Of a stretch of 41,081 nucleotides of DNA, positions 1 to 41,081 are shown piece after piece. Each line of letters opens with the position of its first letter. The stretch's first letter is position 1. The position numbers were made by a program, and so were the translations under genes. The notes under the pieces were generated by a model. The model worked only from the letters and a program-made list of their open reading frames with translations. It was not told where the DNA came from and searched no databases. This stretch comes from Candidatus Nanoarchaeia archaeon (GTDB taxonomy: Archaea > Nanobdellota > Nanobdellia > Woesearchaeales > JACQNA01): assembly GCA_035289865.1 (NCBI GenBank), contig DATDVW010000079.1:1-41081 (forward strand), in the 5' to 3' direction.

Positions 1-155
1 CAGCCAACAGCATGCTCAAGAGGGGAATGGGAGAGACTTTGCGGGGAAAGACCGTCGGGCAGCAGGCAAGGCACTTCTACATGAAGTGCTTTACACATAA
101 TATACTCATGAGGTGTTAAAGATGGAACTTGCAATCGAGCCAGCACGCCTACATC

Positions 156-163
156 TTTAAAAG
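156..163 (+). promoter_or_regulatory. TATA-like box (TTTAAAAG) for asnB-led operon
   Basis: A/T octamer starts 30 nt upstream of the ATG at 186. No SD between them. Same geometry recurs at other first genes in the window. Confidence 0.5.
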
Positions 164-185
164 CTGATGACGTTTCCTTTCTGTT

Positions 186-2030
186 ATGTGCGGCATCATC
201 TGCTTTAATTTTGAGGACAAAGGGCTGCTGCAGAAGGCAATGGCCACATTGTCGCACCGCGGCCCCGATGATTATGGAATGTATATGGATAGAGGGATTT
301 CTCTCGGGCACCGGCGCCTGTCCATCATTGATGTCAGCAGCAAGGGAAAGCAGCCGATGCCGGACAATACCGGGGAGGTATGGATCACCTACAACGGCGA
401 GGTGTATAATTACCGGGACATCCGCAGGGGGCTTGGCAAATACCATTTTCGGTCAGAGACCGATACTGAAGTGATCATCTCTGCGTACAAAAAGCATGGG
501 GAAAGGTGCCTTGAGCATTTTAACGGCATGTTTGCCTTCTGCATCTATGACCGGAAGAAGAGGCTGCTGTTTGCTGCGCGCGACCGGCTGGGAGTCAAGC
601 CGCTGTATTATTATTTTGACGGCACGCGGTTTATCTGTGCATCAGAAATCAAGGCGATCCTGCAGTGCAAGGAAGTGAAGCGTGCGGTGAATTCCCGGGT
701 TATTGCCGAGTATTTCGCCTACGGATTTCCGATGGGAGATGAGACTGCTTTCCAGGGAATCAGGGAATTGCCTGCCGGGCATTACCTCCTCTTTGATTTG
801 AAGAGCAAGAAGCTGAGCATCAAGAAGTACTGGAGCATCACGGAGCAGAGTGGGAAAGGAACTGCTGAGCATTATGCTGCACTGCTGCGGAAGCACCTCG
901 AGCGGGCAGTGCGGATGCGCCTGGTTTCTGATGTTCCCCTGGGAGCAACATTATCCGGCGGGCTGGACTCGAGCAGCATTGTCGCGGTGATGAGCAAAGT
1001 CGCTGAGCGCGTCAAGACCATCACGGTCGGCTATGAGGAGGGATATGACGAATTCCGCTATGCGCGCCTGGTTGCGGAACGGTGCGGGACTGAGCACCGT
1101 GAGGTTATGATCAATTTTCCTGATGTCACCCAGGCGCTTCCCCGGATTGCCTGGCACATGGATACCCCGGTCAACAAGAGCGGCACGCTCGCGACTTTTT
1201 TTCTGGCGCAGGCGCTCAAGAAGCAGGTCACTGTTGCGCTGATCGGGGAGGGGTCTGATGAGATATTCGGCGGATATCCCCGCCACCGGCTGTTTGCTCC
1301 TGAGCGGCCGACGCTGCGGGAATTTGGCAATATTCGGAGGCGCGGGCTGTACTACTCCCATTTCACCGCCCTGCGGATGCTGCCGCTGCCCCAGCGCCTC
1401 AGAAGCACAAACCTTTCCCTGTTTAGCGAGCATGAGCGGGCAGCAGCATGCCGGACAGGCGCCCCTCCGCTAGATACTATGCTAAAAGGGTATATGCATG
1501 GGGCTACCGCGCAAAACGCCCTCAATAGGTTCCTCATATTTGAGTTGCAGAAGACGCTTCCCCAGCTCCAATTGGCGCGGATAGACAAGATGAGCATGGC
1601 GCATGCAGTGGAAGCGCGCGTTCCGTTCCTGGACTATCGGTTGGCGGAGTTCTCCATGACGATTCCCTCGCGCTTCAAGATGCGGCGATATGAGGTAAAA
1701 GACATCCTCAAGAAAAGCGTACAGGACCTGCTTCCGCGGGAGATCCTGCAGCGGGAGAAGATGGGGCTGCGCACTCCCCTTGAGCACTGGTTCCGGCATG
1801 AATTCATGGAAATTGCGCCGCACCTGCTTGCAGATATCGATAAAAGAAAATATATCAACGCCCGGTATGTCCGCAGGCTCCTCAGCAACGTCAAGCCGGC
1901 AGTGGACTTCAAAGGATACCGCTTCAAGCGGAACATCAGCCAGCTCTGGTTCCTCTGTATGCTGGAGATCTGGCACAAGCTTTTTATGGAGCAGGAAAAA
2001 CCCAGGCTGGAGATGAGGCATTACCTATGA
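186..2030 (+). CDS. asnB: Asparagine synthase (glutamine-hydrolysing) family amidotransferase
   Basis: N-terminal MCGI (Cys2 Ntn nucleophile), PP-loop 'LSGGLDSSSIV', 614 aa typical length. Stop overlaps next start (ATGA at 2027). Confidence 0.9.
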   Translation: MCGIICFNFEDKGLLQKAMATLSHRGPDDYGMYMDRGISLGHRRLSIIDVSSKGKQPMPDNTGEVWITYNGEVYNYRDIRRGLGKYHFRSETDTEVIISAYKKHGERCLEHFNGMFAFCIYDRKKRLLFAARDRLGVKPLYYYFDGTRFICASEIKAILQCKEVKRAVNSRVIAEYFAYGFPMGDETAFQGIRELPAGHYLLFDLKSKKLSIKKYWSITEQSGKGTAEHYAALLRKHLERAVRMRLVSDVPLGATLSGGLDSSSIVAVMSKVAERVKTITVGYEEGYDEFRYARLVAERCGTEHREVMINFPDVTQALPRIAWHMDTPVNKSGTLATFFLAQALKKQVTVALIGEGSDEIFGGYPRHRLFAPERPTLREFGNIRRRGLYYSHFTALRMLPLPQRLRSTNLSLFSEHERAAACRTGAPPLDTMLKGYMHGATAQNALNRFLIFELQKTLPQLQLARIDKMSMAHAVEARVPFLDYRLAEFSMTIPSRFKMRRYEVKDILKKSVQDLLPREILQREKMGLRTPLEHWFRHEFMEIAPHLLADIDKRKYINARYVRRLLSNVKPAVDFKGYRFKRNISQLWFLCMLEIWHKLFMEQEKPRLEMRHYL

Positions 2031-2761
2031 TCTCCCTTCAGGAGCTCCGGCAGGTGACCATGAAGAAGGGAAGGAAACCCTGGCTCTACTGGCTGTTCCA
2101 CCGGAGAGTCGCCTTATACTTCGCCTGGCTCTTCCTGCATACGCCCATCACTGCAAACCAGGTGACGCTGCTGTCGGTGTTCGCCGGGCTTGTGGCAGCT
2201 GCGCTGTTTGGGAGCGGGGAGTACCGGCTTGCGGTCATCGCCGCAGTCATGTACCAACTCCATTATATCCTGGACAGCGTTGACGGGCAGATGGCGCGGT
2301 ATACGAAAAGCGACCAGAATCCGGTCGGGCTCTATTATGACCGGCTCGGCTCGTATTTTGTGGAGTCCATGGTGTATCTGGGTATCGGCATCGGGGCATA
2401 CCAGCGGTTTGACGAAGTGATGTACTTGTTCCTGGGATTTTCCATGTCGCTCTCCTGGCTGTTTTATAAGATAACCATCGGAGACAAATACCGGATTTAT
2501 GCGGAGAAGGGCATTGTGATGCAGAGGCCAGCACCGGGGGCAGGGCGTGCGCAGGTAGAAACCGGCATTCTCGTGCTGCTCAAGCAGGGGTTTGATGCAG
2601 TCGGCACCCTGACCCGGAATCCGACGGTGTTCTCGATCATCACTGTCGCCGCATTTTTCCATTATACCCACATTGCCCTGGTGTACGGCCTGGTGTTTCC
2701 CTTCGTGGCCCTGGGAAGCTTCCTCTACGAATCGAGAATAAAGTTTAAATACGCACAGTAA
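2027..2761 (+). CDS. CDP-alcohol phosphatidyltransferase-family polytopic membrane protein
   Basis: 'LDSVDGQMAR-x9-GLYYD' matches D-x2-DG-x2-AR...G-x3-D. Several hydrophobic helices. The last Asp of the motif appears replaced ('DRLGS'). Confidence 0.7.
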   Translation: MISLQELRQVTMKKGRKPWLYWLFHRRVALYFAWLFLHTPITANQVTLLSVFAGLVAAALFGSGEYRLAVIAAVMYQLHYILDSVDGQMARYTKSDQNPVGLYYDRLGSYFVESMVYLGIGIGAYQRFDEVMYLFLGFSMSLSWLFYKITIGDKYRIYAEKGIVMQRPAPGAGRAQVETGILVLLKQGFDAVGTLTRNPTVFSIITVAAFFHYTHIALVYGLVFPFVALGSFLYESRIKFKYAQ

Positions 2762-2773
2762 CACCGCCCCTGC

Positions 2774-3910
2774 ATGAAACAGTTCTCCACAGCATACACG
2801 CGGAAAGATAAGATAGAATTCATCATTGATGATGACGCAGAGATGCGGTGGATTGGCAGGTTCCCCCTCAGCCAGCAGCGGATATTTGCGGTGATGGACA
2901 GTGGGGTGGAGCATCCGTGGGGAGCGCTCCTCAGAAAACGCCTGGCAGAGAAGGGGAAGGAGCTGTTTTTCTTCCTGGTTGATGCCCGGGAGTCCAGCAA
3001 GTCACTCTCCTTCTATCCGCAGCTTGTTGATTTCCTGGAGCAGCATCGGTGCAATCTCGGCGATCTCGTCATGGCGATCGGAGGGGGGGTGGTGATTGAC
3101 CTAGTGAGCTTTACTGCTTCTACCTATATGCGGGGGCTGCCCTTTGTGGCCATCCCCACCACGCTGATCGGGCAGATTGACGCAGCAACCGCAGGAAAGA
3201 CCTGCCTGAACACTGCTCACGGCAAGAACGTGCTCGGCACCTTCTATTATCCCCTGGTCTCCTACAGCAACATCCATTTCCTGAAGACGAACAGCGCTTA
3301 TTACCTCCGGCAGGGCTATGCGGAGGCATTTAAGTATGGGCTGCTGGGCTCGCCCCAGCTGGTTTCGCTGATTGAGAGGCATGGGCTGCAGCCTGCTGAC
3401 GGCCCGCTGATGGAGATCATGAAGCTGGCCATGGAGACGAGGATCCGCATCCGCAAGCGGCATCCGCTGGCGAGCAACCTCGGGCATACCTTCGGCCATG
3501 CGCTGGAGAAGATGTCCGGCTTTGCGATGCTGCATGGGGATGCCATCAGCGCAGGGACGGCAGTGGCGATGCACTTCGCCGAGCAGCAGGGGATCATGAA
3601 GCGGGAGGAGCGGCTCCGGATTATGGGGATGATGAAAGGGATTGGGCTGAATATGTACATAGACCAGCGCACTGATCCGGACCAATGGGTGGACTTGATG
3701 ATGCGCGATAAGAAGGCAACAGCAGCAGAGATCGGCCTCGTCCTTATCCGCGGCGTGGGGAAGCCGTATGAGAAGGAGGGAAAGGCATTCTATCCTGTGC
3801 AGCCCGGGGCATTGCGCTCATTTTTGAAAGAGTTTATAAAGAAATACCCATATGCCGTCCCCCACTGCGCCGCTTTCCTGAGGAATGAGCGGATCGCATA
3901 TCGGGGGTAA
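2774..3910 (+). CDS. 3-dehydroquinate-synthase-family enzyme (sugar-phosphate cyclase superfamily; substrate not assignable)
   Basis: 'AIGGGVVIDLVSFTASTYMRGLPFVAIPTTLIGQIDAATAGKT', 'LGHTFGHALE' and 'HGDAISAG' are the nucleotide and metal-binding motifs of DHQS/EEVS/DOIS enzymes. Confidence 0.8.
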   Translation: MKQFSTAYTRKDKIEFIIDDDAEMRWIGRFPLSQQRIFAVMDSGVEHPWGALLRKRLAEKGKELFFFLVDARESSKSLSFYPQLVDFLEQHRCNLGDLVMAIGGGVVIDLVSFTASTYMRGLPFVAIPTTLIGQIDAATAGKTCLNTAHGKNVLGTFYYPLVSYSNIHFLKTNSAYYLRQGYAEAFKYGLLGSPQLVSLIERHGLQPADGPLMEIMKLAMETRIRIRKRHPLASNLGHTFGHALEKMSGFAMLHGDAISAGTAVAMHFAEQQGIMKREERLRIMGMMKGIGLNMYIDQRTDPDQWVDLMMRDKKATAAEIGLVLIRGVGKPYEKEGKAFYPVQPGALRSFLKEFIKKYPYAVPHCAAFLRNERIAYRG

Positions 3911-3912
3911 GC

Positions 3913-4350
3913 ATGATTACCAGCATCAACCATATGAGCTTTACGGTGCGCGATCTCGACCAGGCGGTGCGCTTCTACCATGAGGTGCTGGGCCTGGAGA
4001 TCGTGAGCATTGCGGAGCGCCCTCCCGAGTTTTCAGAGAAAGCAACCGGGGTAAAAGGGGCGCATCTCCGTATCGCATACCTGAAATCCCTGAACGGCGC
4101 GATTGAGCTTATCCAGTATCTCGCTCCGCCCGGAGGGAAGCGGATCGCTGCGCGCAATGATGTCGGGAGCAGCCACGTCTGCTTCAATGTCGCAGATTTT
4201 TCTGCCATGGTGCAGAGGCTGCAGAAGCATAATGCCCAGCTGGTGCATCCGCCACTGGAGATTCCCGCAGGGCCGAACCAGGGGAAGCGGATGCTCTATT
4301 TTGAGGATCCGGACGGCAACACCCTGGAATTCATCGAGGTGCTGCCATGA
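3913..4350 (+). CDS. VOC (glyoxalase/bleomycin-resistance/dioxygenase) superfamily protein
   Basis: 'INHMSFTVRDLDQAVRFYHEVLGLE' ... 'SHVCF' ... 'YFEDPDGNTLEF'. 145 aa, starts 2 nt after the cyclase stop. Confidence 0.8.
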   Translation: MITSINHMSFTVRDLDQAVRFYHEVLGLEIVSIAERPPEFSEKATGVKGAHLRIAYLKSLNGAIELIQYLAPPGGKRIAARNDVGSSHVCFNVADFSAMVQRLQKHNAQLVHPPLEIPAGPNQGKRMLYFEDPDGNTLEFIEVLP

Positions 4351-5402
4351 AGCCACGAATAGGCATTAACGGGTTTGGCAGGATCGGCAGGGCGATATTC
4401 CGCATCAACCAGAAATACGGCCTGTTCGACATTGCGGCAATTAATGATGTCAATCCGGACAAGCGGAACATTGCGTATCTCCTGAAATATGACACCACCT
4501 ACGGGAAGGCGCCGTTCGATGTGGCAGCGAATGATCATTCGCTCATTGCGGACGGCAAGCAGACTGCATTGTACCATCAGCAAAGCATCGCGGACGTTCC
4601 CTGGGACGCGCACGGCGCTGAAGTGGTCGTTGACGCGTCAGGCATCCATAAGAACCTCCAGGATATGGAAAAGCTGCGCGGCAGGGTGAGGAACTTCATC
4701 GTGACTAATATCCCGCATGAGGTGAAGCATTCAGTCATCTTCGGCTGCAATGAGGACGCGCTGGATCCAAAAAATAATTTTATCATCTCCGCAAACATCT
4801 GCGATGCCATCGCCACCGGGCCTATCCTCAGGGTAATCGAGTCTGCGCGGCGCATCACCAGCGGGTTTCTGACGACACTGCATCCCTGGCTCTCCTACCA
4901 GAACCTGGTGGACGGCGCTTCAGCATCATGGTCGCGGCCGGGGGATATCTTCTCGCATTATGCGCTGGGAAGGGCTTCGCCCATGAACATCATCCCCAAG
5001 TCCACCTCTGCGATGTATGCGGTGGAGCTGGCGATGCCCCATCTCACCAACAAGATATTCTCGCACTCGTTCCGCGTGCCCACCAGCATCGTGTCCTGCG
5101 CAGACCTGATCCTGACGATTGACCGGGAGTTGAGCAGGGAGGAGCTGATACGGTTATTTGAGGATTTTGAGCAGAAGCAGCAGCATAAGATCATCCGCAA
5201 TTCTACTGAGCCGCTTACGTCGCTCGACTACAAGGGGGAGGAGTATTCCGCCATCATCGACCACCGCTGGACAAAAGTCATTGATGGCAAGACAATCAAG
5301 CTGGTGTACTGGTATGACAATGAGTGGGGGTACAGCTGTAGGGTGGTGGATTTGTTGAAAAGATTGTCTGATTTATATGAGAGAACACCAAAATCTTTAT
5401 AA
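4347..5402 (+). CDS. Class-I glyceraldehyde-3-P / erythrose-4-P dehydrogenase-like oxidoreductase (divergent)
   Basis: 'IGINGFGRIGR' Rossmann motif, catalytic Cys in 'ISANICDAIA', 'TTLH', 'FRVPT', 'WYDNEWGYS'. ATGA overlap with the VOC gene. Confidence 0.8.
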   Translation: MKPRIGINGFGRIGRAIFRINQKYGLFDIAAINDVNPDKRNIAYLLKYDTTYGKAPFDVAANDHSLIADGKQTALYHQQSIADVPWDAHGAEVVVDASGIHKNLQDMEKLRGRVRNFIVTNIPHEVKHSVIFGCNEDALDPKNNFIISANICDAIATGPILRVIESARRITSGFLTTLHPWLSYQNLVDGASASWSRPGDIFSHYALGRASPMNIIPKSTSAMYAVELAMPHLTNKIFSHSFRVPTSIVSCADLILTIDRELSREELIRLFEDFEQKQQHKIIRNSTEPLTSLDYKGEEYSAIIDHRWTKVIDGKTIKLVYWYDNEWGYSCRVVDLLKRLSDLYERTPKSL

Positions 5403-5436
5403 AAACGGCGGGAATTGTGCTCTTTGGGGGAATGTA

Positions 5437-6111
5437 ATGAGCCTACTCGTTTTAGCCCGCCACGGAGAGCATGAGTATAATGCCCAAGGCCTTGCCTGCG
5501 GCACCGCTGAGGCGCATTTAACAGACAAAGGGCGGCAGGAGGCGCGGGATTTGGGGGCGCGCTGCAAAGAATCCTGCCTGGTATTTGATGTTGCTACGAC
5601 AAGCCCATTGGTGCGGTGTGTTGAGACCATGCAGGGCTTTGAAGAGGCATACGGAAATGTGCCGCGACATGAAACGATTATTCGTGCGCAAGAGCATGAT
5701 TACGGCAGGTTGGAAGGGAAGAATGTGAAAGAGGTACTTGACCTTCCTACGTGGACAGTTGACGATGTATATCGCTTGCAGCAGGATAGCAAACAGCCGT
5801 TGCGGGAGTTTCTTGTTGAGCCCTGGAGTAATGTGTGCAGGAGAGGTATGTTTTCTGCAGAGGCGATGAGAGAGTTAGCAGCCGACAGTCATCAAGGCGG
5901 CCAACATAACATTATTCATTTCGGCCATGGGCTGTTGAATAGCGTTATCGCCCATTATATACTCTATCCAGAAGCTATGATACCAGACCCCATGATGAGG
6001 CCGTACCATGCAGGCACGGGCCAATACCATTCCTTTGAGATGAATGGCGCAGGCAGAGTAGTGCGGTGGAAGTCGGCGAAAGGAACGGAATGGGTTGAGC
6101 TCGCGGAATAA
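5437..6111 (+). CDS. Histidine phosphatase (phosphoglycerate-mutase-like) family protein
   Basis: 'LVLARHGEHEYN' RHG motif and a later 'FGHG' His. Start moved to the ATG at 5437 ('MSLLVLARHGE'), which is preceded by a GGGGG purine run. The upstream part of the ORF overlaps the previous gene. Confidence 0.7.
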   Translation: MSLLVLARHGEHEYNAQGLACGTAEAHLTDKGRQEARDLGARCKESCLVFDVATTSPLVRCVETMQGFEEAYGNVPRHETIIRAQEHDYGRLEGKNVKEVLDLPTWTVDDVYRLQQDSKQPLREFLVEPWSNVCRRGMFSAEAMRELAADSHQGGQHNIIHFGHGLLNSVIAHYILYPEAMIPDPMMRPYHAGTGQYHSFEMNGAGRVVRWKSAKGTEWVELAE

Positions 6112-6134
6112 CATATTGTTCAGGAGATAAATCC

Positions 6135-6142
6135 TTATAAAT
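6135..6142 (+). promoter_or_regulatory. Possible internal TATA-like box (TTATAAAT) ahead of the glycerate-kinase gene
   Basis: Starts 30 nt upstream of the ATG at 6165, inside the 53-nt gap after the phosphatase gene. Confidence 0.35.
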
Positions 6143-6164
6143 TTCTTGAGAATGTCCCGTATGT

Positions 6165-7403
6165 ATGAAGAAAATAGTAGTTGCATCCAGCGGCTTCAAG
6201 GATGTATTCGATCCTATCGAGACTGCGGAAATGCTCAGGAAAGTGGTGCAGCAGGCGTTTCCTGATGCGGCGGTCACCGCTGTCCCCATGGCAGACGGCG
6301 GTGAATGGTCAACTGAGGTGCTGAGCGGGCATCTGGGGCTGCCGAAAGTGGCTGTCTCCGGTGTGATTGACCCAAGGGGTATGTTGAGGACAGCAGAATA
6401 CGTGCTGCTTGATCCCCAGACTGCATTCATCGCCGCCTCGGCGATCGTTCGGCTGCCACCGGAGCTTTCTGCACACAAGAATCCGCTCCATTTGACGAGC
6501 TATGGCTACGGGCAGCTGATCCGGCACGCGATTGCGCATGGCTGCACAAAGATTTATCTGGGCATGGGGGGAACCAGCACGGTTGACGGCGGCATCGGCA
6601 TGGCGCAGGCACTGGGAATGCCATTCATCTACGATGATCCTGCTATTGCAGCAAAGCGGTACCTGACCGGCGGTGATCTGCCCCATATCTTAGGGGTTGC
6701 GCTGCATCCTGCGCTGGTAGAGAAATACAAAGATGTTTCTGTAGAGGTGCTCTGCGACTCTGGCGTAAATCTGCACCAGCTGTATGTGGTGACCAAGCTC
6801 AAGGTTAGTGATGAGTTCGCTGAGCAGCGCGAGCAGATCGTTGCGCTGCTGAATGCCGGGCTGCTGCAGTACAGCGCGAGGATAAGCAACTATCTTGCGG
6901 CAGCCGACTCCCGGCGTAGCGTGGACATTCACGCCCTGGACCGGCAGCAATCCGTCGGGAATTCCGGCGGCATGATCCTCAGCCTGCTGCCGCTCTTTGA
7001 TGTGCGGCTGTCCAAGGGTGTGGAGTTCTTTTATGAGCGGCTGGGAGTGCGGCAGCTGATTCAGGACGCTGACCTGGTTATTACCGGTGAGGGCAGGCTG
7101 GAGGAGAGCAGCCTATTGCAGAAAACGCCGACCGGCATCAGCAGGCTGGCGCAGCAACACCAGAAGCCCGTGCTGTATCTTGTCGGGGACATTGATGAGA
7201 CGTACCGGCAGCAGCTGGAGGCGCCGATTGCCAGGAATATGCCTCCAGCATTTGCGGAGAGCGGGATTTCCGCGGTGCTCAGCTGCCATCCGCTCTATGC
7301 AAATGTCCCTGCGGACTATGAGCAGCGGATGGCATATTACCGGGAGCAGACGCCGCAGATCCTGCAGCAGCTGCTTGCAAAATGGGGCAGGGGAAGTTTT
7401 TAA
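6165..7403 (+). CDS. Glycerate kinase family (GlxK/GarK type) protein
   Basis: 'MKKIVVASSGFKD', 'PMADGGEWS' and 'VITGEGRLEESSLLQKTP' are signature blocks of the Gly_kinase family. Confidence 0.8.
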   Translation: MKKIVVASSGFKDVFDPIETAEMLRKVVQQAFPDAAVTAVPMADGGEWSTEVLSGHLGLPKVAVSGVIDPRGMLRTAEYVLLDPQTAFIAASAIVRLPPELSAHKNPLHLTSYGYGQLIRHAIAHGCTKIYLGMGGTSTVDGGIGMAQALGMPFIYDDPAIAAKRYLTGGDLPHILGVALHPALVEKYKDVSVEVLCDSGVNLHQLYVVTKLKVSDEFAEQREQIVALLNAGLLQYSARISNYLAAADSRRSVDIHALDRQQSVGNSGGMILSLLPLFDVRLSKGVEFFYERLGVRQLIQDADLVITGEGRLEESSLLQKTPTGISRLAQQHQKPVLYLVGDIDETYRQQLEAPIARNMPPAFAESGISAVLSCHPLYANVPADYEQRMAYYREQTPQILQQLLAKWGRGSF

Positions 7404-7427
7404 TAGCAGGGCATATTCTTCCAGGGC

Positions 7428-8141
7428 ATGGGAGACATTGCGCTCATCGTCGGGGGAGGCTCGGGCATCGGCAAGGCATGCGCCAGGCGCTTTGCAGAGC
7501 AGGGCTATCCGGTCGCTATCGCCGGGCACCAGGCCGGGCCGCTGGAGGCGGCGGCTTCCGGGATCGGATGCAAGGCGTATCCTGTTGACGTCCGCTCGAG
7601 TGCCAGCATCCAGCAGATGATGCGGCAGATTGCCGCTGACGGGCATCAGGTGCGCATCCTCGTGAATACTGCAGGCATCAATGCCACCCAACGGAGCTTT
7701 GCGCAGATGGATGATGCCCAAAGCGAGGATATCATCCGGACCAACCTTACCGGAGCGGTGCACCTCAGCAGGGCAGTAATCAGCGAGATGCGGAAATCCG
7801 GCGGCGGGAGCATCATCCACCTCGGATCGAGCGCCGGTGTCCGGGCGAGTGCATTGTCCGGTGTCGCCTATTCTGCCACCAAGCGGGCATTGTTCTCATT
7901 GGTGCGATCCATCAACCTGGAGGAGGCAAAGAACGGCATCCGGGCGACGGTGATCGCTCCGGCAACGGTCAATACCGATCTGCTGCTGTCCCGGCCGATG
8001 GTGCCGAGCGAGGAGGAGCGGAAGCAGGCGCTGCAGCCCGAGGACATCGCGCAGATGGCATATTTTGTCGCGACGCAGCCCAAGCATGTGGTGATTGACC
8101 GCATGGTCGTCACCTCGGGCAGAGAGGTGGAGTGGGTATGA
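7428..8141 (+). CDS. Short-chain dehydrogenase/reductase (SDR)
   Basis: 'VGGGSGIGKA' cofactor motif, 'NTAGI', catalytic 'YSATK'. Confidence 0.85.
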   Translation: MGDIALIVGGGSGIGKACARRFAEQGYPVAIAGHQAGPLEAAASGIGCKAYPVDVRSSASIQQMMRQIAADGHQVRILVNTAGINATQRSFAQMDDAQSEDIIRTNLTGAVHLSRAVISEMRKSGGGSIIHLGSSAGVRASALSGVAYSATKRALFSLVRSINLEEAKNGIRATVIAPATVNTDLLLSRPMVPSEEERKQALQPEDIAQMAYFVATQPKHVVIDRMVVTSGREVEWV

Positions 8142-8142
8142 C

Positions 8143-8877
8143 ATGATCGTCGTCATTTGCGCTGCCGGGCAGGGAAAGCGGCTGGCAAGCCTCAACCTGG
8201 AGATACCCAAGCCGCTGATGGTGATCGGCGGAAAATCGCTGCTGCAGCGGCAGCTCGATAATATCACCAGAAACAAAGATATCAGCAAGATAGTGATTGT
8301 TGTGGGCTACAAGGCAGAGATGATTGAGCAGGCAATCGGCCATTCCCACAACGGGATTCCTGTTGTGTACGTATTCAGCGAATACTACTGGACCAAGGGA
8401 AATATGTCAAGCTTATGGGCTGCCCGGGAGCATATCACCGATGATTTGGTGTTTACTGTCGGCGACCTGGTGATCAACACCGAGAATGTCCGGCGGATCA
8501 TGGAGGCAGGGCATGAGGCGAGCATGCTGGTTGATGCGAGCGATGAGGCAAAGCAGCGGCCTGATCTCCTCAAGGCAAAATGCATCGGGGGAAGGGTCGT
8601 GGGGCTGCAGAAACGCATGGCTGCACAGGACATCTATGGTGCTGCCGGAGGGTACTACAAATTCCGGCTTGGGGCAGCGCGGAGATTCTATGATATCATC
8701 GGCAGCCACTTTGCACGGGGCGAGGTTGACCTGCCGTTTAATGTTCCCATTGAGGAGCTCTGCCAGGCCCAGGAGGTCGTTCCGGTGCTTACGGACGGCA
8801 CATTCTGCAATGATGTGGACGAGCCCGAGGACATTACTCTTGTTACTGAAGGGTTGAAGGAGATTGAGCGGCGTTAG
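8143..8877 (+). CDS. Nucleotidyltransferase (sugar/alcohol-phosphate NTP transferase, LicC/IPCT/GlmU-N-like)
   Basis: 'MIVVICAAGQGKRL' (G-x-G-x-R signature), about 245 aa. Start set at the ATG at 8143, 1 nt after the SDR stop. Confidence 0.75.
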   Translation: MIVVICAAGQGKRLASLNLEIPKPLMVIGGKSLLQRQLDNITRNKDISKIVIVVGYKAEMIEQAIGHSHNGIPVVYVFSEYYWTKGNMSSLWAAREHITDDLVFTVGDLVINTENVRRIMEAGHEASMLVDASDEAKQRPDLLKAKCIGGRVVGLQKRMAAQDIYGAAGGYYKFRLGAARRFYDIIGSHFARGEVDLPFNVPIEELCQAQEVVPVLTDGTFCNDVDEPEDITLVTEGLKEIERR

Positions 8878-10274
8878 AAGTATGCGGTCGGCACATATAT
8901 CGCCTTTGCCGGCAGCCTCTGGCCGATGGCTGAGTCTTTGATTTCAATCGCATTCTTGCCGAGGACAAACGTCCGGGTAAAGGGGATATCGGTCTTCCCC
9001 AAGGAGAGTATCATCTTCCCGCGGAGCAGCGGCTTGATGCTCAGGGGGAGATGGATTAGGATTCTGAGCACAATGTTTTTTAAGGGGGAGAGCTGCTGGA
9101 AAGGGAACACCTGATGGCAGGTGCCGGAGACCGTGATCGTGTTCCCGCTGAGGATGTACTGATTATTTCCCTGCGTGGTGATGATCCTCCCCCGGCGCTT
9201 TGCGAAATAGCCATGGTCGTCATGCCGGCCTGGGCTGAACAGGGCATATACCCCTTTCCGCGCGCTGATGGCCGCGTAGTATGCTTTGGTGCGCGCGACA
9301 ACCAGCCCCGCATGGGAAAAGTGAATTCGGGAGGGAAAATGGGGCTGCTTCGCTTTTCTGCCGGAGAAGGGGATAGACTGGAGATAGCTGGTGTGATAGG
9401 GAAAGGCGTACCGGTCATCCATCCTTGCCGGGTTGAGGTTCTGCAGGATGCGCTGGTGGCAGACTTCCGCGATGTATCTGCTGGCAGGGGCGTCCATTAT
9501 CTCGAATCCGTAAGGGAAGAACAGCTCGGTGTTCCTGCTGCCGTAGATCCCCCCGATGCTGCCGTCTGGGTGGATAAAATGGGAAACAAATCCTATTGCG
9601 CGGCGGATGACCGGCAGCACTGCCCGATCTTTGGACTTCTCATAATATTTCGCCAGGAATTCGATAGAAAGCGTCTGGTAGCCCGGGTCTGCTCCGCCGT
9701 ATTCCGGAAACCAACCCTCTGCATCTTGTTTGAGGACAGCAAGCTTTGCCTGGACCGCCACCAGGATTCGCTGGTCTTTGGCGATCAGATAGGTATTGTA
9801 TAGTGCGGTGATGGAGCCAATCTCCTGGTTCGCCACCTGCTCTGAGGAGAACAGGAACCGGGCTGATTTCAGGAACGCTTTGACGAGTGCAGCGTCATGG
9901 AGGCCGAGCAGCAGGTATGTTTCTGTGGCTGCATAGAGGGAGAATGCGGTTGCGCAGAAGCTTTTTTCATTCGGGTACCATTCGTCAAGGCTGCCGTCTG
10001 CATGCTGGCTCTTTGCCCAGAAACGGAGGGCTGCCAACGCCCATTCCCTGAAGCGCGTATCCTGGTAATAGGGGTTGCCTGGAAAGTCTTTCGTACAGCA
10101 GAATGCCAGGCTGAGCATGGCCTCCTGGAAGCGTGCAGAGGGGAAGTCTGTTTGCTTGTAGCACCAGTAATGCTTGTCCAGGCAGCCATAGGTGGCGGAG
10201 AGAGGATTCTTGTCGATAGAGGAAATGATCCGGGGGATGACGGCCAATGCAATAGCTCGGTAGTGCTGCCTCAT
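8874..10274 (-). CDS. Hypothetical protein; possibly heparinase II/III-like (alpha/alpha toroid + beta-sandwich) polysaccharide-modifying enzyme
   Basis: The W/Y-rich helical N-terminal half and 'HFSHAGLVVAR...GRHDDHGYF...G...QG' loosely resemble the heparinase II/III C-terminal block. The ORF-track start is TTG, so the adjacent ATG at 10274 is used. Confidence 0.45.
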   Translation of the reverse strand: MRQHYRAIALAVIPRIISSIDKNPLSATYGCLDKHYWCYKQTDFPSARFQEAMLSLAFCCTKDFPGNPYYQDTRFREWALAALRFWAKSQHADGSLDEWYPNEKSFCATAFSLYAATETYLLLGLHDAALVKAFLKSARFLFSSEQVANQEIGSITALYNTYLIAKDQRILVAVQAKLAVLKQDAEGWFPEYGGADPGYQTLSIEFLAKYYEKSKDRAVLPVIRRAIGFVSHFIHPDGSIGGIYGSRNTELFFPYGFEIMDAPASRYIAEVCHQRILQNLNPARMDDRYAFPYHTSYLQSIPFSGRKAKQPHFPSRIHFSHAGLVVARTKAYYAAISARKGVYALFSPGRHDDHGYFAKRRGRIITTQGNNQYILSGNTITVSGTCHQVFPFQQLSPLKNIVLRILIHLPLSIKPLLRGKMILSLGKTDIPFTRTFVLGKNAIEIKDSAIGQRLPAKAIYVPTAYF

Positions 10275-10296
10275 CAAGGGAAAGAAGGCTGTTTTG

Positions 10297-10305
10297 TTTT
10301 TAAAC
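10297..10305 (-). promoter_or_regulatory. TATA-like box (GTTTAAAAA on minus strand)
   Basis: About 25 nt upstream of the ATG at 10274 on the minus strand. Confidence 0.45.
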
Positions 10306-10333
10306 CTAACGACGGAGATGATGTTCTTGTTCG

Positions 10334-11203
10334 TTACCCCTGCTTCTCGAGCACGACCATAGTCTTAAAAGCGAATTGACTTTTGAATGGGAGAAACTGC
10401 TCAATAGTACGAAGTAATGGATAAAAAGAATCAGGAACAAGGCTATTTCGATGAAATCCGCCGGTAAGGGGATAAACGATGTATTCAAATACCTCTTTAT
10501 GGATGATAGTAAACTTCGGAAAGTTTTTCTTGAATACGTCCAATCGCTTGTAGAATAGTATTGTTGGTATTGCAAGATTTGCATCAAGCGCTTTGTCATT
10601 CACACGAAGTGAAAAAAAATCAATGTCTTCGTGGTGGAAGAGCTTCCTTATTACATATGAGAAAGGTGAGAGGTATGGCTCCACAAGGATGAGCTTGCCT
10701 TTGGGCTCTAACACCCGTAATGCTTCGTTTAAGAAAGAAAATGCGGAGGTGTAGTGATGAATGCCATCAATTACCACTAGGGTGCTTATCGAGTCTCTGG
10801 AGAAAGGCAGGGAGGTTGAGCTCGTAACGAGATCTATGTAAGGGCTGTATCGAATATCGCTGCTGATGCAGTAGAGAAAGGAGTCTTTAAAGTTTCCTAT
10901 GCCCGCACTGAGTTCGATACTTAATTTATTTTTGTCTAAGAAGGGGGCAATCTTTTTGTACCATGACCGGTAGGTTTTTCTAAGTATTTTCTTGTTTTCC
11001 CATGTTTTCCTGCACTGATTTAGTTCGCTTATGTCTTCAAATGCGTAACTGAGCTCTGTTTTATGTAAAAGCAACGGGACGCCGGCGTGTATTGGGTACG
11101 TCGCCGGGCATTTCTTACAGCTTAATGTATTCTTATTTAGGGATAAAGAGCCTTTGCAATCCGGACAACATAAGATGCGCCGTATATCTTTGTTCTTTAA
11201 CAT
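10334..11203 (-). CDS. Trm112-like zinc-ribbon + class I SAM-dependent methyltransferase
   Basis: 'ILCCPDCKGSL...LSCKKCPATYPIHAGVPLLL' (CxxC...CxxC ribbon) followed by a methyltransferase-like core ('ELSAGIGNF'). The ORF-track start is TTG, so the first ATG (11203) is used. The gene is visibly AT-rich. Confidence 0.7.
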   Translation of the reverse strand: MLKNKDIRRILCCPDCKGSLSLNKNTLSCKKCPATYPIHAGVPLLLHKTELSYAFEDISELNQCRKTWENKKILRKTYRSWYKKIAPFLDKNKLSIELSAGIGNFKDSFLYCISSDIRYSPYIDLVTSSTSLPFSRDSISTLVVIDGIHHYTSAFSFLNEALRVLEPKGKLILVEPYLSPFSYVIRKLFHHEDIDFFSLRVNDKALDANLAIPTILFYKRLDVFKKNFPKFTIIHKEVFEYIVYPLTGGFHRNSLVPDSFYPLLRTIEQFLPFKSQFAFKTMVVLEKQG

Positions 11204-11442
11204 GGTCTTTTGGTCCCTACTTTTATTCGTCAAAAACCACCGGGCTGATGTCGGAAATCAGGGATTTCTGAGCACACTCAAAAATGCTCGGCATTTTTGA
11301 TGGAATGGTGGAAATTGATATTATGATGTTTATTTAATGAGAAAGTATACCCCCATTATAAAGAGTTAACGTAAGCTTTATAAGGGATGGAGAATATCAG
11401 ATGTAACCTGTTGGAAGGACTATCTCAAACGAGTGACCGTCT

Positions 11443-12906
11443 ATGAACGCCATGCTCTTAATCCCCCCATCCCGCTACTCCAATAATGTAGCCCGGGACC
11501 TGCTCTGGGGGTGCTGGTGCAAGGGAAAGCGGATTGCAGCAGCTGAATTCCCCAATGTGACCATTCTCCAGATGAGCACGATGATGAAAGAAAAGGGGCA
11601 TGAGGTTACGATTGTTGATTCTACCGCAGAGAAATACACATTTGATGATGTCGAGCGGATTGTGGAAGAGAAGCAGCCCGAGGCAATCTTCGTGCCGAGC
11701 GCCACCATGTCCTTCAAAGAGGACGCCAGCACGTTGAAGGACTTAAAGGAGCTGGTGAAGGGGAAATGTTACGGGATTTCGTACGGCGCCCATGCCACTT
11801 TTCTCCGGGAGAAGGCATTGGAGGAGCCTGGTGTTGACATTACGTTGCTGCATGAGCATGAATTCTCTGCACTGGAGGTGCTGGATGCATTGCAGGACGG
11901 GAAAGAGCTGGACAATATCAAGGGCATCGGCTTCAAGAGGAATGGGGCTGCGGTGATGACCGAGCGCAGGGAATGGACCAGTCTTGATGAGCTGCCGATT
12001 GCGGACAGAACACCGATATGGGATTATATATATTTCAACCCCCAGGTAAAGAGGGTGCCCTGGACCACTATGCTTACCTCCAAGGGGTGCCCGGCGCGCT
12101 GCAATTTCTGCACTACGCCCAGCTTTTACGGAAACACGTGGAGGGGGATGAGCCCCAAGAGAGTAGTTGATGAAATGGAGTACCTTGCCAACAGGGGATA
12201 TAAGGAAATCTTCTTCCGGGACGAGACCTGGACAGGAAATTTCAGAAGGACTGATGAGATATGCAATATGATTATCGAGTGCGGACTGGAGAAAAGGCTT
12301 ACCTGGATTTGCTCGTCACGGGTGAATACCCTGAAGAATGAGGAGCAGGTGCGCCTGATGAAGCGGGCAGGCTGCCACATGCTCCGCTTTGGCGTGGAGA
12401 GTGGGGACAACCAAATCCTTAAGAATATCAATAAATCTGCTACTGTTGAGCAGTGCGAGCGGACATTTGAGTGGTGCAGGAAAGCAGGAATAGAAACCCA
12501 TGCACATACTATGCTTGGCTCGGTAGGAGAAACCTGGGAGACTGTCCACAAAACCATTGCGTTCCTCAAGAAGATTCAGCCAACGACAGTGACATGCGGC
12601 GCTTATACACCGTATCCTGGAACTCCGATATTTGAGGAGGTACGGCAGAAAGATGCCTCCATTGGTGACGGCACCAGCGCTGCATTGAGCCTGCATAATA
12701 AGGGGTATTACTCGCACCATTTCTCCAAACTCAGCGAGGAAGAGGTAGGAAAGGCTGTTCGGCTGCTTTACAAGGAGTTCTACCTGCGCCCGAGGTATAT
12801 GATGAAGACGCTGCTCCGGATGCGCTCGCTCAGCGAGTTTCGGAGAGCTGCTTCTGCAGGGATGCAGGTGCTGTCGTACGTGTCACATGGCGAGGGCGAG
12901 GAATAA
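11443..12906 (+). CDS. B12-binding-domain radical SAM protein (class B)
   Basis: 'GCPARCNFCTTP' CX3CX2C cluster motif about 210 aa in. N-terminal Rossmann-like 'HEVTIVDSTAE...PEAIFV' typical of cobalamin-binding rSAMs. 487 aa. Confidence 0.85.
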   Translation: MNAMLLIPPSRYSNNVARDLLWGCWCKGKRIAAAEFPNVTILQMSTMMKEKGHEVTIVDSTAEKYTFDDVERIVEEKQPEAIFVPSATMSFKEDASTLKDLKELVKGKCYGISYGAHATFLREKALEEPGVDITLLHEHEFSALEVLDALQDGKELDNIKGIGFKRNGAAVMTERREWTSLDELPIADRTPIWDYIYFNPQVKRVPWTTMLTSKGCPARCNFCTTPSFYGNTWRGMSPKRVVDEMEYLANRGYKEIFFRDETWTGNFRRTDEICNMIIECGLEKRLTWICSSRVNTLKNEEQVRLMKRAGCHMLRFGVESGDNQILKNINKSATVEQCERTFEWCRKAGIETHAHTMLGSVGETWETVHKTIAFLKKIQPTTVTCGAYTPYPGTPIFEEVRQKDASIGDGTSAALSLHNKGYYSHHFSKLSEEEVGKAVRLLYKEFYLRPRYMMKTLLRMRSLSEFRRAASAGMQVLSYVSHGEGEE

Positions 12907-13792
12907 TTAGGTTCTTCATGAACAGCAGCCCGGCGATGCCGGGAAACAGGTTTCTCAATGTTGCGCACAATCCGATGCCCACCATCAGTGATGCCGGAGC
13001 GTAGCCCGTGAATAGGAAGATAAAGGCAGAGTCTCTGGTGCCAATACCGTTAAAGCTGATTGGAATCATCCCGATAGTGATTGCAATGGGGACTAAAGAG
13101 AGTAATGATGGGCTGATCGGGAAGCGGAAAGTGAGGAAAAACAGGTAAAACTGGAAGAGCTGGATGGTCCAGTTAATAATGGAAAATCCGGCTATGGTGA
13201 AGAGCTGCATTGGATTGCGCCTGATGCCATTGGCGAACTGGGCAAGGCCTGCATACGCTCCCCTTAGCTTTTTGAACGGAATCAGGGGGAGGAAGATGCT
13301 GAAGTCAATGCAGAGGAGCAGGGCGCTGGTCAAGAGAAAGCCTGCTGCAAGCAGAAGGATTATCCAGATGAGCGATGTCTTTTCAGGAACAAAGATTCCG
13401 GCAGCAAGGACAAGGGAGAAGAGGGCAAACAAGTCGAGATATTTTTCCATGATGATGGAAGATATGCCGCTCGCAAGTGGGAGGCGTTCCTGTAATGCGT
13501 ATGCCCTGCCAAAATCGCCGAGCTTTGAGGGGGTGACAATGTTCAGGCTCATGCCTACCAAGGTGAGCTGAATGGATTCTGTAAGCGAAAGACGATAATG
13601 GGAGCGGATGATTACCCTGTAGCGGAGCGCGTGGATGATGATGATGGGGATGAGCAGAATGAATGAGAAAAAGAGATACCAGAGATTCATGGTGCGGAAA
13701 TAGCGCGCTAACTCATGGATATCAATAGTCGCCGCGATGCCGGCAAGGATGGCAATAGAGACTGCCGCTGCAATTATTGTTCTGGCATTCAT
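12830..13792 (-). CDS. Flippase-like / lysyl-PG-synthase-TM-region family membrane protein
   Basis: About 8 hydrophobic helices with an 'ALRYRVI' block after TM2, typical of the LPG_synthase_TM (UPF0104) family. ATGA overlap with the upstream GT2. Confidence 0.65.
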   Translation of the reverse strand: MNARTIIAAAVSIAILAGIAATIDIHELARYFRTMNLWYLFFSFILLIPIIIIHALRYRVIIRSHYRLSLTESIQLTLVGMSLNIVTPSKLGDFGRAYALQERLPLASGISSIIMEKYLDLFALFSLVLAAGIFVPEKTSLIWIILLLAAGFLLTSALLLCIDFSIFLPLIPFKKLRGAYAGLAQFANGIRRNPMQLFTIAGFSIINWTIQLFQFYLFFLTFRFPISPSLLSLVPIAITIGMIPISFNGIGTRDSAFIFLFTGYAPASLMVGIGLCATLRNLFPGIAGLLFMKNLIIPRPRHVTRTTAPASLQKQLSETR

Positions 13793-14667
13793 GAGCGTTG
13801 CTTGTCTGCGAGGAAGCCGAAGAGGATGATCTGCAGCCCGGAGAGGAGGAAGAAGACTGTTACCAAGAGCGTCGGGATGATCTTGTCGAGGGCGCTGATG
13901 CCGAAGTGGATAGTGAATATCAGGGTGTATACTGCAAACAAGAAACTGACGAGGAACAGGAACAGGCCGATGCCGCCGAAGAATTTCAGGGGCTCAAAAT
14001 CCCGGTAGATGCGCATGATGGTAATCCATACCCGGTATGCATAGCTGAAGGGATTGCGCATGAGCCTGCTCTGCCGGGTTTTCCGCGCAGATATGGGTAC
14101 TTCGGCTATCCTGAGCTTCGCGCGGGCTGCACGGATGATCTGCTCCTGGGTGTAAGTGTAGCCGGAGATTATGGGAAGCCGCGCGACTGCCGGAGTGAAC
14201 GCGCGGAAGCCAGTCTGCGCATCAGTGACCCTGATTCCGGCGATGTGGGAGATGACCCGGGAGAATGCCTTGTTTCCCAGGCGCTTGAGCAGCGGCATGG
14301 ACTCTATCCTGCCGGCAAAGCGGCTGCCCAGGACCAGGTCATTGCCTTTTTTGAGCGCTGCGATCATTTCCGGGATGTGCCGTGCAGGATACTGGAGGTC
14401 GGCATCCGTGTGGATGATAATGTCTGCTTTCCGCTGCAGCGCCTGGCGCATCTCCTCGCGGAATGCCTCTGCCAGGCCGAAGTTCCGGGGGTGGCTGGTG
14501 ACCATGGCGCCCAGCGAGCGGGCGATGGCAGCGGTCTTATCCCGCGATCCGTCATCCAGGACATGGATGCTGTAGGGATAGCCCTTCAGTGCTTCATGAA
14601 TCTCCTGGATTGCAGCGGCAATAGTCTGCTCCTCATGGTAGGCAGGCAGGGTGACGACGATGCGCAT
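13789..14667 (-). CDS. GT2 polyprenyl-phosphate glycosyltransferase (DPM1/GtrB-like) with two C-terminal TM helices
   Basis: 'VTLPAYHEE', 'VLDDGSRDKT', 'HTDADLQ' (DxD), C-terminal 'FFGGIGLFLFLVSFLF...LLVTVFFLLSGLQIILFGF'. Start set at the internal ATG at 14667, because the longer ORF (to 15138) overlaps the divergent gene. Confidence 0.85.
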   Translation of the reverse strand: MRIVVTLPAYHEEQTIAAAIQEIHEALKGYPYSIHVLDDGSRDKTAAIARSLGAMVTSHPRNFGLAEAFREEMRQALQRKADIIIHTDADLQYPARHIPEMIAALKKGNDLVLGSRFAGRIESMPLLKRLGNKAFSRVISHIAGIRVTDAQTGFRAFTPAVARLPIISGYTYTQEQIIRAARAKLRIAEVPISARKTRQSRLMRNPFSYAYRVWITIMRIYRDFEPLKFFGGIGLFLFLVSFLFAVYTLIFTIHFGISALDKIIPTLLVTVFFLLSGLQIILFGFLADKQRS

Positions 14668-14688
14668 AATGCAGCAAGCGCCGGATGG

Positions 14689-14696
14689 TTTAAAAA
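14689..14696 (-). promoter_or_regulatory. TATA-like octamer (TTTAAAAA on + strand, read as TTTTTAAA on the - strand) for GT2 operon
   Basis: About 25 nt from the ATG at 14667. Confidence 0.5.
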
Positions 14697-14719
14697 GGTT
14701 TGCGGAAGCAACCTGCACG

Positions 14720-14727
14720 TTTAAAAA
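14720..14727 (+). promoter_or_regulatory. TATA-like octamer TTTAAAAA for the 654-aa membrane protein
   Basis: Starts 30 nt upstream of the ATG at 14750. Same octamer as 14689-14696. Confidence 0.5.
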
Positions 14728-14749
14728 GCAGCAGTGATTCCCGCCCCGG

Positions 14750-16714
14750 ATGAAGATTCCGCTTATCGGCATCATCGCTGCGCTAATCGGCGCATGCATC
14801 CTCTGGAACCCGCTGATCGTATTCGTGGTGCCTGGCGTCTTTCTGCTCTTCCCGCGCCGGGACTTCATCCATGCGCTGATATATTGCATCGGCGCTTCCC
14901 TGGCGTTCTGGATTGCCGCTGCATGGTTTGTGCGGTTCGCCGGATGGTCGTTGACAAACACTGTATATGTAGTTGCTCTCCTGTCGCTGCTCGGCATCGC
15001 CCTGCTGTTCCGGAAGAGCCTTAGGCCTGTAGAGATACGCCGGGAGAGCGCTGCTGTTCTGGCAGTATTTGGCGTCATTCTCCTCCTCCGCCTGCTGCCC
15101 ATGAGCCAGATGATTGTGGCCCCTGGCCCAGGAGACATGGCGGAGCATACCTATCCGGTCACCCTGATTCAGCTCAACGACGGGCTGCCAAATTCGTATG
15201 AGCCTTTGTTGCCGATTCCCTATTTTGGGACGTATGCAGTCGGCTTCCATACCATCAGCGGATTGTTCACGCTGCTGAGTGATATTCCTGATTACCGCGC
15301 CACGTTCCTCATGGCGGGCCTAGTGTATGTTCTGCTGAGTATGGCAGTGTTTGTGTTGGTCAATCAGTTCTTCAGCAAAAAAACTGCGCTAATCACCTCT
15401 CTTGCTGCGCTGTTCTTAACGACTTACCCGCAGCTGATATTCCACTGGGGAGGCAACCCTACCGCATTCAGCTTCTTTTTCGTGGTGCTTGGGATGTCGC
15501 TGCTGGTGCGCATCCATGAGCTGCGATTAACAGAAATTGTTCTGTCAGCAGGGTTTCTTGCTGCAGCGCTTCTTACCCACATCAATCCGTTCCTGACATT
15601 TTTCTATGTGTATGGAGGATATGCGGCATATCAAGCTGTCAGCAGGCTCATCGCCGGAAAAGGAGTACAACGCATGATTATCAACCTGCTGAGCATCGTA
15701 GTTATTGCTGCACTGCTGCTTGTTCCGTATTTCGCCTATTTTGAGCTCGGGCTTTCTGCGGATGAACGCGAGGAGTTCACGCAAAAGTATTTTGACCATA
15801 CAGTGTTTCCCGCATTCCTGCCACGAGCACTGGAGAACATCCTCATCGGGCCGATACAGGCAGTTGCGTTCACCAGCATCCCTTTTGCGCTGATGGCCGC
15901 TCTCGGATGGGTTATGCTCACCTGGCAGCGAAAGCGAATTGTGCTGGATGCTACGATGTTTACACTCCTTGTTTTCCTGATGATTGTAAATGCAAAATAC
16001 TGGATCCTGCCGTTCTCATTTACGCTGATGACAGATAGGATCAGCCTGTTTTTCATCATCCCGTTTTCCTTCTGCACCGCAGGGCTGGTGGAACAGCTCG
16101 TGAAACGGAAGGCATTCTGGATTGCTGTCGGGCTGTATCTCGTGCTGGTGATCGGTTATTTCTCGGCGGTCGACATTAATTATTTTACTTCTCCTTATTA
16201 TACTGACCGGAGCGCGATCGGCGTTAAGGATGTTGCTGCTCTTGCCGCCTACCAGGCTATTGGCGGGCCTGCTGCATTGTTCATGTTCGGTATGGAGAAC
16301 GATTCTCTTATCACTGAAGCTGACCTACTGGCATTTGCTTGGATACGGGAGAATACCCTACCTGAAGACATATTCATAAATGATCAGTCAGGAAAATGGA
16401 TTCCGGTAATGACACACCGCCGCATCCTTATCGTTCATGTGCCTCTCAATTATCATGAAGAGATTCGAGTAGCATACAATCTTACTTCGTTTTACACAAA
16501 AGAGTATATAGTAGGAGGGATAACAACGCCACAGTTTAATCTTGAAGAATTCCTTAGCGATATCGCTAATGTTAAATCCCGAGGTATTAAATATGTTTAT
16601 ATTGGCAAGAAATACCTGTTTAGGTATTTGATAGATTCAGCACTCTTTTTGAATAATCCTGATTACGAACTTGTATATAACGGAGAGGGTGTGCGTATCT
16701 TCAAGGTACGATGA
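14750..16714 (+). CDS. Large polytopic membrane protein, GT-C-like glycosyltransferase/polymerase candidate with C-terminal soluble domain
   Basis: More than 12 predicted hydrophobic helices over about 480 aa, then a hydrophilic tail of about 150 aa. Diverges from a GtrB-like GT2. No WWDYG-type OST motif seen. Confidence 0.5.
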   Translation: MKIPLIGIIAALIGACILWNPLIVFVVPGVFLLFPRRDFIHALIYCIGASLAFWIAAAWFVRFAGWSLTNTVYVVALLSLLGIALLFRKSLRPVEIRRESAAVLAVFGVILLLRLLPMSQMIVAPGPGDMAEHTYPVTLIQLNDGLPNSYEPLLPIPYFGTYAVGFHTISGLFTLLSDIPDYRATFLMAGLVYVLLSMAVFVLVNQFFSKKTALITSLAALFLTTYPQLIFHWGGNPTAFSFFFVVLGMSLLVRIHELRLTEIVLSAGFLAAALLTHINPFLTFFYVYGGYAAYQAVSRLIAGKGVQRMIINLLSIVVIAALLLVPYFAYFELGLSADEREEFTQKYFDHTVFPAFLPRALENILIGPIQAVAFTSIPFALMAALGWVMLTWQRKRIVLDATMFTLLVFLMIVNAKYWILPFSFTLMTDRISLFFIIPFSFCTAGLVEQLVKRKAFWIAVGLYLVLVIGYFSAVDINYFTSPYYTDRSAIGVKDVAALAAYQAIGGPAALFMFGMENDSLITEADLLAFAWIRENTLPEDIFINDQSGKWIPVMTHRRILIVHVPLNYHEEIRVAYNLTSFYTKEYIVGGITTPQFNLEEFLSDIANVKSRGIKYVYIGKKYLFRYLIDSALFLNNPDYELVYNGEGVRIFKVR

Positions 16715-17897
16715 GCGAGCGATAGATAGTTGAGATCTGTTTAGTGTATGATGCGCCGGTCTGCATAAGTGATAAGACCTGCCTAATTCTCTTTTTCCCT
16801 GAAATGAACTGAGTAATTGCAGAGGCAAGCGCACGGGCATTTCCTGGCGGAACAAGTACCCCTGTTCTCTTGGTTACGATTTCAGGAATTCCCCCTATTC
16901 TTGATGCAATAATCGGCTTTCCTGCAGCAATTGCCTCTATGGGCACTCTTCCCAGCGGCTCCGGCCAGAGGGAGGGGAATACGACGAGATCGCAGCGGGC
17001 ATACTGCTCCGGCATCTGCTCATAAGGAATTTTGCCGATGAAAATGACATTGCCTAATTTAAGGGAAGCGGCAAGCTGCTGAAGAGCTGGTAGATAGGGA
17101 CCGGTACCTGCAATAATTACTGATATTTTATTTGGTAAAGCGGTATTCTTAAGCTGCGCGACTGCTGCGAGCAATACCTGGAAACCCTTGTATTCTTCTA
17201 TTCTGCCTGGCGCAAAGATGACATATTCGCCTTTTCTGCGCGGTTTTTGCGGGACACGCCAGTCCGGTGCTGGGTTGTGCACAACCGTTATCTGGTGTGC
17301 AGGAATACCGTATGCGACGAGATTCCGCTTGATGAATGCGCTGATGGCGATAAGATGATGGCATGCAGAGAGTGCATGGCGGAGCGCTGCCGGCCGCTTG
17401 CGGATGATGGGGAGAAGGAATGGCACTGCCCATGTTGCGTGATGCATGTGGGCGATATTCTTCAACAGGGAAATTTCTTCTTCAGGCATCGGCTGCTGGA
17501 TGATGTTCCTCTGCTGCCGGAATACTGGAAGCAGGGAGATAAAACGGTAATCCCTGACTGTTGCGATGAGGGGGATGTGGAGTGCTGCTGCTGCCTCCAC
17601 TGATGCAGGGAGCAGGGAGAGGTCTTGGACATGCACAATGTCGGGGGCAATCTGCTTGAGCATATGAATGAGGCGCGGCAGAAGAAAACGATCACACCAA
17701 GAGGTATGCAGCAGGAAGGCGAGCAGTGTTCTCGGTAGGGGGATACGTATCTGATATAGCTGAGATGGCCGCTTTGGAGTAAGAGAAATAATCTCTACCT
17801 GGTGCTCTTTCCGCAGGGCGTCAACGAAGAGTTTGGCGCTGATATCCGCCCCCCCGATCTCTTCCCCAAAATAGGCGGAGATGATAGCGACTTTCAT
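16701..17897 (-). CDS. GT4 (GT-B fold) glycosyltransferase
   Basis: 'FPSLWPEPLGRVPIEAIAAGKPIIASRIGGIPEIV' (E-x7-E region). Confidence 0.85.
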   Translation of the reverse strand: MKVAIISAYFGEEIGGADISAKLFVDALRKEHQVEIISLTPKRPSQLYQIRIPLPRTLLAFLLHTSWCDRFLLPRLIHMLKQIAPDIVHVQDLSLLPASVEAAAALHIPLIATVRDYRFISLLPVFRQQRNIIQQPMPEEEISLLKNIAHMHHATWAVPFLLPIIRKRPAALRHALSACHHLIAISAFIKRNLVAYGIPAHQITVVHNPAPDWRVPQKPRRKGEYVIFAPGRIEEYKGFQVLLAAVAQLKNTALPNKISVIIAGTGPYLPALQQLAASLKLGNVIFIGKIPYEQMPEQYARCDLVVFPSLWPEPLGRVPIEAIAAGKPIIASRIGGIPEIVTKRTGVLVPPGNARALASAITQFISGKKRIRQVLSLMQTGASYTKQISTIYRSLIVP

Positions 17898-17918
17898 ATC
17901 CCCAGAATCACGATAATG

Positions 17919-17926
17919 TTTATAAA
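17919..17926. promoter_or_regulatory. Single palindromic TATA box TTTATAAA shared by divergent GT4 genes
   Basis: The 50-bp intergenic region has its palindrome centre exactly equidistant (25.5 nt) from the ATG at 17897 (-) and the ATG at 17948 (+). Confidence 0.55.
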
Positions 17927-17947
17927 GATAGCCCTGTTTGTGGGCAC

Positions 17948-19033
17948 ATGAAGATACTGCAGATGCCTGCGTATTTTCTGCCAGAGAAAGGGGGGATCGA
18001 GCATTGCGTCTATTACCTGGCAGAAGAGTTTCTGCAGGCGGGGAACAGGGTGACGGTGCTCACCTCGGGGAAGCGGAATGAGAGTGAGGATATGGGAGGG
18101 ATCATGGTGCAGCGCGTTCCCGCATGGAGGGTGATGAAGAGCCCGGTCTCCCTGCAGCTGTTCTTCGCGCTGATGCGGGAGCAGCCTGATGTGGCGCATC
18201 TCCATTATCCCCATCCCTTCTGGCTGGAGACCGGGGCTTTGGTATGCCGACTGAAGGGGATTCCGTATGTGGTGCATTGCCATGGCAAGGAGATCGAGAT
18301 TTCCGGGTGGAAAAATGCCCTTGCCCGCTGCTACAACCGGACGGTGTTCAGCCTGGTATTGCAGGGGAGCGCAGCCATCGTCACCAACACCAGGAAGGTG
18401 ATACCCCAGAGCAGACTGCTGCAGCAGTACCGGAGAAAGATAACGACGATCCCCCACGGGATCGACCTCCGGCGGTTCGCGCCCGGGAGAAAGGCAGCGC
18501 AGCAAGCAAAGACCATCCTGCATGTCGGATCGCTGCGGCGGTATAAAGGGGTGGAGTACATCATTGCGGCATTGCCTGCGGTTCTCGCCAGATACCCGGA
18601 CACCCGGCTGGTTATCGTCGGGAAAGGGGAGCAAGAGGGCGTATTGCGGAAGCAGGCGGAGCAAATGGGAGTGGCGGGCCACGTGGAGTTCCGCAGATCC
18701 GCTGAGCCGGAGGAGCTGCGGGGGATATACGCCCGGGCAGATGCGTTCGTGCTGGCATCCCCCACCATCGAGGAGAGCTTCGGGCTGGTGGCGTTTGAGG
18801 CCCTGGCGATGGAGGTCCCCACGATCGTGACGAGCGGGGCCGGGGTCTCGGAGATATTTGAGGATGAAGGGATTCCCCATGTGGTGGCGCCGCGGGATCC
18901 TGGCGCGATTGCGCAGAGGGTGATCGAGGTGTTTTCACACAGGCAAAAAAGCTACCGGAATATTTTGGAGAAGTACCAATGGAAGCGGATCGCGCCGCAG
19001 TATCTGGCGCTGTATCAGCAGGTGATGCGATGA
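17948..19033 (+). CDS. GT4 (GT-B fold) glycosyltransferase
   Basis: 'ASPTIEESFGLVAFEALAMEVPTIVTSGAGVSEIF'. Confidence 0.85.
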   Translation: MKILQMPAYFLPEKGGIEHCVYYLAEEFLQAGNRVTVLTSGKRNESEDMGGIMVQRVPAWRVMKSPVSLQLFFALMREQPDVAHLHYPHPFWLETGALVCRLKGIPYVVHCHGKEIEISGWKNALARCYNRTVFSLVLQGSAAIVTNTRKVIPQSRLLQQYRRKITTIPHGIDLRRFAPGRKAAQQAKTILHVGSLRRYKGVEYIIAALPAVLARYPDTRLVIVGKGEQEGVLRKQAEQMGVAGHVEFRRSAEPEELRGIYARADAFVLASPTIEESFGLVAFEALAMEVPTIVTSGAGVSEIFEDEGIPHVVAPRDPGAIAQRVIEVFSHRQKSYRNILEKYQWKRIAPQYLALYQQVMR

Positions 19034-19473
19034 ACCCCATGATGGAGCGGCGGCTGGCGAACAAGGATATGGCTACTGTGGCGCTCAACAAGCTGCTGAA
19101 CCTTGTCGCGCGCAACTGCATCTCGAACGGCCTGCGGATATTCCTCTACCGGCTGCAGGGGATGCGGATCGGCAATGGGGTGTTTATCGGCATTGACAGC
19201 TTCCTGGATGACCAGTTCCCGCACCTGATCACGATCGAGGATCATGTCACGCTTTCATTCCGGGTGAGCATCGCTGCGCACGGACACCACAATAAGGTTG
19301 CGGCAGTCCGAATCAGGAAGAACGCGTGGATCGGAACCGGGGCGATCATCCTGCAGGGCGTCGAGGTCGGGGAGGGAAGCATTGTCGCTGCCGGTGCGGT
19401 CGTCAATAAGGATGTACTGCCGCATACCCTTGTTGGGGGAGTGCCGGCGAAGCTGATCAAGGAGCTGAGGTGA
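19030..19473 (+). CDS. Left-handed beta-helix (hexapeptide repeat) acetyltransferase
   Basis: 'IGNGVFIG', 'IGTGAIILQGVEVGEGSIVAAGAVV', 'VGGVPAKLI'. Start set at the ATG at 19030, which overlaps the GT4 stop (ATGA). Confidence 0.8.
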   Translation: MNPMMERRLANKDMATVALNKLLNLVARNCISNGLRIFLYRLQGMRIGNGVFIGIDSFLDDQFPHLITIEDHVTLSFRVSIAAHGHHNKVAAVRIRKNAWIGTGAIILQGVEVGEGSIVAAGAVVNKDVLPHTLVGGVPAKLIKELR

Positions 19474-19477
19474 AAAA

Positions 19478-20992
19478 ATGATCACTATCGTGGACTGCGG
19501 CAGCCAGCTGACGCAGAACATCAAGCGCAGGATACAGGAGCAGGAAGTACGTGCGGAGATCGTGCCGCACCGCGCTTCTCTGGATGATATCCTCTCCGGA
19601 TCCCCCCAGGGGATTATCCAGTCCGGGGGGCAGGCGAGCGTCTATGACGATGGGCCGCCGCTGCCGGATGCGCGGATCTATGCCGCGGGAGTCCCGGTGC
19701 TGGGCATCTGCTTCGGGATGCAGGCCATGGCGCATCTCCTCGGCGGAAGGGTGCAGGCTGCAAAGAACCGGGAATATGGAAAAACAAGGATCCATCTGAA
19801 GGACAGCCCGCTCTTCACCGGCATCGAGAGCAAGGAGATTACGGTCTGGATGAGCCATGGCGACATCATCGAGCAGGTCCCTCCGGGGTTTGAGGTGATC
19901 GCGGTCTCTGAAAACGGGCATCCTGCCGCGATGCAGAAGGGGAATCTCTACGCGGTCCAGTTCCATCCGGAGGTCGACCATACGGAATACGGCAGGCAGA
20001 TGCTGCAGAATTTCCTTGCGGCCTGCAATGCCCGGCAGGACTGGAGGCAGGGTGATATGGCGGAGAACATCATCGCTGAGGTGCAGCGGCAGGCTGGGGA
20101 AAATACCGTCATCGGCGGGGTGAGCGGCGGGGTGGACTCAACAACAATGTCGGTGCTGATGCACCGGGCTATCGGGGAGCGGTACCATGCCCTGTTCATC
20201 GACAACGGGCTGCTCCGGATGGAGGAGCGGGAGGAGGTTGCAGGCTATCTCAGCGCCCTGGGGATAAACCTCCATGTGACCGATGCCTCGCCGCGGTTCC
20301 TGGAACGGCTTGCCGGGGTCGATGATCCCGACCTCAAGCGGAAGATCATCGGCAACGAGTTCATCGCGGTTTTTGAGGAGGAAGCTGCACGTATCGGGGA
20401 CATTGGCTATCTTTGCCAGGGGACACTGTATCCTGACGTCATCGAGAGCATCCCGGTGCATGGGGCATCCTCCCGTATCAAGCGGCACCATAATGTTGGG
20501 GGACTGCCGGAGCGGATGCGGCTGCAGCTAATCGAGCCCTTCCGCTACCTGTTCAAGGACGAGGTGCGGAAGATTGCGGAGCAGCTGGGCATGCCTGAAG
20601 AGATCGTGTGGAGGCATCCCTTTCCCGGGCCCGGGCTGGCGGTGCGGATCAAGGGGGAGGTCACTGCGGAGAAGCTGGCGCTGGTGCGGCAGGCGGACCG
20701 GATATTTATCAGCGAGATGCGGCAGCAGGGGTTTTACCGCCAGGTGAGCCAGGCGTTTGCGGCGCTTTCTGCAGACCAGACCGTCGGGGTGATGGGAGAC
20801 GGCCATACCTACCAGCATGCCTGCGTGCTGCGGGCAGTGGTCACCCGGGACTTCATGACCGCGGATTCGTTCTATTTCCCGCAGGAATTCGAGCAGCGGG
20901 TGACGAGCAGGATCGTGAATGAGGTAAAAGGGATCAACCGGGTCTACTGGGACAAGACGCAGAAGCCGCCGGGGACGATTGAGCTGGAGTGA
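19478..20992 (+). CDS. guaA: GMP synthase (glutamine-hydrolysing), fused GATase + ATP-pyrophosphatase form
   Basis: 'GICFGMQ' Cys nucleophile, 'QFHPE', PP-loop 'GGVSGGVDS', C-terminal 'PPGTIELE'. GAGGTGA SD-like element upstream. Confidence 0.95.
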   Translation: MITIVDCGSQLTQNIKRRIQEQEVRAEIVPHRASLDDILSGSPQGIIQSGGQASVYDDGPPLPDARIYAAGVPVLGICFGMQAMAHLLGGRVQAAKNREYGKTRIHLKDSPLFTGIESKEITVWMSHGDIIEQVPPGFEVIAVSENGHPAAMQKGNLYAVQFHPEVDHTEYGRQMLQNFLAACNARQDWRQGDMAENIIAEVQRQAGENTVIGGVSGGVDSTTMSVLMHRAIGERYHALFIDNGLLRMEEREEVAGYLSALGINLHVTDASPRFLERLAGVDDPDLKRKIIGNEFIAVFEEEAARIGDIGYLCQGTLYPDVIESIPVHGASSRIKRHHNVGGLPERMRLQLIEPFRYLFKDEVRKIAEQLGMPEEIVWRHPFPGPGLAVRIKGEVTAEKLALVRQADRIFISEMRQQGFYRQVSQAFAALSADQTVGVMGDGHTYQHACVLRAVVTRDFMTADSFYFPQEFEQRVTSRIVNEVKGINRVYWDKTQKPPGTIELE

Positions 20993-21003
20993 TTGTGGCG
21001 ATA

Positions 21004-21663
21004 TTACGTGTTTTCCCCGCACACCGCCAGGATGGATGCTGCGTGGAGCAGGGCAAGGGGCAGCAGGTTCGCCTTGATCTTTGCCGGGTGATGGGTGATG
21101 AAAAAGAGGGCAACAGGAAACACCAGCAGCCACGCCTCGGGCCGGGTGAGGCCTGCGACCAGCAGCAAAAGGGAGACTATGATGATGTTTTTCTTCCCGC
21201 CCTGCCAGGTGAGAAGGTAGTACAGGGCAGGGAAGACCAGGCCGATGAGCACGATGATGGAGCCTGCAGTTATGGTCGCCAGGATAAACTCATTGTTGAA
21301 CAGGAGCAGGAGGGGGGCGAGCAGCGCTGCTTGGGAATGGAGGAGTCCGGCTATTCTGGAGGAGAAGAGCACGATAACCGAGCCGATGATAATATACAGG
21401 AAGGTCAGGAGCCAGGGAACCGGGGCGATGAGCGAGAGGAGTATCTGGAAGGGCTTGGGCACGATCATGAATTAGAAGAACTCTGTGGAGAGGAAGCTGC
21501 CGTCATGCGAGTAGACGGGCAGGCGGCCCTCGCGCAGCTCCTGGGCGTAGACCGAGTAGGACCAGGTGTCCGGGCTGAGGACAGCGCCGTAATGGAATGC
21601 CACCAGCGAGAGGAAGATGACGCTGCCTGCAAAGAGCGCTGCTTCCCCGAGATGTTTTCGCAT
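21004..21663 (-). pseudogene. Short GT-C/DUF2029-like membrane protein interrupted by an in-frame TAA (or two small adjacent ORFs)
   Basis: 'MRKHLGE...SPDTWSYSVYAQELREGRLPVY...STEFF' (21663-21475), TAA at 21472-21474, one Phe codon, then 'MIVPKPF...' (21468-21004) in the same frame. The total is far shorter than normal GT-C enzymes. Confidence 0.4.
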
Positions 21664-21684
21664 GGCGGAAGAATGCCGGGACGG

Positions 21685-21692
21685 TATAAAAA
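21685..21692 (-). promoter_or_regulatory. TATA-like box (TTTTTATA on minus strand)
   Basis: About 25 nt upstream of the ATG at 21663. Confidence 0.45.
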
Positions 21693-21715
21693 GATTCGTG
21701 TCGAGAGGAACAATC

Positions 21716-21723
21716 TTTATATA
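21716..21723 (+). promoter_or_regulatory. TATA-like box TTTATATA ahead of the DegT gene
   Basis: Starts 38 nt upstream of the ATG at 21754, which implies a short leader. Confidence 0.4.
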
Positions 21724-21753
21724 CCCTCCCCGGTATCTCGCTGACGGGGGTTT

Positions 21754-22839
21754 ATGCGCATTTCCCATCAGCGGCCCACGCCGGCCATCCGGGATGTTGT
21801 CTGTGGATTGGTGAGATATATCTCCGGCGGCGGGCAGGAGGATGCGCTGGCAGGGTATCTCCCCCCGGGCAGCCGTCAGTGGGTGTCCTCGGGCAGGCAC
21901 GGGATCGAGCTGGCGCTGCGGCAGATCCCCCGGAAGCGGGTGCTGCTGCCGGCGTTCACCTGCGAGGTGGTGCTGGATGCGTGCCGGCGGGCAGGGAAGG
22001 ATATCATATTTGTGGATTCCGGGGTGCTGCTGGACATCCCTGCGTTCCGGAAGGCAGCGGCAAAAAACAAAAGGTCAGCGCTGGTGCTGCCCTATAATTT
22101 CGGGTTTCTTCCGGACATGGGCAAAGTGACTGCCATATGCAAAAAGTATGATATCACCCTTGTGGAAGACTGCTGCCAGGCGCTGGGAGCGACGTGGAAG
22201 GGGAAGGCTGCGGGCAGCTTTGGAGAGTATGCAGTATATTCTTTCGGCATCAGCAAGAACATCGGATACGCAAACGGGATGGTGGTGGGCGCCAGGCAGA
22301 TCCCTGAGGGGGGCGGGAAATATCCGCTGCCCCGGGCGATCACTGACCTGCTGCAGGGGCTGCTCAACCCGGTGTTCTTCCATCCTGCAGCGTATCCGAT
22401 GACTGAGCCGCTGCTCGCCATGAGGCTAGGGCATGAGCATCAGGCGATGCAATACCGGGATTCCGGGCTGGGGAGGGCGATCGTGCTTCAGCAGGCAGGG
22501 CGATATGCGGAGATCATGCGCACCAGAAAGGAGAACGCCGCATACTGCCTGAAGGAGCTGAAAGGCATCATTGATTTTGCTGAGCAGGGGCAGGGGGAGC
22601 CTGCATGGCTGTACTTTGTGCTGCTGCACCCACATGCAGGAGAGCTCAGGCAGGAATTACGCAGGCGGGGAGTGGATGTCCGCCCGCTGCACAGCTTCCG
22701 CGACCTGAGCGGGAAGGGAAAGCTCGCCAAACAGGCAGAGCAGCATCTTGCGTTTTCCCTGTACCGCAGCAGGGGCGAGCTGGAGATTATCGTAAAGCAG
22801 ATAAAGGAAGCGCTCACTCTGGAGACCCCATGGAGATAA
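21754..22839 (+). CDS. DegT/DnrJ/EryC1/StrS-family PLP-dependent sugar aminotransferase
   Basis: 'VLLPAFTCEVVLDA', 'LVEDCCQALGA', and the PLP-Lys block 'YSFGISKNI'. Confidence 0.85.
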   Translation: MRISHQRPTPAIRDVVCGLVRYISGGGQEDALAGYLPPGSRQWVSSGRHGIELALRQIPRKRVLLPAFTCEVVLDACRRAGKDIIFVDSGVLLDIPAFRKAAAKNKRSALVLPYNFGFLPDMGKVTAICKKYDITLVEDCCQALGATWKGKAAGSFGEYAVYSFGISKNIGYANGMVVGARQIPEGGGKYPLPRAITDLLQGLLNPVFFHPAAYPMTEPLLAMRLGHEHQAMQYRDSGLGRAIVLQQAGRYAEIMRTRKENAAYCLKELKGIIDFAEQGQGEPAWLYFVLLHPHAGELRQELRRRGVDVRPLHSFRDLSGKGKLAKQAEQHLAFSLYRSRGELEIIVKQIKEALTLETPWR

Positions 22840-23849
22840 TCGAGCTCGGCGAGGGGCAGATGGGGGAATGGCGCAGCTTCCTGGCAGAGCAGCCGCACCT
22901 GATCTTCCACACCCCGGAGTACCAGCAGTTCCTGCGCGCGGCATTCCCCAGCACGGAGTTCAAATGCGTCGCTGCCGTGGAGAACGGCATCCAGCTGATC
23001 CTGCCGATCGGGCTGATCAGGAGCCAGATGCTCGGCAACAAGGTGATCTCCGCCCCGTTTCTGGAGTATGGCGGGTTCTGCGGGAACCTGGGCCATGTGG
23101 AGCAGGTGATTGCCTATCTCCGGGGCAAGTACAGCAAGAAGTACAGCTACCTGGAGATCCGGGATGGGCTGCCCAATGAGGTGCTGGAGAAGCACCTGCA
23201 GAAGGTGACGCCGTACCAGAGGTTCGTGCTCAGCCTGCAGGGTGAGGAGCAGAACTGGGAGCTGCTGGACAAGCAGAAGCGGAAGGCGATCAGGAAAGCG
23301 GAGAAGCATCTCACGCTGCGCGAGCTCGGCAAGGAGGACATCGACCAGGTCTATCCCCTGTACCTCAGGAACATGAAGCAGTTCGGCAGCCCGCCGTTCG
23401 CCCGCGAGTATTTCGTGCAGTTCTTCAGCCGGCCGATGGGAAAGTGCTTCGGCGCGTTCCAGGAGGGAAAGCTCTGCGCGGCGCTCCTCGGATTTACGTA
23501 TCAGCAGCGCGTCCATATCACCATAGCGGTCGCAGAGAAAAAAAGCCTGGAGCTGCGCCCCAATGATCTGCTCCACTGGGAGTTCATCAGGTGGGGCATC
23601 AGGAACAGCTATACAGTCTTTGATTTCGGCAGGGTGCGCGAGGAGAGCGGGCAGTTCCGCTTCAAGCAGGAATTCGGCGGCGAGCTGCAGGAGCTTGCGC
23701 ACTACTACGACCTCTACCAGCTGAAGCGGATTCCCAAGACCGACCCGAGCAACGGCAAGTACCGATTCGCCATCGAGCTGTGGAAGAAGATGCCGCTGAT
23801 CATGCAGCGGAAGATCGGTCCGGGGATACGGGAAGGGCTGGGAATTTGA
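22830..23849 (+). CDS. FemAB-like / GNAT-fold (acetyltransf_6) transferase
   Basis: 'APFLEYGGF', 'LDKQKRKAIRKAEK', 'RPNDLLHWEFIRWGIRNSYTVFDFGR...FRFKQEFGG' resemble the FemAB/CelD-like family. Start set at the ATG at 22830, overlapping the DegT end by 10 nt. Confidence 0.65.
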   Translation: MEIIELGEGQMGEWRSFLAEQPHLIFHTPEYQQFLRAAFPSTEFKCVAAVENGIQLILPIGLIRSQMLGNKVISAPFLEYGGFCGNLGHVEQVIAYLRGKYSKKYSYLEIRDGLPNEVLEKHLQKVTPYQRFVLSLQGEEQNWELLDKQKRKAIRKAEKHLTLRELGKEDIDQVYPLYLRNMKQFGSPPFAREYFVQFFSRPMGKCFGAFQEGKLCAALLGFTYQQRVHITIAVAEKKSLELRPNDLLHWEFIRWGIRNSYTVFDFGRVREESGQFRFKQEFGGELQELAHYYDLYQLKRIPKTDPSNGKYRFAIELWKKMPLIMQRKIGPGIREGLGI

Positions 23850-23892
23850 TATTGTTATTCTATGCACTCTCATTTTAAGCGTTCTGGTATCT

Positions 23893-24001
23893 TGCCGCAC
23901 GCCGCCAGCATGGCAGCAGACGGTCAAAGCTTCGCTTTGCCCTACCGGTCACCCCGTAAGGGACGTCCCCCGACCGGTCTGCGCCATGGCGGCGTGCGGC
24001 A
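23893..24001. other. GC-rich structured element: 15-bp perfect closing stem with nested helices (candidate ncRNA or miniature inverted-repeat element)
   Basis: TGCCGCACGCCGCCA (23893-23907) is the exact reverse complement of 23987-24001. An inner helix 23916-23925/23972-23982 has one bulge. There is a small hairpin at 23926-23938, and 'CCC GTAA GGG' forms a GNRA-type loop. Confidence 0.35.
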
Positions 24002-24034
24002 GCGAGCATCCCTTAAGCAAGGGCCTGGGAAATG

Positions 24035-24042
24035 TTTATAAA
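24035..24042 (+). promoter_or_regulatory. TATA box TTTATAAA for the EamA gene
   Basis: Starts 29 nt upstream of the ATG at 24064. Confidence 0.55.
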
Positions 24043-24063
24043 TAAGGTGGTGGTTGTTTCTGC

Positions 24064-24909
24064 ATGGCAGACATCGGTATCCTCTTCGGCCTGCTGGCGA
24101 TGCTCGGGTGGGGGGTTTCGGATTTTCTTTCCAAGATGGCGGTTCATCGGGTGGGGGTACACCGAACGTTAGTGTATGCGTACACGACTGGCACGCTTAT
24201 TGCAGTAGGAGCATTTCTTCTTTATCCTAGGTTTTCTTCAATGAGTATCGGCATCGCTTTTATCTTTCTGGTTGAGGCTGCCCTGAACTTTGCAGGGTAT
24301 CTGTTTTTTTATAAAGGGATGGAGCATGATGACATCTCCCTCTTGAGCCCTATTGTAGCTGCGTATCCACTGATCATTGTGCTGCTTTCATTGATTATCC
24401 TTCATGAAAAGATAACCCTGCTTCAGGCGATTGCGATGTTCCTGATCCCGGTAGGATTGATAGCACTCTCAGCGAAGAGTGGATCGCATGGGTTGCGTCG
24501 GCGGCGCGGGATTGCGCTTGCGCTGGGCGCTATGCTCATTTTTGGGGTTTCTATCTTCCTGTACGGATATCTCGTGCAGGCAACGAACTGGATACTTGCG
24601 CTTGCGGTAGGAAGAGTGCTGGCCTCGCTCATGATTCTTTCTTTTGTTGCCGCAAAGCGCAGCCCACTACGCATACCCCTTTCCGCAACGCCGCTGCTTA
24701 TCATCACCGGCATCCTGGAGGTCGGCGGAACCATCGGATACAGCATCGGCGTGAGCATCAGCCAGATTTCCCTGATTTCGGTTATTTCTTCAACGTATCC
24801 GCTTGTTGTTGTTGCGCTCGCCTGGCTATTTCTTCGTGAGTGGCTGAATACCATCCAGAAACTCGGCGTTTTAGGTGTAATCGCTGGTCTTGTTCTGATA
24901 TCCCTCTAG
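24064..24909 (+). CDS. EamA/DMT-superfamily transporter
   Basis: About 10 TM helices in two similar halves, with the typical 'GWGVSDFLSK' start. Confidence 0.8.
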   Translation: MADIGILFGLLAMLGWGVSDFLSKMAVHRVGVHRTLVYAYTTGTLIAVGAFLLYPRFSSMSIGIAFIFLVEAALNFAGYLFFYKGMEHDDISLLSPIVAAYPLIIVLLSLIILHEKITLLQAIAMFLIPVGLIALSAKSGSHGLRRRRGIALALGAMLIFGVSIFLYGYLVQATNWILALAVGRVLASLMILSFVAAKRSPLRIPLSATPLLIITGILEVGGTIGYSIGVSISQISLISVISSTYPLVVVALAWLFLREWLNTIQKLGVLGVIAGLVLISL

Positions 24910-25665
24910 GTATTCCCGGCAGCTCACCCACCGGCAATCTGCACGCGCAATCAGCCCGGTGAATATCTGCCACGCCTTCCTGCCCTGGTTCTTGCCGTAC
25001 ATCTTCCTCACCAAAAAGCTGATGTTCCCCGGTATCGGGGTCTCCAGGAACTCACAGGGATGCAGGTAGAAAAGATAGGGGATACGGAATGATTTGGACA
25101 GCGGGTAGAGGAGCCGGTAATAGGAGAGCGCTGAGGGCGGCATGCCGAATTTGGTGAGGTTCGGGATGGGCAGCTCCATGATGCCGTTTCCTTTTTTGGC
25201 AAGGCTGTCCGGTGATGCGCGGTACGGCCTGAGGGGTGCGGTGACATGGGCATACCTGCCCGGGAAGAATGTGGAGATGGACGAATCATAGCGGAATTTG
25301 TGTTTTGCCAGCAGGCGGCCAAGATGGGGGTGGACCATGAAATAGGGGGAGCGGAAGCCGCTGCAGGGGATGCCTAAAGCGGATATCGCCTGCTTTGACC
25401 GTATGATCTCCTGCTCCAGTCCTTCCCTGGAGAGCCTGCCCAGGATCCGGTGCGAATAGCTGTGGGAGGCGATCTCGTGCTTTTTCGCTATGGCCTTCAC
25501 CATGCCCGGATACTGCTCGGCAAGCTCCCCCAGGACAAAAAAGGTGGCATGGATATCGTGCCTGCCGAAGAAATCCAGCAGCCGCGGGACGAGCTTAAGA
25601 TTCTCCACGCCCTGGGTCTCGAAATCATACTCCAGGTCAACCGTCATGATCCGCTGCATGGTCAT
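24871..25665 (-). CDS. Polysaccharide deacetylase (NodB homology, CE4)
   Basis: 'TVDLEYDF', 'ATFFVLGELAEQYPGMV', 'HEIASHSYSH'. Confidence 0.8.
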   Translation of the reverse strand: MTMQRIMTVDLEYDFETQGVENLKLVPRLLDFFGRHDIHATFFVLGELAEQYPGMVKAIAKKHEIASHSYSHRILGRLSREGLEQEIIRSKQAISALGIPCSGFRSPYFMVHPHLGRLLAKHKFRYDSSISTFFPGRYAHVTAPLRPYRASPDSLAKKGNGIMELPIPNLTKFGMPPSALSYYRLLYPLSKSFRIPYLFYLHPCEFLETPIPGNISFLVRKMYGKNQGRKAWQIFTGLIARADCRWVSCREYLEGYQNKTSDYT

Positions 25666-26006
25666 TTGCCCTTGCGCTCGTGCTGCTCCGCCAGCGCCAT
25701 CGCCTTGACCAGGCCTGCCACCTTCCGCTGGTTCCTGCGGACCTGGACATAGAGGTGGAACATGATCCCGCAGACGAATATCAGCCCGGCAATGGTGAAG
25801 AGCTGCATGGCACTGATAACACCGACAGCCTCCATCACCACGTTCAGGGTCTGGGGAAAGATGACTGCAAACATGAAGATGACCCAGACCATGCCCCAGA
25901 CCAGGAAGTCATTGAAGGTGAAGTCCCGCTTCTTGTAATAGAGGAACGCGAGGTATATCATCGCCGCCCCGAAGATCACGCCCACCAGCTGGATGCCGAG
26001 CACCAT
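25662..26006 (-). CDS. Small membrane protein, DUF2304-like
   Basis: 114 aa, 4 hydrophobic helices, basic C-terminal tail, immediately downstream of a soluble GT2 (the usual DUF2304 context). Confidence 0.55.
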   Translation of the reverse strand: MVLGIQLVGVIFGAAMIYLAFLYYKKRDFTFNDFLVWGMVWVIFMFAVIFPQTLNVVMEAVGVISAMQLFTIAGLIFVCGIMFHLYVQVRRNQRKVAGLVKAMALAEQHERKGK

Positions 26007-26007
26007 G

Positions 26008-26661
26008 TCAGTTCAGGAACCTCCATTTCAGCATGCTAAAAAATATCTTGACGCCATCGATGATCGTCGTCCCCTTATAGCGGTCTGCATAGATGGTCTG
26101 AATGGGAACATGCGTGCACTTTATATGCCTTCTGCCCGCGTTGGCGAGCATCTCGGTCTCTGCCGCATAGCCGGTGGCGCTCCACTTGATATGCGGGTAG
26201 ATCGCTGCGCGGAAGGCGCGGAATCCGCTTTGGGTATCCGGGATATCCACCTGGAACAGCTGCCTGAACGCGGCATAGAGGAGGGAATTGCCGACCCGGA
26301 ACACCACCGGCATATTCCGGTTCAGCTGGCGGGCTCCCACGACCAGGTCATATCCCTTCTCCAGGGCTGCAAGAAGCAGGGGTATCTCCTGCGGGTTGTG
26401 CTGGCCGTCGGCATCGATGGTGACGATGATGTCTGCGCTGCGCTGGAGTGCTGCCTCGATGCCGGTCTGGAGGGCAAGCCCCTTGCCCATGTTCACCGGA
26501 TGGCGGATATAGACGTCCGCTTCCCGCGCCGATTCTCTCGTGGCGTCACTGCTGCCGTCGTCAATGACGATGACCGTATCTACATACTTCCTTACCCCAG
26601 GGATGACGCGCTCAATGCGGCCTGCCTCGTTGTATGCAGGGATGACGGCGATCCGTTTCAT
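26008..26661 (-). CDS. GT2 glycosyltransferase (soluble, DPM1-like catalytic domain)
   Basis: 'IAVIPAYNEAGRI', 'VIDDGSSDAT', 'TIDADGQH'. Confidence 0.85.
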   Translation of the reverse strand: MKRIAVIPAYNEAGRIERVIPGVRKYVDTVIVIDDGSSDATRESAREADVYIRHPVNMGKGLALQTGIEAALQRSADIIVTIDADGQHNPQEIPLLLAALEKGYDLVVGARQLNRNMPVVFRVGNSLLYAAFRQLFQVDIPDTQSGFRAFRAAIYPHIKWSATGYAAETEMLANAGRRHIKCTHVPIQTIYADRYKGTTIIDGVKIFFSMLKWRFLN

Positions 26662-27926
26662 CTGCCGATCCCCCGGTAGATGATGGACTGCGGAATGCGC
26701 TCCCGCGGGAGGCAGTTCCTGCCGTCGATGATGATCCTGATGCGCGGCAGGGAGGAAAGCCTGTCCGGAATGGACTGGAACTCGGCATGTGCAGTCGCGA
26801 TGAGCAGCACATCTGCCTGCAGGGCATCGTCCAGGGATTGCACGTCAGACCTCTCCGGAAGGAACGGATCGTACACCTTTACCCGGGCATGGAGCTGCCG
26901 CAGCTCCCGGATAATCTCCAGTGCAGGGCTTTCCCGCATGTCGTCGATGTTTCCCTTGTAGGCAAGGCCGAGTACTGCGATGTCCACATCCGTGATCTTC
27001 TTTCCGAGCTGCTGGAGCGCCTCCTGCAGGCGCCGGATGGTGTAGTGAGGCATGGAGTTGTTGATCTCCCTTGCCAGCTTGAGAAAGCGGTGGTTGAAAT
27101 TCTCCTTTTGCGCGCGGTCAATCAGGTAATACGGATCAACTGCGATGCAATGCCCGCCCACCCCGCAGCCTGGATAATGGGGAAGGAAGGCAAACGGCTT
27201 GGTGGAAGCCCCCCTAATCACCTCCAGGATGTCGATGCCCAGCTTGTCAAAGGACATGGCCAGCTCATTGACAAACGCGATGTTGACGTCACGGAAGGCG
27301 TTTTCGATGATCTTCGCCGCCTCCGCCGCCTTGATGGAGCGCAGCGGGGTTATCTGCGCGCTGATGAATGACTGGTAGAAGGCTGCTGCCCGCTGCAGGC
27401 CGCCTGCCGTTGTTGCGCCGATCACCCGGTTGATCTTTTCGAGGGGATAGGCGGCGTTTCCCGGATCGACGCGCTCCGGGCAGTGGGCAAGGCAGAAATC
27501 TGTTTCTGAAAGCCCGGAGCGCCTGAGGATGGGGAGCACGAACTCCTCGCAGGTGCCCGGGGAGATAGTGGATTCGATAATAACTAACGAGCCCTGCTGC
27601 AGGCCTTTGCTGATGGCGGCGCAGCTGGATTCTAGCGGAGCGAGATCCGGCTTGTGGTCACTGGTCACCGGGGTGGGGACGCAGACGATCAGGATGCTGT
27701 TCGCCCCGGCTGCCGCGACGCCGTCCGTTGTCCACTGGACGTCCTTTGCGGCGGCAGGAAGGGAACGGGAAATGCGCTCATCCTTGATCGGGGAGATCCC
27801 TTTTTTTAAGAGCGCGATCTTCTCCGCATTGGTGTCCACGCCCGTGACTGCGTATCCCTTCTGGCTCAGCAGGATGATGAGCGGCAGCCCGACATATCCT
27901 GCGCCGTATACCGCCACTTTTTCCAT
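26658..27926 (-). CDS. Nucleotide-sugar 6-dehydrogenase, UDP-HexNAc type (WecC/WbpA/TviB-like)
   Basis: 'VAVYGAGYVGLP', 'CVPTP', catalytic 'GCGVGGHCIAVDPYY'. The ORF-track start at 27995 is TTG. The ATG at 27926 ('MEKVAVYG') has a TATA about 27 nt upstream. Confidence 0.85.
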   Translation of the reverse strand: MEKVAVYGAGYVGLPLIILLSQKGYAVTGVDTNAEKIALLKKGISPIKDERISRSLPAAAKDVQWTTDGVAAAGANSILIVCVPTPVTSDHKPDLAPLESSCAAISKGLQQGSLVIIESTISPGTCEEFVLPILRRSGLSETDFCLAHCPERVDPGNAAYPLEKINRVIGATTAGGLQRAAAFYQSFISAQITPLRSIKAAEAAKIIENAFRDVNIAFVNELAMSFDKLGIDILEVIRGASTKPFAFLPHYPGCGVGGHCIAVDPYYLIDRAQKENFNHRFLKLAREINNSMPHYTIRRLQEALQQLGKKITDVDIAVLGLAYKGNIDDMRESPALEIIRELRQLHARVKVYDPFLPERSDVQSLDDALQADVLLIATAHAEFQSIPDRLSSLPRIRIIIDGRNCLPRERIPQSIIYRGIGR

Positions 27927-27948
27927 AGCAGGCGGAATCGCCGGTTCG

Positions 27949-27956
27949 TTTAAATA
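27949..27956 (-). promoter_or_regulatory. TATA-like box (TATTTAAA on minus strand)
   Basis: About 27 nt from the ATG at 27926. Confidence 0.5.
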
Positions 27957-28004
27957 GTTTGTTATGACATTCTCCAGGACGATCCCGGCGTACAAGAGAA
28001 AGGG

Positions 28005-28012
28005 ATTTAAAC
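28005..28012 (+). promoter_or_regulatory. TATA-like box ATTTAAAC
   Basis: Starts 30 nt upstream of the ATG at 28035. Confidence 0.5.
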
Positions 28013-28034
28013 AAGCATATACCTAATTTCAGCG

Positions 28035-28292
28035 ATGATATGGCAAGACGCGGTCATGACTGTTGCCAATTCCATCTTTGCACTATCCCTGATCCCGCAG
28101 GTATACCATGGCTTCAAAGAAAAAAAGGGGTTCATTAAACCGGCAACCTCTGTGCCGACGTTCATCAGCATCTATGCGGTAGCGTTCTCGTTTTACACCT
28201 TATCGCTGTTTTTCTCATCGATCACCGCAGCAATAACCGGGACGCTTTGGCTGATCCTGTTTATCCAAAGGCAGATATATCCCCCGGCTTAG
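28035..28292 (+). CDS. 3-TM PQ-loop (SemiSWEET-like) small membrane protein
   Basis: 85 aa, three hydrophobic helices, 'LIPQVYHGFKEKK' PQ motif after TM1. Confidence 0.5.
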   Translation: MIWQDAVMTVANSIFALSLIPQVYHGFKEKKGFIKPATSVPTFISIYAVAFSFYTLSLFFSSITAAITGTLWLILFIQRQIYPPA

Positions 28293-28295
28293 GGG

Positions 28296-29279
28296 TCATT
28301 GGAAAAAGATGACCAGCAGCGCAAGGGCTGCTTCTATGCCGTAGATGGCGTACACGACATCCCGCTCAAACACCCTCTGCTTGCATCTCTTGAGGAACAG
28401 GAGAACGGCATGCTCCAGGCCGTATACCTGGCCATAGCGCATCTCCAGCGAGTTGTCCGGGTTCGGCCGGGCAAAGCTCTCCTTCTGCATCAGCCCCCTG
28501 AGCTTCAGCAAGAATTCGATGAAGTAGGGGATGAAGAGGATGAGCGCAACCCGCTCCATGTCCGCCAGGATGGCGACGATCGCGATGAGGGCGCCGACCG
28601 CATACGTCAGGGAATCGCCGGGAAAGACCCTTGCAGGAAACCTGTTGTACACCAGAAACGCCAGCAGGGAAAACACCATGCAGAGGGCGATGAGGGCCAC
28701 CCACCCCATGCCGTTCTGCCAGGCGATGTAAGCCAGGGTGGAGAGGATGATGGCCCCCATGCCCGCCTCCAGCCCGTTGTAGCCCGCGAGCATGTTGAAG
28801 CCGTTGGAGGCGCCGACGATGCCGATCGGGACGATCAGGAACGGGTAGAGCAGGCCGACGTCCACCGCCCCGATGAGCGGGAGTATCATCTGCGACCTGC
28901 CGACATTGATGACCATCATGGGCAGCGCCGCAATCAGGGTGAGGAATGGCTTCTGCCACTGCCGCAGCCCGATCTTCCAGCCGAGCAGGTCATCGATGAC
29001 GCCGATCAGGGTGATGATGAGTATGGTGGTCAGCGCGGCAAGCAGGGGAAGGGTGATCTCTGTGGAGAGCGAGGAGAAGGTCTGCAGGGCGATGAAATAG
29101 AGCACGCCGAAGAGGAAACCGATAATGACCACGATGCCGCCCATCTCCGCGACCTTGGGGCGGTCTGATTTGTGCATATCTTCCCCCACCAGGTTCGCCT
29201 TCACCGCACGCCGGATCCAGTAGGGGGTGAGCAGCAGAGTGGCAAGGAAAGATATGGCGATGCTCAGGAGCGCGTACAT
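28296..29279 (-). CDS. Polyprenyl-phosphate HexNAc-1-phosphate transferase (MraY/WecA/AglH family)
   Basis: 'GVIDDLLGWKIGLRQWQKP', 'GASNGFNMLAGYNGLEAG', about 10 TM. Confidence 0.85.
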   Translation of the reverse strand: MYALLSIAISFLATLLLTPYWIRRAVKANLVGEDMHKSDRPKVAEMGGIVVIIGFLFGVLYFIALQTFSSLSTEITLPLLAALTTILIITLIGVIDDLLGWKIGLRQWQKPFLTLIAALPMMVINVGRSQMILPLIGAVDVGLLYPFLIVPIGIVGASNGFNMLAGYNGLEAGMGAIILSTLAYIAWQNGMGWVALIALCMVFSLLAFLVYNRFPARVFPGDSLTYAVGALIAIVAILADMERVALILFIPYFIEFLLKLRGLMQKESFARPNPDNSLEMRYGQVYGLEHAVLLFLKRCKQRVFERDVVYAIYGIEAALALLVIFFQ

Positions 29280-29301
29280 CAGGGAAGCGCTTGGCGGGCA
29301 A

Positions 29302-29309
29302 TTTATATA
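29302..29309 (-). promoter_or_regulatory. TATA box (TATATAAA on minus strand)
   Basis: About 26 nt from the ATG at 29279. Confidence 0.5.
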
Positions 29310-29332
29310 GTTTATTATTTCCGGAGCAAAGG

Positions 29333-29340
29333 TTTATATA
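29333..29340 (+). promoter_or_regulatory. TATA box TTTATATA for uppP
   Basis: Starts 30 nt upstream of the ATG at 29363. Confidence 0.55.
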
Positions 29341-29362
29341 ACGCGAGCGGCTTTGTATCCGT

Positions 29363-30136
29363 ATGGTCTCCCTCGTGGATGCGATTCTTCTCGGCATCGT
29401 GCAGGGAGTGACGGAGTGGCTGCCGATATCGAGCAGCGGGCACCTGACGCTGCTGCAGGAGTTCATGGGGATCAAGGTGCCGGTGCTGTTCGATGTGGTG
29501 CTGCACATCGGGACACTGCTGGTGGTGCTGCTGGTGTTCCGGAGGGATATCTGGCGGCTGGCCAGGGCAGTGCTGTTCTGGGACTATGGGAAAAACGAAC
29601 GCCTGCTTGCGCTCTACCTCGTGCTGGGGACCGTCTGCACCGGGCTGATCGGCTATTATTTTTATGACATCCTCATCCCCTTATTCTCCAATGTCCGGGC
29701 AGTGGGGATTGCGCTGCTGGCGACCGGGGTGATCCTGCTGTTCAGCATGCGAAGGACACCGGAGCGGGATATCGCATGGAGCGACGCCATTATCGTCGGC
29801 ATTGCGCAGGGGATCGCGCTCATCCCCGGCATCTCGCGGAGCGGCATCACGATCTCGGCCGGGCTGTTCCGGGGGCTGTCGCCAAAGACGGCTGTCCGCT
29901 TCAGCTTCCTGCTGCTCATCCCGGCGAGCATCGGGGCGCTGGCGCTGCAGCTGCAGCGCGAGGCGAGCGCGCCTGCGGATATCATGCCCTATCTTGCGGG
30001 AGGGGCTGCGGCAGCCGTCGTGGGATATTTCACCCTGCGCTGGCTGATGCGGATCGTGCAGCAGCAGCGCCTCTGGATGTTCAGCGTCTACTGCTTTGTG
30101 GTGGGGATGGGAGTGGTGATTGCTTCTTTTTTGTAG
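29363..30136 (+). CDS. uppP: Undecaprenyl/polyprenyl-diphosphate phosphatase (BacA/UppP)
   Basis: 'GVTEWLPISSSGHL', 'PGISRSGITI'. Confidence 0.9.
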   Translation: MVSLVDAILLGIVQGVTEWLPISSSGHLTLLQEFMGIKVPVLFDVVLHIGTLLVVLLVFRRDIWRLARAVLFWDYGKNERLLALYLVLGTVCTGLIGYYFYDILIPLFSNVRAVGIALLATGVILLFSMRRTPERDIAWSDAIIVGIAQGIALIPGISRSGITISAGLFRGLSPKTAVRFSFLLLIPASIGALALQLQREASAPADIMPYLAGGAAAAVVGYFTLRWLMRIVQQQRLWMFSVYCFVVGMGVVIASFL

Positions 30137-30157
30137 GGTGCCGTTGTTTTTGATTTA

Positions 30158-30874
30158 TTATATTTTAGCTGTTTTCCACAAAACCTGAAAGTAATTTCTG
30201 TAAGAATCAGCTAATTCCTTGTTTTCCATCAGGATGGCGATTGGGTCCTCCACCCACATGAAGATTGCTATCTTGTCGTCATAAATAAAGGTGGAGCTCA
30301 GGTTCTTAAACTCGATATCGAGGAATTTTATAATCTGCAGCTTTTTCCTTGGGACCTTCCCCTTGAATGACCTCGAAGTGACTATCCTCATCCTTATCCT
30401 GTTTTTTATCCGGTGAGATTCCCAGATATTGAAATATTCAGGGTAAAACCCCGGAAAGATCCCTGAACCGTAGTCAAGTATCTCTGTTTTTGAAGCCAAT
30501 GCATCCTTGAGGACTGTCTTTAATCCTAGCCTTCCCTTGAAAACCTGGACATCCTTCTTTACGCCCCCCTTGAAGATGTTTGACAACTCTGACAACTCTC
30601 TTTCAGCATTCTTTAACTCTTCTTCCCTCTTTTTTAATAGATTTTTTAACGCTTCTGGGTTCGCAGGATGAAATATCTTCTTGTTTACCTTAATGACGGA
30701 AGAAACTAATCCTTTTTTCAGCAGAGATTCCAGAACGTCATAGATGTTCACCCGGTGGACATTTGTTTTCTTTGCGATCTCCGAAACAGAAGCAGGGCCT
30801 AGTTTGACTAAGGCGATGTACACCCTTGATTCATTCCTGCTTAAGCCCAGTTTCTCCCATGTTTCTGGTTCCAT
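30158..30874 (-). CDS. TrmB-family transcriptional regulator (paralog A)
   Basis: N-terminal wHTH 'LGLSRNESRVYIALVKLGPASVSEIAKKTNVHRVNIYDVLESLLKKGLV' plus a C-terminal effector-like domain. Clear paralogy to 38093-38803. Confidence 0.8.
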   Translation of the reverse strand: MEPETWEKLGLSRNESRVYIALVKLGPASVSEIAKKTNVHRVNIYDVLESLLKKGLVSSVIKVNKKIFHPANPEALKNLLKKREEELKNAERELSELSNIFKGGVKKDVQVFKGRLGLKTVLKDALASKTEILDYGSGIFPGFYPEYFNIWESHRIKNRIRMRIVTSRSFKGKVPRKKLQIIKFLDIEFKNLSSTFIYDDKIAIFMWVEDPIAILMENKELADSYRNYFQVLWKTAKI

Positions 30875-30896
30875 AAGGTATGGTGACCATGCTGGC

Positions 30897-30904
30897 TTTA
30901 TATA
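30897..30904 (-). promoter_or_regulatory. TATA box (TATATAAA on minus strand) for trmB-A
   Basis: About 26 nt from the ATG at 30874. Confidence 0.5.
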
Positions 30905-30914
30905 GATTATGTTT

Positions 30915-30937
30915 TTGTTGTATTATGTATACTACAA
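30915..30937. promoter_or_regulatory. Candidate operator: TTGTTGTA-N7-TACTACAA inverted half-sites
   Basis: Imperfect palindrome between divergent trmB-A and the phosphatase gene. The same TTGTWGTA octamer recurs at the trmB-B promoter. Confidence 0.4.
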
Positions 30938-30993
30938 AATAATAAATAGGCAATCCATACTACTTCGTGATAACAATAGCAAGGTAGATCACC

Positions 30994-31764
30994 ATGGCTT
31001 TAAATCACATCATAGAAGTTTGCTGCACGGGGAATAATGGAAGAAGCAAGATAGCTGAAGCAGTAGGCAATGCGTATACCCGTAATATGCGGATTTTCCG
31101 GTGGGATCAGGACTATCTCCCTCTGCCAGGTATAGACCTGGAAGATACGATCCGCTTCATTTCCTCAGGCACCAGAGCCGGCCCTGAACATGATGCGCAT
31201 CTTCCCTATGACAAGGTCGCTTCAATTTTCAGGAGCGCTTCAAGCCACGGGCTGATGAAGCCAGCCAGTCTGGATAAGGATAAATATGAGCATGATCCGG
31301 ATTACCATGCTGCCATGCAGGAAAGGGCCCACATGGCATTCAGGATACTGCGCCCTATTGAAGCTGCCTTAAGAAACTCTTCGTTATACGATGTCGGCCT
31401 TACTTGTGATGAAACAAGGGTGCAGACAACGGCAAGAGGCGATGTTTCCCTTGTCCTGGGTATGGAGCAGAAGCATGTGGATCAGGTAAACGAGATCTAT
31501 TCTTCAGGGGCAAAAAGACCGTTGATCACCATGGTAACTGAATATGCCGGAGTTGCAGGGGAAATACCGGATGCCATAGGCAATACCGACCCTCATGTTT
31601 ATGCTGCCATTAGGGGTAGGCTTATTGATCTCATGCCGAAAGTCATTGACCGGTATGCGAAGGAGTTTATAAATCGAAAAGCGCGCACCAGTTATTACAA
31701 TGTTGACTTTTATGGCAAGTGCCCCCTGCGCAGCGATCTGCCCCCTCATTTTTTTCCAGATTAG
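30994..31764 (+). CDS. Low-molecular-weight phosphatase fold protein (LMW-PTP / arsenate-reductase-like) with a large insertion
   Basis: P-loop 'VCCTGNNGRSKIAEA' (C-x5-R-S) at the N-terminus and a distal 'EIPDAIGNTDP' Asp-containing loop. 256 aa versus about 150 for typical members. Confidence 0.55.
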   Translation: MALNHIIEVCCTGNNGRSKIAEAVGNAYTRNMRIFRWDQDYLPLPGIDLEDTIRFISSGTRAGPEHDAHLPYDKVASIFRSASSHGLMKPASLDKDKYEHDPDYHAAMQERAHMAFRILRPIEAALRNSSLYDVGLTCDETRVQTTARGDVSLVLGMEQKHVDQVNEIYSSGAKRPLITMVTEYAGVAGEIPDAIGNTDPHVYAAIRGRLIDLMPKVIDRYAKEFINRKARTSYYNVDFYGKCPLRSDLPPHFFPD

Positions 31765-31767
31765 ATA

Positions 31768-32433
31768 ATGGTTAATATCCCATATTTCAAAGACAAGAGA
31801 ATAATTATCATAGAGGGGATTGCAGGCAGCGGTAAAAATACTATCCAAGAGCGGATTAAAGACAGGTATAATCAAGAAAAATTTAGAGTATATGATTTCT
31901 CAGAAGAAGATCTCCTTTTCTCATGGAAACATTTTTGGATAGAGAATATGGAGATGCACAGGATACGATACTTGCATTCATTGCTCGATTATTGTGAAAA
32001 GCTGATTGATGGGCACACAAAGACCGTGATAATATTAAACAGATTCCATATAACTTATGCAATCGTCTCAGAATATCGCAAGGAAGCTAAAAAATTGTAT
32101 GATAGGTTAGTTGACCGGCTGCGGGGCCTGCCAGTACATATTTTTATCGGCAGATTGGGATTGGAGGATATCGAAAAGAGAGCAAGCCATTCTGAAAGAA
32201 AAGACGAGATATGGAGGATCCATCAGCAGAAGAGAATCAAGCGGTCAAATGTACGTTCATTATCTGAATTGTACAAGAACGAGCAGGAAGCCATTTTTAA
32301 GATAGCAGAAAAGCAGGGGATTCCTTATTCGGTTTTTGAGTTTAAGGGATCAAAATGGGTCCTGAAAGACGGCGACCTGGTCGAGGTTGATGCCCGCACC
32401 GGCAGAGTAACAAAAATAAAGGGCAGGGGATGA
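31768..32433 (+). CDS. P-loop NTPase / small-molecule-kinase-like protein with a borrowed 19-aa C-terminal tail
   Basis: Walker A 'EGIAGSGKNT'. AT-rich body. The last about 25 codons are GC-rich and lie within the 58-bp repeat shared with the next gene's 3' end. Confidence 0.55.
   Translation: MVNIPYFKDKRIIIIEGIAGSGKNTIQERIKDRYNQEKFRVYDFSEEDLLFSWKHFWIENMEMHRIRYLHSLLDYCEKLIDGHTKTVIILNRFHITYAIVSEYRKEAKKLYDRLVDRLRGLPVHIFIGRLGLEDIEKRASHSERKDEIWRIHQQKRIKRSNVRSLSELYKNEQEAIFKIAEKQGIPYSVFEFKGSKWVLKDGDLVEVDARTGRVTKIKGRG
32358..32415 (+). repeat. 58-bp direct repeat, copy 1 (57/58 identical to 33672-33729)
   Basis: GGTCCTGAAAGACGGCGACCTGGTCGAGGTTGATGCCCGCACCGGCAGAGTAACAAAA. The single difference is A at 32406 versus G at 33720 (synonymous Arg). 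Confidence 0.95.
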
Positions 32434-32442
32434 CTGCCTTAT

Positions 32443-32605
32443 AGGCCCTGTAGAAAACTTGTTGCGCTCATATCGGAAATCCCGAGATTTCCGCGTACCC
32501 GAAAACGTTCGGCGTTTCCCAGGGGTAGCGCCGGTTCGCTCCATGCTGTTGCAAAGTGTAGCATCGCTCACGGGATGGCGCTACCCTATATTCTCTACAG
32601 AGCCC
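32443..32605. other. GC-rich structured intergenic element (nested inverted repeats; candidate ncRNA/MITE)
   Basis: Outer inverted repeat GGCCCTGTAGA (32444-32454) / TCTACAGAGCC (32594-32604). 8-bp hairpin at 32474-32493. 10-bp stem GGGTAGCGCC (32523-32532) / GGCGCTACCC (32578-32587) enclosing a further hairpin ATGCT...AGCAT. Confidence 0.35.
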
Positions 32606-32618
32606 CATGAGGGATAGG

Positions 32619-32626
32619 TTTATATT
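32619..32626 (+). promoter_or_regulatory. TATA-like box TTTATATT
   Basis: Immediately upstream of the swivel-domain ORF. The geometry favours a leaderless start at the ATG at 32650 (31 nt). Confidence 0.45.
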
Positions 32627-32637
32627 TGTTAATAACG

Positions 32638-33774
32638 ATGACTGAGTATATGGCCCATAACGAATATGCCCGTATCAAGGAGATTATAACAAAATACCAT
32701 CTTCAGCCAACTACGCAGAGGAACCTTCCCCTGCTTACCCTGAGCATCATCACCATGGGGTATACCATTCATCTCAAACGGAGATTGGGCTATTCTTACG
32801 AAGCGCTTGTATTTATCGGCAGAGAAAATTGGTTCCATTCGATGATGGGCGAGGAAATCCTGAATAACAAGACAAGGGCGTATCTGAAGAAGAAGCGGGG
32901 CATTGATGCGCTGCTTGCCTCCCTGATTACGGAGTTTAAGAAAGCGAGAAAGGGCATACTCCTCGTAAAAAAGATACAGGACAAAAAGCAGGCTATTCTG
33001 GAGATCCTGGAAAATTATCTCCTGTATATGGCAGTGATCAGCGTGTATAACTGCTTCTGGAGATATATCGGCAACAGGGAGCATGACCAGTTTATTTCTG
33101 ACAGGATCATACAAAGAATTTCGCATGAGAGAGTCCTGGTGGCGAAATTTTACCCAAAAATTGAGGAGATTATCCGCGCTGTGGTTATTGCCATCGGCAA
33201 ATCCAGCGGTTTTGACGGAACATTGCTGCAGTATTTGTCTTATCTTGAGTTTGGAGGATGCCTGAGAAAAGGGATAAGTGAAGAGAAAATAAAAGAGCTA
33301 AAAAAGAGAAAGGAAAGGTATTTTTATGCATTTGTGGAAAAAAGCGGGAAAGAGTTGATAACAACGGACAAGGCAGTCATCAGCCGGCTCCAAAGGGAGT
33401 TTTATGACGTCAACGAAAAAATAACAGAGTTAAGGGGCTTCCCCGCCTATACAGGTTTTGTCGTTGGAAGGGTATTTAATATGACTACATCCCAAGGGCG
33501 GCCTTCAGGCGGCTATATCCTTGTTGCGCCGTCAACGCACCCGGATGATATCGGGCTGATAAAAGATGCCGCAGCCATCGTCACCGATGAGGGCGGCATC
33601 CTCAGCCATGCTTCAGTGATCTCACGGGAACTGAAGATACCGTGCGTCGTGGGCACGAAGGTGGCCACGAAGGTCCTGAAAGACGGCGACCTGGTCGAGG
33701 TTGATGCCCGCACCGGCAGGGTAACAAAACAGATGCATCCCCGCACTCCAGCAGGGAGACTCCGGAGTATTTGA
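32638..33774 (+). CDS. PEP-utilising-enzyme mobile (swivel phospho-His) domain protein with an unassigned helical N-terminal region
   Basis: C-terminal 'IVTDEGGILSHASVISRELKIPCVVGTKVATKVLKDGDLVEVDARTGRV' matches the PEPS/PPDK phosphohistidine domain. No ATP-grasp motifs recognised. Start is uncertain (TTG 32626, ATG 32638 or ATG 32650). Confidence 0.7.
   Translation: MTEYMAHNEYARIKEIITKYHLQPTTQRNLPLLTLSIITMGYTIHLKRRLGYSYEALVFIGRENWFHSMMGEEILNNKTRAYLKKKRGIDALLASLITEFKKARKGILLVKKIQDKKQAILEILENYLLYMAVISVYNCFWRYIGNREHDQFISDRIIQRISHERVLVAKFYPKIEEIIRAVVIAIGKSSGFDGTLLQYLSYLEFGGCLRKGISEEKIKELKKRKERYFYAFVEKSGKELITTDKAVISRLQREFYDVNEKITELRGFPAYTGFVVGRVFNMTTSQGRPSGGYILVAPSTHPDDIGLIKDAAAIVTDEGGILSHASVISRELKIPCVVGTKVATKVLKDGDLVEVDARTGRVTKQMHPRTPAGRLRSI
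33672..33729 (+). repeat. 58-bp direct repeat, copy 2
   Basis: See copy 1. Here it encodes the native end of the swivel domain. Confidence 0.95.
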
Positions 33775-33808
33775 GTGATATTCTTTCTTAGGTTTACGAA
33801 AGATCATG

Positions 33809-35224
33809 TTAAATATCAAAGTACAGGTGGTACTCCCAGGGGTGCGGCCGCAGGCGAACCGCGTCAATCTCATTCGCCCGCTTGTACGCGATCCACGTTT
33901 CAATCAGGTCCCTGGTGAAAACGCCGCCTTCCATCAGAAATGCGTGATCCTTTTCCAGGGCATCCATGGCTTCGCCGAGCGAAGAAGGGACGTTGAGGAT
34001 ATTCGCGGCCTCTTCCGGCTTCAGGCTGTACAGGTTCTTGTCCAGCGGGTCTCCGGGGTCCATCTTCTTCCTGATGCCGTCCAATCCCGCCATCAGCATG
34101 GCTGAAAATGCCAGATAGGGGTTGCAGGCGGGATCCGGGGTCCGGAATTCAATGCGCTTCGCTTTCTCGCTGGAAGAATACATGGGGATGCGCACGCATG
34201 CGCTCCGGTTCCGCTTGGAATAGACCAGGTTGACCGGGGCCTCATAGCCAGGAACGAGCCTCTTGTAGGAGTTGGTCGTCGGCGCAATAAATGCGCAAAG
34301 GGAGGGCGCATGCTTCAATAAGCCGCCGATATAGTATTTTGCCGCCTGGCTCAGCTGCGCATAGCCGCTGGCGTCAAAGAACAGGTTCCTGCCGTCTTTC
34401 CAGATGCTCTGGTGGACATGCATCCCTGATCCATTGTCGTTGAACAGCGGCTTCGGCATGAAGGTTGCTGTCTTGTTGTGCTTGTGCGCGGTGTTCTTCA
34501 CGATGTATTTGTAGAGCATAATCTGATCAGCCATCCTGGTCAATGGCCCGAAGCGCATGTCAATCTCACACTGGCCTGCGGTTGCAACCTCGTGATGGTG
34601 CGCCTCAATAGCGATGCCGCACCGGATCATCGTGCTCACTATCTCATTCCTGATGTTCTGCAGCGCGTCAAATGGCGGCACCGGGAAATAGCCTTCCTTA
34701 TGGCGGGGCTTGTAGCCCAGGTTCCCCCCGTTCTCTTCAGCGCCGGAATTCCAGATGCCGTTTTTGGCATCGATGTAATAAAAGCCAGAATGCTCGTTCT
34801 GCGCATAGCGGATGCTGTCGAAGATGAAGAATTCCGCTTCCGGGCCCCAATAGCTGACTGAGCCGATGCCGCTTTCCTTCAGGTATTTCTCTGCCTTCTG
34901 CGCCACAAATCTGGGGTCGCGGCTGTACATCTCTTGCGTCTCCGGGTCCTTCACATTGCACACCATGCTCAGGGAAGAGGTTGAGAACGGGTCTATCAGC
35001 GCCGTTGCCGGGTCAGGGAGCAGCAGCATATCGCTCTCATTAATGTCCTGGAAGCCGCGGATCGAAGAGCCGTCAAACCCCAGGCCATCGCTGAATGTGC
35101 TTTCCTCCAGCTCGGTGCTGGGGATGGTGAAGTGATGCCATAAGCCTGGCAAGTCAGTAAATTTGACATCCACGAACTTCAGGTCATGTGCCTTGATGAT
35201 GTCCAGGACCTCTCTCGGCGTCAT
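33809..35224 (-). CDS. glnA: Glutamine synthetase type I
   Basis: 'FDGSSIRGF', '[18 protein letters not shown]', '[12 protein letters not shown]', 'NRSACVRIP'. Confidence 0.95.
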
Positions 35225-35640
35225 ACGGCCGGCCTCCCCGGCATAGAACGGCCTTCCATAGGCTTTTTCCTCTGTTTTTTAGATGCCTCTTCTGAAGCGC
35301 CGCCTATGGCACCGACCCCTTTTTCTCCGGTACGGATACGGATGACTTCTTCCAGGGGGAGCAAAAATATCTTTCCATCACCAATGGAACCTGTCCTGGC
35401 GCCCTTGATAATGGCATCCACGGTTGTTTTTACATAGCTGTCATTGACCGCAATCTCCAGGCGGATCTTCTTCAGCAGCCGCACCTCGTGGATGACCCCG
35501 CGGTACTCTTCGAGGTAGCCTTTCTGCTCGCCGCAGCCGATGCAGTTGGAAACAGTCATGCGGGACACTACTGCCCCCCACAGCGCTTTTTTCACATCAG
35601 GCAGCTTTTCCGGCCGTATGATGGCTATGATCAGCTTCAT
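35221..35640 (-). CDS. glnK: PII nitrogen regulatory protein (GlnK/GlnB) with C-terminal extension
   Basis: '[13 protein letters not shown]', T-loop '[14 protein letters not shown]', '[24 protein letters not shown]'. Start set at the internal ATG at 35640. The stop overlaps the glnA start (ATGA). Confidence 0.9.
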
Positions 35641-35683
35641 GATCTCAGCTCCATTTTTTTCTTCCCATAAATTTTCAGCTATC

Positions 35684-36997
35684 TTATTCTGTAGTGAATA
35701 TCTCAAATCCGGCATACGCTTCGGCGTTGTGCTCTGCCAAATCCGCACCCTTGAGCTCGTCTTCCCGGCTGATCCGCAGCCCGATGAGCATGTCCAGCAC
35801 TTTGAAAAAAGCAAGCATGATCCCAAAAGTCCATACAAACACCGCCCCGATGCCGATGAGCTGGCTCAGCAGCTGTGCAGCGCCGCCGCCGAAAAACAGG
35901 CCATTGACGCCGCCGAAGGCTTCCTGCGCAAACAAGCCTACAGCCAGGGTACCCCATACCCCGCAGGTCATATGCGCCGATACCGCCCCTACTGGATCGT
36001 CCACCCGTATCTTATCAAAAAACTCAACCGACAGCACATAGAGGATGCCTGCAATAAGGCCGATAATGACCGCGCTCAACGGACTGACGTTCGCAGTACC
36101 TGCAGTTATACCTACCAGGCCGCCAATGGTCGCGCCCAAGGTCAATGAAACATCCGGTTTTTTGTAGCGGAGCCATGAGGTCAACATGCCGCCGACAGCT
36201 CCGGCAGAGGCCGCCAAGGTGGTGGTAACCGCGATGGTTGCAATGCTCCAATTGGTGCCCGCCAGCGTAGAGCCGGGATTAAAACCATACCACCCGAACC
36301 ACAGCAAAAATACGCCCAACGCAGCCAATGTGAGGGAATGCCCTTTGATGGGCTGGATTGTTTTGCCTACATATTTCCCGATCCTTGGGCCCAAAACGAT
36401 CGCCCCGGCCAAAGCAGACCAACCGCCGATGCTGTGCACTACCGTAGAACCCGCAAAATCAATGAACGGTGTTGGAAGCTTGGACAACCAGCCGCCGCCC
36501 CATATCCAATGGCCCGCAATGGGATAGACAAGCGCGGTGATGAAAATGGTGTAGAAGATGTATCCTTTAAATTTGATGCGCTCGGCAACCGCGCCGCTCA
36601 CGATGGTGGCAGCCGTAGCTGCGAAAACCACCTGGAACATCCAGAAGGCATATTGCCAGTAGTCTATCACTCCTCCCAAAAAGAAACCAGACATGCCGAT
36701 GAAAAGATTTCCCGTGCCAAACATAAACGCAAAGCCCACGGCCCAGTACATAATGGAGCCAAAGCAGAAATCAATCAGGTTTTTCATCATGATGTTGCCG
36801 GCGTTCTTTGCCCGCGTCAGCCCGGTTTCCAGCATGGCGAATCCGCCCTGCATGAGGAACACCAAAAACGCCGTCAAGAGCAGCCATACAAAATCAATGG
36901 ACTTGGCATTGTTTTCAGGGGTGGCATCGTAGCCGACGGCAACAGAAAGGGCCAGCAGAAACACGAGCATGAACACGAACGGCTTGCTTGCCTGCAT
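35684..36997 (-). CDS. amt: Ammonium transporter (Amt/MEP/Rh)
   Basis: '[15 protein letters not shown]', '[26 protein letters not shown]', '[19 protein letters not shown]'. Confidence 0.95.
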
Positions 36998-37020
36998 GCC
37001 TTTGTAATATTTTTAGCTTA

Positions 37021-37028
37021 TTTATATA
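37021..37028 (-). promoter_or_regulatory. TATA box (TATATAAA on minus strand) for amt-glnK-glnA
   Basis: About 25-30 nt from the ATG at 36997. Confidence 0.5.
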
Positions 37029-37133
37029 TCTTTTCCCGTTTTTCATGACACTTCATTTCATTTTTTTAGTAAAATTTAAATACTTGTTTAATTTTCAATA
37101 GGGAAATGAGGTAAAAAGTAAACGGGCAATCCC

Positions 37134-37574
37134 ATGGATCTCGACGCTGTTGATCGCCACATCCTGAATGCGCTATTGGAGAATGCACGGCTGTCCTACC
37201 GGCAGATCGCCAAAAAAGCCAATGTTTCGGCAGCTACGGTGATGCACCACATCAAGGCGCTGGAAAAGGATGTCATTAAGAAATACACCGTCCTTCTGGA
37301 CTACGAGCAGATGGGGTACGGCATCGAGGTCATCTTTGAGGTGCGCATCTCCAAGGGCAAACTGTTCGAGGTGGAGCAGAAGATCGCGCATCATCCCAAT
37401 GTGATTGCGGTGTATGACATCACCGGGGATTTTGACTCGGTCATCATCGCGCGCTTTCCCAACCGGAGGAAGATGGATGAGTTCCTCAAGAAGATGCAAA
37501 CATATTCTTTTGTGGAAAGGACATATACAAAAGTCATCCTGAATACCATCAAGGAAGCGCCGATGAGCGTATAG
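37134..37574 (+). CDS. Lrp/AsnC-family transcriptional regulator
   Basis: 'DRHILNALLENARLSYRQIAKKANVSAATVMHHIKALEKD' HTH plus a RAM-like domain 'VYDITGDFDSVIIARF'. Confidence 0.9.
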   Translation: MDLDAVDRHILNALLENARLSYRQIAKKANVSAATVMHHIKALEKDVIKKYTVLLDYEQMGYGIEVIFEVRISKGKLFEVEQKIAHHPNVIAVYDITGDFDSVIIARFPNRRKMDEFLKKMQTYSFVERTYTKVILNTIKEAPMSV

Positions 37575-37662
37575 CTGCTGGGCAGGAGATAGGTGCGTGA
37601 GATGTGCACATCGTTTTTATCCGTATTGCCCGGAACAGATTTTTTCCTGCAAACCACTATCT

Positions 37663-37670
37663 TTTTATAA
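37663..37670 (+). promoter_or_regulatory. TATA-like box TTTTATAA
   Basis: About 23 nt upstream of the ATG at 37686. Confidence 0.45.
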
Positions 37671-37685
37671 TCAGCCTTCTAAGGC

Positions 37686-38096
37686 ATGGCTATGGAAAAA
37701 AGAGGGCAGAGGAACCATCACCCGGTGCTGCACCGGCAGCTGCGCTTCCACCAGCGGGCTGCGAACATGCTCACCAAGTATGTCGGCAGCTGGACGTTCA
37801 TCTTTGTCGTCCTCCTGCTGATCGCCGCCTGGATAACCACCAATGCCTATCTGCTGGTCACCGGATGGGACCATTATCCCTTCATCCTGCTGAACTTCAT
37901 CCTCTCCTGCCTTGCCGCGCTGCAGGCGCCGATTATCCTGATGAGCCAGAACCGGGCTGCTGAGCAGGATCGGCTGATGGCAAAATATGACTATCAGGTG
38001 AACCGGAAGGCGGAGCGGGAGATTGCTGAGCTGCGGAAGGATATGAACATTATTAAGAGTATTCTGAAGAAAAATATATTAAAGGGCCGTCATTAA
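37686..38096 (+). CDS. DUF1003-family membrane protein
   Basis: Two TM helices with 'WDHYPFILLNFILSCLAALQAPIILMSQNR' followed by a coiled C-terminal region. Confidence 0.6.
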   Translation: MAMEKRGQRNHHPVLHRQLRFHQRAANMLTKYVGSWTFIFVVLLLIAAWITTNAYLLVTGWDHYPFILLNFILSCLAALQAPIILMSQNRAAEQDRLMAKYDYQVNRKAEREIAELRKDMNIIKSILKKNILKGRH

Positions 38097-38803
38097 TTTT
38101 TCGCCGCTCTCCAGATAAGCTTAAAATATGACCGATAGCTTTGCGCAATCTTTCTGCTGGTTATGACTGTTGCAAGGGGGGTATCGGACCACATAATGAT
38201 GGCTACTTTATCCCCGTAGATCCATGTTGTTGAAGGAGTTGCATAGGCGTCTGGAATAAAACGGAATCTCGCCCGAGCAGAGGTCACAATCTCTTTATCC
38301 CGGAGATGTTCAGGCATAAGCACCAACGAGAGTATCTTCTTTTCACATTTGCGCTCCTGAAACCATCTAAAATCATGCTGCATAACTTCAAGAAACTCAC
38401 CCATAGAACCGAATGAAAAATACTCTTTGTACGTTAAGATATCCTGCATGATTGAACGAATGCCTTTTTTACCCTTGAATACTACCGAATCTTCTTCTTT
38501 TGTTTCAGCATAGATTTGTTCTAATGCGGGGAGCATCTTCTGCACGGCGCGCTCTTGTTCACGGATGTTCTCTACAATTTTCCTCGGTGCCGCTGGTTTG
38601 AAGATTTTCCTGTTTGCTTCAATAGCATAAGTCACCAGCCCTTTTTCCAGCAGCCGTTCAAGCACATCGTAAGTCGTGGTGCGATTTATCTGTGTTTTTT
38701 TGCTAATAGTGCCTGCACGCGCTTGCCCAAGCCCAAGGAGGATAAAATAGATTCTCGCTTCTGCACGGTTTAACCCGGCTTTTTGCAACTGCTCAAATTC
38801 CAT
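38093..38803 (-). CDS. TrmB-family transcriptional regulator (paralog B)
   Basis: 'AGLNRAEARIYFILLGLGQARAGTISKKTQINRTTTYDVLERLLEKGLV'. Collinear with paralog A through to the 'SYRSYFKLIWRAAK' end. Confidence 0.8.
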   Translation of the reverse strand: MEFEQLQKAGLNRAEARIYFILLGLGQARAGTISKKTQINRTTTYDVLERLLEKGLVTYAIEANRKIFKPAAPRKIVENIREQERAVQKMLPALEQIYAETKEEDSVVFKGKKGIRSIMQDILTYKEYFSFGSMGEFLEVMQHDFRWFQERKCEKKILSLVLMPEHLRDKEIVTSARARFRFIPDAYATPSTTWIYGDKVAIIMWSDTPLATVITSRKIAQSYRSYFKLIWRAAKN

Positions 38804-38824
38804 TGTATCTTACCAATATAGCAC

Positions 38825-38833
38825 ATATAAAAA
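38825..38833 (-). promoter_or_regulatory. TATA box (TTTTTATAT on minus strand) for trmB-B
   Basis: About 26 nt from the ATG at 38803. Confidence 0.5.
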
Positions 38834-38842
38834 TATTACTAA

Positions 38843-38868
38843 TTTGTTGTAAGTTTACTCACAACAAA
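38843..38868. promoter_or_regulatory. Candidate operator: perfect inverted repeat TTTGTTGT-N10-ACAACAAA
   Basis: 8-bp perfect arms lie between the two divergent TATA boxes. An extra TTGTAGTA half-site sits at 38892-38899. Confidence 0.45.
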
Positions 38869-38870
38869 CA

Positions 38871-38878
38871 TTTATAAT
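38871..38878 (+). promoter_or_regulatory. TATA box TTTATAAT for the ABC transporter operon
   Basis: Directly abuts the inverted repeat. The ATG at 38947 is about 70 nt downstream, with a GGAAGGT SD-like element at 38925-38931. Confidence 0.4.
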
Positions 38879-38946
38879 GTTCTGCTTTACTTTGTAGTAG
38901 TAATAATTGAGGCAAGAGAAAACGGAAGGTAAAATAGTAAAACAAT

Positions 38947-39897
38947 ATGAAAAACGCTAAACTATTTATCACGATTTTAATTATTGCACTAGTTGTTGGA
39001 GCTTTCTTTGTATTCTTTCCAAAACAAGAAGAACAGAAAGTTGTTAGAATAGGGTATTTACCGATTACTGCTTCATTGCCCCTATTTGTAGCACAAGAAA
39101 ATGGCTACTTTTTGGAAGAAGGATTAAATGTAGAGTTGGTTAAAGCTGAAACAAGCAATATAATTATGGAGTCTCTGGTTTCGGGTAAGTTAGACCTAAC
39201 TTCTTCTGTGGCATACTCGACGTTATTCCCAATAGAATCTACTGATCCTGGAAATTTTATAATCTTCAGCGGGGTTAGTGAAACGGGAGATACATTTGCA
39301 AACTTCCTTCTTGTTAAACGAGATTCAGATATTCGATCAATCTTGGACCTAAAAGGTAAAAGGATTGTAACGCGCTCTGGGGCAGCAATGAAAACCTATA
39401 CTTCTTTGGTTCTGGAAAAATTTGGTCTAACTCTATCTGACGTTGTATTACAGCAGGTAAGTCCCTCTCTTCTCATATCAACATTCAATTCTCCGGAAGT
39501 GGATGCCATTTATGATGTTGAGCCTGCAATGACCATAATTTTGGAAAGTGGAAACGGGAAGATTCTAGAGGAAAATCCAAGAGTAAAATACGTCTTAAAT
39601 CCATTTCCCGTTGCTGGATCAGTTTTTTCCGCTAAATTTGTGGAAAATAATCCATCTACAGCTGAAAAAATAGCCAAAATAACTGATAAGGCTATTGATT
39701 ATATAAATCAAAATCCTGAGGAAGCTAAACAAATATTGACAAAGTATACTCCGCTAACTTCAGATATCGCTTCAAAAACACGACTCTATAAATTTGATAA
39801 GCTTGCTGAGATTGATAAAGAATCTGTACAAAAGCTAACCGATATTGAGAATCCTAATAATGAAATAACTGTCTCAAGGTTGTTCTATAATCCCTAG
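38947..39897 (+). CDS. ABC transporter substrate-binding protein, NitT/TauT (NMT1/SsuA-like) family, membrane-anchored
   Basis: N-terminal TM anchor, then 'VRIGYLPITASLPLFVAQENGYFLEEGLNVEL'. Confidence 0.8.
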   Translation: MKNAKLFITILIIALVVGAFFVFFPKQEEQKVVRIGYLPITASLPLFVAQENGYFLEEGLNVELVKAETSNIIMESLVSGKLDLTSSVAYSTLFPIESTDPGNFIIFSGVSETGDTFANFLLVKRDSDIRSILDLKGKRIVTRSGAAMKTYTSLVLEKFGLTLSDVVLQQVSPSLLISTFNSPEVDAIYDVEPAMTIILESGNGKILEENPRVKYVLNPFPVAGSVFSAKFVENNPSTAEKIAKITDKAIDYINQNPEEAKQILTKYTPLTSDIASKTRLYKFDKLAEIDKESVQKLTDIENPNNEITVSRLFYNP

Positions 39898-39908
39898 AGG
39901 GACCCAAA

Positions 39909-40676
39909 ATGGCTATGATAGAAGTAGAAAACTTGTTTAAGGAATTTCCTCAGCCAAAGAATAAAATCAAGACATTGAAAGTTCTGGACGACATCTCTTT
40001 TCAGGTTAAGGATGGAGAATTTGTCGCGTTTTTTGGTCCAAATGGTTGTGGAAAAACGATCATGCTTAATATTCTCTCGGGAATTGACAAAGCGACTTCT
40101 GGAAAAATCTTCATCAATAAAAAAAATCCAGAAAAGAGCAAGATAGGTTTTGTTTTTCAGAACTACAATGAGAGTATGCTTCCTTGGCGGACGATCGCAG
40201 GGAATATAGAATTGGCTTTAGAAATTCAAGGAACAGACGAAAATAAGAAAAAGCAAATAGTTGAACATTTGCTAAAGAAAGTTGGCTTGTTTGAGCATAA
40301 AGATAGATATTTTTATGAGCTTTCGGAAGGGATGAAACAATTAACTGCTATTTGTAGGGCTTTTGCTTATGAACCAGAATTATTGCTTATGGACGAGCCG
40401 TTTAGCTCTTTAGATTATTCCACTTCAAGAAAAATGGGTTTAGAATTGCTTAATATCTGGAAAGAAACAAAAAAGACAACACTTTTCGTGAGCCATGACA
40501 TTGACGAAGCTATATTTTTGGCAGATAAGGTTATTGTCCTTTCTCAAAGACCTGCAAAGATTAAAGGCGTTGTTGAGGTTAAGCTTCCAAGACCAAGAAA
40601 ATTAGATGTTTTATCAAGCAAATATTTTTTTGAGACAAGAAATAAAATATTGAGGTTATTCGAGTATGAAAAATAA
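39909..40676 (+). CDS. ABC transporter ATP-binding protein (NitT/TauT family)
   Basis: Walker A 'GPNGCGKT', signature 'LSEGMKQ', Walker B 'LLLMDEPFSSLD', H-loop 'FVSHD'. Confidence 0.9.
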   Translation: MAMIEVENLFKEFPQPKNKIKTLKVLDDISFQVKDGEFVAFFGPNGCGKTIMLNILSGIDKATSGKIFINKKNPEKSKIGFVFQNYNESMLPWRTIAGNIELALEIQGTDENKKKQIVEHLLKKVGLFEHKDRYFYELSEGMKQLTAICRAFAYEPELLLMDEPFSSLDYSTSRKMGLELLNIWKETKKTTLFVSHDIDEAIFLADKVIVLSQRPAKIKGVVEVKLPRPRKLDVLSSKYFFETRNKILRLFEYEK

Positions 40677-41081
40677 AAAATTCTATTACATGATTGTTCC
40701 GCTCATAATTTTGGTAGTTTGGGCAATTTTCTCTAATCTAAAATTTATTAGCCCTTTATTTTTGCCCGCTCCTCGGGCTGTATTTTTAGAGATCATTAAG
40801 CTTTTTGCTTCTGGAGTGATACTTCCAGATATATTTTATACTCTTTACCGAGCATTTTTAGGTTTTATTATTGCGTGTTTAATTGGTATTCCTCTTGGTC
40901 TACTTATGGGCTATTCAGACAGAATTTATTATTCTTTGGAATTTGTTGTTGAATTTTTCAGAAGCATTCCAGCAACAGCCCTTTTCCCGCTCTTTTTGCT
41001 GTCCTTTGGAATAGGCGACCAGTCAAAAATAGCTTTAACTGCTTGGGCGGCAGGACTTATTTTAATAATAAATGCTATGTA
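40666..41081 (+). CDS. ABC transporter permease (SsuC/TauC-like), 3'-truncated by window end
   Basis: Own translation from the ATG at 40666: 'MKNKKFYYMIVPLIILVVW...FFRSIPATALFPLFLLSFGIGDQSKIAL'. Overlaps the ATPase stop by 11 nt. Not in the ORF track because no stop is reached. Confidence 0.8.
   Translation, partial: MKNKKFYYMIVPLIILVVWAIFSNLKFISPLFLPAPRAVFLEIIKLFASGVILPDIFYTLYRAFLGFIIACLIGIPLGLLMGYSDRIYYSLEFVVEFFRSIPATALFPLFLLSFGIGDQSKIALTAWAAGLILIINAM

Follow-up and report, generated by a model that had tools for sequence, protein, structure and literature searches.

In the two-component homologues of the dikinases, HpeH comprises the swivel domain together with a RIF-binding-like part and HpeI the ATP-grasp part, and the swivel motif has been given as T/S-x-x-G-G-x-x-x-H (PMC12167813). 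Rifampin phosphotransferase (RPH; PDB 5FBT, 5HV1) is one chain of 865 aa, with a fused ATP-grasp domain and a rifampin-binding domain of ~430 aa (PMC4844700). Here we describe a locus within a 41,081-nucleotide stretch of DNA (the window) from a Woesearchaeote (DPANN), in which one gene (ORF3) encodes a protein whose closest counterpart is the H component of two-component dikinases such as HpeHI, CreHI, and PpsAB, and lies beside genes for a phosphatase (ORF1), a P-loop kinase-like protein (ORF2), and a TrmB-family regulator (Table 1). The explanation that we favor, and to which as a whole we give a probability of about 0.6, is that two units of separate descent have been brought together by rearrangement in one low-GC island.

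Table 1. Features of the island and its borders (window coordinates)
Feature	Position	Strand	Remarks
Low-GC accessory island	30137-33729		From uppP (stop at 30136) to glnA 3' flank
TrmB-family regulator, 238 aa	30158-30874	-	PF01978 (TrmB HTH), E 3.8e-20
AT-rich divergent region, 119 nt	30875-30993		Between TrmB and phosphatase genes; TATA-like CTTTATATAG
ORF1, long LMW-PTP-family phosphatase, 256 aa	30994-31764	+	PF01451 above curated cut-off
ORF1 P-loop	31024-31047	+	C11-T-G-N-N-G-R17-S18 (C11-x5-R17-S18)
ORF1 candidate general acid	31570-31572	+	D193
ORF2, P-loop kinase-like protein, 221 aa	31768-32433	+	Walker A GIAGSGKNT at 31816-31842
Repeat copy R1	32358-32415	+	Orphan copy of last 19 codons of swivel gene, in-frame with ORF2
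MITE-like element, 161 nt	32444-32604		Terminal inverted repeats GGCCCTGTAGAAAAC ... CTCTACAGAGCC
TATA-like box	32619-32626	+	TTTATATT; about 28 nt 5' of ATG 32650
ORF3, H-type dikinase subunit, 374 aa	32650-33774	+	RPH-like substrate-binding domain and C-terminal phospho-His swivel domain
PEP-utilizers mobile (swivel) domain	33511-33717	+	PF00391, residues 296-364, E 8e-24
ORF3 catalytic His codon	33607-33609	+	CAT; residue 320 (374-aa form)
Repeat copy R2	33672-33729	+	Within intact swivel gene
Non-family 14-aa tail	33730-33774	+	QMHPRTPAGRLRSI then stop; in no homologue; family ends IK(x) then stop

The host genome is 1.32 Mb (assembly 99.7% complete, 115 contigs) with a GC content of 0.55. 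At about position 30100, GC falls from 0.64-0.70 to 0.35-0.52, which places the left edge of the island; the right edge is taken from the point at which ORF3 departs from its family consensus. Island genes have a GC content of 0.40-0.49 (GC3 0.45-0.57), compared with 0.62 (GC3 0.83) for uppP and 0.56 (GC3 0.75) for glnA, which bears out the AT-rich island described in an earlier sequence-only reading of this DNA. All of the features in that reading are present where it placed them, including a glnA gene convergent with the swivel gene. Absent from it are the direct repeat, the MITE-like element, and the private insertion and C-terminal extension of ORF1 that are described below. The neighboring nitrogen operon is absent from all related loci and appears to be incidental to the island. 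The same gene order is seen in at least six independently assembled contigs, several of them built with k = 141; because this k exceeds the length of the 58-nt repeat in the island (see below) and the assemblies are independent, the arrangement is not an assembly artifact.

ORF3 lies in a frame that is open from 32626 (382 aa, 32626-33774), and its true start is likely the ATG at 32650; the starts of its homologues align with MAHNEY, and a 374-aa gene call is already present for the contig. The TATA-like box upstream suggests that ORF3 may be transcribed from a promoter of its own, as an mRNA with almost no leader. The swivel domain at the C terminus of a protein of 370 to 380 aa had been recognized previously, together with an N-terminal portion free of ATP-grasp or PEP/pyruvate motifs, and both observations hold: the phospho-His motif GGILSHASVISRELKIPCVVG is found as it was quoted, with the catalytic His in T-D-E-G-G-I-L-S-H, and profile searches give no match to PPDK_N or PEP-utilizers_C in the N-terminal 270 aa. 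Devoid of ATP-grasp and PEP/pyruvate domains, ORF3 is a stand-alone phospho-His carrier that requires a partner. Proteins of its DPANN/CPR family, which is large, measure ~365 aa; we found 2592 homologues, the best of which are full-length (355-375 aa), carry PF00391 alone, and come from CPR and DPANN sources.

The AlphaFold2 model of ORF3 has a mean pLDDT of 94.7, and rifampin phosphotransferase accounts for all of the top six Foldseek matches in the PDB (E 4.5e-10 to 3.8e-8, ~398 aligned columns). With NCBIfam and PDB profiles, residues about 178-365 align with RPH 685-866. The first ~180 residues match RPH via the whole-model Foldseek alignment only (TM 0.35, large rmsd), and these values are expected of a mobile domain, yet are no proof of homology for that portion. 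ORF3 holds just the central swivel domain of PEP synthase (PEPS) and PPDK and has lost its native 3' end, as would a decayed remnant of either gene. This reading we consider extremely improbable, given the hundreds of full-length homologues that agree in length (~365 aa) and in their conserved N-terminal residues, the confident and compact fold, a frame without internal stops, and intact PEPS and PPDK genes elsewhere in the genome; a truncated PEPS pseudogene, the outcome that the sequence-only reading had named as fatal to its proposal, was rejected.

Seventeen stand-alone swivel proteins are encoded in the genome, together with one stand-alone PPDK_N (ATP-grasp) protein of 296 aa (contig C27, 4403-5293) situated amid four swivel genes. 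Two DPANN loci encode a single 1246-aa protein in which an ATP-grasp domain is fused to three ORF3-like modules. We take one of our two units to be an intact subunit, of H type, from a split dikinase like RPH and HpeHI, its N-terminal domain binding the substrate and its C-terminal domain being the swivel. If RPH and HpeHI are a guide, a separately encoded ATP-grasp subunit would load the beta-phosphate of ATP onto His320, which would then swing it to a small molecule held in the N-terminal domain; the C27 ATP-grasp protein is the candidate partner because it is the only stand-alone one in this fragmented assembly.

The other unit would be the TrmB-family regulator, transcribed divergently from a coupled phosphatase-kinase cassette. 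The regulator, whose earlier assignment the profile match upholds, has an N-terminal winged HTH and no recognized sugar-binding C-domain, and the genome has 11 or more paralogues of it; a divergent TrmB gene lies upstream of a long LMW-PTP gene in 11 loci, and we infer that the intergenic region in the window is a divergent promoter. ORF1 and ORF2 are likewise as first described, a phosphatase with a C-x5-R-S P-loop and a large insertion (relative to LMW-PTPs of 150 aa) and a Walker-A kinase-like protein. ORF1 keeps the Cys, Arg, and Asp in the family alignment; a 15-aa insertion and a C-terminal extension of 28 aa set it apart from every aligned relative. The best PDB matches of its family profile are YwlE arginine phosphatases, in alignments that take in the P-loop as well as the C-terminal half with its Asp. 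For ORF2 (AlphaFold2 mean pLDDT 87.5), Foldseek returns generic dNK, dTMP-kinase, and APS-kinase folds only (TM about 0.5). Its relatives are 186-197 aa long and end in FEFKR before the stop; the family part of ORF2 stops at about residue 195, and its final 26 aa are foreign.

Phosphatase and kinase homologues lie on one contig, with 4-nt spacing or overlap, in at least eight contigs, and the two genes are a conserved cassette in other DPANN contigs, in none of which does a swivel gene adjoin it. In the phosphatase tree, ORF1 sits in a clade of 23 rows (support 100/97); wherever a partner is known there, it is the kinase and never a swivel gene. The phosphatase and the kinase, with its nucleoside/nucleotide-kinase fold, may form an antagonistic pair acting on a common substrate. 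A rival possibility is that the pair is a mobile toxin-antidote or defense-type cassette, in which the kinase is a toxin enzymatically countered by the phosphatase, and the swivel gene is an unrelated neighbor. Two tightly coupled genes of low GC in variable contexts, with upstream genes that are not conserved, would fit, as would the sporadic occurrence of the kinase family (8 of 401 genomes in the phylum sample), a transposase near one cassette (L009), and MazE and zeta-toxin-like genes near another (L013). However, the PADLOC match is to a generic P-loop only and the kinase is often alone or beside TrmB without the phosphatase, and we think a toxin-antidote role very unlikely.

More distant long LMW-PTP homologues are found with short swivel partners: a swivel gene lies no more than two genes away in 19 of 25 informative loci, where about 6.5% would be expected from the density of swivel genes in the host genome. 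These loci often include a divergent TrmB gene, seven of them lie in or beside grpE-dnaK-dnaJ, and the general-acid Asp is replaced by Asn in 14 of 17 swivel-linked phosphatases, with the Cys and Arg kept. Locus L076 is a three-gene operon (LMW-PTP-like, 368-aa swivel, and 270-aa ATP-grasp proteins), and the host's second long LMW-PTP copy sits inside the C27 swivel/ATP-grasp cluster. Regular pairing of phosphatase relatives with dikinase halves appears to be undescribed so far. It raises the question as to whether swivel proteins in general are the targets of the long LMW-PTP-like protein, which would drain the phospho-His phosphate or accept it on its Cys in the manner of a SixA-like reset or of a PTS-EIIB-like carrier. 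In the window, ORF1 would then have ORF3 and the 16 other swivel paralogues as its targets in trans, with the kinase gene a passenger that has no relation to it. The frequency of the pairing, operons of the L076 type, and the second genomic copy favor this, and the Asn substitution would suit a protein that either keeps its Cys-phosphate stable or acts as a trap. Nonetheless, ORF1 retains the Asp and falls in the kinase-linked clade, where a P-loop kinase without a phospho-His replaces the swivel partner, and His-to-Cys transfer is putative for all members; we therefore regard general service as unlikely. Given the linkage in more distant relatives, selection for co-location in the window is possible, and with it some functional coupling of ORF1 with ORF3 or the 16 others. 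In the swivel tree, proteins adjoining phosphatases form their own clade (99/91); ORF3 nests outside it with four relatives (P0002-P0004 and P0006; 100/100 and 99/99) from contigs without a phosphatase gene.

The favored explanation, two units joined by rearrangement, draws on the boundary between ORF2 and ORF3. The two copies of the 58-nt direct repeat (R1 and R2) are identical at 57 of 58 positions. R1 is followed at 32416-32433 by IKGRG and a stop, a typical swivel-family ending (consensus GxVxxIK then stop), and it gives ORF2 the 26-aa foreign tail, the kinase family ending exactly at the R1 junction. The native last codons of ORF3 are gone, and its frame runs into the glnA 3' flank. The junction is a rearrangement scar, in which a copy of the native swivel 3' end stands in place of the kinase stop codon. 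The genome contains some 11 copies of the MITE-like element, and more are found in a same-genus genome (G001); the island copy is without a target-site duplication and other copies carry 9-bp ones. The remnant would amount to roughly 1.04 units of a repeat of 1314 bp that comprises the swivel gene and the MITE; its left edge would have displaced the kinase stop codon and its right edge cut the last five codons of the swivel gene, by way of either a tandem copy and deletions or MITE-mediated recombination. A search for an empty site or a rearrangement intermediate found neither.

The sequence-only reading had proposed a phospho-transfer triad, with the kinase and phosphatase acting on the neighboring swivel protein under TrmB control, either forming a regulatory pair like PSRP/PDRP or serving as steps in a single phosphorelay. 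In its favor, the genes adjoin one another here and in at least six assemblies, family-level linkage ties long LMW-PTP genes to swivel and TrmB genes, and the closest PDB relatives of the phosphatase act on P-N bonds, so that hydrolysis of phospho-His is chemically plausible. However, among ~10 kinase-family and ~35 phosphatase-family loci the three genes co-occur in no other; the phosphatase-swivel link survives at the family level, and the triad as a conserved unit does not. No swivel gene adjoins the kinase family in 10 other loci (one is 4 kb from a swivel array, compatible with chance), and ORF1 and ORF3 come from clades without mutual linkage. The PSRP/PDRP analogy fails: ORF2 has no match to PF03618 (DUF299) at E <= 1, that family is absent from the genome, and the regulatory Thr position, two residues N-terminal of the His, is a Leu that is nearly invariant across the swivel family. 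A P-loop kinase of such a fold has no phospho-enzyme intermediate for a relay, and the swivel gene, beyond the scar, lies behind the MITE with a promoter-like TATA box of its own. We consider the triad quite unlikely. The sequence-only reading as a whole finds partial support: ORF3 lacks an ATP-grasp domain and long LMW-PTP genes go with swivel genes at the family level, but the kinase-swivel adjacency is a rearrangement scar.

ORF1 and its family share with Bacillus YwlE (PDB 4KK3, 4PIC) the C-x5-R-S P-loop (here CTGNNGRS) and a C-terminal Asp loop (IPDAIG, versus DVLDPFG in YwlE), but run to about 215 aa, or 256 aa for ORF1, versus 150 aa for the YwlE type, through an insert between the two conserved halves. 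In about 40% of the long family Asn replaces the general-acid Asp, and the genomic partners are swivel proteins or the P-loop kinase, not McsB or BY-kinases. EIIB-cellobiose structurally resembles LMW-PTPs, and many DPANN loci, like the PTS with its Enzyme I swivel His and EIIB Cys, pair a phospho-His swivel with an LMW-PTP-type P-loop-Cys protein; loss of the Asp in swivel-linked phosphatases is compatible with a carrier Cys. However, HPr, EIIA, and EIIC are absent, the donor would be ATP via an ATP-grasp protein rather than PEP, and the window phosphatase retains its Asp, and we take a PTS-like phosphorelay as a lead only.

For ORF3, the swivel domain is homologous to that of PEP synthase and PPDK (E 1e-24 to 1e-34), which differ in having ATP-grasp and PEP/pyruvate TIM-barrel domains and the regulatory Thr. 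RPH is the best whole-model structural match and presumably shares the mechanism (ATP beta-phosphate to His to substrate), although there is no hint of an antibiotic substrate for ORF3. With the H components of HpeHI, CreHI, and PpsAB (phenylphosphate synthase), ORF3 shares the RPH rifampin-binding-like domain and C-terminal His swivel, the T/S-x-x-G-G-x-x-x-H motif, and, presumably, an ATP-grasp part supplied from a separate gene (PMC12167813). Unlike those systems, the window has neither an adjacent ATP-grasp gene nor an aromatic-catabolism context, and the ORF3 family is shorter (about 365 aa, versus about 600 aa), its first ~150 residues being private to the short family, with longer paralogues aligning from profile position ~150; it also forms multi-gene arrays in DPANN and CPR, reaching 17 copies in 1.3 Mb here.

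The low-GC island lies between uppP and glnA, and ORF and domain calling recovered its four open reading frames as the sequence-only reading had described them, namely a TrmB-family gene divergent from ORF1 (an LMW-PTP-like phosphatase), ORF2 (a P-loop kinase-like protein), and ORF3 (a stand-alone phospho-His swivel protein). The low GC that it had reported is also real, with the island genes at GC 0.40 to 0.49 (GC3, 0.45 to 0.57), against 0.62 for uppP (GC3, 0.83), 0.56 for glnA (GC3, 0.75), and 0.55 for the genome, which comprises 1.32 Mb in 115 contigs and is 99.7% complete. At least six contigs from independent assemblies show the same island gene order, and the k of 141 used for several of them exceeds the length of a 58-nt repeat within it. 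Scans of the window for tRNAs and Rfam families gave no match; tRNA-targeted insertion of the island is thereby ruled out, and the GC-rich spacer is no known RNA and proved to be a MITE. No empty site or intermediate arrangement of the island was found in the same-genus genome G001 or in 40 relatives, and no DNA-level relative of it in those 40; uppP, glnA, and the genes of the island are all missing from G001 (77% complete, and the sole same-genus genome). Two other ORFs of the window have no Pfam match at E <= 1e-5, one of 299 aa (10334-11233, minus strand) in another low-GC patch (GC 0.42-0.45), and one of 654 aa (14750-16714, plus strand).

Features of the island and their coordinates in the window
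Feature	Position	Strand	Description
TrmB-family HTH protein	30158-30874	-	238 aa, PF01978
ORF1, LMW-PTP-like	30994-31764	+	256 aa, C11-x5-R17-S18
ORF2, P-loop protein	31768-32433	+	221 aa, Walker A GIAGSGKNT
MITE	32444-32604		161 nt between repeat copies; 15-nt terminal inverted repeats; ~11 copies in genome, more in G001
ORF3, swivel protein	32626-33774 (open frame)	+	PF00391 at residues 296-364, motif GGILSHASVISRELKIPCVVG

ORF3 most likely starts at ATG 32650, giving 374 aa, because the N-termini of homologues line up there, a 374-aa gene call exists on the contig, and a TTTATATT box lies ~28 nt upstream. Its swivel domain matches PF00391 at E 8e-24, and in its motif TDEGGILSH the E, G, G, and H are invariant across 73 family members; the swivel motif of dikinase H components, with the catalytic His, is T/S-x-x-G-G-x-x-x-H (PMC12167813). 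The best of 2592 homologues are full-length proteins of 355 to 375 aa from Patescibacteria and DPANN with PF00391 only, and conserved residues are spread along the whole of ORF3 (for example R32, G55, N142, R146, R169, E208, and R228, ahead of the swivel motif). A truncated PEPS, which the earlier reading had named as one outcome that would undo it, is at odds with such a full-length family conserved throughout; the NCBIfam PEPS and PPDK models match, far under their cut-offs, in the swivel region alone, and we regard a PEPS pseudogene as next to impossible. GC3 of 0.72 to 0.75 in the last 60 codons had prompted us to consider a chimera of a foreign N-terminus and a host swivel domain, which we rejected because this last part is ~79% identical (counted from the alignment) to that of P0003, a homologue of the same clade, versus at most ~51% to the genome's own paralogues.

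The alignment-based AlphaFold2 model of ORF3 (mean pLDDT 94.7, pTM 0.87) has rifampin phosphotransferase (RPH) as all six of its best PDB matches by Foldseek, over ~398 columns at E 4.5e-10 to 3.8e-8. The TM score over the whole model is just 0.35 with a high rmsd, values that a mobile swivel domain would yield, and residues 1 to ~150 are without independent support. Sequence profiles independently pair residues ~178-365 of ORF3 with RPH 685-866 (~178-270 with 685-766), a stretch made up of the closing part of the rifampin-binding domain and the His domain. In the two-component dikinases HpeHI, CreHI, and PpsAB, the H component consists of a RIF-binding-like and a swivel domain, and the I component is an ATP-grasp protein (PMC12167813). 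Judged by profiles and model together, ORF3-type proteins are putative H-type halves of split RPH-like dikinases, and by analogy ATP-dependent dikinase chemistry (yielding AMP, Pi, and phospho-substrate) is predicted for them.

A phosphate donor for such a half would be expected elsewhere, and the window has no ATP-grasp gene adjoining ORF3. The genome encodes a single stand-alone ATP-grasp protein (296 aa; PPDK_N, E 5e-94), located at C27:4403-5293 amid four swivel genes. In two loci of other contigs, L084 and L104, ATP-grasp is fused to ORF3-like modules, and in a third, L076, it is adjacent, in an operon of LMW-PTP-like, 368-aa swivel, and 270-aa ATP-grasp genes. The fusion protein of 1246 aa (L084:2886-6626 and L104:7659-11399, both minus strand) has an N-terminal ATP-grasp followed by three consecutive ORF3-like modules, two of them complete with swivel domains; its presence in two DPANN loci supports the proposed partnership of ATP-grasp and ORF3. 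Similar fusions occur in L080 (1162 aa) and L103 (1348 aa). Other swivel contexts vary: a 213-aa ORF (L087:2539-3180) is two tandem swivel domains and nothing more, flanked by a TrmB gene on each side and with a long LMW-PTP-like gene nearby, and on the contig holding the closest ORF3 relatives a 224-aa gene with a faint His_Phos_1 (histidine-phosphatase) signal (L003:3011-3685, minus strand) sits among three swivel genes and may represent a second, unrelated phosphatase family tied to swivel arrays.

ORF2 had been likened to the PSRP/PDRP proteins that control PEPS and PPDK, and this analogy fails, since ORF2 does not match PF03618 (DUF299) at E <= 1, the window's genome lacks that family by a search that gave matches in control genomes, and ORF3 has Leu, nearly invariant in its family, two residues before the catalytic His, the position of the regulatory Thr in PEPS and PPDK (PMC12167813). 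The Pfam and NCBIfam matches of ORF2 are weak and confined to the P-loop. Its model, with a mean pLDDT of 87.5, shows the nucleoside/nucleotide-kinase fold in generic form, and Foldseek returns YorR, dTMP kinases, dNKs, and APS kinases at E 1e-5 to 1e-3 with TM 0.4 to 0.55, a match that establishes the fold and no specific family.

The P-loop of ORF1 reads C11-TGNNG-R17-S18, with the Cys kept in 98% and the Arg in 97% of 168 family representatives, and the candidate general acid is D193 in IPDAIG, aligned with the DPFG loop of YwlE. PDB alignments of the family fall into two stretches flanking an insert of ~90 residues. Two features of ORF1 are found in no relative, an insertion of 15 aa (MRIFRWDQDYLPLPG) and 28 extra residues at the C-terminus, and public gene calls for it differ (143, 225, or 256 aa). 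Relatives of ORF1 (209-219 aa, 44-61% identity) and of ORF2 (186-197 aa, 38-71% identity) occur on common contigs in DPANN contexts, with 4-nt spacing or overlap. In these loci no swivel gene lies beside the pair, and no conserved third gene was found upstream of or around it. The kinase family has a scattered distribution, with members in 8 of the 401 genomes sampled from the phylum, and is often alone or adjoining a TrmB gene. The pair could be a toxin-antidote-type cassette, but the PADLOC defence models gave generic P-loop and HTH matches only, and we consider this very unlikely.

The junction of ORF2 and ORF3 carries a scar. A 58-nt direct repeat is present at 32358-32415 and 33672-33729 (57/58 identical), and the kinase family ending (...FEFKR-stop) falls exactly at the start of the first copy, so that ORF2, deprived of its own stop codon, continues for 26 foreign codons. 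This copy and the codons downstream of it (...GRVTKIKGRG-stop) match the native swivel-family ending (...GxVxxIK-stop), and the second copy, within the intact ORF3, is followed by a non-family tail, QMHPRTPAGRLRSI and a stop, into the glnA flank. Formally, the remnant amounts to ~1.04 units of a 1314-bp repeat that consists of the swivel gene and the MITE; its left cut falls at the ORF2 end and its right cut five codons short of the native swivel stop. Members of the MITE family measure ~162-164 nt, with variants of 216 and 342 nt, and have terminal inverted repeats GGCTCTGTAGAAAAT / ATTTTCTACAGAGCC; further copies lie on contigs C4, C6, C32, C43, C54, C71, C86, C88, C100, and C107 of the window's genome, several of them close to contig ends. 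Other copies have 9-bp target-site duplications; their absence from the copy in the window suggests that one of its ends was rearranged. Two possible origins of the scar are a tandem duplication with subsequent deletions and a recombination of MITE copies with each other. The 58-nt repeats are not att sites of an integrative element, as the 1.3-kb segment between them holds the swivel gene and the MITE only, and no integrase.

The sequence-only reading had suggested that ORF1, ORF2, and ORF3 may form one triad, either a phosphorelay or a PSRP-like regulatory kinase/phosphatase pair acting on the swivel protein; adjacency speaks for it, the scar and the swivel-free relatives of the pair speak against it, and we think it quite unlikely. 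We instead favor, at a probability of roughly 0.6, a reading in which the ORF3 His would be phosphorylated by a trans-acting ATP-grasp subunit and would hand its phosphate to a bound small molecule, with ORF1 and ORF2 acting oppositely on a separate substrate. The island would then have two parts, made neighbours by a rearrangement: a phosphatase-kinase cassette with a TrmB gene transcribed away from it, and an H-type dikinase subunit that has a promoter of its own.

A link between long LMW-PTP-like genes and swivel genes does exist at the level of the family, which numbers at least 327 clusters at 50% identity (E <= 1e-10), nearly all of 200 to 250 aa. A second such gene in the genome (C27:1366-2031; GC-normal, 25% identity to ORF1, same insert architecture) is placed within the swivel/ATP-grasp cluster. 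A profile search of GTDB representative genomes and JGI metagenomes yielded 33 loci, every one of them on a metagenome contig or in a record that carries an archaeal MAG label. Of the 25 loci with enough flank, 19 have a swivel gene no more than two genes away, in 11 of the 19 immediately downstream on the same strand; 11 loci have a TrmB gene upstream in divergent orientation. Chance does not explain 19/25, since just 6.5% of positions in the window's genome are within 3 kb of a swivel gene, although the loci are related to one another and the comparison is not a formal probability. In seven loci, from several DPANN genomes (L075, L077, L078, L089, L090, L093, and L097; order grpE-dnaK-X-dnaJ), the LMW-PTP-like gene is inside or beside the heat-shock operon, as in grpE-dnaK-(LMW-PTP-like)-(swivel)-HD-dnaJ, sometimes with a swivel gene and a 207-aa HD-domain gene; the grpE-dnaK-dnaJ genes of the window's genome (C72:4086-8131) are uninterrupted. 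We found no account of an LMW-PTP/swivel module in DPANN or CPR in the open-access subset of the literature.

The trees indicate that the window does not inherit this link. LMW-PTP-like-adjacent proteins form one clade of the short-swivel tree (99/91), and ORF3 nests in another with P0002-P0004 and P0006 (100/100 and 99/99), homologues on contigs without a phosphatase gene. ORF1 falls in a clade (100/97, 23 rows) whose every known partner is a P-loop kinase and never a swivel gene; the other members of its tree are mostly swivel-linked. At the D193 position, ORF1 and its clade have Asp and 14 of 17 swivel-linked members have Asn (Asn 42% and Asp 39% across the 168 representatives). With Asp kept in its clade and a P-loop kinase as every known partner, ORF1 has the look of a kinase-coupled, hydrolytic phosphatase, and its swivel-linked relatives may differ in function, for instance as carriers or traps of phosphate. 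A phospho-His/Cys interplay of long LMW-PTP-like and swivel proteins in general, operating in trans here, would draw on the 19 loci and runs against the separate clades of ORF1 and ORF3; we consider it unlikely.

For the loci with Asn-type proteins we put forward, as an idea that is more likely wrong than right by a wide measure, an ATP-driven, PTS-like His-to-Cys phosphorelay in DPANN, formed by an Asn-type long LMW-PTP-like protein, the short swivel clade, and ATP-grasp under divergent TrmB control. The Asn-type proteins keep the P-loop Cys and Arg, with Asn replacing the general-acid Asp, and their swivel partners would be a dedicated clade; the module is embedded in the grpE-dnaK-dnaJ heat-shock operon in several lineages. 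Alternatively, it might be a phenol- or tyrosine-directed dikinase/phosphatase switch. Under the relay idea, the window island would have been reshuffled from such a module: its phosphatase, of the hydrolytic Asp type, would have a P-loop kinase as its partner, and the swivel gene now beside them would be an unrelated paralogue.

TrmB sugar-sensing regulators have an N-terminal TrmB HTH and a C-terminal sugar-binding domain, in ~340 aa. The island protein has the HTH, no C-terminal TrmB domain was detected in it, and NCBIfam equivalog scores are far under their cut-offs. The genome has at least 11 such TrmB-like genes of ~240 aa; one, at 38093-38803 (minus strand; 34% identity to the island protein), lies beside NMT1-type binding-protein and ABC-ATPase genes in a very AT-rich stretch (GC 0.34-0.40) from ~38 kb to the window end.

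For all the extremely small size of DPANN and CPR genomes, 17 genes of this one encode stand-alone phospho-His swivel proteins (367-522 aa, mostly in tandem arrays), besides one PEPS and one PPDK. Surveys of DPANN label such genes 'phenylphosphate synthase', and the remainder of that pathway is noted as missing (PMC8091004). The reading of these proteins as H-type halves, the genomic tie of one swivel clade to a distinct LMW-PTP-like family and TrmB regulators, sometimes in an Hsp70 operon, and the division of that family into proteins of Asp type and Asn type together open a large unexplained block of DPANN genes to concrete tests, and they hint that a new phosphotransfer system driven by ATP may exist. 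The window itself is a caution, a tidy three-gene 'phosphorelay' apparently put together by insertion, duplication, and MITE activity.

Among known systems, LMW-PTP (PF01451) is a compact domain of ~150 aa, whereas the family of ORF1 has ~215 aa and ORF1 itself 256. PEPS and PPDK combine ATP-grasp (PF01326) and a C-terminal PEP/pyruvate TIM barrel (PF02896) in one chain, whereas ORF3 has PF00391 alone; the split between H and I components proposed for it is that of HpeHI, CreHI, and PpsAB.
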